Source: Squalus acanthias (Eukaryota). Taken from it: a DNA stretch of 64,000 nt. Positions 1 to 64,000 of this stretch are shown piece by piece; positions within the stretch are counted from its first letter, which is position 1; the number at the start of each line of letters is the position of its first letter. Made by a program: the position numbers and the translations under genes. The notes under the pieces are model-generated. The model was given only the letters and a program-made list of their open reading frames with translations, had not been told where the DNA came from and searched no databases. The stretch covers positions 130,822,001-130,886,000 of the forward strand of contig CM059431.1 of assembly GCA_030390025.1 (NCBI GenBank), read 5' to 3'.

Positions 1-885
1 ACCCTAGTGCTTGGTTTGCTTTTGTTATGGCCTTGGTAACCTGTGTCGCTACTTTCAGTGATTTGTGTATTTGTACTCTGAGATCCCTTTGTTCCTCTAC
101 CCCACCCAGGCTCACCCCCTCCAAGTAATAGGTGACCTCCTTATTATTCCTACCAAAATGTAATAACTCACATTTATCTGTGTTGAAATTTATTTGCCAA
201 TTATATGCCCATTCTACAAGTTTATTAATGTCCTCCTGTTATTTGTCCTCCTCAGTATTGACTATCCCTCCCAATTTGGTGTCATCCGCAAATTTAGAAA
301 TTGTGTTTTTGATTCCAAAGTCTAAATCGTTAATATAAATTGTGAACAACAGTAGTCCCAGCACTGATCCTTGTGGAACACCACTACCCACCTGCCACTG
401 TGAATAGCTACCCTTTACCCCTACTCTCTGCTTTCTGTCTTGAAGCCAGCTGCTACAATCTGTTACTTGTCCCCTGACTCCACATTCTCTGACCTTATTC
501 ATTAGTCTATTATGTGGTACTTTAGTGAAGACCTTTTGAAAATCTAGATAAATTACATCTACCGCATTACCCTTGTCTACTCTATCTGTTACCGCTTCAA
601 AAAATTCAATGAGGTTGGTCAAGCAAGACTTTCCCTTTTGAAATCCATGCTGACTATTCATTATTATATTTTTGGCTTCTAGATATTCTTCTATTTTCTC
701 CTATAGTAGGAATTCCATTATTTTTTCTACCACCGATGTTAAGCTGACTGCTCTATAATTCCCTGGACATGTTCTATCTCCCTTCTTAAATATAGGTATT
801 ATGTTAGCTATCCGCCAGGGACTGGCACTACACCTTTTTTTAGCGAATTATTAAATATGTGCAGTAATGCCTCTGCTATCTCTTT
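1..885 (-). mobile_element. CR1-clade LINE ORF2 fragment (reverse transcriptase), decayed
   Basis: ORF 239..661(-) has QHGF..GKSCLTNL, YLDFQK, GVPQGSVLG and FADDTK motifs. Homology continues on both sides with stops/frameshifts. Confidence 0.9.
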
Positions 886-1759
886 GTTTTGTTTATTAAA
901 TCAGTTGCTTAGCTTGATGACTTAATTTGAAATTGTAGGGTAAATTTTTCACTCCTAAAGCAGAGCCTTGCTCACCCAGAAATCACAGGATATCACACAC
1001 AGCCCATGATTTCCATGGCTACCCATGTGTGATTCCCCGATATGCTTTGCTGTAGGTGTGGCCCTTACCAGATGCATGCAAATGTATGTACTCTCATACA
1101 TAATAAGAACATAAAAAGCATTGACTGAGAAAAGACCAAGGCCATTCTTTCCACAAACCATCTATCACCTGATTTAACAGGAATTCTGCTCAACCCATTT
1201 AACCTCCGAAGGAAAGGATCTGCAAAGTTGTTCTCTCCCTTTCAAAGATAAATTGAGCAAAACTGCTGGATACATATCTCATCTTGCATTACTTACCACT
1301 GGTTGTCTACTCTGGTGTGACATTTCCAAAGTCCCAGCAGTTCAAGAATCATCCTGTTCGACACTGCATTCAATCATCAATATATATACCAATCCTTACT
1401 ACATGCTGAGAACCACTTCTTATGTTCTCAGTTTTACCAATTGAACAACAAATGTTACCTGACCATGGTAAGCACACAGAAGGGGAACATTCCATTACAC
1501 AAGTATGTGGCACAACGTGTTCATGTCATTAAATTGAATATCAGAGAATCCAAACCAAAAATATCTATACCAACATTGAGATTTATAGATAAGGATAGAA
1601 AATCGACTTGGATTTTCACAATTTGCTCATATTTTATTCATGTGACAAATACTTACCAAATATAGATTTTTACATAAGTCCGAACAGAATTCAAGCACAA
1701 CAGAAAAGGATGATAATTACATCAAGATGGTGGCCACAGCTATAGCACACTATCAATCA

Positions 1760-2815
1760 AAGGAAGATGGTTGTGGTAGTTGAAGGTCAATCATCACAGC
1801 CACAGGACATCGCTGCAGGAGTTCCTCAGGGCAATGTCCTAGGCCCAACCATCTTTAGCTGCTTCATCAATGACCTTCCCTCCAACATAAGGTCAGAAAT
1901 GGGGATGTTCGCTGATGACTGCACAGTGTTCAGTGACATTCATAACTCCTCAGATAATGAAGCAGTCCATGCCCGCATGCAACATGACCTGGACGACATT
2001 CAGGCTTGGGCTGATAAGTGGCAGGTAACATTCACGCCCCAGAAGTGCCAGGCAATAACTATTTCCAACAGCAAGAGTCTAACCACCGCCCCTTGACATT
2101 CAATGGCATTACCATCACCGAATCCCCCACCATCAACATCCTGAGGGTCACCATTGACCAGAAACTTAACTGGACCAGACACATAAATACTGTGGCAACA
2201 AGAGCAGGCCAGAGGCTAGGTATTCTGTGGCGAGTGTCTCACCTCCTGACTCCCCAAAGCCTTTCCACTATCTACAAAGCACAAGTAAGGAGTGTGATGG
2301 AATACTTTCCACTTGCCTGGATAAGTGCAGCTCCAACAACACTCAAGAAGCTCAATACCATCCAGGACAAAGCAGCCCACTTGATTGGCACTCCATCCAC
2401 CACCTTCAACATTCACTCCCTCCATCACCGGCGTACCGTGGATGCAGTGTGTACCATCTACAAGATGCACTGCAGCAACTTGGCAAGGCTTCTTTGGCAG
2501 CACCTCCCAAACCCGCGACCTCTTCCAACTAGAAGGACAAAGGCAGCAGGCGCATGGGAACACCACCATCTCCAAGTTCCCTGCCAAGTCACACACCATT
2601 CTGACTTAGAAGTATATCGCCAATCCTTCATCATCGCTGGGTCAAAATCCTGGAACTCCCTACCTAACAGCACTGTGGGAGTACCTTCACCACACGGACT
2701 GCAGCGGTTCAAGAAGGCGGCTCACAACCACCTTCTCAAGGGCAATTATGGATGGGCAATAAATGCTGGCCTTGCCAGCGATGCCCACATCCCATAAATG
2801 AATTTTAAAAATTGG
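1760..2815 (+). mobile_element. CR1/L2-group (Crack-like) LINE, 5'-truncated, with 3' end
   Basis: GVPQGNVLGP and FADD motifs, frameshift near 2070, C-terminal WNSLP, then AATAAA and an A-rich tail near 2810. Confidence 0.85.
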
Positions 2816-3449
2816 CATTTTCTCTTTACACATCCCTTCATATACCCAGCACTGCTCCATGCCTCAGTTTTTATAAAGCATGACAACCAAAATACCTTTT
2901 CAATCTCACAAAATGTATTGAAATCTCTTTCAGTTGAGAAAATGATTGTAAGATGTTCTGCTAATTATAATTTCACCTTACTACTGACCAGTTAATTCAT
3001 GTTAAAATAGCAAATGCAAACATTTAAAGTATGAACTCAAAAGGATCTTACAGATCATCAATCCCATTCTTCCACAGACTGTCTATAAACTAGACAATCA
3101 TGAAATCTACTCAACTCATTTAACCTCTAAAGGAAAGTTATGAACTGCAGTCTCTCAGACACTGCTAGAGTAGCTTGTAAAAGCAAATGTATTGTCATCA
3201 ACATTTTATGGTAGACTATGGAAGGTAATTGATAACTTTAGTAAAGTTCCAATAATGAATTCAGCAGAAAGTAATTTTGATGACTAACTTCATTAAGTGA
3301 GAGAACAAAATAAGCAATCATTCCAGTTGCCTTCACCCTAGGTTTGTAAAATAGAGGTGATTTTGTGAAGGGATGAGGGTAATGGTGTATACTGTATAGT
3401 TCAATGGTCCAGTGTATTCGATCTGAAGAGAGTGATATCTCCAACCTTA

Positions 3450-4273
3450 GGGCGCGATGGGGAGCCAGCCCTGGGGAGGCGGGTTTGGAGGCGGGACTGC
3501 CGGGAAAATGGCAGAATCTGGGGGTGGGTTCCCATCCCGCCCCCAACCCGCCTCCGTGCCATCTTCCCAGGAGGTGGGTAGCCGACCCGCTCCGGGTCCC
3601 GTCTCCTGGAGGCGGGAAGGGGATTACAGCTACTTATCTGCCTGTTAACAGGTAGTTAACAGGCAGATAAGAGGATTATCCCCATTTTACCCACACAAGT
3701 GCGGACTTCCCAAAGGCTGTGAACCCTGCCAGGGTCACCGAGGTGAGAAGTGGGTCTGCGGGGTGCAAAAGTGCGCTGTGAAGGTAAGTGTGGAGAGATA
3801 CGTATGTGAGGTGAGTGGAAAGTGTTAGAAAAAGTTTACTTACCTTTGTTTCTTCCTGCAGGCTTCAATCGTTGGGGATGCGGAGAGTCTCGCATCTCCG
3901 CGGCAGAGATGACAGATGGCTGCTGCATTCTGCAATGCAACAACCATCTAATTTCTGCTAAAGAAAGAAGTTTGATGAGTCTTCAATACAAGAACTCATA
4001 AAACTACAGAGAATGTCAGTGTTTGACAGCTTCACAGAGCTGTCAAACGATGACAATTCATCTGTCAAAAATTTTTGACAGATGAAACGTCATACACTGA
4101 CGTTCTCTGTAACCGGCTTCCCCTTAATTGGCCTGCTAAGCCCACTGGGCGGGCTTAACAAAGTCAATCAAAGGAAAATAGCGTGGGTTGGCCAGAAGTT
4201 GATGGAGGCGGGACTAAAACCTGACAAGTGGGAGTCCCACCTCCAAAAGCTCCCCATTGGCAAAATCCAGCCC
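3450..4273. mobile_element. Non-autonomous PIF/Harbinger-type element (MITE)
   Basis: GGGC...AAAATCCAGCCC termini flanked by TTA on both sides. The left end resembles 27742-28601. Confidence 0.65.
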
Positions 4274-4400
4274 TTAATGTTGCCGCTGTACTGTTTAATC
4301 CTATCCTGACACTTTTTTAGCTGACCTTTCTTGGATGCTTCCAACTTTGACCACATCGCAGAAATTGACAGTATCAGTTCGGGGATGGAGAAGAAAATAA

Positions 4401-5293
4401 GGGGGAAAAATTCAGTTGGTTGCGCCTCCCGTTAGCGCCTTAAGAGGGCGCTAATGGGGCGCAAAGCAGCTAGCGCCCGGGCGCGGCGAAGTTTGCGCCG
4501 CTCGCGAAATTAACTAGACATTTTGCGGCGGCGCTAAACACTACCGCCACGATCTCCTGCGCCGGCAGATCGTGACGTCAGTCGAGTGCGCCACGCCCCG
4601 GTATCGCCCCGGAGCGGATATTGAGTGGCGCCTCCTGCCTTACCGCCTGACGCTAGCAACGACAGGTTGAAGGGAGCGTTCTGCAGTCATGAAGTGAAAG
4701 GGGGAGCGCTATTTAAAGGTGACCGCTTCCTGCCTTTTATTGTTGGTGCCATTTTTGAACTACGCATTCTGAGAGAGAGAGAGAGAGACTTCTGGAGAGT
4801 TTCAACGTTGTGTGAAGGAGTTTTGGGTACTGAGCAGCACTTTGCAGGTTCATTTTGATTTGCCATTCCTTGTATCGATTTAGGAGAGACTGTGGGGGCT
4901 GCACTCTGAGCTCTTTGCCTCGTACTCTCCATTGTTCTTTCCAGCACATTTGATGTGCAGGTCTCTCCAGGCCGAGATTCAAGGCTGCAATGAGTAGGAT
5001 GTGGATGGAAAGCAAGATTAACCATCCCCTTTAAGAACTGGCCCGTGCCATTGTGTGTGTGTTCCATTGCTGACTGACATTACATGAGCTTCGCCAGCGC
5101 TCTGAGGTAGCGCCTCACTCCTCGGCCTTTGCGCCTTAAGACAGGTGTGAAGCGCCTGATTTAGCGCTCCATTCACCTCAGGGGTCGATAAAAGTGAAGT
5201 TTCCAGTCAGTGGCGATAATTAGCGGCAGGCGCTAATTTTTGCGCCCGGACGATATTTGCGCCCCAAACGGGGCGCGACTGAATTTTTCCCCC
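4401..5293. mobile_element. Harbinger-type MITE family A, copy 1
   Basis: Perfect 16-bp TIR GGGGGAAAAATTCAGT/ACTGAATTTTTCCCCC with TSD TAA. Homologous to 6714-7594 and 13719-14611. Confidence 0.9.
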
Positions 5294-5979
5294 TAAATGT
5301 TTTAAATGTTTATATTATATCATTAAAAAAATTACAAATGCAATAAAATACCGTATGAGAAACAGATTTGCTGATCATGAAATTTCACTGTACAAAAGCG
5401 CATACTCTTCAACTTAATGGTTCATTAATTATCAGGTCTTCTACAACAGTAAGGTATATTTAACTGTGATGCATCAAGTATCGTCAATGCCTTATACAGA
5501 CTAGTAAGGATAATGCCATAAGTGTGCAGACTTGTCTAATGTACTCAGGTTGTAAAATAGAGATCAGAGGGCTAACCATCAATGTACTAAATGTTAAAGT
5601 CACAGCAGGCTTCATTTTGATAGATTTCTGGGGTGAAGTAGGATGCTTCCAAAAGAAATATGTTTTTGGACGCTTAAAGTGATTGAATAAATTAAATATT
5701 ATCACCAAGAGAGAAAAAATCTGAGTGCTGTATTTCATAAAGTAAGATAAAACTGAATATTGCACATATGCAACGTTTTGTTCATTGTTCATTATATGTA
5801 ATCTATAATCGGGCGACAGAAATTTATTTTCAGGCGTCCATTTGAGGGGAAAGAGTTTAAGAACTGAATTTTATTTAGTTTGCTGCACAGCAAAACTGTC
5901 AAATGTCAGGATTCACAGTGAAATGACAAAACTACAGTGCAGCTCAGAGGTCATGTTCTGTCCCTCTCTATTTGTCACA

Positions 5980-6665
5980 ATGGATTTTGTCGTAAGCCTT
6001 GTAAAAGGCCCCGCAAGTTCCAGGATTCCGCAAGCGCTGCGCATGCGCAAAAACCCGGAACATGCGATCTGTCAAGGTTCGCCTCGACAGATCCTCTGAA
6101 CCGAAAGTAAAATCACTTTCGCTGGCACAGAGTTGGGCTACTTGCCCAACTACTGCCCAGCAAATGCCCACGAAACCCTGCTTTCACCAGTTAATATAAA
6201 TGTTAAATTAAAAACTTTTAAATAAAAAATTATCCGCAAGCATTTAAAATTAGTTTATGTAAATTTTGGCCCAGATTAAAATATTTAACATTATTTTTCA
6301 AAAATTTAAATTTTGATTGTAAATGCTTCATTAAAGGGACTTTTAATTAAATGTGAAAATGGGAACATTTATTTTTATTAGAATTATGTAAATTCTTAAT
6401 TATTTGGGGATTCCATTGCTTGTCATTAGGGGATTCCGTTCAGAAATGACAGCAATGGAATCCTCCTTTCTGATTGGAGGATCTGGCCCACATGATCCCA
6501 AGGACACTTCCAAACCGCCTGCGTCCCTGGGATCCTTGGGCCTTTACGCAGGCGTATGCCTGCAGGCCCAGGACCCGAAGCCAGGGAGCCAGCAGGTAAG
6601 TTCGTATTTTTTTTCGGGTCGGAGGTGTACTCCGGAGGTATGCCTCCGACCGCAAATTCCAGCCC
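5980..6665. mobile_element. Harbinger-type MITE family B, left end eroded
   Basis: Collinear with 54518-55251 (AT-rich core, GC-rich arms). Ends in AAATTCCAGCCC. Confidence 0.75.
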
Positions 6666-6713
6666 AGTGTATTTCTTTTATGGTGCTGTGGAAAAGCATA
6701 GATTAGAGACCAA

Positions 6714-7594
6714 GGGGGGAAAATTCGGTTGCTTTGCGCCTCCCGTTAGCGCCCTAAGAGGGTGCTAATGGGGCGCAAAGCAAGTTGTGCCTGGGCGCGG
6801 TGATGTTTGCGTGCCCGTGAAATTGACCAGACATTTTGTGGCGGCGCTAAACACTACCGCCACGATCTCCTGCGCCCGCAGATCATGACGTCAGTCGAGC
6901 GTGCAACACCCCAGTAGCGCCCCGGACCGGATATTGAGCGGCGCCCCCTGCCTTTCCGCCTGCCGCTAGCAACGACAAGTATAGAGGAACGTTTTGCAGT
7001 CGGGAAGGGACTGGGGGAGCACTATTTAAAGGCAGCCACTTCCTGCCTTTTTTTGTCGGCGACATTTTTGCACCACGCATTCTGAGAGAGAAAGAGACTT
7101 CTGGGGAGATTTAACGCTGTGTGAAGGAGTTTTGGGTACTGAGCAACACTTTGCAGGTTCATTTTGATTTGACCTTTCTTGCATCGATTTAGAAGAGACT
7201 TAGTGGGCTGCACTCTGAGCTCTTTCCCTGGGCCTCTCCATTGTTCTTTCCCGCAGAATTGATGTACAGGTCTCTCCAGGCCAAGATTCAAGGCTGCAAT
7301 GAGCAGGGTGTGGATGGAGAGCAAGATCGACCCTCCCTTTTAAGAACTGGCCGGTGTCTGTGTTCCATTGCTGACTGACATCACATGAGCTTCGCCAGTG
7401 CTCTGAGGTAGTGCCTCACTCCTCGGCGTTAGCGCCTTAAGAGAGGTGTGTAGCGCCTGATTTAGTGCTCCAATCACCTCCTGGTGCAATAGAAGCCAAG
7501 TTTGCAGTTGGAGGCGATAATTAGTGCCAGGCATTAAACTTTGCGCCCGGCCGATAATTGCGCCCCAAATGGGGCGATACCGAATTTCTCCCCC
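6714..7594. mobile_element. Harbinger-type MITE family A, copy 2
   Basis: TIR GGGGGGAAAATTCGGT/ACCGAATTTCTCCCCC with TSD CAA. Homologous to 4401-5293. Confidence 0.88.
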
Positions 7595-8189
7595 CAAGTG
7601 TTCCCCCAAGGAGCAGAAGGGAAAATTGTAGTGTGAGTTCTCCACAGGTCACTCTGGCACATTTTCTCATTATATGTTTACATACTTCAGAATGGCACTG
7701 ATGGAGGCCTGGAACCAATCTGCCTGTGAGATCTCTCGCACGTGGTTAATACATGGCATGGAGGGAACTTATCGGAAGAGGAGAAAATAAACTCCAAAAA
7801 ACATTTTTTCCTCTGTGGGTTAGCATTCATGAAGATGTAGTTGTGCCTGAACAAGGCACCAAGCCCAGTAGAAAAAAGAAACATTCGTCCATTCATAGCA
7901 CTACTTTTGAGTCTTGCTCCCATCACAAAATTTGTGATCTGAAATTAGTGAAAAAATGTGCTTGTTATGACTTTGTTAAAGATTAACCTTGAGAAACTCA
8001 TGCAGAATGGCACAATGGGTGAGATATAAAAAAAAAATAAGTCATTTTATAACTTAGAACCGGCATTAGTCAGCTGAATAAAGGGAAAGACTTTTTTATC
8101 ACAACAGTACTAAACAAAACTGAATACTGTCGATGAGTTTTCAACCCTACAACATTGATGCAGTGGCCATTACAAAATATCTCTTAATG

Positions 8190-9000
8190 CAACAGAGGAG
8201 GTAGGAAGACTAGCTTATCAGGGTAGAGGAGACATTACTATTGCAGACAGCAGATCTATCACAACAGAATCAGCTATCTGAACATGATGCAGGAGGCTCC
8301 AGTTCAGTAGGGAGTTGACTGAGCTGTGCCACCAGGTTCACGATGACCTCCAGGAAAAGTCAGCTATCCATATCTATGACAGTGAAGGTTACCAGTTCTG
8401 TCAACTTTTATTTCACAGGAACCTTTCAGACATCCATAGTATACATCAACTGAGTCAGTCACTTTGTCATGAGCCACTCCATTAATGAGAAATTGAAGCC
8501 TTATTTTGCTACACAACCACCTATATACAACTCAGCGCCAGCCAATGCAGCAAAAGTAGAGGCAGCCACAATTTTATTACAAAATATCATTGACTTTAAA
8601 TATGTAGCCATTTGTGTGTCCTCTATGACATGTCTAAATAGGAAAGGTTATTTAGTCACTGCCAGAAAATAATGAACATCAGTGCTTGCTTCCTAGAAAG
8701 TATGCATGGTGGATTAATTTGAAGGCAGTCAAATGTGACCCAGCTTTTAAAGCAGAAAGGATAGATATCTCACTCCTTGGCAATATGGACTAGCAGTGCA
8801 ACTACAGCTCATCATGCCTCTCTATAACACTGAGTCCTAACAGAGAACAGAGAATTTGGTCAACCTCAAGTCGATATTTGAGGTGCTGCAGCAGTGTTTT
8901 GAATGTTTGAACCACTCAGAGAGTGGAGAAGCCATATAATATGCCCCAGAGAAGGTCAGCAATATTTATATGTTGCATGCTGTACAATGTTGACATGACT
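8190..9000 (+). pseudogene. Highly decayed Harbinger (HARBI1-like DDE) transposase
   Basis: Fragments in the correct order: LTELCH, TVKVT..NFYFTGTFQ, IIDFKYVAI (cf. AIDxTHVAL), NRKGY, CCMLYN (cf. CCMLHN at 22620). Many stops. Confidence 0.6.
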
Positions 9001-10361
9001 TCTGAATTCGACCTTCATGGTTGTCCGCATGTGTTCTTCAAGCAAATTGAAACCAGCCATGACCGCATGGTCCAATCTATTCATGCCACCTTGCACCACT
9101 ATGTGTAGGGAGTATATAGAGGCATTGGCTGCTCAACATGGCCCACTCATTATAGTTTCCTTTGTTAGAAAGCAGGCCCGCTAAAGTTTCTATCCTGAGA
9201 CAACTGGGGAGGGGCACTCTGCATGCTAGAACTCATGGCTTTCACCATACTTCACCATGTACTTCTTCAACCATGTCACTCTATCTTTGTTTTGAACTGT
9301 CTTTCTGTGTGGTGGTGCTAATTTTAAGTGTGTGTGATGATAGTATTTTCCCTGCTGACTATTCCTCTCCAACTGCATGCTTCAGAATACTTGATTCTCC
9401 TTAGTGTGAGAAGAAACAAATTGGACATTGCCTGTTGTGCTAGTGCAGATTAGGTGCAGGGGGATTGCAAAACTGGGTAAGCAGACCTTTGGTCTGTTTC
9501 TCATCCAGGTTCCACGGAGAGCATTTTTGGTGGTGTCTTTATATAAATACTGCCTTGCCACTATCCCAGGAAGAGGTAGTAACAGGGTCAGATGGCAGGA
9601 AAATCTGCTGGGAATCTGGGCCCCACATCTCCACCGGCATTTACATGCAATGGGCAGGGAAGGGTTGGCCAGTGGCAGTCCCGGCTGGGCCGGGGAGAGG
9701 GAAGCTAAGGTTGGGATGAGGAAGCAGCAATAGACCTCGCCGCCTAATTTTCCCTGCTGTTTCCAGTGCTATCCCTCCCAATTTCCCACAGGATAGCAGA
9801 GGAAAATCCAGATGTAACTGTCTCCCTTGAGGGAAATGGTAATGAGGGAGTGACAACACCACGTCACCTTCAAATGCTTGTTAATGTCCTGCTAATTCTT
9901 TGTCACGGCCATCTGGCCATAGGGGATAAATGGCCTATGGATAGAATAAAGAAACTCAGACCTTCTGCAAACAAAGAAATTGTGGTTTTTTTTCCCATAC
10001 TGTGCAGAATTGTGGAAAATATAACCTGGGGTAACAGTTAGCATTTAGGTTAAATTCTGGTTTTGAGGATTCAAACGCTAGGCCACATTTACATTGCCTT
10101 GGTGTGTTAGTCAAAATGGCAGCATTTCTTGGTCTTGCTCCTTAAAATTAGTCAAACTAGTGTGTTATAGAACAGATTAATCTGAAGAACCTCTCTCATT
10201 TTGGTTGTATGCACACTCGACTGGCAGCTGCTATATATGTGTATATTTTAAAATATATCATTTTCACTATGCTTTCCTTTGTTGTAACAAACAATAGCTG
10301 CTCCACAGAAAACACTGGAAAAACTCAGCAGGCCAGGCAACATCCGTGGAGAGAGAAAGAG

Positions 10362-10400
10362 AGTTAACGTTTCAGGTCGATGACCTTTCGTCAGAACTGG
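10362..10400 (-). ncRNA. Minimal hammerhead ribozyme motif (Penelope pLTR), inverted copy
   Basis: Reverse complement reads AGTT-CTGACGA-A-AGGTC-ATC-GACCT-GAAAC-GTT-AACT. Confidence 0.75.
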
Positions 10401-10677
10401 GAAGAGCCGGAAATCAAATAGATTTAAGGCCAGGGTAAAGCTGGGAAAAGGGGGAGGGGATTAAAGAACAAAGGGGGAGATGAAGAGACATTAAGAGACA
10501 TTAAGAGATATGCAAGGCTAGAGGTGGTGTTAATGTGACAGATTAAGGCTGAAAGAAGTGTGAAATCCACTGGCAGAATGAAGGACAGCTGCCAGCTTCT
10601 AGCAGGAAAAAAAAGGTGGGGGGGGGGGCAAATAAAAGGGTGGAAAAAATAAAATATAAATGTGATTGGAGCTGAGG

Positions 10678-11412
10678 TTATGATCTAAAATTGTTGAACT
10701 CGATATTGAGTCCAGAGGGCTGTAGCGTGCCTAAACGAAAGATGAGGTGCTGTTCCTCGAGCTTACGCTGCGCTTCCGTGGAACAGTGTAATAGGCCGAG
10801 GACGGTGAGGTCAGAGTGGGAGTGAAGCGGTGAATTAAAGTGACAGGCGACCGGGAGCTCGGGGTCCCCCTTACGGACTGAATGGAGGTGTTCCGCAAAG
10901 CAGTCACCCAATCTGCGTTTGGTCTCCCCAATGTAGAGGAGACCACATCGTGAGCAGCGAATACAGTATACTAAATTGCAGGAAGTACAAGTAAATCGCT
11001 GTTTCACCTGGAAGGGGTGTTTGGGGCCCTGGACTGTGGGAAGAGGGGAGGTGTAAGGGCATGTGTTGCATCTCCTGCGCGTGCACAGGAAGGTGCCGGG
11101 CGAAGGGGAAGGGGTGCTGGGGGTGGTAGAGGAGTGGACTAGGGTGTCGTGGAGGGAGCGGTCCCTGCGGAATGCTGAAAGGGGAGGTGAGGGGAAGATG
11201 TGTTTGGTGGTGGGATCACGCTGGAGGTGGCGGAAATGGCGGAGGATGATCCGTTGAATGTGGAGGCTGGTGGGGTGAAAGGTGAGGACAAGGGGAACCC
11301 TATCGTGGTTCCGGGAGGGAGGGGCAGGGGTGAGGGCAGAAGTGCGGGAGATAGAACGGACACGGTCGAGGGCCGTGTCGACCACGGTAGAGGGGAATCC
11401 TCGGTTGAGGAA
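10678..11412 (-). pseudogene. Penelope ORF C-terminus (thumb/linker plus GIY-YIG endonuclease), inverted copy
   Basis: CTRRRCNTC, NLVYCIRCSRCGLLYIGETKRRL and HFN...GLNIE motifs. Truncated at 11412. Confidence 0.9.
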
Positions 11413-12920
11413 CTTATCTCTTCCTATCTCGACTCTATTTTTTCTCCCCTTGTCCAGTCTCTTCCCACCTACATCCGCGACTCTTCCGATGCCCTCCGCC
11501 ATTTTAACAGTTTCCAGTTTCCCGGCCCCAACCGTCTCCTCTTCACTATGGATGTACAATCCCTCTACACCTCCATTCCCCACCAGGATGGCCTGAGGGC
11601 GCTCCGCTTCTTCCTTGAACAGAGGCCCAACCAGTCCCCATCCACCACCACCACCCTCCTCCGCCTGGCTGAACTTGTTCTCACATTGAACAACTTCTCC
11701 TTTGACTCCACTCACTTCCTCCAAATCAAAGGTGTTGCTATGGGAACCCGCATGGGTCCTAGCTATGTCTGCTTTTTTGTGGGATATGTAGAACACTCTT
11801 TGTTCCAGTCCTACTCAGGTCCCCTCCCTCACCTCTTTTTCCGGTACATTGATGAATGTATCAGTGCCGTTTCCTACTCTCGCCCTGAACTAGATAATTT
11901 CATTCACTTTGCTTCCAATTTCCACCCTTCCCTCACCTTCACATGGTCCATCTCCGACTCTTCCCTTCCCTTCCCTTCCTCGACTTCTCCGTCTCCATCT
12001 CTGGGGATAGGTTATTGACAAACATTCACTACAAGCCCACTGACACCCACAGCTACCTGGACTACACTGCCTCCCACCCTGCCTCCTGTAAGGACTCTAT
12101 TCCATTCTCCCAGTTACTCCGTCTCCGCCGCATCTGCTCTTACAATGCCACCTTCCATACCAGTGCTTCTGACATGTCTTCCTTTTTCCTCAACCAAGGA
12201 TTCCCCTCTACAGTGGTTGACACGGCCCTTGACCGTGTCCGTTCTATCTCCCACACTTCTGCCCTCACCCCTGCCCCTCCCTCCCGGAACCACGACAGAG
12301 TTCCCCTTGTCCTCACCTTTCACCCCACCAGCGTCCACATTCAACGGATCATCCTCCGCCATTTCCGCCACCTCCAGCGTGATCCCACCACCAAACACAT
12401 CTTCCCCTCACCTCCCCTTTCAGCATTCCGCAGGGACCGCTCCCTCCGCGACACCCTAGTCCACTCCTCTACCACGCCCAGCACCCCTTCCCCTTCGCCC
12501 GGCACCTTCCCGTGCACGCGCAGGAGATGCAACACATGCCCTCACACCTCCCCTCTTCCCACTGTCCAGGGCCCCAAACACCCCTTCCAGGTGAAACAGC
12601 GATTTACTTGTACTTCCTGCAATTTAGTATACTGTATTCGCTGCTCACGATGTGGTCTCCTCTACATTGGGGAGACCAAACGCAGATTGGGTGACCGCTT
12701 TGCGGAACACCTCCGTTCAGTCCGTAAGGGGGACCCCGAGCTCCCGGTCGCCTGTCACTTTAATTCACCGCTTCACTCCCACTCTGACCTCACCGTCCTC
12801 GGCCTATTACACTGTTCCACGGAAGCGCAGCGTAAGCTCAAGGAACAGCACCTCATCTTTCGTTTAGGCACGCTACAGCCCTCTGGCCTAAATATCGAGT
12901 TCAACAATTTTAGATCATAA
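11413..12920 (+). pseudogene. Penelope RT plus GIY-YIG endonuclease, 5'-truncated and frameshifted
   Basis: TMDVQSLYTSIPH, GVAMGTRMGP and FRYIDE (catalytic YIDD altered) motifs. Frameshift in a TTCCC run near 11960-11980, then VYCI..YIGET. Confidence 0.92.
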
Positions 12921-13198
12921 CCTCAGCTCCAATCACATTTATATTTTATTTTTTCCACCCTTTTATTTGCCCCCCCCCCCCACCTTTTTTTTCCTCCTAG
13001 AAGCTGGCAGCTGTCCTTCATTCTGCCAGTGGATTTCACACTTCTTTCAGCCTTAATCTGTCACATTAACACCACCTCTAGCCTTGCATATCTCTTAATG
13101 TCTCTTAATGTCTCTTCATCTCCCCCTTTGTTCCTTTATCCCCTCCCCCTTTTCCCAGCTTTACCCTGGCCTTAAATCTATTTGATTTCCGGCTCTTT

Positions 13199-13237
13199 CC
13201 AGTTCTGACGAAAGGTCATCGACCTGAAACGTTAACT
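13199..13237 (+). ncRNA. Minimal hammerhead ribozyme motif (Penelope pLTR)
   Basis: CTGACGA core, stem II AGGTC/GACCT, GAAA, palindromic AACGTT helix III and AGTT/AACT helix I. Confidence 0.75.
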
Positions 13238-13718
13238 CTCTTTCTCTCTCCACGGATGCTGCCTGGCCTGCTGAGTTTTTCCAGCGTTTTCTGTTGTTAT
13301 TTCAGATATCCAGCATCCGCAGTATTTTGCTATCGTAATAGCTGCTCCACCATCACCCACCAAGATGATAGAGGAAATATCACTGGGCGGGGAAAGTAGT
13401 AAAATGTTTGTGTGGAGAGGTATTTTACACTCCTGTTCCTCCTGGCCCCACAAAGTGTAACACTTACCTTCTTCTTGCAGGCCAGGTTTCATTGAACAGG
13501 GCATACAGAGGTCTGCTGCCCAAAACTGAACACAGTACTCCAGATAGGGTCTGACCAAAGCTCTGTACAACTGAAGCATAACTTCATCCCCTTTGTATTC
13601 CAGCCCTCTGGAGATAAAAGCCAACATTCCATTAGTCTATTTGATTACTTTTTACACCTGTGATTTAGTTATTTTTGTAAATGGACACCCAAATCCCTTT
13701 GTTCCTCCACAGCTCCTA

Positions 13719-14611
13719 GGGGTAAAAATTCACTTGGTTGCGCCTCCCGTTAGCGCCTTAAGAGGGCGCTAATGGGGCACAAAGCCGCTAACGCCCGGGC
13801 GCAGCGATGTTTGCGTCGCTCGAGAACTTAACTAGAGATTGTGCGGCGGCGCTAAAACTTACCGCTGCGACCACCTGCGCGCGCAGATTGTGACGTCATT
13901 CCATGGTGCAACGCCCTTGTGGCGCCCCGGAGCAGAAATTGAGTGGCGCCCCCTGCCTTACCGCCTGGCGCATCCAACGACCAGAAGACTGGAACGCTAT
14001 CAATCGCTGTGGGGCTGGGGGGGGCGCTATTTAAAGGGGGCCTCTTCCTGTCTTTTATTGTTGGTGGCATTTTTGAACTACGCATTCTGAGAGAGAGAGG
14101 GAGAGACTTCTGGAGAGATTCAACGTTGTGTGAAGGAGTTTTGGGTACTGAGCAGCACTTTGCAGGTTCATTTTGATTTGCCATTCCTTGTATCGATTTA
14201 GCAGAGACTGTGGGAGCTGCACTCTGAGCTCTTTGCCTGGTACTCTCCATTGTTCTTTCCAGCACATTTGATGTGCAAGTCTCTCCAGGCCGAGATTCAA
14301 GGCTGCAATGAACAGGATGTGGATGGAAAGCAAGATTAACCATCCCCTTTAAGAACTGGCCCGTGCCATTGTGTGTGTGTTCCATTGCTGACTGACATTA
14401 CATGAGCTTCGCCAGCGCTCTGAGTTAGCGCCTCACTCCTTGGCCTTTGCACCTTAAGACAGGTGTGCAGCGCCTGCTTTAGCGCTCCACTCACCTCCCG
14501 GGGCGGTAAAAGTGAAGTTTCCTGTCAGTGCCGATAATTAGCGCCAGGCGCTAATATTTGCGTCCAGACGATATTTGCGCCCCAAATGGGGCGCGACCTA
14601 ATTTCTACCCC
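13719..14611. mobile_element. Harbinger-type MITE family A, copy 3
   Basis: TIR GGGGTAAAAATT/AATTTCTACCCC with TSD CTA. Closely similar to 4401-5293. Confidence 0.9.
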
Positions 14612-14897
14612 CTAGTCTCTCGCCATTAAAAAAAATATTCCAGTTTGTCTTTCTTGTATCCAAGGTGGATGACCTCACACTTCCCCACATAGATCCCCAT
14701 CTTCCACAGTTTTTCTCACTCACTTGATTTGTCTATGTCCCTTTCAAACTTCCTGCTCCTATCCACACAACCTACTGTGCCTCTTTACTTAGTGTCATCT
14801 ACAAACTCTGATATACAACTCTCTATTCCATCATCCAAGTCATTGATATATATGGTGAAAAGTTGATGCCCCAGTTCAAATCCCTGGGGAATACCAC

Positions 14898-15503
14898 TGT
14901 AATAAATCCAACCTTTCAGGTGGTGACAAGATTCTTTATTGAGGTGATGAAGCCAATCAGAAATTAAAACAATTATAATGCACGAGTGATAGATATAAGA
15001 ACAGAACGATCTTACACCGTTACTGTTGAATAGAGTTGGAACCTGACCGGTATTCTCTTCTACTCTGTAGCTTTACCTCTACAACTACCTCTTACAGTCA
15101 TCTGTATTTATATTGGTCTTGTAATCGGTAGAAATGTGAAGTCATTTTTCCAACATAACAAGGTCAGGGTTGATTGGTGATTGTCAGCTACATGAGTTTG
15201 GACTGGAGGGAGACAAACATCAGCCATGAGCGGCTTATCTTAACAAGCTAAATTATTTAAGAGACCGGACAATGTCCAGAGGTACATTGACTAAGGTAAG
15301 GCTGGTCAACCATGAGCAGCTTATCTCAACAAAGCATTATTAATAAAGACATTTTCTAGGGCTACAGTAGCTACGCTAAGCACAGGTTATTTCAGTTTTT
15401 TAATTTTAACTATTTCATTGCCAGACAACATAATTAAAATTATATGTATACCATATCTTCATGGGCTCTTGCTTGAACCTTCCTTGGCCTGTCCATTCTT
15501 ACA
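14898..15503 (-). mobile_element. Solo LTR (606 bp), second LTR family
   Basis: TGTAA...TTACA termini with 4-bp TSD CCAC, interrupting a CR1 fragment. AATAAA on the minus strand near 14936-14941 gives the orientation. Confidence 0.8.
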
Positions 15504-15599
15504 CCACTTATCACATCCCACAATTAGAGTACATTCCCTTTATCCCTAGTCTCTGTCTCCTACCTCCCAACCAGTTACCAACCTGCATTGTCATTAGTG

Positions 15600-15900
15600 C
15601 AATCCTTAAGAGAGACAGTCAATTGACTCATCCTGTTTCAGTAGTTCAAGTGGATGTTAAAGGTCCGATAACACTCCTCAAATAACAGTATTGAGTTCTT
15701 CTAGAGCGTCCTGACCTACATTCCTTTCATAACCAACATGATTAACTGGTCATCGCACTGTTGATTCTGGGATCTAGCTGTGCATGAAATGGCTTATGCA
15801 TTTGCTTACATAATGACAGTCACTGCACTTCAACCTAAGTCATTATCTGTGAGTTGCTTTGATACACTTCTGAGAGGTGTAATGTAAGTCTTTCCTTTAT
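15600..15900 (+). mobile_element. Old Deu-domain SINE (SacSINE1/AmnSINE1-like) remnant
   Basis: GTGGATGTTAAAGGTCC...GGGATCTAGCTGTGC...ACAGTCACTGCACTTCAA resembles the Deu domain and tail as I recall them. The tail also matches 22170-22275. Confidence 0.6.
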
Positions 15901-17236
15901 CAGTTTGCAGAGGAACAAGTTCTCTTTCTCATTCAGCATCATCTTCAATATCTCGCCACTTCCAACCAAAGGAAGTTTTTATTTTAATCCAGATTTGGTG
16001 ATCTGGTCTGTGTGTGGGGGAGGGGGGTCACTATGATATGCTGTGAATGCTACAAAGTCTGATTTTGGGAGTTAGACCTCTAATTAAAACACACTCACTG
16101 AACCTGTTTAAATTGTAAAAAGAAATACTGAGGTCCACAACTACCGCCAGCCCCAGAAAGAAGTATGTGCCCCAATATTTAAAAAAAATGGTACTTCTAT
16201 CTTCAGGGGTCCAAGCCACAGTCCTCAGCCTGAATCTCCAACGTGGGACCACGACTACCATTCTCCAGGCTAGAATGCCTTTTCTCACTGAGTGTACCAG
16301 CTGTTGATCTTGTCCCAACCTGCTCCTAGGCCAAGGAAGCAGGAAGGTCCCAACATAGCGAGTTCTCCTCGGCATCAATGGCCTAGTGGCGGGGGGGTGG
16401 GGGGAGGGAGGGAGCGGGACTGTGTCCCAAACGAAGGCCAAAGGACGCTCCAGTGGAAAGGGATGTCCTGGCTTGGGTTTCGTTCTTTTACCGCACTCCA
16501 GCCTGAGCTATGGCAGCAGAGCATCAGAGGGCTGAGGATTTTCAGCCCCATGTAGTTATTAATATGAAATGGTTTCATGTTTGAAAAGATAGGATAATAA
16601 GCTGATTATAATTTAAAAAGGTACGGCAATAAGCAACTCTCACTGTAATACACATCCTCTGAATCTATCAATATCAAGTTTCTAAGAGTGATTGAGGGGG
16701 ACAGGGGGGGAAGACATCAGACAGCTCCGTACTCCATTTACATCAGGCACAGCTTTCAGCAAATTGACTCTGGAATTAGTAGTTTTCCATGAGTAATTCC
16801 ACGTATTGTTTTACATTTCTTGATGAAACAGCAAAGTGATTCTTGCATTATATTTTATTGGTGGCTTCGTGTACCACATTTAATACAACCTTAAGTAATA
16901 ATTTAACAGATTTCTAAGCAGCATACATGCTGCAGCAGAAAAACAAATATTCTATTCAAAACACTAATGTTTTCACAGCTTTTCCTGGCGTGAAGGGTTC
17001 TGTGAAACACTACATTGACTGGACCTAGACACACACACTACACAGACTGCCTTTTAAAGCAGGAATGTGTAAACAAAAATCTGTGCAGCAAAATGTTAAA
17101 AACAAACAAACTGCGTGTATATCAGTTTAATTTGTGTGCATTACCTGAATAAACCCATTTCATTTGAAGACATACTTGTGCCACTTCTGGAGCCCAAAAT
17201 GTCATATAAATCGTCTTTTATAGCCCACATAAGCAT

Positions 17237-17670
17237 GGACGGATTGGCATAGAGATTAGTAAATATGTGTTTTGAGGACTGGGTTCTTTCACCTTTGGGA
17301 TCTGGTTTAAATCCGGGGCAGACCGAAAGAATGTATATCTCCTGTCTCTACCAGATACAAGGGTCCAAAGTAGTACGAGTTTGAGCAGTCTCACGTCAGT
17401 TCCCAGTGGGCAACACAAAACCGCCTTTATTCTGGCACAGATTGGCAATTTCTCTCTCAGTCTATGGGGCCAGGGTGGGGAAAGGGTTAGTGGGGAAAGG
17501 GTTAGTATGGAAAACTTTGCACACCAGCAGCAGGCAGTGCTCATCTGAGATTCAGTTTAAGCACAGAAGACTGAAGAGAGAGCTAAATCAGCAGTATTTT
17601 GTATCCCATTACAGTTATACCTGATCAGGGAATCTTCCATGTGAGCACAAAAATTTGAGAAAAAAATATA
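17237..17670 (+). mobile_element. LF-SINE-like tRNA-derived SINE, old
   Basis: CTTTCACCT..GGTTTAAATCC (B-box region), CAGTTCCCAGTGG..ACAAAACC..TGGCACAGATTGGCA and GAGCACAAAAATT plus A-tail resemble the LF-SINE consensus as I recall it. Confidence 0.5.
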
Positions 17671-17944
17671 AAGCACTAAGTCGTAATGTATTCCTTTGTG
17701 AAGTCTAAAAGCTGAGGTTGCACCATCACAAGACCCACAAGGATATCAATGCATGCAATGGGGAAAAATGGATGCAGGCTAGTGACCAACCAAAGGGATC
17801 AGAGTCTTCCTCTTTCCCTTCAAATAACACTGCCCGTTTCCTGTACATTAATTCAGAAAGACGTACGATCTATGTATTGACACCCCTTCCCCAAGCAACA
17901 TGTCTAAAAGAATGGTCAGAGATATGGACAAAATTGAGAGGTCG

Positions 17945-18030
17945 CACAACACCAGGTTATAGTCCAACAGTTTTATTTGAAATCACAAGCTTTCGGAGTT
18001 GCTACTCCTTCGTCGGGTGAAGTAAAGAGA
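17945..18030 (-). mobile_element. Penelope terminal remnant with degenerate hammerhead
   Basis: Minus strand reads CTTCAC-CCGACGA-AGGAG..CTCC-GAAAGCTTGTG..AAATAAAACTGTTGGACTATAACCTGGTGTTGTG. The core CTGA is mutated to CCGA. Confidence 0.6.
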
Positions 18031-18699
18031 TACAGAATCGCCAAAGCATATATAGATCGAGAACAATGCATGTGTACCTTACAATTGCAGACAACTAAAT
18101 TAAATCATCCTGACTGTTTATCTGCCGAGGTGTGATAAAGTTAATCAGGTCAGCCAGGAAGGTACCACATCAGAGATATGGATGCAGAGCTTCCGAGCAT
18201 CTAAAAGTGGTGGGTCAGGAAAGACAGAGTGCAGTGATGTCATTTGCAGTCATTACATTTTCAAACATTTCAATAATAGGATCATCTTTGAGACTATCAA
18301 GAAGGAAATAACAAAAAGAAAAAATCAAAAGAAAATAACAGATATCTGAATTAGCAGCTCTGATTAATATTACTCCTATTGTAGTCAACATTTTTCTTGA
18401 AGGGGTGAGTTTACATATTTCATTACTCTGTCTCCCCCATTTGGAATTTGAACTTGGAATACAGACCAAATTGATTTCATAATTATTTCCTCTCCTTGCC
18501 AGTTGAAATTAGTTTAGGCAATTTTTGCTCAGTTCCACCGAGGATAAAGTCTGCAGTGATAACACTGCCTGCAATTCAGCACCAATTGGCATTGAATTGA
18601 CAGTCTGACACACATTACGAAGGATAATAGGTATGAGAAATGGAAGTGTTACAGTAGTCTAGGTGGCACAGTAAGAAGTGTAGATGAGACTAAAAAGTA

Positions 18700-19691
18700 T
18701 TACATTTATGAGGAAAAGTTACATAGATTAGGGTTGTATTCCCTTGACATTCAATGACATTACCATCGCCGAATCCCCCACATCAACATCCTGGGGGTCA
18801 CCATTGACCAGAAACTTAATTGGACCAGCCACATAAATACTGTGGCAACAAGAGCAGGTCAGAGGCTAGGTATTCTGCGGTGAGTGTCTCACCTCCTGAC
18901 TCCCCAAAGCCTTTCCACCATCTACAAGGCACAGGTAAGGAGTGTGATGGAATACTCTCCACTTGCCTGGATGAGTGCAGCTCCAACAACACTCAAGAAG
19001 CTCTGTGTAAAAAAAATTATCCTCATTTTCCCTCCAGTTCTTTTGCCAATTATTTTACATCTATGACCACTGGTTACTGTCTCACTTGCCAGAGGAAACA
19101 GTTTCACTCTATTTGCTCTATCAAAACCCCTCAAAATTTTTGAATACCTCTATTAGGTCTCCCCTTAACCTTCTCTGCTCTAAGGAGAACAATCCCAGCT
19201 TCTCCAATCTCTCCACATAACTGAAGTCCCTCATCCCTAAACCTCCTCTCCACCCTCTCCAAAGCCTTGACATCCTTCCTAAAGTGTGATGCCCAGAATT
19301 GTACATAATACTCCTGCTGAGGCCTAACTAGTGATTTGTAAAGGTTTAGCATGACTTTCTTTAGATAGGGAGAAACTATTTCCTCTGGTGGTAGAGTCTA
19401 GAATAAGGGGGCATAACCTTAACATTAAAGCTAGGGCATTCAGTGGTGGTCAGGAAGCACTTCTTCACACAAAGGGTAGTGAAAATCTGGAACTCCCCCC
19501 AAAAAGCTGTTGCAGCTAGGTCAATTGAACATTTCAAAACTGAGATTGATAGATTTTTGTTAGGTAAGATTAGTAAGGGATATGGAACCAAGGCAGGTAA
19601 ATGGAATTAAGATACAGATCAGCTATGATCTAATTGAATTGTGGAACAGGCTCGAGGGGCTGAATGGCCTACTCCTGTTCCTATGTTCCTA
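18700..19691. mobile_element. Composite of LINE fragments: CR1(+), Crack-like(+), CR1(-), CR1 3' end(+)
   Basis: 18742-19001 matches 2091-2350. 19002-19360 is CR1 on the minus strand (ERLEKLGLFSLEQRRLRGDLI). 19362-19691 ends in the GAATGGCCTACTCCTGTTCCTATG tail. Confidence 0.8.
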
Positions 19692-19735
19692 AGTTGGGAG
19701 AATGCACTATTCTGAGATTGTGATTTAAGGCATAA

Positions 19736-20455
19736 TGGCCTAGAAATTCGATTCGGAGGCTTGCCGCGGGGGTAAGGATCGTGCGCGATATCACCTACCG
19801 CGTCTGCCGTTCTTGTTTGCCCCCGCAGGAACTTCGGGTCCTGGGCCTCTCCCTAGTGCCGGCGCGCAGTGCTTGCATGTCCCAGGGGCGCAGTTAGTGC
19901 GATGCGACCCCTGGGATCACGTGGGCCATGGAGAGCCAATGGCAGCAGACCATCTTTCATTCATAGATTTGACAGACCTGTCAAATCTGTGAATTGAAAT
20001 CGGCCGCAAAAGAACAGCTAAACCTCAAATAAATTTAAAAAAAACCATCACATTAATAAAATAACTATAGTTAAATAAATTAACCACTTTAAACAAAAAT
20101 TTAAATTTTTGAAAAAATTAAAATACTTTTTAAAAGTTATAAAAATAAACTTACCTTTCTTTAAAGTCTCTAAAAAATATAAACCTTTTGAAAAAAATTT
20201 AAAATTATACTTAATTAACTACTTACCTTGTTCAAAAGGGGTCTTACGCCTCCTTTTTACTAGCGTATAATCTTCAATACTTACCCTCGCGTTGAAACCT
20301 GAAAAAAAACCTAAGTGTGCTGCGTGCGCACGCGGTTCACCTAGGAACCGCCCCCTTCACCATACGCAGTGCATGCAGGAAACCGGCACTTTGGGAATGA
20401 ATACGGGTGAGTACACACTGAGTACTCACCCGAGAACGGCCGAATTTTTGGGCCA
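19736..20455. mobile_element. Harbinger-type MITE related to family B, opposite orientation
   Basis: TIR TGGCCTAGAAATTCG/CGAATTTTTGGGCCA and an AT-rich core. TSD is ambiguous. Confidence 0.75.
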
Positions 20456-21723
20456 TTATTAGGGGAGAGTAAAGGGAGCATTACTCTAAACTTAGCTGCC
20501 CTGTATCTAACTTAAGAGTATTTGAAATTATCTCTGGATGGTATAGGTGGAAAAGTGTTCCATTCCATTATCAAACAGCTGATTGAATTTTGCAGAAATG
20601 TAGTTAGCTTAAAGATCTGAGTATTTCTTTTTAGTGCGGTAGAAAGAATACGTTAGGCAGTGCAACACAATTGAGTGTTTTAAGAGAAGTGTGCGGTTTT
20701 CATGAGGGAGCAAGCCTTTTATTATCCTGACTGGGATTTAGCTATCAAACTGCACCAATAGATATGATCTAAAGAGATATTTCATCTTAGTATATGAAAT
20801 GTACTATTGTGCTAGAAGTTAAAAAGACCTATTAAAATTGGTCCCACCTTGTTTGCTTCTATGCTTACTTATACATTCAGGAGCTTGGGTAAAGGAGTGT
20901 ATATTTGCTAAAGGGTGGATGGCAAATTGCTCCATCTCCACCACCTACAGTCCAAAATTAAAACCTCTGAAAAACATGTTCAGAAGCTCTTGTTTGCTGA
21001 TGACTGCGACCTTGTTGCCCACACAGAAGAGGACCTCCAAGTCTTCATGGACTATTTCTCAGATGCTTGTAAGAAAGTTGGCTTCACTATCAGTCTGCAG
21101 AAGACGGAAGTTATATACCAGCCTCCCCCTGGAAAACCTTGTGCCACCCAATATTACCATAGAAGAGCACATGCTGTCTGCAGTGGATAGGTTTACCTAG
21201 CTAGGAAGCACCATCTCACGTGATGCATTCCTAGTTGATGAGGTGAACCACAAATTGTTTAAAGCTAGTAGTGCTTTTGGAAGGCTTCATGTGACATTAT
21301 AGGATAAAAGGGGCATTAAGCTAGCAAGAAAACTTCAGGTCTATAAGGGAATAATTATAAATAGTGGGCTAAAAATTCGTTATAGCCAAGGAATGGGCAG
21401 TGTCAGTAGAAAAATTGGAGAATTAGCACCAGGCGCAAATGCTTTAGATTGTACGCAGAATTCGTCCTCACTGCTCAATAAAATTATTGGAGTCCTAAAT
21501 CAAGTCTTAAAGCCCAAGCTCATTGGCGTTAGACTTAAAGGGTGGACCAATATTGGGTGCAGTCTAATCGCAACTCATCATTGCCACAGGCTTGTTTCAC
21601 TACTTAAAGGGAAGGTACATTGATGCTGCAGCACCTGATTCTCAGCATTGTTAGCTGTGCAGCTGCCTCAGCAAGGAGAAGCACAACAAGAAAAGGAGCC
21701 GGAGGACTGAACCAGGTGTGCTC

Positions 21724-21966
21724 ATGGCCGGACCACGCCTCACGGAGAGAGCCCACAGATTCTCCGATGAAGCATTGCAGGCATTGGTTTTCGCTGTGGA
21801 GAGATGGAGGGCGGTGCTCTACTCGACAAGTGGCAGGAGGCCCTCGCCACAAGTTTTCCGCATCATGTGGAGGGAGGTAGCATAGCATGTCTCGGGCAGC
21901 ACTGTGGTCCCCAGGACCCACACACAGTGCAGGAAGAAATTTAACAACCTCACTCAGGTGGTCAGG
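21724..21966 (+). pseudogene. Harbinger Myb/SANT-like DNA-binding protein, exon 1
   Basis: MAGPRLTERAHRFSDEALQALV...MWREVA*HVSGSTVVPRTHTQCRKKFNNLTQVVR, followed by a GTGAGT donor. One in-frame stop. Confidence 0.85.
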
Positions 21967-22169
21967 GTGAGTGAATGCTTCAACAAATGCTACATACCAC
22001 CATCTGTACCACAATCTTCACACACTGCCCAAAGGACCACACCCCCAGCACTCACCCACCAACAATCTCTACCAACAAACACTCACATCCACATCTCACA
22101 CCTTGCACACAATGACAGCTATTCAAATTGGCAGGCACAAGGGTTATAAGTTATTAGAATTCATTTCTT

Positions 22170-22275
22170 ACATTACAACAGTGACTACACTTCAAAAAGT
22201 ACTTAATTGGCTGTAAAGTGCTTTGGGACGTCTGGTGGTCGTGAAAGGTACTATATAAATGCAAGTCTTTCTTTC
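22170..22275 (+). mobile_element. 3' tail of a Deu-domain SINE or L2-derived tail inserted in the Harbinger element
   Basis: ACATTACAACAGTGACTACACTTCAAAAAGTACTT..GCTTTGGGACGTC..TATATAAATGCAAGTCTTTCTTTC. Confidence 0.65.
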
Positions 22276-22489
22276 ATGTGATATGTGTGATATGTTTATA
22301 GATAAATTTATTAATGGTCTTTGGAATATTTTGTGGTCTCTCTCATTTCACCTTTGCGCCCAGGAGGAAGCTGTGATACGGCATGAGAGAGGGATTATAT
22401 GATGGGGATGTGGTGAGCTATGGGGATCTGGGGTTTCATTCATGTGAATTGGAGTGTGATGAGCCGGCCACGGACAGCCTGTCCAGAAG

Positions 22490-23583
22490 GCCGATTGTCT
22501 CGCTGCCTCCTCCCTCCTAATCCTCCTCCTCTTTGTCCTCTTCCTCCTCATCCTCGTCCTCCTCCTGAGGTGGTCCCACAATCCCTTGTGGCAAGAGCTG
22601 CGCCCTCATGATGGCCAAGTTGTGGAGCATGCAGCAGACCACCACGAAATGGGACACCTGCTCCGGAGAGTACTGGAGGGGTCCTCCCGAGCAGTCAAGG
22701 CAGCGTAACCATTGCTTCAATAAGCGATGGTCTGCTCAATGATGTTCCTGGTGGAAGCACGGCTCTCATTATATGAGTGCTGGGCACGAGTGTTGGGGTT
22801 GTGGAGGAGAGTCATGAGCCAGGTGGAGAGTGGATAGCCCTTGTCTCTGAGCAGCCACCCTCGAGCTTGATGTAGTGGCTGGAAGAGTGCTGGCATCCTG
22901 GTCTGGCACAGGATGAAGGCATCGTGGCTGCTGCTAGGATCGCGGGCATTGACATTAAGGATTCGCTGTGTGTGGTCACACACCAACTGCACATTAAGTG
23001 AGTGGTCGCCTTTGCAGTTATGGAAGATCTCAGGATTGTTATGCAGTGCCCGCAAAGCCACATGGGTGCGGTCTATGGCGCCCTGCACCTTTGGGAAGCC
23101 CGCTATCCTGGCAAAGCCACGTGCACGCTTATCCTGCTTCTCTCTGGTGATGGGGAAGCCAATGTAGTCCCTTCTCCTGGTGTAGAGAGCCTCAGTGACC
23201 TCCCGGATGCAGCGATGGATGGCGAACTGTGAGATGTTAGCTATGTCTCCTGTTGCAGACTAGAAGGATCCGTTGGTGAAGACCTTGACTGCCACTGGGA
23301 GAGCTGTGGTCGCCCTGGTCTAAGGCTGGAGGTCTGGTTGCAGGAGGTGGCAGAGTTCTGTGACCACCTCCTTGGTGAAGTGAAGCCTTCTAATACACTG
23401 CTCCTCGCTTAATTAAAGGTAGGAGAAGTGCTCTCAGAATACCCTCAGAGGGTAAGGCCTCCTGGTAAGAGCCCTGATGGCCCTCCTGCTCCCTCTGTGC
23501 ACATGTTCCCGTATTTCTCGCTGCCTACGCTCCCTCCGCCATAGATCCTGGAGGGCAAGGTGGCATGCCAGTACAGCCCCCAT
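22490..23583 (-). pseudogene. Harbinger transposase (HARBI1-like DDE)
   Basis: ATG at 23583. Motifs LSEEQCIRRLHFTKEVVTELCHLL, GFPKVQGAIDRTHV, SLNVQLVCD, SSHDAFIL, LLRDKGYP, TRNIIEQT, CCMLHN and an acidic tail. Several stops/frameshifts. Confidence 0.92.
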
Positions 23584-26500
23584 TAATGATACCAAATGTA
23601 GCAGTTTGAATCTTTGAAGAATAAATGTAGCTACGTTTTAGTTGCCAGAAGACTCCTGATACAAAAGAACCTTGAAATTACTGAATGAAACTGTTGCAGT
23701 GGGTGAAAGTAACAAAAAAACACTGAAATTGCACTAACCTGACTGCTGCGAGTGATTACTACTGATGATGCCTTTAAATAACGTTCCTGAAGCCAGCTTC
23801 CTGGTGCTGTATGCCAGCTCTCCCTGTTAGTGTTTACTCCAGGCGGTGTGGTAAGTGGCAAAAAATCAATTTTGCAAATCGGGCGGTCAGTGAGTGTTGC
23901 ACACTCACTGACATCACGATCTACCTGGCGTTGATGTTCCTGGCGATACCTCTAACCAGCGGCGCTACGAGGGGGGGGTTGCTGGATTTGGCGTGTGGCG
24001 CTGGATTCGCCTCGCCCTGGCAATACTGGTCTCGTGCCCCATTACCGACATCTAACGGGAGGCGCTAAGGGGACGGATTTTCCCCCTAGTATGTCTGCGA
24101 TAGCTGGACCACTTACTGTCACCATATCAGAAAACTTAATAATTTCCACCTACGTTGCCTCAGAAAGATCATATACATTTGATGGCACAATATTCCAGAC
24201 ACTGAGGTCCTAAGAAAAGCAATTATGCCAGGCATGGAAGAAATGATGGCAAAGGCGCAGCTAAGGTGGGCTGGTTACCTAGTCCAAATGTCTGGTACTA
24301 GACTACCCAAGAAGGTATTCTACGGTGAGTTGAAGCTTGGCAAATGCTCTCATTGTGGTCAGTTCAAAAGATAGATGGATTGCCAAAAGACCAATCTTAA
24401 AAATGTGGCATCTCAACTGACACATGGAAGTATGATGCTTATGACAGGAAAATTGATAAAAGATGTTTTGCAAAGGCACAACAAAGCTTTAAGCAAGTCG
24501 TATCTAGCTAGCTGAAGAAAAGAGAAATCAAATCAAAAAGGTAAGATTAGCCGTCAGGTCAATCTGACATCTGATGTCCTGTGTGTGGAAAAATATTCCT
24601 CGCATATATCAGCCTGCATATTCAGAGGTGAACCCACAACCTGTATTAAATTGGAGATGAATCATAGGCTGTCATCATCGACAAAGATGGACAAAGCATC
24701 AGTGGACCAGTTGATCTCTGGTATATATCAGAAATTGGCTTTGTATCATATTTCCAGCAATGCAGCTTCAGCCAGTAAAATGGCACATTAAATATTTATG
24801 CACGTGTACTTAGCATATTCTGTACTTTTTAGTTAAGTAAATATAATCTGAACCCAATATTAAAATGTTTAATTTCTACTTTTTTAATGCTGAGTCATAG
24901 TTTCTCAATTTCTTAGAGTAATATTAGAAAGCAGTGTTTTTAGTCTTTACCAAATTAGCATTCCATCCAGAATCAGGGCAAAATCACATCAATGTAAATA
25001 GAAATTCACAGCTGTCACTCTTGGGCCCCAGAGTTCACTAACAGCATTTAATTTTAAAAGAATTCTGAAACACAAATACTTAGCATATTAGAAATCTAAT
25101 TTATAATGGCTTCTGTAATTATCTTCTCATGGGAATTGTTTTAATTCCATCTCCCATCTCCCAGTAGTGTTTCAGTCATCCTGCTTGAGTGCAGTTACAC
25201 CTTGCATAAAGGGTCATTGTTAGGATAAAAGGTTGTATTTTGATTGTGTACAAATATTAAAGTTCCCTACCAATTAGTTCTGATATTATATTTATCCCAT
25301 TTTTACAAAATCACAGTTTACTCTGTATTTCTTTAGATTATGCTCAGTACGCACTGTCTGTTTCACATCACTATCCCCCTGTGTGAGAACTCAAAGGAGG
25401 ATTGTTGTGTCTGGGATTTTTGTTCTCACTTAGCACTGTCGTTCCTCTCTTTGTCTTTCATGTTTATCTGCAGTTTCCCCCTTTGTCTCTTGTTCTTGAT
25501 TGGAATTTCTGCCTCACTTTTGGCTGTAGTTCTTCTATTTGCCTCCTCCTCATTCTGTGCTCCCTTCCATTCTTTCCTTCATCCTTCCACTCGCGTTGTA
25601 CCAACAAACCTGGGTAAGTTTTCTGACTCACCTGTAATTTGTTTTCTCCTCAGAAAACATTTCAGCCATGAATTGAAGCAGTATAACAGAATGGAGCAAT
25701 AGAAAAGTGCTCACATTAAGCCCTGTGAGATGGATACAGGAACACTTGCCCAATAATTTTTTTACAATCTAATCAGACAGCCACATCTGCTTCACTGCTT
25801 CTGTTGATCACTAGATATTCCTTGCACTACAAAACAAGTGTCCTCTAAATTTAAACAGCAGTTATATTTAATTTCACCTTATTCATTATGCTATAGTTAT
25901 TGTTTCCACTTTTTAAAAACAATTATCGAGAATCAAAAAATTAGGACTAATAACTGAGGAAAGACAGATACACAGTTAAACATAGCACAGCCTTGTTTTA
26001 AATCTCTTGTCTAGATTCAATTTTCATAGGTTTATTTTCACACTTTTAGTATTTGTCTAGTTTTGCTCTCTGTTCCAGAACCGTTGTTGTTGTTGTGTCC
26101 ATGTCAGTGATCTGATCAATCTCTCCAGCTTTCTTCCCCTCTTCAGCTCTGTTCCGTTTGGGTTGGACTGTAGAATTGGAGCTCAGAATGGATTGTAAAT
26201 TGGGATTGCTGATGCGTCCTGCAATGTTGATTTGAGTTTAAATGCTGAGAGTAGTTCAAATCCGCTGAATGGTTTGTGGGAGGATTGTGATCTGCAGTGG
26301 TCGTGTAGGTTTGAAAATAAAAATTAAATGCAGAAAAATTGTAAGATGAAACTTAACTGCAATCAGTTTGGTGACAGTTATTCACAGACGATTTAACAAA
26401 TAATTTTACCAGGTTGAAAGCTTCCTGCAGGGTAAGGGCTATTGTGACTGTTGAAGCATGCATTGTGCTTGTCTGCACATTTTAAAGTGGTACTTCACAA

Positions 26501-26713
26501 TAGAAAGCTTATTCTAATGTATTCTTTATGAAAACCTAGTACCAATCCCCCTTTGTTGTACTGATTCTTCTCATAAAAATCAATTTTAGAAAATGTACTG
26601 TTGAATCACTAGATACTTCATTCAATTCAACAAAAAGTATCAAGACATGACATCAGGCATGTCAGTAGTGCAGAATTTAGCACTTTTCGCTTTGTGTGAC
26701 TAGTGTCAATATT

Positions 26714-27505
26714 GGCCTGGATTTTGCTCTCAGCGGCGAAGGAACGGCTTTCACTGTTCACCTCGCATACAACTGCCCACAGACTTTTCGCTTGTCAGCA
26801 GAGATTTCCACTAATCCGCCGTCTGTTTCAGTATGGCGCCCTCTACAAGGGATCTGTGACGTCTGTGAACAGGGAAAGCAACAGCGAGGCTCTTCAACCA
26901 GTCAGATTGAAGTATCCTCACAGGGAAACGCAGAAGTTAACCCAGGAAGTAAAAAACGGGAAATATAAATTACATTTAAATGATGTAGAGAAATCAAAAT
27001 AAATATTGGGAAGTACAGATGGGATTAAGGGAGAGAGATAAAAGAAAGAAACAGAAAAAGTAAATTTTAATTTTATTTTTTTAGAAATCTGGAACATTCA
27101 TTTTCTTCTAAGGGAACGAGACTCCACACTTGTAAAATTAATTTTTCAGGGCCAGAGATGTTGTTCAGCAGTAATTATCACTGATTACACTGTTAAAAAC
27201 TCACTTACGCTTAAATGTATCAGCCCTAACTTTTTCAGCCATTTTTAGTGTGGATCTAGTGGGCAAGCACCCCAAGTTCACGCCATTACAGTGATTTCAG
27301 TGCCGAGTCTATCGGCGAAGACTGTAACAACGCACCCTGTGGAGGAGCAGGGTATCTCTGATAGCAACTTCTGGATTTCCGCGTTTAATGCGGATGTGCG
27401 GATGCCAGAAGTTACTGTCGGATTTACCCTGTAATAACAGCAAGGCTATGTAATAACGGCGAGCGCTAATAGCCTTGTCATTATTATTACAGCAAAATCC
27501 AGGCC
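26714..27505. mobile_element. Harbinger-type MITE family E
   Basis: Perfect 15-bp TIR GGCCTGGATTTTGCT/AGCAAAATCCAGGCC with TSD ATT. Confidence 0.88.
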
Positions 27506-27741
27506 ATTTAGTATTCCCAGAGACAGATACAGAATAAAGCTCCATCCACTCTGCCTAAATAACATGCCTTAAACACAATCTCAGGAGACCTCCCCTTACA
27601 TCAGCTGTGCAAATGTTTCCAATACTTACACCAGTTATTCTCATGTCTTTTCTGAGTAAGGTTGCCAATCTGTATATAATTATGTGCTCACTCACTATAA
27701 ACTGTATTGGAACCTTTAGTGCAAGAGTGTTTAAGCTTTTC

Positions 27742-28601
27742 GGCCGCGATTTTATCGGCACTGAGAGGGCAGGTTTGGAGGCGGATCAAGGGTCAAAATC
27801 ATTTTGAGTGACAGCGGGTTTCGATCCCGCCATCAACCCACCTCCAAACAATTTTCCCAAGTATCAGGTCCCCGATTTGCACATGGACCCGACACCTAGC
27901 AGCGGGAAGAGGATTAAAGCCACTTACCTTCCTGTTAACAGGTGCTTGCTAGTAGTTAACAGGCTCTTTTTCAATTTTGCCGCTTCTGACTCGGGGTTCC
28001 CGACATCCAGACACCACGCCAGGTAAGTGTGGCGTGTTGTGAGTCTGCTGTAGTGTTTCTGCATTGATGACAGCTGCAGAAGTGGTGTGAAGGATCCAAT
28101 GGTGCACTGGTGAGTTTCAGAAGTAAGGAAATGTTGGGAAAATCATTTTTAATGCTTTTACACTTTTCTGTAGGTAAAAAGTTTTGAAATCGATGTCTAG
28201 TCACACCTCATTGGGAGAACCTCTCTCATTAGTGACAGATCACTTCTGTAACCTCACCTGCAGCTGCCATCTGTTCCAGCCTATGGAGGGAGTCACTGGA
28301 GAGCCTGGGTGCAAGAGCTCACCTTTGTACAGTGATTGTCAGTGTTTGCAGCACCTCAATGCCGTCAAACACTGAGAAATGAGCTATCAAAGAAAAATTG
28401 TGCGTGGTCCCTTTAAGAAAACCGGCAGATGACGCATCATCAAATTACATCATCTGACTGGCTTCCTCTTAATTGACCGGCAAGCCCGCAAGGTCAATCA
28501 GCATAAAATCACGTCTGTGGGCCGGATGTAGTTGGGGGGGACTGGAAGCCGGAAACCACCTGACCCACTCCCAACCCACATCTATTTACAAAATCATGGC
28601 C
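27742..28601. mobile_element. Harbinger-type MITE family D
   Basis: TIR GGCCGCGATTTT/AAAATCATGGCC with TSD TTC. Reverse-complement homologue at 52375-53269. Confidence 0.85.
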
Positions 28602-28801
28602 TTCGTCTCTGTTGGCTGCTTAGGTACATACTATGGAGTATCAAGAACCACATATGAAGTTTAAATCAATCTTCCCATTAATTTGCATTGAAGCTGCATA
28701 CAGTAACAATCTAGGTGTTCTGCTGTAGAATTTTTCCAACAATGAGATAACATCATTAATAACAATGCCTTCCAAGCCTCCAGGCCCACAAAGTTCAAAC
28801 G

Positions 28802-29160
28802 ACAATAACAACAACAAATTGTATTTATATAGCGCCTTTAACATAGTAAAACGTCCCAAGGCACTTCACAGGAACATTAAAAGACAAAAAATTTGACACC
28901 GAGCCACAGAAGGATAAATTAGGGCAGGTCACCAAAAGCTTGGTCAAAGGAGGAGGTTTGAAGGAGTGTCTTAAAGGAGGAAAGAGAGGTAGCGAGGCGG
29001 AGAGGTTTAGGCAGGGAATTCCAGAGCTTTGGGCCTAGGCAACAGAAGGCACAGCCACCAATGGTTAAGCGATTATAATCAGGGATGCTCATGAGGGCAG
29101 AATTAGAGGAGCGCAGATATCTCGGGGGGTTGTGGGGCTGAAGGAGATTACATATAGGGT
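28802..29160 (-). mobile_element. L2 LINE 3' end
   Basis: PPRYLRSS..TIGGCAF..GPKLWNSLP..SLSSFKTLL.T..FDQAF, then the tail AAAGGCGCTATATAAATACAA plus (TTG)n on the minus strand. Confidence 0.85.
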
Positions 29161-29311
29161 GCACAGCCAGCAAACCCATGCAGAATGGAATCTAGGACAG
29201 AAATGGATATATATCACAATATCATGTTTTTCTATTATTTCAGAAAAGTAACAAGAAAGTTTGTTTGCTTATAGTTTCATTTTGTTCTAAATAAAGACTT
29301 TCTGTTAACAT

Positions 29312-30040
29312 ATGGCTGGATTTTGCTCTGAGTGGTGAACCGTTACGTTTGCACTTGCCCATAGACTTGCTATGGGCTTTTGCACTGGAAGTTCCTGTCA
29401 GCCAACTATCCAAAAAGCACAGCACTCTCTACAGGGCATCTGGGATCTGTGTGATTAAGACAAGCAACTGTGTATCTCGTTAACCAATCAGATTGAAGAA
29501 TTGTTAATGAGCAGCGCAGAGTCTGAACCAGGAAGTGTCAGTTAGAATATTGAATTCAATGTCAAATCAGATACAGGAAGTGAACTAAAAAGGGAATAAA
29601 GATTGGATTAAGAGAGATAAGAAAAAGTAAAAAAAAGTATTTACTTTTTTTATTTTTTTAAATCTCCAACAATAATTAAAATCTGAAGGTATGAGACTCC
29701 ACACTTGTAAAAGTTAATTTTCAGTGCCAGAGAGGTTGTTTGGCAGTAATTAAGACTTACCATGGCATTAAAAGGGTACTTACACTGGAATGGACAAGCC
29801 CTAATTTTTTTTGGTGAGCTCAGTTTGTATCCATAAGGTAAGTACAGGAACTTCACGCTGTTCAATGTATTTCAATGGCGTGTCTCTCGGCGAGATACCA
29901 TTATCACACAGCTTTTGGGTGAGCAAGGCATCTCGGACAGCAACTTCCTGATTTTCATGTTTAACTGCGTATGTGCGGTCGAGGGAAGTTGCTGTGCAAT
30001 TTCCACATAAATAACGGTGACCGCTATTAGCCTTGGATAT
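29312..30040. mobile_element. Harbinger-type MITE family E, second copy, right end truncated
   Basis: Collinear with 26714-27480. Confidence 0.75.
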
Positions 30041-30493
30041 TGGATCCTTACAGCTGGCACAGTAGCTGACTTTTATCCCATACTGAGGCACATTATCAAG
30101 TTTGTGGCCCCATCAGCCATTGTATCCTTTTAGCATAGATCTACTTCCATGCTATAATGAATAATAAATAATTGTCCCTTTACCAAGGAACTGTAATTGT
30201 ATGGAGGCTCTCAATAATATGCTGAGCTTTGGTTGTGCTTTAATTATCTTTAAATGTAATGTTTCTCTTAATGGCTCTTAGTTGTTTTAGAATGTTCTAT
30301 TTGCCTTGTAGTGTTTAAAATAGAAACACATATGCTTGGAGGTGACTTGGTTTCCCATCCTGATCAGGATGATCTACACAATGAGTCCCCAATCCCAGCT
30401 AGGCTGTATGAAGGAGGTGAGGGGAAATTAGAGAGCCTGTCAACCCACAGTAAAATACATTGTATCAGTCAGTAACTGAGTGGTTGGAAGCTT

Positions 30494-32135
30494 TGTAAGG
30501 GATTCCTGACCCTGCGTGTCTCGTGGCCTGTGAGATTCACACGGCTCTGTGCAGCCTGTATGTCAGTGCGGGTCTAGGCCTTGCTGCCTGTTCTGGTCTC
30601 CAGCCAGTCTGGGAACACTAGACACACCTGTGAGTGGTTCGAATCACTCTCCCTTACGGTTCTAGACACTGGACTTAGATGCGAGAGCAGTAATGGAGAT
30701 AAAACTCATGTAGACTTGGTTTGAATGGTACGAAATGGAAAAATCTTTATTGCATGATACTTAAGATTATGAAATACATGTCATAAGCACAGATTAATGA
30801 CAGTACAATCTTACAAACAGTTATATAGTCGATCTTAGGGAAACGAGGAACGAACGGCACAAAATAAATAGGGGCACACATTACAAATATCCTTAATCCT
30901 TAAACCCTCCCCTATCAATATCTATCCTAAACTAGATTCGTAGGATCTCGAGACTCATGCTCACCACTCGTGATAACTCGGAGAAATTCCGAATAGCTGA
31001 TCGGATGTTTTTCACCGCAGCACCCACGTGTCAGTCAGGAGATCTCCTGGTCCCACTTGTTTACTTGCTTCTGCTGCTCTGGCTAGCAGGCTGGACCGTC
31101 TGCTGTGATGAAGACCTGTGTTGGTTGGCTTAACAGGTACTCTTCGAGCACAGTTATCGATATCGTCGCTACGATATGTTTCCTTGCAAGTTCAAGAGAA
31201 GTCTTCCTGGCGAGGAAAACTTGGCTAATCGACCTACAGGCGCGGTCGGGATTTACTGACCGTGGCGATGGATATGGTCTTCCTCTCTTCTCATCTCATC
31301 TCATCTCATCTCGGGCCTTCGGTTCCGCTGCCAGTTACCAACATAGGTCTTCGTTACGCGACACGAGGTAGATCCGAACGGATCAGAAAGTTCAACAGTC
31401 TTTTCAGAAGAGGCAACAGGCAAGCAGGAGCGAGCCCAACTACGAGTACACAGGAGCAGCCACGAGGTTACGAATCGACCGGATAAAAGCACAGGAGCAA
31501 GAGAAAGAATGGACGGTTTGGAGCCTGCAATTATAGTGCAAAATCTTCCGTTTCCCGCCCAACTATAATGTCCATTCTTTTGTTTAAGGTCTGGCGCTCA
31601 AATGTCTTGTATGGGTGATCTCCGTTCTTAATGGGTTTCGGGGCTACTCGTAAATGTCTGAGTACCTGTTAATATTTCTCCCATTGTTAAATCGGTCGGT
31701 GTTCTCCCTGGAGGGGTTTGGGGCTTCCAAGTGTCCTGTATAACTACCTGCTAACGGCTCTCTCATCGTAGAGTCGTTGGGATTTTACATATTAATGTCT
31801 TTTGGATGGGCCCTTGATTACTCGGTACAATGGCTTTCCTTTGTACCTGGGAGACCGATTTCAGTATCTATTTGTATACTGCAAACCCATAATGTCTCGT
31901 GTATTATCTTCACTGTGCTGAATCTTAATCGATCTTGCACAAATGTTTATTGGAACGCCATCTTGTCTGCCTGTTGAAAAGTCTAGAATGTTCTGTCACG
32001 AGGTGCGGCGGCCATTTTACAGGCTGCTTGTGTCCACTTTAAACTTGCCAGCATTCTACTGAAATAAAAGCTGTTTGAACGAAACTTTGTGTTTTCTCCT
32101 TATTAATCAAATCGCGATATATTGCGAATTCTACA
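30494..32135 (-). mobile_element. Solo LTR (1642 bp) related to the provirus at 58689-64000
   Basis: TGTA...TACA termini with 4-bp TSD GCTT (30490-30493 and 32136-32139). Collinear homology with 58689-60315. Confidence 0.92.
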
Positions 32136-32459
32136 GCTTCTAGGAGCAGGACATCTGTCTACCCTTTCAGCTGCCAATAACTTGAAGTGGGGGGGGGGAA
32201 ACAAAGAAGTAAAAAAAAAAATTGTTTAAATGTGTGCTGGGAGAGAGAATAATTGTGCAGTTTTATGTGTCTCTTATAGATCTGATCTTTCATCAATTGG
32301 ATAAAAAACAAAGACCTGGAAAACAAACAGAAGTCTAAGTTAATGTCTCTTTTAGGAAACATTTTGTTCAACTCAGATTATAGTGGGAAAATGTAATCAA
32401 GAGCCTGTGAAAGGAATGGAGCCATGTGTCAGCATGTGTTAGTTGGCCATTACTCAATA

Positions 32460-32803
32460 ACTCCTCTTGAGTGCCGGGCTCTTTTGCCGCCACTCTGATC
32501 CCTGGTGCCCCAGTTGGACCCCGGGTCGCGCTGTGCTAGGCTCCTCCCCTTTAATAAGGGGAGGAAGACCTGCAGTACCGCAGAACAACGTGCCGCAGAA
32601 CGTGGCACTGTGGCACATAGCGCCGCGATATTCACATGCAGCACCCCAAGAGGGAGGTGGGGTGCTTCCAGTAGCGCCCTGCCTCCCTCTTGGGGTGCTA
32701 CCAGTGAATTTTGGGCACGGGGATGATAATTTTTTCGGGGCACTAAAAGTAGCACCCTGGCGAAGTTAGCGTCCCAAAGGGGGCGCAACCCAATTTTGCC
32801 CCC
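32460..32803. mobile_element. Right-end fragment of a Harbinger-type MITE (related to 35727-36340)
   Basis: Shares CCCCAAGA..GGAGG..TTCCAGTAGCGC..TGAATTT and the CCCAATTTTGCCCC terminus. Confidence 0.65.
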
Positions 32804-33739
32804 AAAATGACTGATGAAATTTTAATGAAGAAATGCTCAGAAGCACCTTAGCTTAAGCAGAGATCTGTGCTGTCAACACAGCTGTTAAAAATATATCTCA
32901 CAGTCAACTCCTTGGCGTAAGATGACAGATGAGGATAACTGTGTTTAGTCTATGTCTGGACTTTAGAAGCACGTGTATGGTTTGTGACAGATTGAAAACA
33001 GTTTTTAATATAGATTTTATACAAATATTGACTACAGTAGAGGGCTATGGCAGTAAACAGTTGATTCAGGGGTTTCAAAAGTGGCTGGTAGTATGTTGTA
33101 ATACCTAAAAGATGAAGTAGTTATTCATACATTAAGTCATATTGTAACCTGTGGGTCAACGGTTTCACTTATTGCCTGAAAATTCCCCTACTATTCTTTT
33201 CAATAACTATCTACTTAAATTTATTTTTTAAATGCAGCAGGACTGATTAGGGCCGAGACTGAAAGCCACATTGATAATGTCCATCATGATTTCTTCATGA
33301 CAATCTTTGGTGGAGATGTGTAAGTTTGGTAATTGTCCTGGTGTGCCAACTCATTCTCAGTGTGTAACAGGGTGCAACATTAGACTACCTTGGAAAATAT
33401 TTTAACAGACTGTAGCCACTGCTTTCTGTTATTAGTTTTGCCATAGACCCCTGTCTGTTGGTCTCTGCCATCTCTTAATTATTACTGTTACTCATATCAA
33501 TTGGCAGGAAAGACAGGCATTCTCATTTAAATAAAATTCAAATCAAGGTCAAATTAAGTTGTCTTGGATTTTGCTATTGTCCAAATGTAGTATATCTAGT
33601 AAATCAATATATATCTGTGTGACGGAAGAGCGTGCACTGAGGATTGTACGCTGGAATCTATTTGTACCTAATCCTGTCTGCAGTGCTGTGTGGATTTTAC
33701 CAAGATGTTTAGACTCACTGCCTTCAGTCAATCTCCACT

Positions 33740-34884
33740 GGGGCTAATTTTTGTTAGTTGGTTTAGAATTAGAAGGAGCCAGACACGGTGGGATTAGCAC
33801 ACAGTGCCTGGACCAGTGCTGAACCCAGCCAAGCTTCTGCATTTACTTTCATTTGCATATTGTGGGAAAGCTGCAAGCGCAGCTAGTGTCTGGAATTGAT
33901 AGTTCATCCATTGGGGGCAGAAAATCATGTATCTGAAGCTGAATGATGTCCATGAGCAGCCAAGGGAGCAGCAGAGCACCTCAGTTTCCCGACATGTCCT
34001 TGGAATTCTTGGTGGACCAAGTTCACGAGTGGAAGAATATTTTGTTCCTCACGGAGGAGCACTATGTCAAACAGTGTAATAGGGAATAGGCTTGATGGGA
34101 GGTTGTCAACTATGCTAATGCCTACTACATATGGCCCAAGACTTGGCTGGAATGCCAAAAGAAGATCAATGATCTTGTCAGGTGTGCCAAGGTAGGAAAC
34201 TTCATTCACATTTCCATTGTTTTAACTATGCAGGGCATGACCCATACTCTCAACCCCTCAATCTGTCAGTTGCTAGGCACCTCCATTTTTCTATCCTTCA
34301 TATTTTGAAAACCTGCTCCCCCGACAACTCCTTGCTATTATACAAGAATAATGCTTGTTCATGTCATTATGCACATTATGGTCAGCAGACTGATATGAGG
34401 CAAAGGCAGTAAAGACCCTTCTGCCAACGTCAGTTAGTTGCCCTCTTCTACTCTTCCTGCCCATAATAAGAAGGAGAGAACCCACACAGAAGGAGGTCCC
34501 CCACCCTCCCAAACTGTCACTCCCTTTGAAGAGGGTACACTTCAAATCATGGGCAGGTCCAATGTGGCTGAAGAAGCTGGAGGCCTGGTTCCAGATGAGG
34601 GTGTGTGGACAAAGTTTTCATGCCCCTGCCTCACTCATTGCAGCCACATCAGCAAAAGAACATCAAACCATGTCTGGCATTGTGTGGAAAGGTACTTGAC
34701 ATGTACTGCACTTCCTATTCAAGCTACATTATATGTCCCTTTCCCCACACTCGGCTGAAGGCCCTGCTACCCTGGCAGCTCCACACACCCAACTGCGCCC
34801 TCCCCCCCCCCCCCCCCCCCCCCGCCCATTTTCGGGCCACTACTGCCCTGTTTATGCCAGCTGGCCCGACTTAAAATCTAACCC
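33740..34884 (+). mobile_element. Old Harbinger remnant with a Myb/SANT-like pseudogene
   Basis: 33952-34191 encodes MSSQGSSRAPQFPD..WEVV..KTWLECQKKINDLVRCAK followed by a GT donor. Later comes KERTHTEGGPP..TPFEE. Termini are TIR-like. Confidence 0.65.
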
Positions 34885-34974
34885 TATGAATTAGATTATG
34901 CTGTAAATGTTGTCATTGGCCACTGTGTGGAAATTTGGCTTTGGCGACTTGAGTTCAGCATAAATGGCTCTAAA

Positions 34975-35103
34975 CACCTGAGGGAGAAAGGAATAGAAGG
35001 TTATGCTGATGGGATTAGATGAAGAGGGGTAGGAGGAGGCTCATGTGGAGCATAAACACCGGCATTGACCAGTTGGGCCGAATGCCCTGTTTCTGTGCTG
35101 TAA
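34975..35103 (+). mobile_element. CR1 LINE 3' tail
   Basis: GGAATAGAAGGTTATGCTGA..GGGCCGAATGCCCTGTTTCTGTGCTG. Same family as the minus-strand tail near 52035. Confidence 0.7.
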
Positions 35104-35464
35104 CAAAAATGTTACCACTGTAAAGTACCAGAATACAGCAGATTTTCAGTTATTATTGGAGAAGTTATCATATTACGTAATCAGAATAGATTTTATAGGC
35201 CCCAATTTTAGCTCTAGGTGGATTCCCCGCTCAGGCCTGAGTTAAAATTACAGTCAAGTCTCAATGATGTCATTGGGTCGCACCATGCATATGTAAAGAA
35301 GGACCCCGTTGGCTCCGGGTGTGTGTTCTTGCTGTCTGCTCAGGAGAGCAGGTTAAACTTGCAAATGTTGCTATCAGGCTTTTGGACAGGTAAGAGTCAG
35401 GGCGATTTTAACTGCCCACCCGCCAGGTTTCTGCTGAGTGAGTAGGGTTAAATTCGCTGCTCCA

Positions 35465-37790
35465 GCACAGAAGGAGGCCATTCATCCCGTCGTACCTGTG
35501 CTGGCTCTTTGAAAGAGCAGTCATGCTTAGTCCCACATTCCCGCTTTTTGTCCATATCCCTGTAAGTTCCTCATTCTCAAATATCTGTCCAACTCCCTTT
35601 TAAAATTATTTATGAATCAGATTCTATCACCTTTTCGGCTAGAGCGTTGCAGATCCTGATAACTCTGAGTGAAAATATTTCTCCTCCTCTCTCCTCTAGA
35701 TCATTTGCCAATGATTTTGAAACAATGGGCTAGAAATTGGGTTGCTTTGCACCTCTCGTTAGCGACCTGGGGGAAATTCAGCGGCGGCGGTAGCGCCCCG
35801 CTATGCTGCGCCAGCGATGATGATGTCATCGCCATGCACAGCGCCCCGTTTTCGCCCCGGCCACAAACTTCCCTTGCGCCCCCTGACCTATCGCCGGGCA
35901 ATATGTGCGACAGGATCAGGGGGCGGATTTGCAGCGGCGGTAGCAATTTAAAGGGCAGGTGTCGGGCGGCCATTTTTATTTTGGCCAACTGCCAGCACCT
36001 GCCTCCTTTCACATTTGTATGCGGGGTACCGGCCGCGATTGTTAAGCCTGGCACACCTCTTGAGTGCTGGGCTGTTTCCACGGCACCCCACGGTGGTCCG
36101 GCAGGGCCCTGGTGCGCGCAGCGCTAGGCCCCTCCCTTTTAATCAGGAGGCCTGCAATGACGCGGCAATGCTGCATGTAGCGCCGCGACATTGAGTAGTA
36201 GCCCCCCAAGAAGGAGGTGGACACTTCCAGTAGCGCTCCACCTCCTTCTTGGGGCGCTACTACTGAATTTACGGGGTAGGGGCGCTAACTTTTCGGCGAG
36301 GTTAGCACTCCAAAATGTGCTATACCCAATTTTTCCCCCCTATGGCCTTTAGTTATTGACCCACTTGCCAGAGGAAATTATTTTTCTCTATCTACTCTAT
36401 CAAAACCGCTCATCACCTTGAAAACCACTATTAGGTCACCTCTTAACCTTCTCTGTTCCAAGGAGAACAGTCCTAACTTTTCCAACCTCCCCCCATAACT
36501 GAAGTTCCTCATCTCTGGTAACATCTTGATAAATCTGTACCCTGAAATGTGATGCCCAGAATTGTCCACAATACTCCAGCTGAGGCCTAACCAGTGATTC
36601 ATAAAGTTCTAGCATTATCTCTACTTTTATATTCTATTCCTCTATTTATAACCCCAAGTAAACCATATGCTTTTTAAATACCTTATCAACTTGCCCTGCC
36701 ATCTTTGAGGATTTGTATAAATGGGCACTAAGGTCTCTCTGCTCATCTACACTTTTCAAAATCGTGCCATTTATAGTATATTGTCTTTCCATATTAGTCC
36801 TCCCAAAGTGCATCACTTCATGCTTCTCCGCATTGAACTCTATCTGCCATGCTTCTGCCCATTTCACCATCCTGCCTATGTCATCCTGATCTACTACTTT
36901 GCCAAGTTTCGTGTCATCTGCAAACTCTGCTGCTCCCTACACCCGAGTCTATATCGTTTATAAAAATTGAAAAGAGTAATGGACCCAAAACTGACCCATG
37001 GGGAACACCACTGCAAACCACCTGCCAGTCTGAGAAACATCCATCCACCAAAATCCTTTGCTTCTTGTCTGGGCCAATTTTGTATCCATACCGCCACTTT
37101 GCCCTTAATTCCTTGGAGTCCCATCTTCTTAATAAGCCTCATGTGTGACACTTTGTCAAATGCCTTCCGAAAGTCCATATATACAACTTCTAGTGCACTA
37201 CCTTGATCAACCTTCTATGTTACCTCATCAAAGAATTCAATCAATTTAGTCAAACATGATTTTCCTTTAACAAATCCATGCTGACTCTCCTTGATTAACC
37301 CATGCCTTTCTAAATGAAAGTTTATTTTGTTCCTGATAATGGTTTCCAATAAGTTCCCCACCATCGATGTTAGGCTGACTGGCATGTAGTTTCCTGGTTT
37401 ATCCCTCTCCCCTTTCTTGAATCGTGGTATAACATTAGCAACCCTCCAGTCCTCTGGCACAACTCCTGTAACCAATGAGAATTGAAAGATTGTGACAAAT
37501 GCCTCTGCTATTTCTACCTTTGCTTCTTTCAGCAACCTAGGATGCATTCCATCTGGGCCAGGTGACTTTCCCACTGTCAGTAATGCTAATCTTTTTAGTA
37601 CATCTTCTCTATTACTATCCTGTCCATAACATCCCTCTCCTCTTTTAGGGTAACCTTCACATCATCCGCTTCCTTTCTGATAACAGATGCAAAGTACTCG
37701 TTTCATACTTTTGCCATGTCCTCTGCCTCTATATGAAGATTTCCCTTTGGGTCCTTCATAGGCCTAACTTTTTTTCCAGCTAACTGCTTA
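35465..37790 (-). mobile_element. CR1 LINE ORF2 fragment with 3' end, interrupted by a MITE
   Basis: KSPGPDGMHPRLLKE, QHGFVKGKSCLT, DFRKAFDKV and LGLFSLEQRRLRGDL motifs. Confidence 0.88.
35727..36340. mobile_element. Harbinger-type MITE
   Basis: GGGCTAGAAATTGGGT/ACCCAATTTTTCCCCCC termini. Interrupts the CR1 fragment. Confidence 0.78.
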
Positions 37791-37794
37791 CACT

Positions 37795-40229
37795 TTGAAA
37801 TTGTAGTGTGCCGGAAACCTGCCAGTGCCACCGCGGGCCGAAGCAAATGGCCGCCCAAAATAATAGCACAGGCAGCACCGTATTTTGGTGCTGCTTGCTA
37901 ATTTAAATTAGCGCAGTGCAACACTCTTTTTCCGGCAGTAGTCTCAGCAGGAGGCCCAATGTAGTGTGGCCGTAGTGTCCCTGGAACAAGAGTAGCGTTA
38001 TCTTACAGCTAGCCTGTCATTTTAGAAAGCAGTGTCGATCCCTTAAATGGGAACTGCCTTCTAAAATGAAAAAAAATTAAATCATTCAAAAATAGGCAAT
38101 CTGCGATATGCTTATGGAGGGCGTGACAGCATGCAGGGAGGTTCTCTTCCCTTCCCATGGGCGGAAGAGACCTCCCCAGGAGATCAACGCAGCCTGGTTG
38201 CACATTACACAGGAGGGCACAAGCAGGGATGTCATCAGGAGGACCAGGCTGCAGTGGCACAAGCCTTTCAATGATCTGAGTAGATCAGAAAACGTTACTG
38301 CCAAGCCACACTCAACCTCATCCCGCTGTGCGACTCATCACATCCCCATAACTCTGCCTTCCCTACCCTACACCTGCGCATCTTTACTCACACCAACTTA
38401 CCTTGCACCTCCACCCATCCCTCTCTATCAACGTTATCACTTCCCCATCTCACTAACCACCCCTCACACTCACCCTCATCCTACTGTAAGCATACGAACT
38501 AACAATACATAAGGGTAAGCACTTGGGTGGTTTAGCCAATGTTCATGTGAAGTTTTTGTTAATGTGTTGTCAAACATTGAAATCTATGGGTTGGATTTTG
38601 ATACTGGGGCGGGTTGGGGTCGTGTCATCCACTTTTCGTGTTATCCACCCGACTGCAATTGGATGTGGGAGATTGATGCGATTTTCACCTAATTGGGCAA
38701 TTGAGTTCCAGCATGTGGGAACCCATGATGCAATTAGTGTTTTCAGTCTGAAAGTTGCCTCTGATGATGTCATCATTGCTGCTGCATTGAAGGTCTGCAA
38801 AGACTGCCTGGCCTTTGCTGTGAGAGGACCTGGATGCAAAATGAGCAGCAGCAGCCCGAAGTCTGCTCCCAGATATTTTTGCACCACCACTCCCAGATAT
38901 GTCTCCCCTCCACCACCACTCCCAGATATGTCTCCCCTCCACCACGCCAGCCAGCCAGCCAGCCAGAGCTATCCAAATGTGCTCCCACCAGGTTTCACAT
39001 TCGTGGTTCAGAACAGGCGTGCTTCACGTAGAAAAAGGGTTAAAATCACAAAGGCCTTTCAAAATGGCATTATAGAGGCAATTTAGTGCTTGTTAAGGGC
39101 CTTAACAGCCTATCCCGCCTCTTAGAGGCGGGACGGAGTCGGGACCAGCAGACACGATTTAATGAAAATTGCGGGATGGAGGCGGGCTTGTGCTCGCCCG
39201 CCAGTTTTCGCAATTTTAACCCCCCACAAGCCTCCAAACCCACCTCCACGGGTCAATGAAAATCCAGCCCTATATTTTCAACACTTTATCTTATTGGTCA
39301 GATCTGTACTCAACTTTGGAAGTGTCTTAGTGATTTCCAGTGAATGTTGAGACATAACTCCCCCCCACCCCCGCCCCCACAATTCTGATGAGTGTGAAAG
39401 GAATGGCTTGGACATTGTAGGAATGCTTTATGGTGCTGGTGTGGGGTGGTGTCAACCTGGCACATCATGTGGCCCCCAGGGTGTACAGCATCAAGTGAAG
39501 TAAATCTGGCCATGGTGATGCCATCGCTGGCCTCCCGGGCAGCAATGTTGTCAGGTGTTGCCCTGTGTCCTGTGCAGCATCAGGTGATTGCAGAGAAGGC
39601 TGGTGTTGTTGTTGTTGCTGCTGGTGATGCTGGTGTTGTGGCTGATCGTGGAAGGATTCAGAGGACCATGGTGAGATTTTTTCAAGGGCGTCGATGTTCA
39701 TGGAATAGATGGCAGCTGAAGTTGAGATGACAGAAGCGATCTGTCAATGGTGAGAGAGCTTGCTCCAAGGAGGTGATAATGGATAGAGAGTTTACTCCAA
39801 ACACTTCCAAACTGCATACAACTCAAAAGTGTCTTCCAACTCCTAAAGGCTCAAGCTTCTGACATTGGAAAGTGACCAACTGTGAAATGGTAGATTTCAT
39901 ACCACTTTTGCAGCTGTCACCTATTCACAGCAATGGGGAGACATAGAGAACCCGACCTACTTACCTGACGTGATCTCCGAACGACATGAACCTCGTTAAA
40001 AAAGTGGTAAAATAGAAATAGGCTGGCAAAATAGTAGTTAACAAGCATTTAACAAGCACTTAACTATCTTAAATGCCTCCCCCGCCGTTCTGAAATCGCA
40101 GACCCGACACTTTGGAAACTTACATGGAGGCGGGTTCGGAGCGGGCTCCCAAACCGCTGTCAATCATTTTGATTTTGACAGTGGACCCACCTTCGAACCC
40201 GCACTCTGAGCGCCGGCAAAATCGCGGCC
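37795..40229. mobile_element. Internally deleted Harbinger element with a Myb/SANT-like remnant and a nested MITE
   Basis: 38108-38295 encodes EVLFPSHGRKRPPQEINAAWLHI..RRTRLQWHKPFNDL. The right end AAAATCGCGGCC is homologous to family D. The left boundary is uncertain. Confidence 0.65.
38588..39270. mobile_element. Harbinger-type MITE family C, copy 1
   Basis: TIR GGGTTGGATTTT/AAAATCCAGCCC with TSD TAT. Near-identical to 40399-41069. Confidence 0.9.
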
Positions 40230-40398
40230 ATTACCTCAGCTATTTACGTGTTCTCTGTGTCTTGTCAGTGGGGGTTGAGGCATGTAGAAATGGAAGCACA
40301 AATATTGACAGTCCATCAGCCAGGAATTTGGGAGAAAGGCAAAAAAAAGCTTAACACCAAGGTTGAAAGCTATCCCATCAGTATGGTGTTCAAACAGA

Positions 40399-40671
40399 GG
40401 GCTGGATTTTGATACTGGGGTGGGCCGGGGTCATGTCATCCACTTTTCGTGTCATCCACCCGCCTGCAATTGGATGTGGGAGATTGATGCAATTTTCACC
40501 TAATTGGGCAATTGAGTTCCAGCATGTGGGAACCCATGAACCAATTAGTGTTTTCAGTCTGAAAGTCGCCTCTGATGATGTCCCCATTACTGCTGCATTG
40601 CAGATCTTCAGAGACTGCCTGGCCTTTGCTGTGAGATGACCTGGATGCAAAATGAGCAGCAGCCCTAAGTT

Positions 40672-40704
<33 letters not shown>

Positions 40705-41069
40705 GAGAATTTTCTTTCCACCACCACCACTCCCAGATACCTGCCAGCCACACTCACTCACTGATAGTCAGCCCAGCCACTGATAGTCAGCTATCCAAAT
40801 GTGCTCCCGCCAGGTTTCACATTCGTCGTTCAGAACAGGCGTGCTTCACGTAGAACAAGGGTTAAAATCACAAAGGCCTTTCAAAATGGCATTATAGAGC
40901 CAATTTAGGGCCTATCCCGTCTCTTAAAGGCGGGACGCAGTCGGGATCAACAGACACGATTTCATGAAAATTGCGTGGAGGCGGACATGTGCCCACCCGC
41001 CAGTTTTCGCAATTTTAACCCCCCACATGCCTCCAAACCCACCTCCACGGGTCAATGAAAATCCAGCCC
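40399..41069. mobile_element. Harbinger-type MITE family C, copy 2
   Basis: TIR GGGCTGGATTTT/AAAATCCAGCCC with TSD AGA. Contains an internal (GA)n tract. Confidence 0.9.
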
Positions 41070-41990
41070 AGAGGGTTCTCACCCCAAGCACCAACCAATC
41101 TGGGAGAGATTTTTTTTGACATTTGGTTTAAATGTAAAAAAGACTTTTCTTTTTGGGAGTGCTGTCTCCTGTATTTATCTGATCATACCAATTCCTCACA
41201 GTGAATTCTTAAAAACAGTAAAAAGCTGTGCCTAGTTTGAATCACCTTTTCTTTCAAAATCACTTACAGCAGGAATGTTAATTGGTTTCTGAACACCCTC
41301 CCAATCTCAGCTGTGAAGACCCTCACCATAATAGATTGCTGTTGATTACTGAGAATATCATGGAGTTTTGAATAGAATTTACATTTTTGTCTTTACAGTG
41401 TCAAATATTATGAAAGAGTTCTTCAAACAAAAGTGAAACTGATAGTCCTTTATGTGAGAATGCTGGACACTCCAATTGAATGTGTAGAAGGAGTTTTCAT
41501 TTTCCTGCTTTACTATATATTTTGTGTATAAGCAACAAAGCAATTACCTGTTAAAGCCCTAGGGCAAGATTTTATTCTTGTTGTTACAATATGAAGAGTA
41601 ATTTAAAGAGCATCACCACGTGGTGGATTTAGAATTATCAGATGAATATTCAAATTTTTATTGATGTAGCCTGCCGATTTATTCTCATGCTGCTGTTTTA
41701 AACCTTTGGAGCAGTCATGCAAACATGTTAAGTTCAAGATGTCATTCACTTCAAACACATGGGCCTGGAAATTGGATCATGCTGTGCCCACTTTACAGGC
41801 GTAAAACAGGCCCCAAGGGTCCAAAAATGCAGGCTGCGTGCTGGCACTCATTCCACAGTAGAGGACCGCTGCCTGCTATATTAGTTAGGGTTCCTTTACA
41901 TAGAAACATAGAAGATAGGAGCAGGAGTAGGCCATTTGGCCCCTCGAGCCTGTTCCGTCATTTAATGAGATCATGGCTGATCATCCAAAT

Positions 41991-44975
41991 TCAGTACCCT
42001 GTCCCTGCTTTCTCCCCATATCCCTTAATCCCTTTAGCCTTAAGAAATATATCTAACTCCTTCTTGAATATATTTAATGAATTGCCCTCAACTGCCTTCT
42101 GTGGTAGAGAATTCCACAGGTTCACCACTCTCTGGGTGAAGAAATTCCTCCTCATCTCAGTCCTAAATGGCTTATCCCTTATCCTTAGACTGTAACCCCT
42201 GGTTCTGAACTCCCCCGCCATCGGGAACAGCCTTCCTGCATCTAGTCTGTCTAGTCCTGTTAGAATTTTATAAGTTTCAATGAGATCCCCTCTCATTCTT
42301 CTGAACTCGAGCGAATACAAGCCCAATCGACCCAATCTCTCTTCATACATCATTCCTGCCATCCCAGGTATCAGTCTGGTGAATCTTCGCTGCACTCCCT
42401 CCATGGCAAGAACATCTTTCCTCAGATAAGGCGACCAAAACTGCACACAATACTCAAGGTGTGGTCTCACCAAGGCCCTGTACAACTGCAGCAAGACATC
42501 CTTGCTCCTGTACTCGAATCCTCTCGCTATGAAGGCCAACATACCATTTGCCTTCTTAACCGCCTGCTGCACCTGCATGCTTACCTTCAGCGACTGGTGC
42601 ACAAGGACACCCAGGTGTCGTTGCACTTCCCCTTTTCCCAATCTATTGCCATTCAGATAATAATCTGTCTTCCTGTTTTTGCCACCAAAGTGGATAACCT
42701 CGCATTTATCCACATTATACTGCATCTGCCATGCATCTGCCCAATCACCCAACCTGTCCAAATCATACTGGAGTTTTTCTGCATCCTCCTCACAGCACAC
42801 ACGTCCACCCAGCTTTGTGTCATCTGCAAACTTGGAGATATTACATCTAGTTCCCTCGTCCAGATCATTAATATATATTGTGAATAACTGGGGTCCTAGC
42901 ACTGATCCCTGCGGTACCCCACTAGTCACTGCCTGCCACTCGGAAAAAGACCTGTTTATTCCAACTCTTTGCTTCCTGTCTGCCAACGAGTTTTCTATCC
43001 AAGTCAATACCTTACCCACAATCCCATGTGCTTTAACTTTGCACGCTAATCTCTTATGCGGGACCTTATCGAAAGCCTTCTGAAAGTCCAAATATACTAC
43101 ATCCACTGGTTCTTCCTTATCTATTCTACCAGTTACATCCTCAAAAAATTCCAGTAGATTAGTCAAGCATGATTTACATTTTGTAAATCCATGTTGACTT
43201 TGTCCGATCCTGTCACTGTTTTCCAAGTGCTCTGCTATTACATCTTTTATAATGGACTCTAGCATTTTCCCCACTGCCAATGTCAGGCTTACCGGTCCAT
43301 AATTCCCCGTTTTCTCTCTCCCACCTTTTTTAAATAGTGGGGTTACATTAGCTACCTTCCAATCCACGGGTACTGTTCAAGCGTCTATAGAATTTTAGAA
43401 GATGACCAGCAATGCATCTACTATTTCTGGGGCCACTTCCTTAAGTACCCTAGGATGTAGATTATCAGGCCCTGGGGATTTATCGGCCTTCAATCCCATT
43501 AATTTCCCTAACACCATTTCCCTACAAATACTGATTTCATTCAGTTCCTCCCTCTCATTAGACCCTGTGTTCCCTGACATTTCTGGGAGTTTATTTGTGT
43601 CCTCCTTTGTGAAGACAGAACCAAAGTATGTATTTAATTGGTCTGCCATTTCTTTGTTCCCATTATAAATTCCCCTGATTCTCACTGCAAGGGACCTACA
43701 CTTGACTTCACCAATCTTTTTCTCTTCACATATCTATAGAAGTTTTTACAGTAAGTTTTTATGTTCCCTGCAAGCTTACTCTCATATTCTATTTTCCCCC
43801 TCTTAATTAATCCCTTTGTCCTCCTTTGCTGAATCCTAAACTGCCCCCAATCCTCAGGTTTGCTGCTTCTTCTGGCCAATTTATATGTCCTCTCCTTGGA
43901 TCTTATGCTATCCCTAATTTCCCTTGTTAGCCACGGTTGAGTCACCTTTTTTGTTTTATTTTTATGCCAAACAGGGATGAACAAATTCTGTAGTTCATCC
44001 ATGCGATCTTTAAATGTTTGCCATTGCTTATCCACCGTCAACTCATTAAGTAACATTTCCCAATCCATCGTAGCCAACTCGCGCCTCATACCATCGTAGT
44101 TTCCTTTATTTAAATTCAGTACCCTAGTCTCTGAGTCAACTAATACTTCACTCTCCATCTTAATGAAGAATTCTATCATATTATGATCGCTCCTCCCCAA
44201 GGGGCCTCGCACAACAAGATCGCTAATTAATCCTTTCTCATTACATAATATCCAGTCTAAGATGGCTTGATCTCTAGTTGGTTCCTCGACATATTGGTCC
44301 AGGAAACCATCCCGTATACACTCTAGGAATTCCTCCTCCACAGTATTGTTACTAATTTGGTTAGCCCAATCTATATGTAGATTAAAGTCACCCATGATAA
44401 CTGCTGCGCCCTTATTGCACGCGTCTCTAATTTCCCATTTAATGCCATCCCCAACCTCAGCATTACTGTTTGGGGGTCTGTATATCACTCCCACTAACGT
44501 TTTCTGCCCCTTGGTATTTCTCAGCTCTGCCCATTCAGATTCCACATCATCAGAGCTAATATCCTTCCTTACTATTGTGTTAATCTCCTCTTTAACCAGC
44601 AATGCTACCCCACCTCCTTCTCCTTTTTGCCTGTCCTTCCTGAATATTGAATACCCCTGGATGTTGAATTCTCAGCCTTGGTCACCCTGGAGCCATGTCT
44701 CCGTAATCCCAATTATATCATATCCATTTACATCTATTTGCGCAGCTAATTCATCCACCTTATTACGAATGCTCCTCGCATTAAGACACAAAGCCTCCAG
44801 GCTTGTTTTTTTTAACACTCTTAGACCTTTTAGAATTATTGTTTACTGTGGCCCTGTTTGATTTACACCCTTGATTTCTCTGGCTTCCACTTTTGCTTTT
44901 CTCCTTCCTGTCTTTTGCTTCTATCCTTGCTTCCCTTTCCTCTGTCTCCCTGCACAGGTTCCCAACCCCCTGCCA
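41991..44975 (-). pseudogene. CR1 ORF2 (APE endonuclease plus reverse transcriptase), disrupted near 43685 and 43395
   Basis: NARSIRNK, ITETWL, GDFN and SDH (APE). KSPGPD, QHGF, GVPQGSVLGP and FADD (RT). The start is approximate. Confidence 0.93.
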
Positions 44976-44977
44976 TT

Positions 44978-45925
44978 TTAGTTTAAACCCTCCCCAACAG
45001 CACTAGCAAACACTCCCCCTCGGACATCGGTCCCGGTCCTGCCCAGGTGCAAACTGTCCAGTTTGTACTGGTCCCACCTCCCCCAGAACCGGTTCCAATG
45101 TCCCAGGAATTTGAATCCCTCCCCCTTGCACCATTCTTCTAGCCACGTATTCATCTGAAATATCCTTCTACTTCTACTCTGACTAGTACGTGGCACTGGT
45201 AGCAATCCTGAGATTACTACCTTTGAGGTCCGATTTTTTAATTTACCTCCTAAATCCCTATATTCAGCTTTTAGGTCCTCATCCCGTTTTTTACCTATAT
45301 CGTTGGTACCTATATGCACCACGACAACTGGCTGTTCACCCCCCTCGCCCCCCCTCCAGAATGCCCTGCAGCCTCTCCGAGACATCCTTGACTCTTGCAC
45401 CAGGGAGGCAACATACCATCCTGGAGTCTCGTTTGCGGCCGCAGAAACGCCTATCTATTCCCCTTACAATAGAACCCCCTATCACTATAGCTCTCCCGCT
45501 CTTTTTCCTCCTGTCCTGTGCAGCAGAACCACCCATGGTGCCAGGAAGTTGGTTGCTGCTGCCTTCCCCGATAAGCCATCCTCCTCAACAATATCCAAAG
45601 CGGTATATCTGTTTGAGAGGGGGACGGCCACAGGGGACCCCTGCACTACCTGCCTGCGCCTACTACTCTGCCTGGCGGTCACCCATTCCCCTCCTGCCTG
45701 TGTAGCCTTTACCTGCGGTGTGACCAACTCATTAAACGTGATATCCACGATGTCCTCTGCATCCTGAATGCTCCAGTATGTATCCATTCGCAGCTCCAGC
45801 GCCGCAATGCGGTCTGCCAGTAGTTGCAGCTGGATACACTTCCCACACACATGGTCGTCAGGAACACAGGAAGTGTCCCTGATTTCCCACATAGAGCATG
45901 CCACGGGGCCAAGCTGTGCTGCCAT
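44978..45925 (-). pseudogene. CR1 ORF1 (zinc-finger/leucine-zipper N-terminus plus SGNH esterase domain), frameshifted
   Basis: CSMW..HVCGKCIQLQLLADRIAALELRMD, IVIGGSIVRG, VHIGTNDI and DSLH motifs. Confidence 0.88.
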
Positions 45926-46647
45926 GACTTACCCTTTAATGAATTTAAATTAAATTAAATCAAATCAATACCACAAATTACACTACAATTAAATGATATA
46001 GTCAAGGGCCCTTGTTTAGTAGCACTCCCCGCTACACAACTGAGACCTTAGAAACTATAACCACAAAATTAAGACCTTCTAAACTTGATAAACTATTAAC
46101 CTCAACTGTCAAACTATAGAGTAGTACAAATACTCACCTGGCCGTCCTTCTATTTCTACTCTGACTAGCACGTGGCACTGGTAGCAATCCTCAGATTACT
46201 ACCTTTGAGGTCCTATTTTTTAATTTACCTCCTAACTCCCTATATTCAGCTTTTAGGACCTCATCCCGGTTTTTACCTATATCGTTGGTACCTATATGCA
46301 CCACGACAACTGGCTGTTCACCCTCCCCCTCCAGAATCCTTTATACGTATCCAGGACATGTGCTTGAAACTGGTGTTAGGCCCATTGCACGTGCAAATCG
46401 AGGGCCTAACACTTGTTTCAGGCCCCTTTGCAAAATTGGACTGTGAATGACCACATGATGCGTCGGTTTCTTCAGGCCCTCAGCAAAAAAAAACAGCGGA
46501 CATCTGACGGCCATCACCTAACCCCACCCAATTGCTTCCCTCCTCAAATTCCCCTGCAGCCCTGGCCGGTGTCCATGTGGCAGAGCTGGTTGCACCTCAC
46601 AACCAGAGAACTGTTGGTAATGAGGACGGCGGACCAATTCCCTTCTC

Positions 46648-49600
46648 CCGATCATGCCTTCAGCCTTCCACCCTCTCCCCCGATCATGCTCTCAGCCTTT
46701 CCCCACCCCCTCACCCCGATCTCACCCTCAGTCTTCCCCCCCCGATCACACCCTCAGTCTTCCCCCCCCGATCACACCCTCAGTCTTCCCCCCCATCACA
46801 CCCTCAGTCTTTCCCCCCCGATCACACCCTCAGTCTTCCTCCCTCCCCCCGATCACACCCTCAGTCTTCCTCCCCCCGATCACACCCTCAGTCTTCCTCC
46901 CCCCCAATCACACCCTCAGTCTTCCCCCCCGATCACACCCTCAGTCTTCCTCCCTCCCCCCGATCACACCCTCAGTCTTCCTCCCCCGATCACACCCTCA
47001 GTCTTCCTCCCTCCCCCCGATCACACCCTCAGTCTTCCCCCCCCCGATCACACCCTCAGTCTTCCTCCCTCCCCCCGATCACACCCTCAGTCTTCCTCCC
47101 CCCCGATCACACCCTCAGTCTTCCTCCCTCCCCCCGATCACACCGTCAGTCTTCCTCCCCCCCGATCACACCCTCAGTCTTCCTCCCCCCGATCACACCC
47201 TCAGTCTTCCTCCCTCCCCCCGATCACACCCTCAGTCTTCCTCCCCCCCGATCACACCCTCAGTCTTCCTCCCTCCCCCCGATCACACCCTCAGTCTTCC
47301 CCCCCGATCACACCCTCAGTCTTCCTCCCCATCACACCCTCAGTCTTCCCCCAATCACACCCTCAGTCTTCCCTCGCCCCGATCACACCCTCAGTCTTCC
47401 TCCCCCATCACACCCTCAGTCTTCCCCCCAATCACACCCTCAGTCTTCCCTCCCCCCGATCACACCCTCAGTCTTCCTCCCCCCCCCGATCACACCCTCA
47501 GTCTTCCTCCCCCCCCCGATCACACCCTCAGTCTTGCCCCCCCCCCGATCACACCCTCAGTCTTCCTCCCTCCCCCCCGAGCACACCCTCAGTCTTCCCC
47601 CCCGATCACACCCTCAGTCTTCCTCCCTCCCCCCCCGATCACACCCTCAGTCTTCTTCCCTCCCCCCCCGATCACACCCTCAGTCTTCCTCCCCCCGATC
47701 ACACCCTCAGTCTTCCTCCCTCCCCCCCCGATCACACCCTCAGTCTTCCTCCCCCCGATCACACCCTCAGTCTTCCCCCCAATCACACCCTCAGTCTTCC
47801 CTCCCCGATCACACCCTCAGTCTTCCTCCCCCCCGATCACACCCTCAGTCTTCCTCCCCCTCCCCCGATCACACCCTCAGTCTTCCTCCCCCCGATCACA
47901 CCCTCAGTCTTCCCTCCCCCATCACACCCTCAGTCTTCCTCCCCCTCCCCCGATCACACCCTCAGTCTTCCTCCCCCTCCCCCGATCACACCCTCAGTCT
48001 TCCTCCCCCCGATCACACCCTCAGTCTTCCTCCCCCTCCCCCGATCACACCCTCAGTCTTCCTCCCCCCGATCACACCCTCAGTCTTCCTCCCCCCGATC
48101 ACACCCTCAGTCTTCCTGCCCCCCGATCACACCCTCAGTCTTCCTCCCTCCCCCCCGATCACACCCTCAGTCTTCCTCCCCCCGATCACACCCTCAGTCT
48201 TCCTCCCTCCCCCCATCACACCCTCAGTCTTCCTCCCCCCGATCACACCCTCAGTCTTCCTCCCCCCCGATCACACCCTCAGTCTTCCTCCCCCCCCCCG
48301 ATCACACCCTCAGTCTTCCCCCCGATCACACCCTCAGTCTTCCCCCCGATCACACCCTCAGTCTTCTCCCCGATCACACCCTCAGTCTTCCCCCCCATCA
48401 CACCCTCAGTCTTCCTCCCCCCCGATCACACCCTCAGTCTTCTCCCCGATCACACCCTCAGTCTTCCTCCCGATCACACCCTCAGTCTTCCTCCCCCCAA
48501 TCACACCCTCAGTCTTCCTCCCCCCGATCACACCCTCAGTCTTCCTCCCTCCCCCCCATCACACCCTCAGTCTTCCTCCCCCCGATCACACCCTCAGTCT
48601 TCCTCCCTCCCCCCCCGATCACACCCTCAGTCTTCCTCCCTCCCCCCCCGATCACACCCTCAGTCTTCCTCCTCCCCAATCACACCCTCAGTCTTCCCCC
48701 CCCGATCACACCCTCAGTCTTCCTCCCCCCCCGATCACACCCTCGGTCTTCCTCCCTCCCCCCGATCACACCCTCAGTCTTCCCCCCGATCACACCCTCA
48801 GTCTTCCTCCCCCCCGATCACACCCTCAGTCTTCCTCCCTCCCCCCCGATCACACCCTCAGTCTTCCTCCCTCCCCCCCGATCACACCCTCAGTCTTCCT
48901 CCCTCCCCCCCGATCACACCCTCAGTCTTCCTCCCCCCCGATCACACCCTCAGTCTTCCTCCCTCCCCCCCGATCACACCCTCAGTCTTCCTCCCCCCCG
49001 ATCTCACCCTCAGTCTTCCTCCCTCCCCCCCCCGATGACACCCTCAGTCTTCCTCCCCCCGATCACACCCTCAGTCTTCCTCCCCCCAATCACACCCTCA
49101 GTCTTCCCCCCCGATCACACCCTCAGTCTTCCTCCCTCCCCCGATCACACCCTCAGTCTTCCTCCCTCCCCCCGATCACACCCTCAGTCTTCTTCCCTCC
49201 CCCCCGATCACACCCTCAGTCTTCCTCCCTCCCCCCGATCACACCCTCAGTCTTCCTCCCTCTCCCCCGATCACACCCTCAGTCTTCCCCCCCGATCACA
49301 CCCTCAATCTTCCCCCCCGATCACACCCTCAGTCTTCCCCCCCAATCACACCCTCAGTCTTCCCCCCCGATCACACCCTCAGTCTTTCTCCCTCCCCCCG
49401 ATCACACCCTGAGTCTTCCTCCCCCCCATCACACCCTCAGTCTTCCCCCCCGATCACACCCTCAGTCTTCCTCCCTCCCCCCGATCACACCCTCAGTCTT
49501 CCTCCCCCCCGATCACACCCTCAGTCTTCCTCCCTCCCCCCGATCACACCCTCAGTCTTCCTCCCCCCCGATCACACCCTCAGTCTTCCTCCCTCCCCCC

Positions 49601-49940
49601 GATCACACCCTCAGTCTTCCTCCCTCCCCCCGATCACACCCTCAGTCTTCCCCCCCGATCACACCCTCAGTCTTCCTCCCTCCCCCCGATCACACCCTCA
49701 GTCTTCCTCCCCCCCGATCACACCCTCAGTCTTCCTCCCTCCCCCCGATCACACCCTCAGTCTTCCTCCCCCCCATTTCACCCTCAGTCTTCCTCCCCCC
49801 CGATCTCACCCTCAGTCTTCCTCCCTCCCCCCGATCTCACCCTCAGTCTTCCTCCTCCCCGATCACACCCTCAGTCTTCCCCCCCGATCACACCCTCAGT
49901 CCCCCTCCCCCCTCCCCACAATTGCACCCTCAGCCTTCCT
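46648..49940. repeat. C-rich minisatellite: near-invariant GATCACACCCTCAGTCTT core plus variable C/CCCT linker
   Basis: Roughly 110-120 units of about 23-33 bp (estimated from length), with degenerate units at both edges. Confidence 0.97.
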
Positions 49941-52034
49941 CTACGTCTCTAGCCTTGCCAGGTTGTTTGCCTGCTACCAGGCTTCCCCATAACCTTCTCG
50001 CCTCCCCGTTAATATCAGTGACATGGGCCTGGTCTTTCCCATTGCTAACCCGCTTGGAGCAGGTGGCGCCCAGTAGACCAGGCTGGCCTCCAGTCGGTCG
50101 GGGAATGCTAGCTGACCAGGGCGCTGCAGCAAGAGGTAGGTGCTGGGTCCAAGTGGGGGGTGGGTTCCAAACCCAGGGGGGAGTCGTGATCCCCGACGGG
50201 GGGGGAGGTCCAATCTCTGACCGCGGGGCTGAGTTGCGTACCCGGGGGTGGGGCGTCCGATTCCTGACCCCGAGACGGGGCGGGCTGCTGGTGGGTGAAC
50301 TTGGGGAGCTGGGAGGAAGCACACCTGCTCTTCCCAGCCCACAAGAATTGCTCCCCAAGGCTGTGATCGCCTCGAAGCAGCTACCGGGAATCCCGAGCCC
50401 CGGCCGCCTGCAGTTAAACCCACACAGCAGGTTGAAGCAAAGGCTTCAGGCCTCATTATAATATTTAAAATGTCAACCTGCCTCCTGGCAGTGGGTTGGC
50501 TGCCCGCCCCCCGTCCTGCCTGTGAAAAAGGTGAAAGTGGGTGGGTTGGGGTCGGGATTCCGATTTTTAAAACTATAACTTCCCCCCACCCCCCACCTCC
50601 AACCTCATGTGAAAATTCCCCCCATGATTATCTGAAAGAGGATAAAACTTCAAACCTTAACACATTATTCTGTTACAGGATAGTACCATCATTGTATTGC
50701 CTCCTGTCCCCATAGAATGACTTATGTCTTCAACACAAGCTATTTTTTTTTTTACTGAAGCCATTGAGGTATCCAATTAAGGGCTTAATTCAATATGATC
50801 TCAATAAAAAGATTCGGCATGAATCTTGCATGTTAGTGTGATGGACATTATTGGCAGTGCATAAACACAAACTCTTAATAATGATAAATGAATGTAGGAC
50901 TTCATACTTACCCATCTGAAGTTTATATTCTTCATGCGTACATTCTAGTGATGCAGAGGAAAACATCCAAGTATCAAAGATAAAAAGGAAGCTGCTGTCT
51001 TATCTGTGCGGTTTTCAAATCTGAAGCATTTTAGCAGAGCGAATAGTCACTGCAGGAAGTATCTATGAAAATAACCTCAGCTGTTAAATCCTCAAAAACA
51101 ATTTTTTATCGGATCCAACCAAATAAATTGAGGGGCACGTCCTGTGTAGCGTATTTACCAGTTATATAATCTCCATTTTTATCTCATTCAAGAAGCTGCT
51201 ACTTTTGCATAAACATGTGACTCTTTTATGCATTATTTTGAAATGGTGAGGAAAGATAACTGAGACATTAATTGTGCTTTATTACTTTTGTGTTAAACAA
51301 GAGCACTCAAAAAATAGCAAGATCAGCTTAATATCGAACATCTCACTGCCAACTCAAAAAGCGGGCAAACTTAACGCAGTTTTATGTTGTAATCTTTTCA
51401 GACATCTCTACTTTTCCATTGCATTAACACAGTCATGTTCTCCAGTGCCAAATAGCTGGTGACAGTGGGCAGATGAGCAGGAGTTTCTTTGAGCACTAGT
51501 CATCAGGACTAGTTGACAAAAATGATTTTCCCAACATTTTCTTACCTCTGAAACTCACCAGTGTACCATTGTTACCAGTGTCTAAAGATGAACAAGTTTC
51601 AAACATGTATCCCCAAGGCAACCTCAGCTTCCGAAATTATATTGTATGAAGCAGGAAAAGGACATATAAGCGGTGCTAAGGGCATTATCTCTCATCTCTG
51701 GAAAGGTTATATAGATTTAGCTATTGAGTGCCTACAAATTGAGTGTTTTCAACAAGTGATAATGTGTCCTGCTATAAAACCATGTAACTGTATGTGATAC
51801 TTGTTCAAATGTAGTGGTGGACTGTTAGCTGAAGAGATTGAGTGTTTGATTCTATGCCAGAAAGCCAGAAATTCAAACTCAGGGGCTATCTGTCGCTTGA
51901 AATTGCTTTTGTCAGTTGTGGTTTTTATCTATTTGGAGACTGGTGCGCGACAAGGCAGTCTCTAGGAAGGGGAAAGGGACAAAAATTAACTCTGCCTCCT
52001 GTTAGCTGACCATCGAATGATAGTGACCATGGAG

Positions 52035-53810
52035 AATTACATAGAAATGCACAGAATATGCAGCACAGAAACAGGCCATTCGGCCCAACTAGTCTGTGTT
52101 GGTGTTTATACTCCACACGAATCTCCTCCTGTTCCATCTGCCTCATCTCAGCCTTTCAGCATATCTTTCTATACCCTTTTCTCTCATGTACTCATCTAGT
52201 TTCCTTTTGAAAGCAACTAAGCTATTTGCCTCAAGCACTTCCTGTGGTAGCGAGTTCCACGTTCTAACCACTCTCTGAGTAAAGAAACTTCTCCTTATTT
52301 CCCTATTGGATTTATTAGTAACTACCTTATATTTATGGCCCCTAGTTTTGGATTCTCCCACAAGTGGAAATATTGGCTGTGATTTTTCCTATCGATGCGG
52401 CTTGGGGGCGGGACAGCTGCCTTCCGGGTTCCAGTCCCGTCCCCAATGACATCAGACGCACAGACGCGATTTTGCGTCAATTGGCCTTGTTAAGCCTGCC
52501 CTGCGGGCTTGCCAGCCAATTAAGAGGAAGCCGGTGTCAGTTGATGACGTATCATCTGCCGGTTTTCTTAAAGGGGCCACGCACAATTTTTTTTGACAGC
52601 TGATTTTTCAGTGTTTGACAGCATTGAGGTGCTGCAAACACTGACAATCACTATACAAAGGTGAGCCCTTGCACCCAAGCTCTCCAGTGATTCCCTCCTT
52701 AGGCTAGAACAGATGACAGCTACAGGTGAGGTTACAGAAGCGATCTGTCACTGGTGAGAGAGGTTCTCCCAAAGAGGTGGGACTACACACACAATCCAAA
52801 ACTTGTCACCTACAGAAAAGTGTAAATGCATTAAAAATGATTTTCCCAACATTTTCTTACCTCTGAAACTCACCAGTGTACCATTGGATCCTTCACACCA
52901 CTTCTGCAGCTGTCATCAATGAAGAAACAGTACAGTAGACCCACAGCACTTACCTGGCGTGGTGTCTGAAAGTCGGGAAGCCCACAGTAGATCTGTCAAA
53001 ATTGCATAAAGCCTCTTAACTGCCTGTTAACAAGCAGTTAAGTGCCTATAATCATCTTCCCGCCGCTAGGTGTCGGTTCCATGCGCAAATCGGGGACCCG
53101 ACACCTGGGAAGATTGTTTGGCGGCTTGACAGCGGGTTTCCGACCCGCTGTCAATCTTTGCGATTTTGCCTTTAGAAATTAAAGATGCAGTTGGCTCCAG
53201 ATAAACATGTACCTATCCAACCATAGCATTACAAACCCGCCCCCACTGAGCGCCGGCAAAATTCCAGCCATTCTCTCCACACCTATCCTGTCCAACCCAT
53301 TCATAATTTTAAAGACCTCTATCAGGTCACTTCTAAGTCTTCCCTTTTTTAATGCCCAACCTGTTTAATCTTTCCCGATTGCTGTAATCTCTCAGTTCTG
53401 GTATCATCCTTGTAAATCATTTTTGCACTTACTCCAGTGCTTCTATATCCTTTTTTATAGTATGGAAACCAGAACCGGGCACAGTACTCTAAGTGCAACC
53501 TGACCAGGGTCCTACACAAGTTTAACATAACTTCACTATAAATCCCAGTGTTTTGCTAGCATTTTTGATAGTTTTTCTGACCTGCGATGCTGCTTTTAAT
53601 GTTTTGTTCCCCTGTATCCCACGATCCCTTTGCTCTTCTATCCCATTCAGTTTCTTATTTTCTAAGGTGTAGGTGATGTTTCTATTTTTCCTACCAAAGT
53701 GCATTACCTCACATTTATCTATGTTAAAGTTCATTTGTCACTTTAAACTGCCAACTGCCCAGTCTGCAAGTTTTCTAATGTCTTCTTTTATTATATTGCA
53801 TTCTTCCTCG
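52035..53810 (-). mobile_element. CR1 LINE 3' fragment, interrupted by a MITE
   Basis: FNIDKCEVMHFG and TRGHKYK..FFTQRVVRTWNSLP motifs, plus a 3' tail. Confidence 0.85.
52375..53269. mobile_element. Harbinger-type MITE family D, inverted copy
   Basis: GGCTGTGATTTT/AAAATTCCAGCC termini with TSD ATT. Reverse-complement homology to 27742-28601. Confidence 0.85.
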
Positions 53811-54517
53811 GAAGTGTGAATCTGTGTCACCCTGGTGTTTCCTTAGTGAAGAATATAAATTTAACCATGGAAGGGGTAGGAAGGGGAGTGGAACAAGATG
53901 AAAGACCAGATTTTGTTTAAAAAGTATATAAAAATGAACTTGCCTTTAGAAATTAAAGATGCAGTTGGCTCCAGATAAACATGTACCTATCCAACCATAG
54001 CATTACAAAGCGCAAAACCACTTCCCATTTATAGCAACGGTATCAAATTTCAGATCCAAGACCTCATGGCAAATCCTAACCCAAGCTTAGAATGCCCAGA
54101 ATTTTCCCATTTTAAGTATCCAAAGCACATTTTATATAGACAATCAGTGTCAATGTTATATACAAACAAAGGAACATTTAACAAATCAAATTCCTTTGTG
54201 TAAAATATTGCTTTAACAGTGTTTTAAAATATTGGATTGAATTGCTGTGTGCATGATGAAGTGGATGAGAATTTCAGTTATCTATTTGTGTCTGCAATCT
54301 CTAGAAATTCTCATCCCATTGTAAAATTTCTTGGCAAACCAGTGTGTTTTTCAGAATTCTTAGCTGCACTGTTATTTATGAATATTTTAACATGTTATCT
54401 ACATAATAAATTCAATGAAAAAGACTGCTAAAAATTTGTGTACTTTCAGAATGCAAGAAACGTAATCTCTGTATTTATTTTATTGTAGATGAATGTACTT
54501 ACTCCAAGCAAAATGAT

Positions 54518-55251
54518 GGGCCAGAATTTACGGTGTCTTCGACGGCGTAATCCTTCTGAAAGGCCCCACAACTTCCGGGATTCTGCATGCGCTGTGCATG
54601 CGCGAAAACCCAGAACTTGCGATCTGTCAAGGCACGCCTCGACAGATCTACCGAACCGAAACTAAATTCAGTTTCACTGGCGTAGAGGTCAACTGCCCAG
54701 CAATTGCCCACAAAACTTTTACGGCTGGTAAAAACAGGCTTGGGCCTGCTTTCATCAGCGTAAGGGTTATTATAAATTTTGAATGAAATATTAAAAAATA
54801 AAAAATGATGCACAAACACTTATAATTAGTTTATTCATATATTGGCTTGGATTAAAATGTTTAAAATTATTTTCAAAAAATTTAATTTTTATTGTATTTG
54901 GTGTAATGAAGGGACTTTTAATTAAATTTGAAAATCAGAACTTTTATATTTATTAGAATTGTGTAAATTGTTTAATTATTTGGGGATTCCATTGCATGTC
55001 ATTAGGGGATTCCGTTCGGAAATGACTGCAATGGAATCCTCCTTTGTGATTGGAGGACCTGGTCCACATGATCCTAGGGATGCTTCCGAACCGCCTGTGT
55101 CCCTGGGATCAGTGGGCCTTTATGCAAGCGTACGCCTGGAGGCCTGAGACCCAAACTCTCCGAAGCTTGGGAGCCTGGAGGTAAGTTCGGAAATGTTTCG
55201 CGGGTCAGAGGCGTACTCCAGAGGTATGCCTCCAACCGCAAATTCAGGGCC
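54518..55251. mobile_element. Harbinger-type MITE family B
   Basis: TIR GGGCCAGAATTT/AAATTCAGGGCC with TSD GAT. Confidence 0.82.
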
Positions 55252-56154
55252 GATATAAATAGTTACAGAAGCAAAGCCTCCCACAGCAGAGACCTTGTCA
55301 GTGGGAGTAAGCTATCTAAGATGCAGCACACATCATCAAATATAAAATATTTAACATCAAGCCCAATTAAAATCTGAAATCAATTAGAAGATGAGACGTA
55401 TGCACAACAGATGTAAGTTCACACTTCAGGAATCATTGATTTTTACAAAATTAAGCAGACAGTGTCATTATATTAGTGCCTTTTCAGGCACTCAGTTCTT
55501 GAAACAGCGACAATTAACCTTCTTTGAAAAACTGCATTACCGACTGATCAGGTTGGAAGCAGCAGCAAGTCTGTGTTGCAGCATCTGCTGTGCTTGCTAC
55601 AGTGTAGGGTTTTTCAATTAATATTTTATATATTTTTGTAAAATAAAAATAAATTTGAAGCAGCGGTCACTGATTATGCATGTCTGTACATTAAATATGT
55701 CTATTAAGACCCTATACTGCTGCAATATCTTCTCAAAAGAGTTATGTGTGGTTACCATGGGACCGGTCCCTGAAGGATGGAATTTCACTGATTCTGATTG
55801 TTTAATCTTAGCAGAATATATTTTCAGACGTTAATGTGCCTTTGGAGATAAAGTTATTTGAGTAGCCTGTAAAAAAGTACTGCTGCCCTTCTCTTTATCT
55901 ATTTCTAATCATTTAGCCCCATACGTCTTTTGTTGCTAAATGATTTATTCAAATAATATGGTCAGATTAGTTAGTGAACAGGCAATAATTCTTGTTCTAA
56001 GAACTTAATTTACAGTTTAGAAGCAGTACCTCACATAGGCACCCATGTGGCAAACTGACAATGATGTGGGAATGTGCAACTCTGTCCTGGAAATCAGAGT
56101 CCTGAACAAATAAGTATTAACTTGTGGGGAGCAGAGATGCAACTACTCCCCCAA

Positions 56155-57330
56155 TGTTAAAGGAACCATTCAACCATATGCCATTTGGCCCATCGTCTCT
56201 GTGCCAGCTTTTTGCTTGTGCAATCCAAAATGAATCCTACCCTCTTGCTCTCTCCTCATAGCCATGAATCTTCCTCTGCTTCACATATTTATTCAGTTTT
56301 CCCTTTTCTGCCTCAACCACTCCCTAAAGCAAAGAATTCCATGCTCCAAGGGCAACACGGTGGCATAGTGGTTAGCACTGGTGCCTCACAGCGCCAGGGA
56401 CCCGGGTTCGAATCTAGCCTCGGGTGACTGTCTGTGTGGAGTTTGCACATTCTCCCCGTGTCTGCGTGGGTTTGCTCTGGTTTCCTCCCACAGTCCAAAA
56501 ATGTGCGGGTTAGGTTGATTTGGCTATGATAAATTGACCCTTAGTGTTAGGGGGGGATTAAATATGTGGGGTTACGGGGATAGGATGGGTTATGTTAGGG
56601 GGAATTAAATACGTGGGGTTACGGGGATAGGGTGGGATATGTGTCGGTGCAGGCTCGATGGGGATTCTGTGTGAGGAAGCAGGGACAGGGTACTGGATTT
56701 GGATGATCAGCCATGATCGTATTGAATGGTGGAGCAGGCTCGATGGGCCGAATGGCCTACTCCTGCTCCTAGTTTCTATGTTAAGAATCCACTGTGTAAA
56801 GAAATGTTTCCTAACCTCTTTCCTCACCTTCTTATTGACAATTATAAATTGATGACCATTTATTACTGATACTCCAACCAGAGGAAATAGTCTTTCCCTA
56901 TTTACTCTATCAAAACCCTTTATAATTTTAAAAAGCTTAATTAATTATCGTCGTAGCCATCTCTGCTCTCGTGAAAATAGTCCTAGTATCTGAAGTCTCT
57001 CCTCATAACTATAATTTTCCATCCCTGGTATCATCCTGGGGAATCTATTCTATATACTCTGAAGGGCTTTAATGCCTTTTATATGAAGGTATGCCCAAAA
57101 CGGCACACTGTGGTCCAACTAATATTTTGTCCAATTGTATCTTTTTTTTTACTATTGTACTCTATGCCCCTATTTCTAAAAAACAAAAATCTGTTGGTCT
57201 TTTTAATAGTTTCAATCACCTGCCACTTTCAGGGAATTTTATACTTGAACCTCTAGGATCTTTGTTCATCCACACCCTTCAGCATCTTTACATTGAAGGT
57301 ATATTCCTTGTAACATTTCAAGAGTTTTTG
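56155..57330 (-). mobile_element. Old CR1 3' fragment, interrupted by a SINE
   Basis: RKEVRKHFFTQW and a LFPL..RGH-like segment. Decayed. Confidence 0.65.
56350..56782 (+). mobile_element. HE1-type tRNA-derived V-SINE with CR1-derived tail
   Basis: A box TGGCATAGTGG, B box GGTTCGAATC, V-domain TGTGTGGAGTTTGCACATTCTCCCCGTGTCTGCGTGGGTTT and tail GGGCCGAATGGCCTACTCCTGCTCCT. Confidence 0.9.
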
Positions 57331-57339
57331 ATCATTTTT

Positions 57340-57790
57340 AGGAACATAGGAACAGGGGTAGGCCATTCGGCCCCTCGATCCTGCTCCGCCATTCAATGAT
57401 TTCATGGCTGATCTGCGACCTAACTCCATATACCCGCCTTTGGCCCAGATCCCTTAATACCTTTGGTTAACAAAAAGCTATCAATCCCCAACTTAAAATT
57501 AATAATTGATCTGGCATCAATTGTCGTTTGCGGAAGAGAGTTCCAAACTTCTACCACCCTTTGTGTTTAGAAGTCTTTCCTAATTTCACTCCTGAAAGGT
57601 CTGGCTCTAATTTTTAGACTATGCCCCCTAGTCCTAGAATCCCCAACCAGCGGAAATAGTTTCTCTCTATCTACCCTATCTGTTCCCTTGATATCTTGAA
57701 AACTTTGATCAAATCACCCCTTAACCTTCTAAATTCCAGGGAATACAACCCTAATTTGTGTAATCTCCCCTCGTAATTTGACCCTTGAAT
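57340..57790 (-). mobile_element. CR1 LINE 3' end
   Basis: The plus strand begins AGGAACATAGGAACAGGGGTAGGCCATTCGG (reverse complement of the tail), followed by ORF2 C-terminus. Confidence 0.85.
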
Positions 57791-58907
57791 TCCATAGAAA
57801 GGATTTAGAAATTAGTTACTTTTTAAAAAATTTTAAATAAAGTGTGTTTTCACAAGTTTAAAAAGGCACCTCGATGAAGGTGGTTAATATACTAAATGGA
57901 AGTTGTTTTCCCAAGAGTCTAAAGAATAAGCTATTCATTAGCTTGTCTAGGCAATCGAGAGACACCTCACACTCATTGTGTTGGAACGGCTTTTAATCTC
58001 TCTCTGTGAAGAGGGTGATAAAAAGAGAAATGTAGGGACACAGAAAAGACAGGTTTTTGAAACAAGTAGGTGAAACAGCAGATTTGTTAATGGAAAAGCT
58101 GTGAGAAATTTTACTGAGGCAAAGAGGTTAGAAATGTCTGAGTATAGATTGAAGACTTCTTGTCTAAATCAAGTAAGATGACTCGCAGATGGGGGGTAGC
58201 ATCATGTGTTCTTTTTTTTGTATCATTGGGGTCATTTTAACTTTTATCACCGGGGAAAAAATAGGCGAAAGCAAATTGGCCCCATATTTTAAACCGCCCG
58301 ATTCACTATAGACTGAAGATAAAAATTTGAATTACCTCCATTATGTGATTATAAGTTGTACTGATGAATGAAGTGAATATGATCATAACTGTTACTGTGT
58401 TCACTCACTGAAACAAAGCAGCTTCGTGATTCATATCAAGCCTTGTCTCACCAAACAATATATCAGTCAACTTTGAGAGAGATTGCAGAAGTACAATTAC
58501 AAAAGATACAAATGGCTAGTTCAGATCACAAGGGGGTATTGTTGTTACACCCCCCCTGGGTGGTACTATATGCAAGTAGATAAAGGGCAGTGTAAGTCAA
58601 CTCCCATAACAAGTAAGACACTCAGACCATTTACGAGAGTGACTGATACCAATGAACCAAAGAAGGTATCTATGATAGACTCTCATTCTGTAAGGGGGCG
58701 TGTCTCAGACGGTGCTGGTGCGAGGTTAGGCCTTCGTTGCCTAATACTATTGCTTGCTCTGGTCTCCGGCCAGCCTTTTTGCAAAAAGCACCTGTGAGTG
58801 GTTCGACCCACTCGCCCTTACGGTTCTAACACTGGACTTAGATGCAGGGAGCAGTAATGCAGGGAAAAACTCAAATAGACTCGGTTGAATAGTACGAAAT
58901 GGAAATC

Positions 58908-58913
58908 TTTATT
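58908..58913 (-). terminator. LTR polyadenylation signal AATAAA
   Basis: Conserved at the equivalent position in the solo LTR (30746-30751). Confidence 0.7.
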
Positions 58914-59669
58914 GCATGGCGTCTAAAATCATGAAATACATGTCATAGGCGCAAATCAAAGAGAGTACAAGTATACATACATTCATAAAGCTTGGTCTAT
59001 GGAAATGGAGAACACACGGCACATCGTAGAAAGGGAAACACATTATACCTTAACCTTATTAAAAACCACTCTCCCTTAACACTACCTACACTACGTCTAG
59101 ATTTGTAGGATCGGAAAACATGCTCACCACTCGTGTTACTTCGGAGATTTTAAAGTGGGGCACTCAGCTCGTTTCGCTGCAGCGCCTGACTGTCACGTGT
59201 TTGGAAGGGTCTCTGCACCCCACTTGTTTACTTTCGCTGCTGCAAAAAGCAGGCCAGACTCCTTGTTGTCATGAAGAACTCGACGGAACTCAGATAAAAT
59301 TCAAAGAAGAGTCTTCCTGTGTTCGACACAGGTTGTAGTCGGTAGAACTCAAAGAAGAGTCCTGTATTTATATTTTCGGGCGCGGTCGGGGTTTACTGAC
59401 CGTGGCGGCACGTGGAATTTCTTCTCGTCTTCTTCTCATCTTCTTCTCATCTCGTCTCCTCGGGCCTCTGGGTCCAGACACCGTTTACCGACACTCGGGA
59501 TGGTGTACCCTGTTACTTGCCCTTGTCGGGGCGGCTCGTACCGATTGAGCTCCACCCAACACTTGAATAACCGACCAGTACGGCTAAGAGTCAAGAGTCA
59601 ACAAAGTCCAGAGAGAAAATCGAGAGCCCACAAGTCAAGCGAGTTCATGAAGAGGCAAGCGAATAAGAG

Positions 59670-59700
59670 ACCGATGGACATTTGTTCTCTATAGTTATAG
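59670..59700 (-). promoter_or_regulatory. Putative LTR TATA box (CACTATAA) and initiator (GTCCAT)
   Basis: The same motifs and similar spacing are conserved in the solo LTR (TATAA at 31531-31535). Confidence 0.5.
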
Positions 59701-60315
59701 TGATGTGTCCGCTTATCTCCCACTCAAATCTTAATGTTTGTCCTTTGTGTAATATTTGGCGCTCAAAACTCCCAGCATGGGGCGATTATCTTTTTCAACG
59801 GGTTTCGGTAGCACCTGAAACTGGCCAACTATCCGTTAATGTTTTCCCCATTGTTGGACCAGCCAGGATATGTATGGATCGTCTCCCTGACTGGTTTTGG
59901 GGCCCCCCGAATACTTGCTTAATCACCCGTCAATGTCTCTCTCATTGTAGAGCCGGGGGGGTATTTGTGTATTGATGTGTCTGGATGGGCCTTCGATTGC
60001 CCAGTACAATGATCCTTACTGTGCATAGGAAAACGATTCCAGCACTTATATCTTTGCTATTGTTCCAAATGCAAACGGGTTGCATCCTGTCTTTATCAGT
60101 GTTTACCGAGTATGATCCAATCTTATACTGAATGTATATTCAACGCCATCTTGTCTGCCCACTGTGTTTCTGGAAGCTTCTGCCACGATGCGCGGCGGCC
60201 ATTTTACAGGCTTCTGTGTCCTTTATTATCAGGACAGCATTTCGTTTAATAAAACTGATCAATGAATCTGCTTCTCTTATGTTATTTTGAATCGCGATAA
60301 TTGCGAAACTTTACA

Positions 60316-60327
60316 GTCCCTCCTGTT
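60316..60327 (-). other. Polypurine tract AACAGGAGGGAC
   Basis: Lies immediately 5' of the 3' LTR TG on the minus strand and is absent beside the solo LTR. Confidence 0.8.
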
Positions 60328-60709
60328 GATGCGAATAACTCCGTTTATCGTATCAATTAAAATGCTGGTGAGCAAAATTATCCCGATTCTCCACATCCAA
60401 ACACTCCCGGTAATTAAAACTATCTATGGCCTCCATGCAGTCCTCATTTCCCAGAGAAATTACATTGTCTAACTTGGACAAATCGTAGGCAGTATTGCCT
60501 TTAAACTTACACTGCGTATACGCCTTCCAGGAGCAACAGGCCGATGCCTCCCGCACCACCTGTATATGCATGTTTTATTATAAAAGGAAAAATAATCAAA
60601 CCAACTATTTTAAAAATACAAAAGTTCCAAACTTAATCACAAATACTCATAACTAACAACAATTACAAAACACACACATGGTAAAATGGAGCGGCGTCAT
60701 CCTGGCCGT

Positions 60710-63062
60710 TTACGCGGTACTTTCCTCGTTCACGCGCACGTAACGTTCTCTCCACTCCCCTGTGTTCTCCTGCCTTGTGAGGCGTTTGCCTCTTTTGCAG
60801 TGTACGACCAATAGGTACACTACAATCACAACTTGACACACTACCAAAATGTGGGAGGCTATCCTGATCCATGACGGAACTTCAATATTAGTGAACAGAT
60901 CCCACCACGGTGGGATTACTATGTCCAATATCTCTGTCCCTATCTCTACAGTCTTTTGTTCCAGGGTGTAAAAATGTTTCTGTGATACCATGACGGCTTT
61001 TAAAATCTTGGTGAGGTGTTCAGGGAGAGGGGGAATAATGTATCCGAAATGCGCGACGAATCGCTGCAAGTCTGTGAAATTCTCTTTTACAGTGAGGTGA
61101 ACAGTGGATGGTTCAGGGATCAGGACAATTCGCTGTTGTGCCACTTGAACTTCAGCCCTGGGTTTAAAACAGAAACTGCTGTCACTCACCGGACACCGGC
61201 TGTGCTGTCCATTCTGGTAGTGTTGCGCTGCAGTGGTAACGCAATACTTTCCACCCCCTATGTATGCCACCTGTGGGGGCACATGATCTTGTGTCATTGC
61301 TTCCATGGTGCAATTCATGGGCTTCGCGCCAGCCGTTCTGAACCCGCATTGTGGTGTTAAAAAGGCATTCAAGTGCTGGGGACACAGTATGATGTGTGCT
61401 CCCCGGCTACGACAACCCGAGAGGTTGACAACCTGTCATCGTTTGCTCCCAGCGGATGACGTAAGGTGGGACCGCTGCGTAGCGAATGTGGGCTCCCCCC
61501 TGAATGACACCAATGTTCTCCACCCGGTACACCGGGGCGGGCTTTGCTGTGTCGCCCAACACCGGCATCCGTACTACTATCCCCATGATAGTATGGTTTG
61601 ACCGTCCGCAGTCCACTGGGACTGGGTATGCCTCTGAGGCTAGCCTGAGCTGGCACAGGCTTAATGCGTTCTGAAAAGGGTGGAGCGCCTGCAGGTGTTT
61701 GTTACTTATCCAGGACGGGACCAAACCTTGTTTTAAATCCTCCAAACTACTGCAGCCCTCGCCCAGTAACCACGCCCCGTATAGTACGCACACCTCGTTC
61801 TGCGCAGCTTGATCGGATGCATTCCGATCTTCCCTGATCAGGGCATTTACCGTTCTCGCATGCTTCTCCAGCTCTGCGATAATCTCTTTTAAGTGTAGTG
61901 TCATGGCCAGGTCCTCATGTAACTCAGACCCTACTACCTTGTTCTCGTTTGTGAGGATGCTTTTTAACTGTGTTTTTAAACCATTGATCTGGGTCTGCAG
62001 CTGCACATTGTCTCGAGCGTTGACCACAGATGTTCCCGTATTAAAAGCAGTGAACACATCGTTCACAACACCCCTTCTTTGTCTCCCCACCTGACCCAAA
62101 ACTTCGTGTGGTGTGGTGTATAAGCTTGTTTTGTCAACCTCTGCAAAATCAAACTCATAAAATTGCCTGAACATGTTTGTTAACAGGACCTGGTACAATT
62201 GTTCCGTTTCTTTGGGGCACCACTCTGGTAAATGCACCTCGGTGAGATTTAGAATCACCGAAGCCACCGCGTAATGTACCCCTTGATATAGTATCTGATC
62301 TGTTGGCACCAGTACCAGACCATTCCCGGGCCCCTTAGTGGTTTTAGGGCACCCTTCCTCCTGAGCCAAAACCGCCGGAATCGTGGGCGGAGACTTGCGT
62401 GGGCGCATGATGAGTTCAGTGGCGTTTACCGGGATCGGGGAGAATGGAGCTCCGCACCCCCTGGTGCTGACATCCCACCTCATCCCTTTCCCATCATCCT
62501 GCCACTGTCGTAGGAAAAATATGGATATACCCTTGGGGCAAACGTACTTCGATCCCCATATACAAACATATATTCCCTCATCCGGTTCCCACCATTTGTC
62601 CCAACAGACTTTCAATTGTCCGTTAGTCCCCGTAATTGTCCGATGGGTATTGTTATCCAATCGCTCCCACTTGACCGAGGAATTTCTCATAGTCTTGCTT
62701 AACTTCCATAACCACCACCATTGGCTCAATGGGACCTTCCCATTGCACGTCAAACAAATCCTTTTGCCGACGGTGACGCTGATTCTGGGTGCAATGATCC
62801 TCACCCTGGGACACAGTAAAGAAGTCTCTTTGTAGGCAAATCCGGATGCGCTGGAGTATTCCGTTGAATTCGTTCCCAGCCATCCCGGCCACCTTCCCTT
62901 GTGGAAATAAGTGGCGATTTCCTCAGCCTCTCGCTCCCCGGTCCCATCCGTCGTGATGGGGGCCGTGTCCCCGGAGCAACCGAACACAACGACATCCTTG
63001 GTGAGGCCCCGATAGGCCAATCCATATCCGATCGTTGCGAGCACCATCAGAATCCTTTCCAT
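60710..63062 (-). pseudogene. env: Envelope glycoprotein: signal peptide, Ig-like domain, F-like class I fusion protein and TM (783 aa after removing one extra base at 61430-61431)
   Basis: MERILMVLATIGYGLA signal; furin site RQRR|GVVNDVFTAFNTGTSVV; heptad repeat; Cys-rich VNLSGC..IILC..C..NC region; PPWWDLF; TM HILVVCQVVIVVYLLVV; tail with YVRV. Located directly upstream of the PPT/LTR. Confidence 0.88.
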
Positions 63063-63074
63063 CTTTCCTGGTTC

Positions 63075-63095
63075 CTGTGATCAGATAAAATGATG
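63075..63095 (-). promoter_or_regulatory. Putative env splice acceptor
   Basis: CATTTTATCTGATCACAG|GAACCAGGAAAG-ATG, 12 nt upstream of the env start codon. Confidence 0.5.
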
Positions 63096-63333
63096 TAGCC
63101 AGCCTCCCAAGAGTCTCTGGCTTTTGTGAAGGGTGAGCGGGTCCCTTGACCTCGTCTCACGTATAAAGACATGTATACTGGATAGACTTTAACTATTCCT
63201 ATCACTAACTCCCATCATTTTACCATTTACCTTTAAAATTAAACTACAAACTTACCAAACTTAAGAACACTATAAACTTAAAACTTATCCTAAACTTAAC
63301 TGTACAGCGCCGCCCGTTACCAGGGCGGCCTAC

Positions 63334-64000
63334 CTAAATTCTGCGAAGGCTGCCACGAGCTTTTCCCAGTGGCGGGGGGGCACTGACCCCTTCCTTTGAT
63401 CTGCCGCAGCCTGTCGTCGCTGCGCTGGGACTGGGATCTCCCTGGGCTGCCTTGAACTTACGCCTGGGGGTGTACGAGGGTTTTGGCCACAACTTCCTGG
63501 GCTGGGGTGTCCGACTTGACCTACGGAGGGCTACCTTGGGCAAGATTTCCAGGACCGACGGACCGGGAACCGAGACTTCCACCGTCACGGCCTGTGGTCC
63601 CACCACAGCCGCTGGCTCTGTCTCCCCTGGCTCCGCCCCCCTGGGCTCGGGATCTGCGGTTTCCGACTCCACCCTACTTGTCTCTACAGTAAGTGGATCT
63701 TCACTCACAATCCCTATCTCCCCTATGCTTGGGTCAAGGGCGGAACCTCCGTCCTCCGAACCCACCACCTCTTAGACCGGGTCACTACCTTGGTCGAGCT
63801 CTCCGAGCTCTTCCTCATCTGAATCCCAAGACCAAGAAAAGATCCTACACTTTTCCAGAATGTCCTCTCCCCTCACGCAGGCTGCTTTACCCTGCCTGTG
63901 TGCCCTGCGGTTCTACCCGGGGCTGAGAGTCCCCACTCGCAGGTTTGGCCCCTCCCCTATGACAGGCCACCGCCCCTGCTTGTGCCTTCTGTGAAATCTC
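63334..64000 (-). pseudogene. Possible low-complexity C-terminal tail of pol/integrase (or an accessory ORF), with stops
   Basis: An acidic/Pro-rich stretch followed by LRRSSRTPQP, resembling integrase C-terminal tails of LTR retrotransposons. Positioned upstream of env. In-frame TAA at 63774-63772. Confidence 0.4.

Follow-up and report, generated by a model that had tools for sequence, protein, structure and literature searches.

A defective provirus in Squalus acanthias belongs to an abundant, fairly young retrovirus family with a predicted F-type envelope

Lokiretroviruses, a lineage described as sister to all retroviruses, encode an envelope protein (Env) that resembles the F protein of Mononegavirales. 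Wang & Han (PMC7947760) set out four scenarios for the origin of the retroviral env and made no decision among them, because an F-like Env was known only in lokiretroviruses. An F core was later found in the Env of foamy viruses (Fernandez et al., excerpts of PMC11468914). Snakehead retrovirus (SnRV), a complex exogenous retrovirus of fish, is the nearest named virus to the family described here by reverse transcriptase (RT) core, and a BLAST of the PR-RT part gives E 1e-70. An infectious clone of SnRV exists and its spread needs env (excerpts of PMC12193657). Endogenous retroviruses (ERVs) clustering with SnRV have been reported in a chondrichthyan as CmiERV lineage I, a set of few, old insertions with an LTR divergence of 0.033 (excerpts of Han 2015, PMC4422223). 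In the open literature, subscription journals being outside the scope, we found no paper stating that an SnRV-type Env is F-like. The locus compared with these systems below lies at one end of a 64,000-nucleotide stretch of Squalus acanthias DNA (hereafter the window).

A pol-less provirus and its full-length relatives

A defective provirus of 9.1 kb contributes its 3' half to the minus strand of the window; the whole element extends from position 58689 to window-equivalent 67760 (Table 1). Within the window lie the tail of the integrase frame, env with its frameshift, the polypurine tract and the 1,627-bp 3' LTR. The original prediction of an LTR provirus was confirmed beyond the window, where the second LTR was recovered; the ATTC expected to recur as target-site duplication stands as GAAT directly beyond this 5' LTR, and the element has, besides its polypurine tract, a primer site complementary to the 3' end of the host tRNA-Arg(TCG). 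The two LTRs are 98.48% identical over 1,584 aligned bases (K2P 0.0154, 3 indels) and the 3' LTR is 96-99% identical to that of the 40 best other copies scored, in agreement with the proposal that the element is fairly recent. CmiERV lineage I, with which the family was compared by description only, differs in this respect, since thousands of candidate copies are present here and the LTR divergence of this copy is 0.015.

The pol-like tail noted earlier was identified as the C-terminal tail of the integrase frame, but protease, RT, RNase H and the integrase core are missing from this copy. Its DNA is collinear with a full copy from position 63953 downwards, and a segment of 449 bp occupies the place of the 3,706 bp that encode protease, RT, RNase H and integrase in full-length copies. 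Since pol is missing, gag contains one in-frame stop codon and env one frameshift, the copy is dead. The same pol-less arrangement was found at two other loci (L012 and L019), suggesting that such copies were probably mobilised by proteins supplied by full-length members. We rejected as an accessory gene the 73-codon frame that lies after env and before the LTR, because most of the 11 other copies compared interrupt or shorten it.

Table 1. Features of the provirus, in window coordinates.
Feature	Position	Strand	Remark
Target-site duplication	58685..58688	ATTC on +, GAAT on element strand	Recurs next to the 5' LTR, outside the window
3' LTR, 1,627 bp, TG...CA	58689..60315	-	Direct repeat with the 5' LTR
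Polypurine tract	60316..60327	-	Directly before the 3' LTR; read from the sequence
73-codon ORF between env and LTR	60353..60574	-	Probably not a gene; interrupted or shortened in most of 11 other copies compared
env stop codon	60710-60712	-	
env C-terminal piece, 239 aa	60710..61429	-	aa 545-783 by uninterrupted-copy numbering; 229/239 residues identical to P0003, no gaps
Membrane anchor	about 60794-60868	-	C-terminal piece; Trp-rich stretch before, short YVRV tail after
Second heptad helix	about 60929-61024	-	C-terminal piece; preceded by the last part of the beta-rich F-like domains
env N-terminal piece, 551-aa ORF, Met to stop	61407..63062	-	aa 1-544 are env proper; 517/544 residues identical to P0003, no gaps
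env-breaking frameshift	61428..61432	-	Two frames overlap; uninterrupted copies read through (~61430)
Fusion-peptide-like stretch and long heptad helix	about 61731-62072	-	N-terminal piece; beta-rich domains begin after it
RQRR cleavage site	62073-62084	-	N-terminal piece; aa 327-330 in P0003
F2-like part	62073-62357	-	N-terminal piece
Extra N-terminal region with weakly Ig-like stretch	about 62358-63005	-	N-terminal piece
Signal peptide	about 63009-63062	-	N-terminal piece
C-terminal tail of the integrase frame (pol remnant)	63334..63771	-	Same sequence as the integrase ORF end in full-length copies
Start of the 449-bp segment replacing pol	63954..64000 (runs to window-equivalent 64402)	-	Encodes a coiled-coil piece resembling part of gag
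5' LTR	window-equivalent 66178-67760		Outside the window; direct repeat of the 3' LTR

Full-length members of the family measure ~12.4 kb and consist of LTR, tRNA-Arg(TCG) primer site, gag, pol, env, polypurine tract and LTR. Their gag encodes an N-terminal coiled coil and a CCHC knuckle, and their pol a protease, an RT, a tether-type RNase H, a second RNase H and an integrase (Pfam RVP, RVT_1 at E 2e-32, RT_RNaseH_2, RNase_H, Integrase_H2C2 and rve in a full-length copy), the RNase H order being PF17919/PF17917 then PF00075. A first look returned 9,718 env candidates, an unverified count, and the 79 matches that were scored are 92-96% identical; 32 of these 79 lie in frames that span the whole env with no stop in the match, in line with the earlier suggestion that intact copies may exist in the genome. 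The family is thus very abundant and fairly young. In a profile search of a set of 5.8 billion proteins, the farthest relatives came from sharks and a skate. Pieces of this env are also carried by shark and skate gene annotations, the annotated models being fragments or chimeras with Niban, zinc-finger, cadherin or F-box proteins. No RNA run was among the sequencing runs listed.

Predicted fold of the envelope protein

The two env pieces of the window lie in different frames, and the proposal that they join into a single protein of 783 residues was borne out: 544 residues of the first and 239 of the second sum to exactly the length, counted from Met, of the uninterrupted env frames in other copies (789 codons from stop to stop). 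The size of 551 aa given earlier for the first ORF was correct, while the second, given as 220 aa, has 239 aa (241 from stop to stop). P0003, a natural uninterrupted copy of 783 aa, served as reference for the family. P0003 displays the motifs that had been read from the broken copy, namely RQRR at 327-330, a WW motif before the anchor (most hydrophobic stretch at about 732-756) and a YVRV tail, and contains no CX6CC. The R-x-K/R-R site is conserved in relatives, and cleavage is predicted there. Over the 25 residues that follow RQRR, hydrophobicity is only weak (mean Kyte-Doolittle 0.55), in contrast to the published fusion peptides of lokiretrovirus Env.

No sequence method links this Env to F proteins: Pfam PF00523 (Fusion_gly) gave no match for P0003 (E<=10), for 20 relatives (E<=0.1) or for SnRV Env (E<=1), and neither phmmer nor a family profile search of the PDB found an F protein. 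The F-type assignment is accordingly based on a prediction whose overall confidence is middling, an AF2 model of P0003 built from 42 aligned rows (mean pLDDT 60.8, core blocks 80-93, residues 1-235 <60). Foldseek returned 244 PDB matches for this model at E<=1e-3; the top ones listed are all paramyxo-/pneumovirus F proteins, the best being hPIV3 F (E 5.8e-12). VIA-align gave Z 13.1 with Langya F (rmsd 17.2, 375 aligned) and Z 12.4 with Nipah F (rmsd 4.9, 290 aligned), with model residues 245-~715 mapping to F-chain residues ~29-476. In a scan of 48,161 chains that was independent of Foldseek, 11 chains reached Z>=8, nine F proteins and two foamy-virus Env (8rm1, Z 8.6, 291 aligned; 8rm0, Z 8.2, rmsd 5.4, 269 aligned). 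Helices are predicted at residues 333-444 and 680-711, the heptad regions, where HRA and HRB lie in F. A predicted complex of three copies of each heptad region scored 0.51, 0.01 and 0.01 and gave no answer. By predicted fold, with nested beta-rich domains I-III and a helical core, we assign the family Env to the class I fusogens of F type (subclass Ib), in line with the original prediction of an F-like rather than a gamma-type SU-TM envelope.

The model is like the F proteins of hPIV3 (1ztm), Nipah (8dmj), NDV (3maw) and RSV (6apb) in its F2- and F1-like parts at the cleavage site and in its two helices. It differs from them in sequence (7-16% identity), in coming from a retrovirus that encodes no attachment protein besides it and in carrying ~215 extra N-terminal residues before the F-like body. 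From the N-terminus, the order would be a signal peptide, this extension, an F2-like strand region, the RQRR furin-type cleavage site and an F1-like subunit composed of a fusion-peptide-like stretch, a long heptad helix, Cys-rich beta domains, a second heptad helix, a Trp-rich stretch, the anchor and the YxxV tail. If it behaves as F and foamy-virus Env do, the trimer would be metastable once cleaved, and a trigger would make the first helix extend, the fusion peptide insert and the protein fold back into a six-helix bundle.

The extension, which viral F and lokiretrovirus Env lack, looks weakly Ig-like. Its matches to antibody V domains and JAM (E 0.2-1.1, phmmer against the PDB) and to Pfam Ig_3 (E 0.46-0.94) are weak, as is a V-set match in the relative P0041 (E 0.045), and a PDB search with a profile built from the N-terminal region gave no match. 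Its Atlas neighbours are mostly Ig families, at weak scores of 0.79-0.81, and a Chiloscyllium relative bears the UniRef name 'Ig-like domain-containing protein'. Beta strands are modelled at P0003 residues 87-169, with a pLDDT of 40-59. The extension may be a receptor-binding module, and such an N-terminal add-on would be a way for an F scaffold to dispense with a separate attachment protein.

SnRV Env belongs to the same protein family. Plain BLASTP between the two Envs was not significant, but hhalign aligned the family profile with SnRV Env residues 519-906 over 342 columns (probability 93.2%, E 3e-7). For an AF2 model of SnRV Env, the Foldseek matches listed are all F proteins (best E 2e-6), at alignment scores of only Z<=7.4 and TM 0.22-0.27; its top match, though tied, is foamy Env (Z 7.4). 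SnRV further resembles the family in its gag, with an N-terminal coiled coil and a CCHC knuckle, in its tRNA-Arg primer site, although the isoacceptor differs (ACG in SnRV, TCG in the family), and in the long N-terminal extension predicted before the F-like body, of ~500 residues in SnRV and ~215 in the family. By contrast, accessory ORFs and a long Env tail are described for SnRV (excerpts of PMC12193657), whereas the Env tail of the family has 27 residues and no additional ORF is conserved.

Placement of the family and alternative readings

The family is assigned to Retroviridae rather than Metaviridae on its double RNase H, integrase, LTRs, tRNA primer site, polypurine tract and env. Its RT core is 47.7% identical to that of SnRV and 43-56% identical to those of four non-loki dual-RNase-H Pols, two of which are named as frog, compared with 33.5% for the lokiretrovirus P0083, 31-36% for gamma/delta and 24-31% for Gypsy. 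SnRV was represented by IMG/VR contig L025, whose RT matches the printed SnRV row and whose 10,688 nt are those quoted in excerpts of PMC12193657; P0083 was recognised as a lokiretrovirus by motifs printed in the supplement of PMC7947760. A search of viral contigs with the RT found no relative, and conservation along the env alignment was too low to supply a segment for such a search. In a careful RT tree, a retroviral clade was separated from the 14 Gypsy Pols (100/99), P0083 branched first (84/62) and the family joined SnRV and gamma/delta in a group of 25 rows (93/90), within which the family and SnRV stand at an open fork rather than in an exclusive clade. In a Pol tree of 1,025 columns, the product of a quick search lacking gamma, epsilon, foamy and lentiviral Pol and with SnRV on a long branch, the lokiretrovirus was sister to the family, the frog elements and SnRV (SH-aLRT 99) and Gypsy was separated with a support of 100. 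Both trees held P0083 as their one lokiretrovirus and were without epsilon, foamy and published SnRV-like ERV references. The best overall explanation, to which we give a probability of about 0.75, is that the locus is a defective copy of a very abundant, fairly young family of true retroviruses with an F-type Env, near SnRV and the frog elements.

The original prediction had called the element lokiretrovirus-like, and a placement of the family among the lokiretroviruses would account for an Env that is F-like by its model. The lokiretrovirus Env consensus printed in the supplement of PMC7947760, compared by eye and by short-motif look-ups only, shares with this Env a signal peptide, a GP-x-x-G start, an R-x-K/R-R site, a coiled coil, a Cys-rich region and an anchor in a common layout. 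Both lineages have a double RNase H and an N-terminal gag coiled coil, the integrase core of the family is closer to that of P0083 (36.7%) than to that of SnRV (28.5%), and that supplement contains its integrase motif LPLVLM 44 times. The RT core reverses this order, and P0083 lies outside the family's group in both trees, which place the two Pols in different lineages. In the RT alignments of Wang & Han, the RT motifs ISNGFW and PQGFH are confined to the rows of SnRV (3/3 each). The Envs differ as well: that of lokiretroviruses has its F2-like part directly after the signal peptide, a strongly hydrophobic fusion peptide and a match to PF00523 (2.2e-7), whereas here the F2-like part is preceded by the N-terminal extension, the fusion peptide is weak and Pfam gives no match. 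In the published species list, shark genomes bear no asterisk and Xenopus tropicalis bears one, which we tentatively read as 'found'; P0070, by which X. tropicalis is represented in this env family, is not the same as the published Loki-Xtr Env. We consider a lokiretroviral identity unlikely for a family that groups with SnRV, frog elements and gamma/delta.

A foamy-like element, that is, a class III ERV related to spumaviruses, is on gag, primer site and structural scores still less probable, although foamy Env is the one retroviral Env whose F-like core has been solved, appears twice among the 11 best structural matches of P0003 and leads, in a tie, those of the SnRV Env model, and although foamy-like ERVs are known from cartilaginous fishes. 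Foamy viruses have an Env leader peptide and a tRNA-Lys primer site, and their Gag is not known to carry a Cys-His knuckle; the family has a CCHC knuckle in gag and a tRNA-Arg primer site, at odds with the features of Spumaretrovirinae. Paramyxo-/pneumovirus F outscores foamy Env in the structural comparison (Z up to 12.2-13.1 against 8.2-8.6). Excerpts of PMC11468914 cite a paper on a cartilaginous-fish endogenous foamy virus and describe a foamy Env that, like this one, joins an F-like core to a module of its own, receptor-binding in the foamy case, but with a leader peptide and with the module inserted between the subunits. The module of this Env is N-terminal, an arrangement that the same excerpts ascribe to the coronavirus spike.

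The original prediction also allowed for a Ty3/Gypsy (Metaviridae) element with a captured F-type env, as in insect errantiviruses, a reading that we regard as highly improbable. F-type env is widespread in invertebrate Gypsy elements (excerpts of 10.1101/2023.10.26.564294), and a chimeric relative, P0037, has a weak Baculo_F match (E 0.0011). Yet the family's Pol combines the tether with a second RNase H, whereas all 14 Gypsy Pols used are without PF00075 and lie on the opposite side of the 100/99 branch, and the same excerpts report no vertebrate elements homologous to the invertebrate ones. Least probable of all is a domesticated host gene, a captured syncytin-like fusogen outside any mobile element: shark and skate gene models do carry env pieces and many copies keep env open, but the window copy is frameshifted and lies between LTRs with a target duplication, its candidate kin number thousands at 92-96% identity and the annotated models are fragments or chimeras.

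Meaning for the origin of retroviral envelopes

Taken together, these results present the SnRV-related family as a third lineage with an F-like Env, placed by its Pol with ordinary retroviruses. An F-type Env would then occur in as many as three deep lineages, which is most simply read as an F-type env in the first retroviruses and its later replacement by a gamma-type SU-TM. The full picture, in which the F-type fusogen also serves as envelope in a large radiation of SnRV-related zinc-knuckle retroviruses of sharks, skates and frogs and in SnRV, here with an N-terminal Ig-like receptor module, and in which it came first, is offered tentatively, as a possibility to which we give less than even odds. 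The relatives of the family tie the same envelope type to infectious SnRV and, as an infectious clone exists, the question of env origin becomes testable in a culturable virus. For cartilaginous fishes, the thousands of candidate copies, many with an open env, and the pol-less gag-env subfamily matter for ERV activity and also for genome annotation, because this env forms part of several chimeric public gene models.

Provirus structure and the pol-less form

Examination of the flanking DNA confirmed that the env frames belong to a provirus, with an LTR pair, a target-site duplication, env and an integrase tail. The 5' LTR lies outside the window, 7.5 kb upstream of the 3' LTR, giving a total of 9,075 bp, and GAAT borders both ends, as predicted for the duplication. 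Over 1,584 aligned bases the LTRs show 98.48% identity (K2P 0.0154; three indels); transitions account for 21 of their 24 differences, and 15 are of the CpG type. An 18-nt primer site starts five bases past the 5' LTR; its complement with the T-arm prefix matches at 435 places in the genome, and tRNA-Arg(TCG) ends at the match in both loci scanned. Large tandem arrays of this tRNA, whose 3' end matches the primer site, occur with a period of about 1,623 bp on contig C26 (about 38.99-41.88 Mb; L047, L048), with tRNA-Ser(GCT) beside it in the array locus scanned.

In the provirus, gag encodes a coiled coil and a CCHC knuckle and is interrupted by one in-frame stop. Also present are another coiled-coil piece, gag-like but diverged, an integrase tail and env, whose two frames overlap at about 61430. 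Extension beyond the window recovered the expected 5' LTR, primer site and gag but not the core of pol: no protease, reverse transcriptase (RT), RNase H or integrase core was found in the 9,075-bp element. Most of 11 other copies interrupt or shorten the 73-codon frame that separates env from the 3' LTR, which makes an accessory gene improbable there. Elsewhere in the window, a spurious proline-rich open frame of 1,317 codons arises from a C-rich minisatellite of 3.2 kb, in which a 28-31-bp unit is repeated about 113 times with 84-86% matches and the GC skew falls as low as -0.78.

Features located in the window
Feature	Position	Strand	Basis or remark
3' LTR, TG...CA, about 380 bp downstream of env	58689-60315	-	purine-rich tract directly before
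73-codon ORF between env and 3' LTR	60353-60574	-	compared with 11 other copies
env second frame, 239 aa	60710-61429	-	translation
env N-terminal ORF, 551 aa, Met to stop	61407-63062	-	ORF listing and translation
145-codon ORF upstream of env	63334-63771	-	ORF listing
C-rich minisatellite	46709-49912		

The full-length copy L023 measures 12,393 bp from one LTR end to the other. Of this, 3,706 bp are missing from the window copy, where 449 bp of different sequence stand in their place. Since this junction recurs at two other loci, L012 and L019, and contig C1 holds two LTRs likewise 7.5 kb apart, the pol-less form has been copied, presumably using proteins of full-length members. Other LTR arrangements were seen: three same-orientation LTRs about 10.8 kb apart (G000:C4:80542580-80564887) suggest tandem proviruses with a common LTR, and pairs spaced 11.7 and 15.1-15.3 kb point to longer variants or insertions. 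A non-LTR retrotransposon reverse transcriptase in two ORFs (L023:8370-9587, plus strand) adjoins the 5' LTR of the L023 provirus.

The 3.7-Gb assembly was searched with the final 712 bp of the LTR and with the 551-aa Env piece, yielding 3,272 and 9,718 first-look matches, respectively; these figures tally candidates within a biased top slice and do not amount to a census. The best 40 LTR matches, headed by the window's own LTR, were 96-100% identical, and the 79 scored env matches showed 92-100% identity. As anticipated, open env copies exist elsewhere in the genome: 30 of the 79 lie in a 789-codon frame, stop-free in the match, and two in an 834-codon frame, the remainder being shorter or containing stops. 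Three of the former frames and one of the latter were inspected directly. Typical vertebrate rates of 1-2e-9 per site per year would date the window insertion to about 4-8 My. At the slow rate that Han's table implies for elephant shark (LTR divergence 0.033 for 75 My; PMC4422223), the divergence of 0.0154 corresponds to about 35 My.

Pol and the affinities of the family

In L023, pol is spread over four ORFs encoding RVP, RVT_1 (E 2e-32), RT_RNaseH_2/RT_RNaseH, RNase_H (PF00075), Integrase_H2C2, rve and an SH3-like end. A double RNase H is described as a feature of retroviruses and lokiretroviruses, not of Gypsy elements (PMC7947760). For comparison, snakehead retrovirus (SnRV) was located in IMG/VR by scanning for a degenerate motif; the RT of this contig equals the SnRV row in the supplement of Wang & Han (PMC7947760), and its length, 10,688 nt, is that given for SnRV in PMC12193657. 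A second motif scan supplied twenty gamma-/delta-type loci, without integrase, and a search with the integrase ORF supplied twenty-two long Pol proteins. Among the latter, P0083 contains motifs that occur in the PMC7947760 supplement 5 times (KAYYDRKAS), 6 times (KLSPVAYRI), 10 times (WVECLPAPNDTA) and 56 times (NSPAEFN), all the occurrences listed falling within lokiretrovirus Pol sequence. Judged from these motifs, P0083 is a lokiretrovirus.

RT-core identity to the window family was 92% for the close relative P0079, 56% for the frog protein P0082, 49% for P0081, 47.7% for SnRV, 47% for P0084 of Xenopus tropicalis, 43% for P0080, 33.5% for the lokiretrovirus, 31-36% for gamma/delta and 24-31% for Gypsy. 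A careful RT tree was built from 41 rows and 208 columns (the 54-aa fragment P0090 was dropped; P0096 and L036 gave no match). Gypsy and retroviral sequences were split with support of 100/99, which, together with the double RNase H, argues against the Gypsy element with a captured env that the original prediction had offered as one possibility. Its other suggestion, a lokiretrovirus-like element, fares better in the integrase core, which is 36.7% identical to the lokiretrovirus versus 28.5% to SnRV, a discordance that may be due to the long branch of SnRV. In the RT tree, however, the lokiretrovirus branched first (84/62), followed by P0080 and then by a 25-row group (93/90) forming an open fork of SnRV, P0081 with P0084, P0082 with the window family (87/91), and gamma/delta. 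A quick-search Pol tree (21 rows, 1,025 columns; P0090 and P0096 dropped, gamma/delta left out because these loci lack integrase) likewise put the lokiretrovirus in the sister position to the remaining six (SH-aLRT 99). Taken together, the trees and RT identities lead us to count the window family as a retrovirus proper whose neighbors are SnRV and frog elements, and to place it outside the lokiretroviruses, represented in the trees by P0083.

The first ~40 residues of gag (L023) resemble, by eye, the N terminus of the printed Loki-Xtr polyprotein ('Spc7-Gag-Pol', PMC7947760 supplement). A coiled coil follows in both, and SnRV gag aligns weakly there (E 7e-4). A common gag N-terminal module across the three is possible.

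An F-like Env with an N-terminal extension

The nearest protein relatives of the window Env come from sharks and a skate, which points to a cartilaginous fish as the probable host. Of its 50 relatives (HMMER, 1.84 billion representatives), ten were looked up, and their hosts include sharks (Chiloscyllium, Mustelus, Heptranchias, Heterodontus, Pristiophorus) and frogs (Pelodytes, Mantella, Xenopus tropicalis), the skate Rhinoraja being found separately; in distant full-length relatives the alignment begins at about residue 228. Several public shark and frog gene models (P0006, P0007, P0014, P0037, P0082) look like annotation chimeras, with env or pol pieces fused to host genes ('Niban 1-like', 'ZFP2-like', a cadherin, an F-box protein); in P0082, named 'NYNRIN-like', Pol runs into an Ig-like env start.

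No sequence method (Pfam, PDB phmmer, profile against PDB) detected likeness to F proteins. An AF2 model of P0003, a natural uninterrupted copy, was built from 42 aligned rows (mean pLDDT 60.8; blocks of 80-93 at 236-310 and 430-650; residues 1-235 low). Foldseek returned 244 matches at E<=1e-3, the top ones listed all being paramyxo-/pneumovirus F (hPIV3, E 5.8e-12). VIA-align paired model residues 245-~715 with F chain residues ~29-476, with Z 13.1 for Langya F (rmsd 17.2, 375 aligned) and 12.4 for Nipah F 8dmj (rmsd 4.9, 290 aligned). When 48,161 chains were scanned by a route other than Foldseek, 11 reached Z>=8, nine F entries and two foamy-virus Env, followed by unrelated helical proteins at Z<=7.5. 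The F-like Env originally proposed is thereby supported at the level of the predicted fold.

Plain BLASTP found no significant match between the family's Env and that of SnRV. Aligned with hhalign, the 25-row family profile matched the SnRV Env ORF with a probability of 93.2% (E 3e-7, 342 columns, SnRV 519-906), opening at a common CP-x-x-x-GP-x-x-G motif. The AF2 model of SnRV Env 500-972 (29 rows, pLDDT 62.9) gave 116 Foldseek matches at E<=1e-3 (best E 2e-6, but TM no higher than 0.22-0.27), all those listed being F proteins; its VIA Z reached at most 7.4, with foamy Env as top but tied match. The hhalign match and these model matches make it very probable that SnRV Env shares this F-type body, placed after an extension of roughly 500 residues. 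The lokiretrovirus Env consensus (PMC7947760 supplement, by eye) shows the same motif order as the window family, but lacks an N-terminal extension and has a much more hydrophobic fusion peptide.

Because viral F begins, just after its signal peptide, at model residue ~245, about 215 residues of the window Env are extra. This extension is kept among close relatives (36-75% identity) with the pattern Cys...W...D-E-G-I-Y-V-C; its Ig signals are all weak, and its profile found no match in the PDB. Frog relatives display clearer V-set-like N termini, as in P0041 and, by eye, at the end of the Pol-Env chimera P0082. On balance, we favor reading the extension as a receptor-binding module of Ig-like type joined to the F2-like subunit. 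In the account of Fernandez et al., F is a minimal scaffold on which receptor modules can sit at the N terminus, as in coronavirus spike, or between the subunits, as in foamy Env (PMC11468914); the window module would be of the former kind, unlike that of foamy Env. Y-x-C-M-W occurs twice in the N-terminal region of SnRV Env (P0077, about 85-135), similar to D-E-G-I-Y-V-C-M-W in the window family. Weak BLAST segments suggest that the two add-ons may be related too.

To the parts list and predicted fold shown here, the F and foamy Env literature adds the remaining steps. Env would form trimers of a type I glycoprotein, with cleavage at RQRR and a metastable prefusion state; upon triggering, the first heptad helix would extend, the stretch past the cleavage site, weakly hydrophobic here, would insert into the membrane, and the second helix would fold back. 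Cys282 and Cys425 are conserved, and a putative F2-F1 disulfide is plausible.

We conclude that the window element is a dead copy without pol, from a retroviral family that is abundant and related to SnRV. Retroviral Envs resembling F were already known from lokiretroviruses (PMC7947760) and foamy viruses (PMC11468914); what is new is the lineage, the module added at the N terminus and the connection with SnRV.
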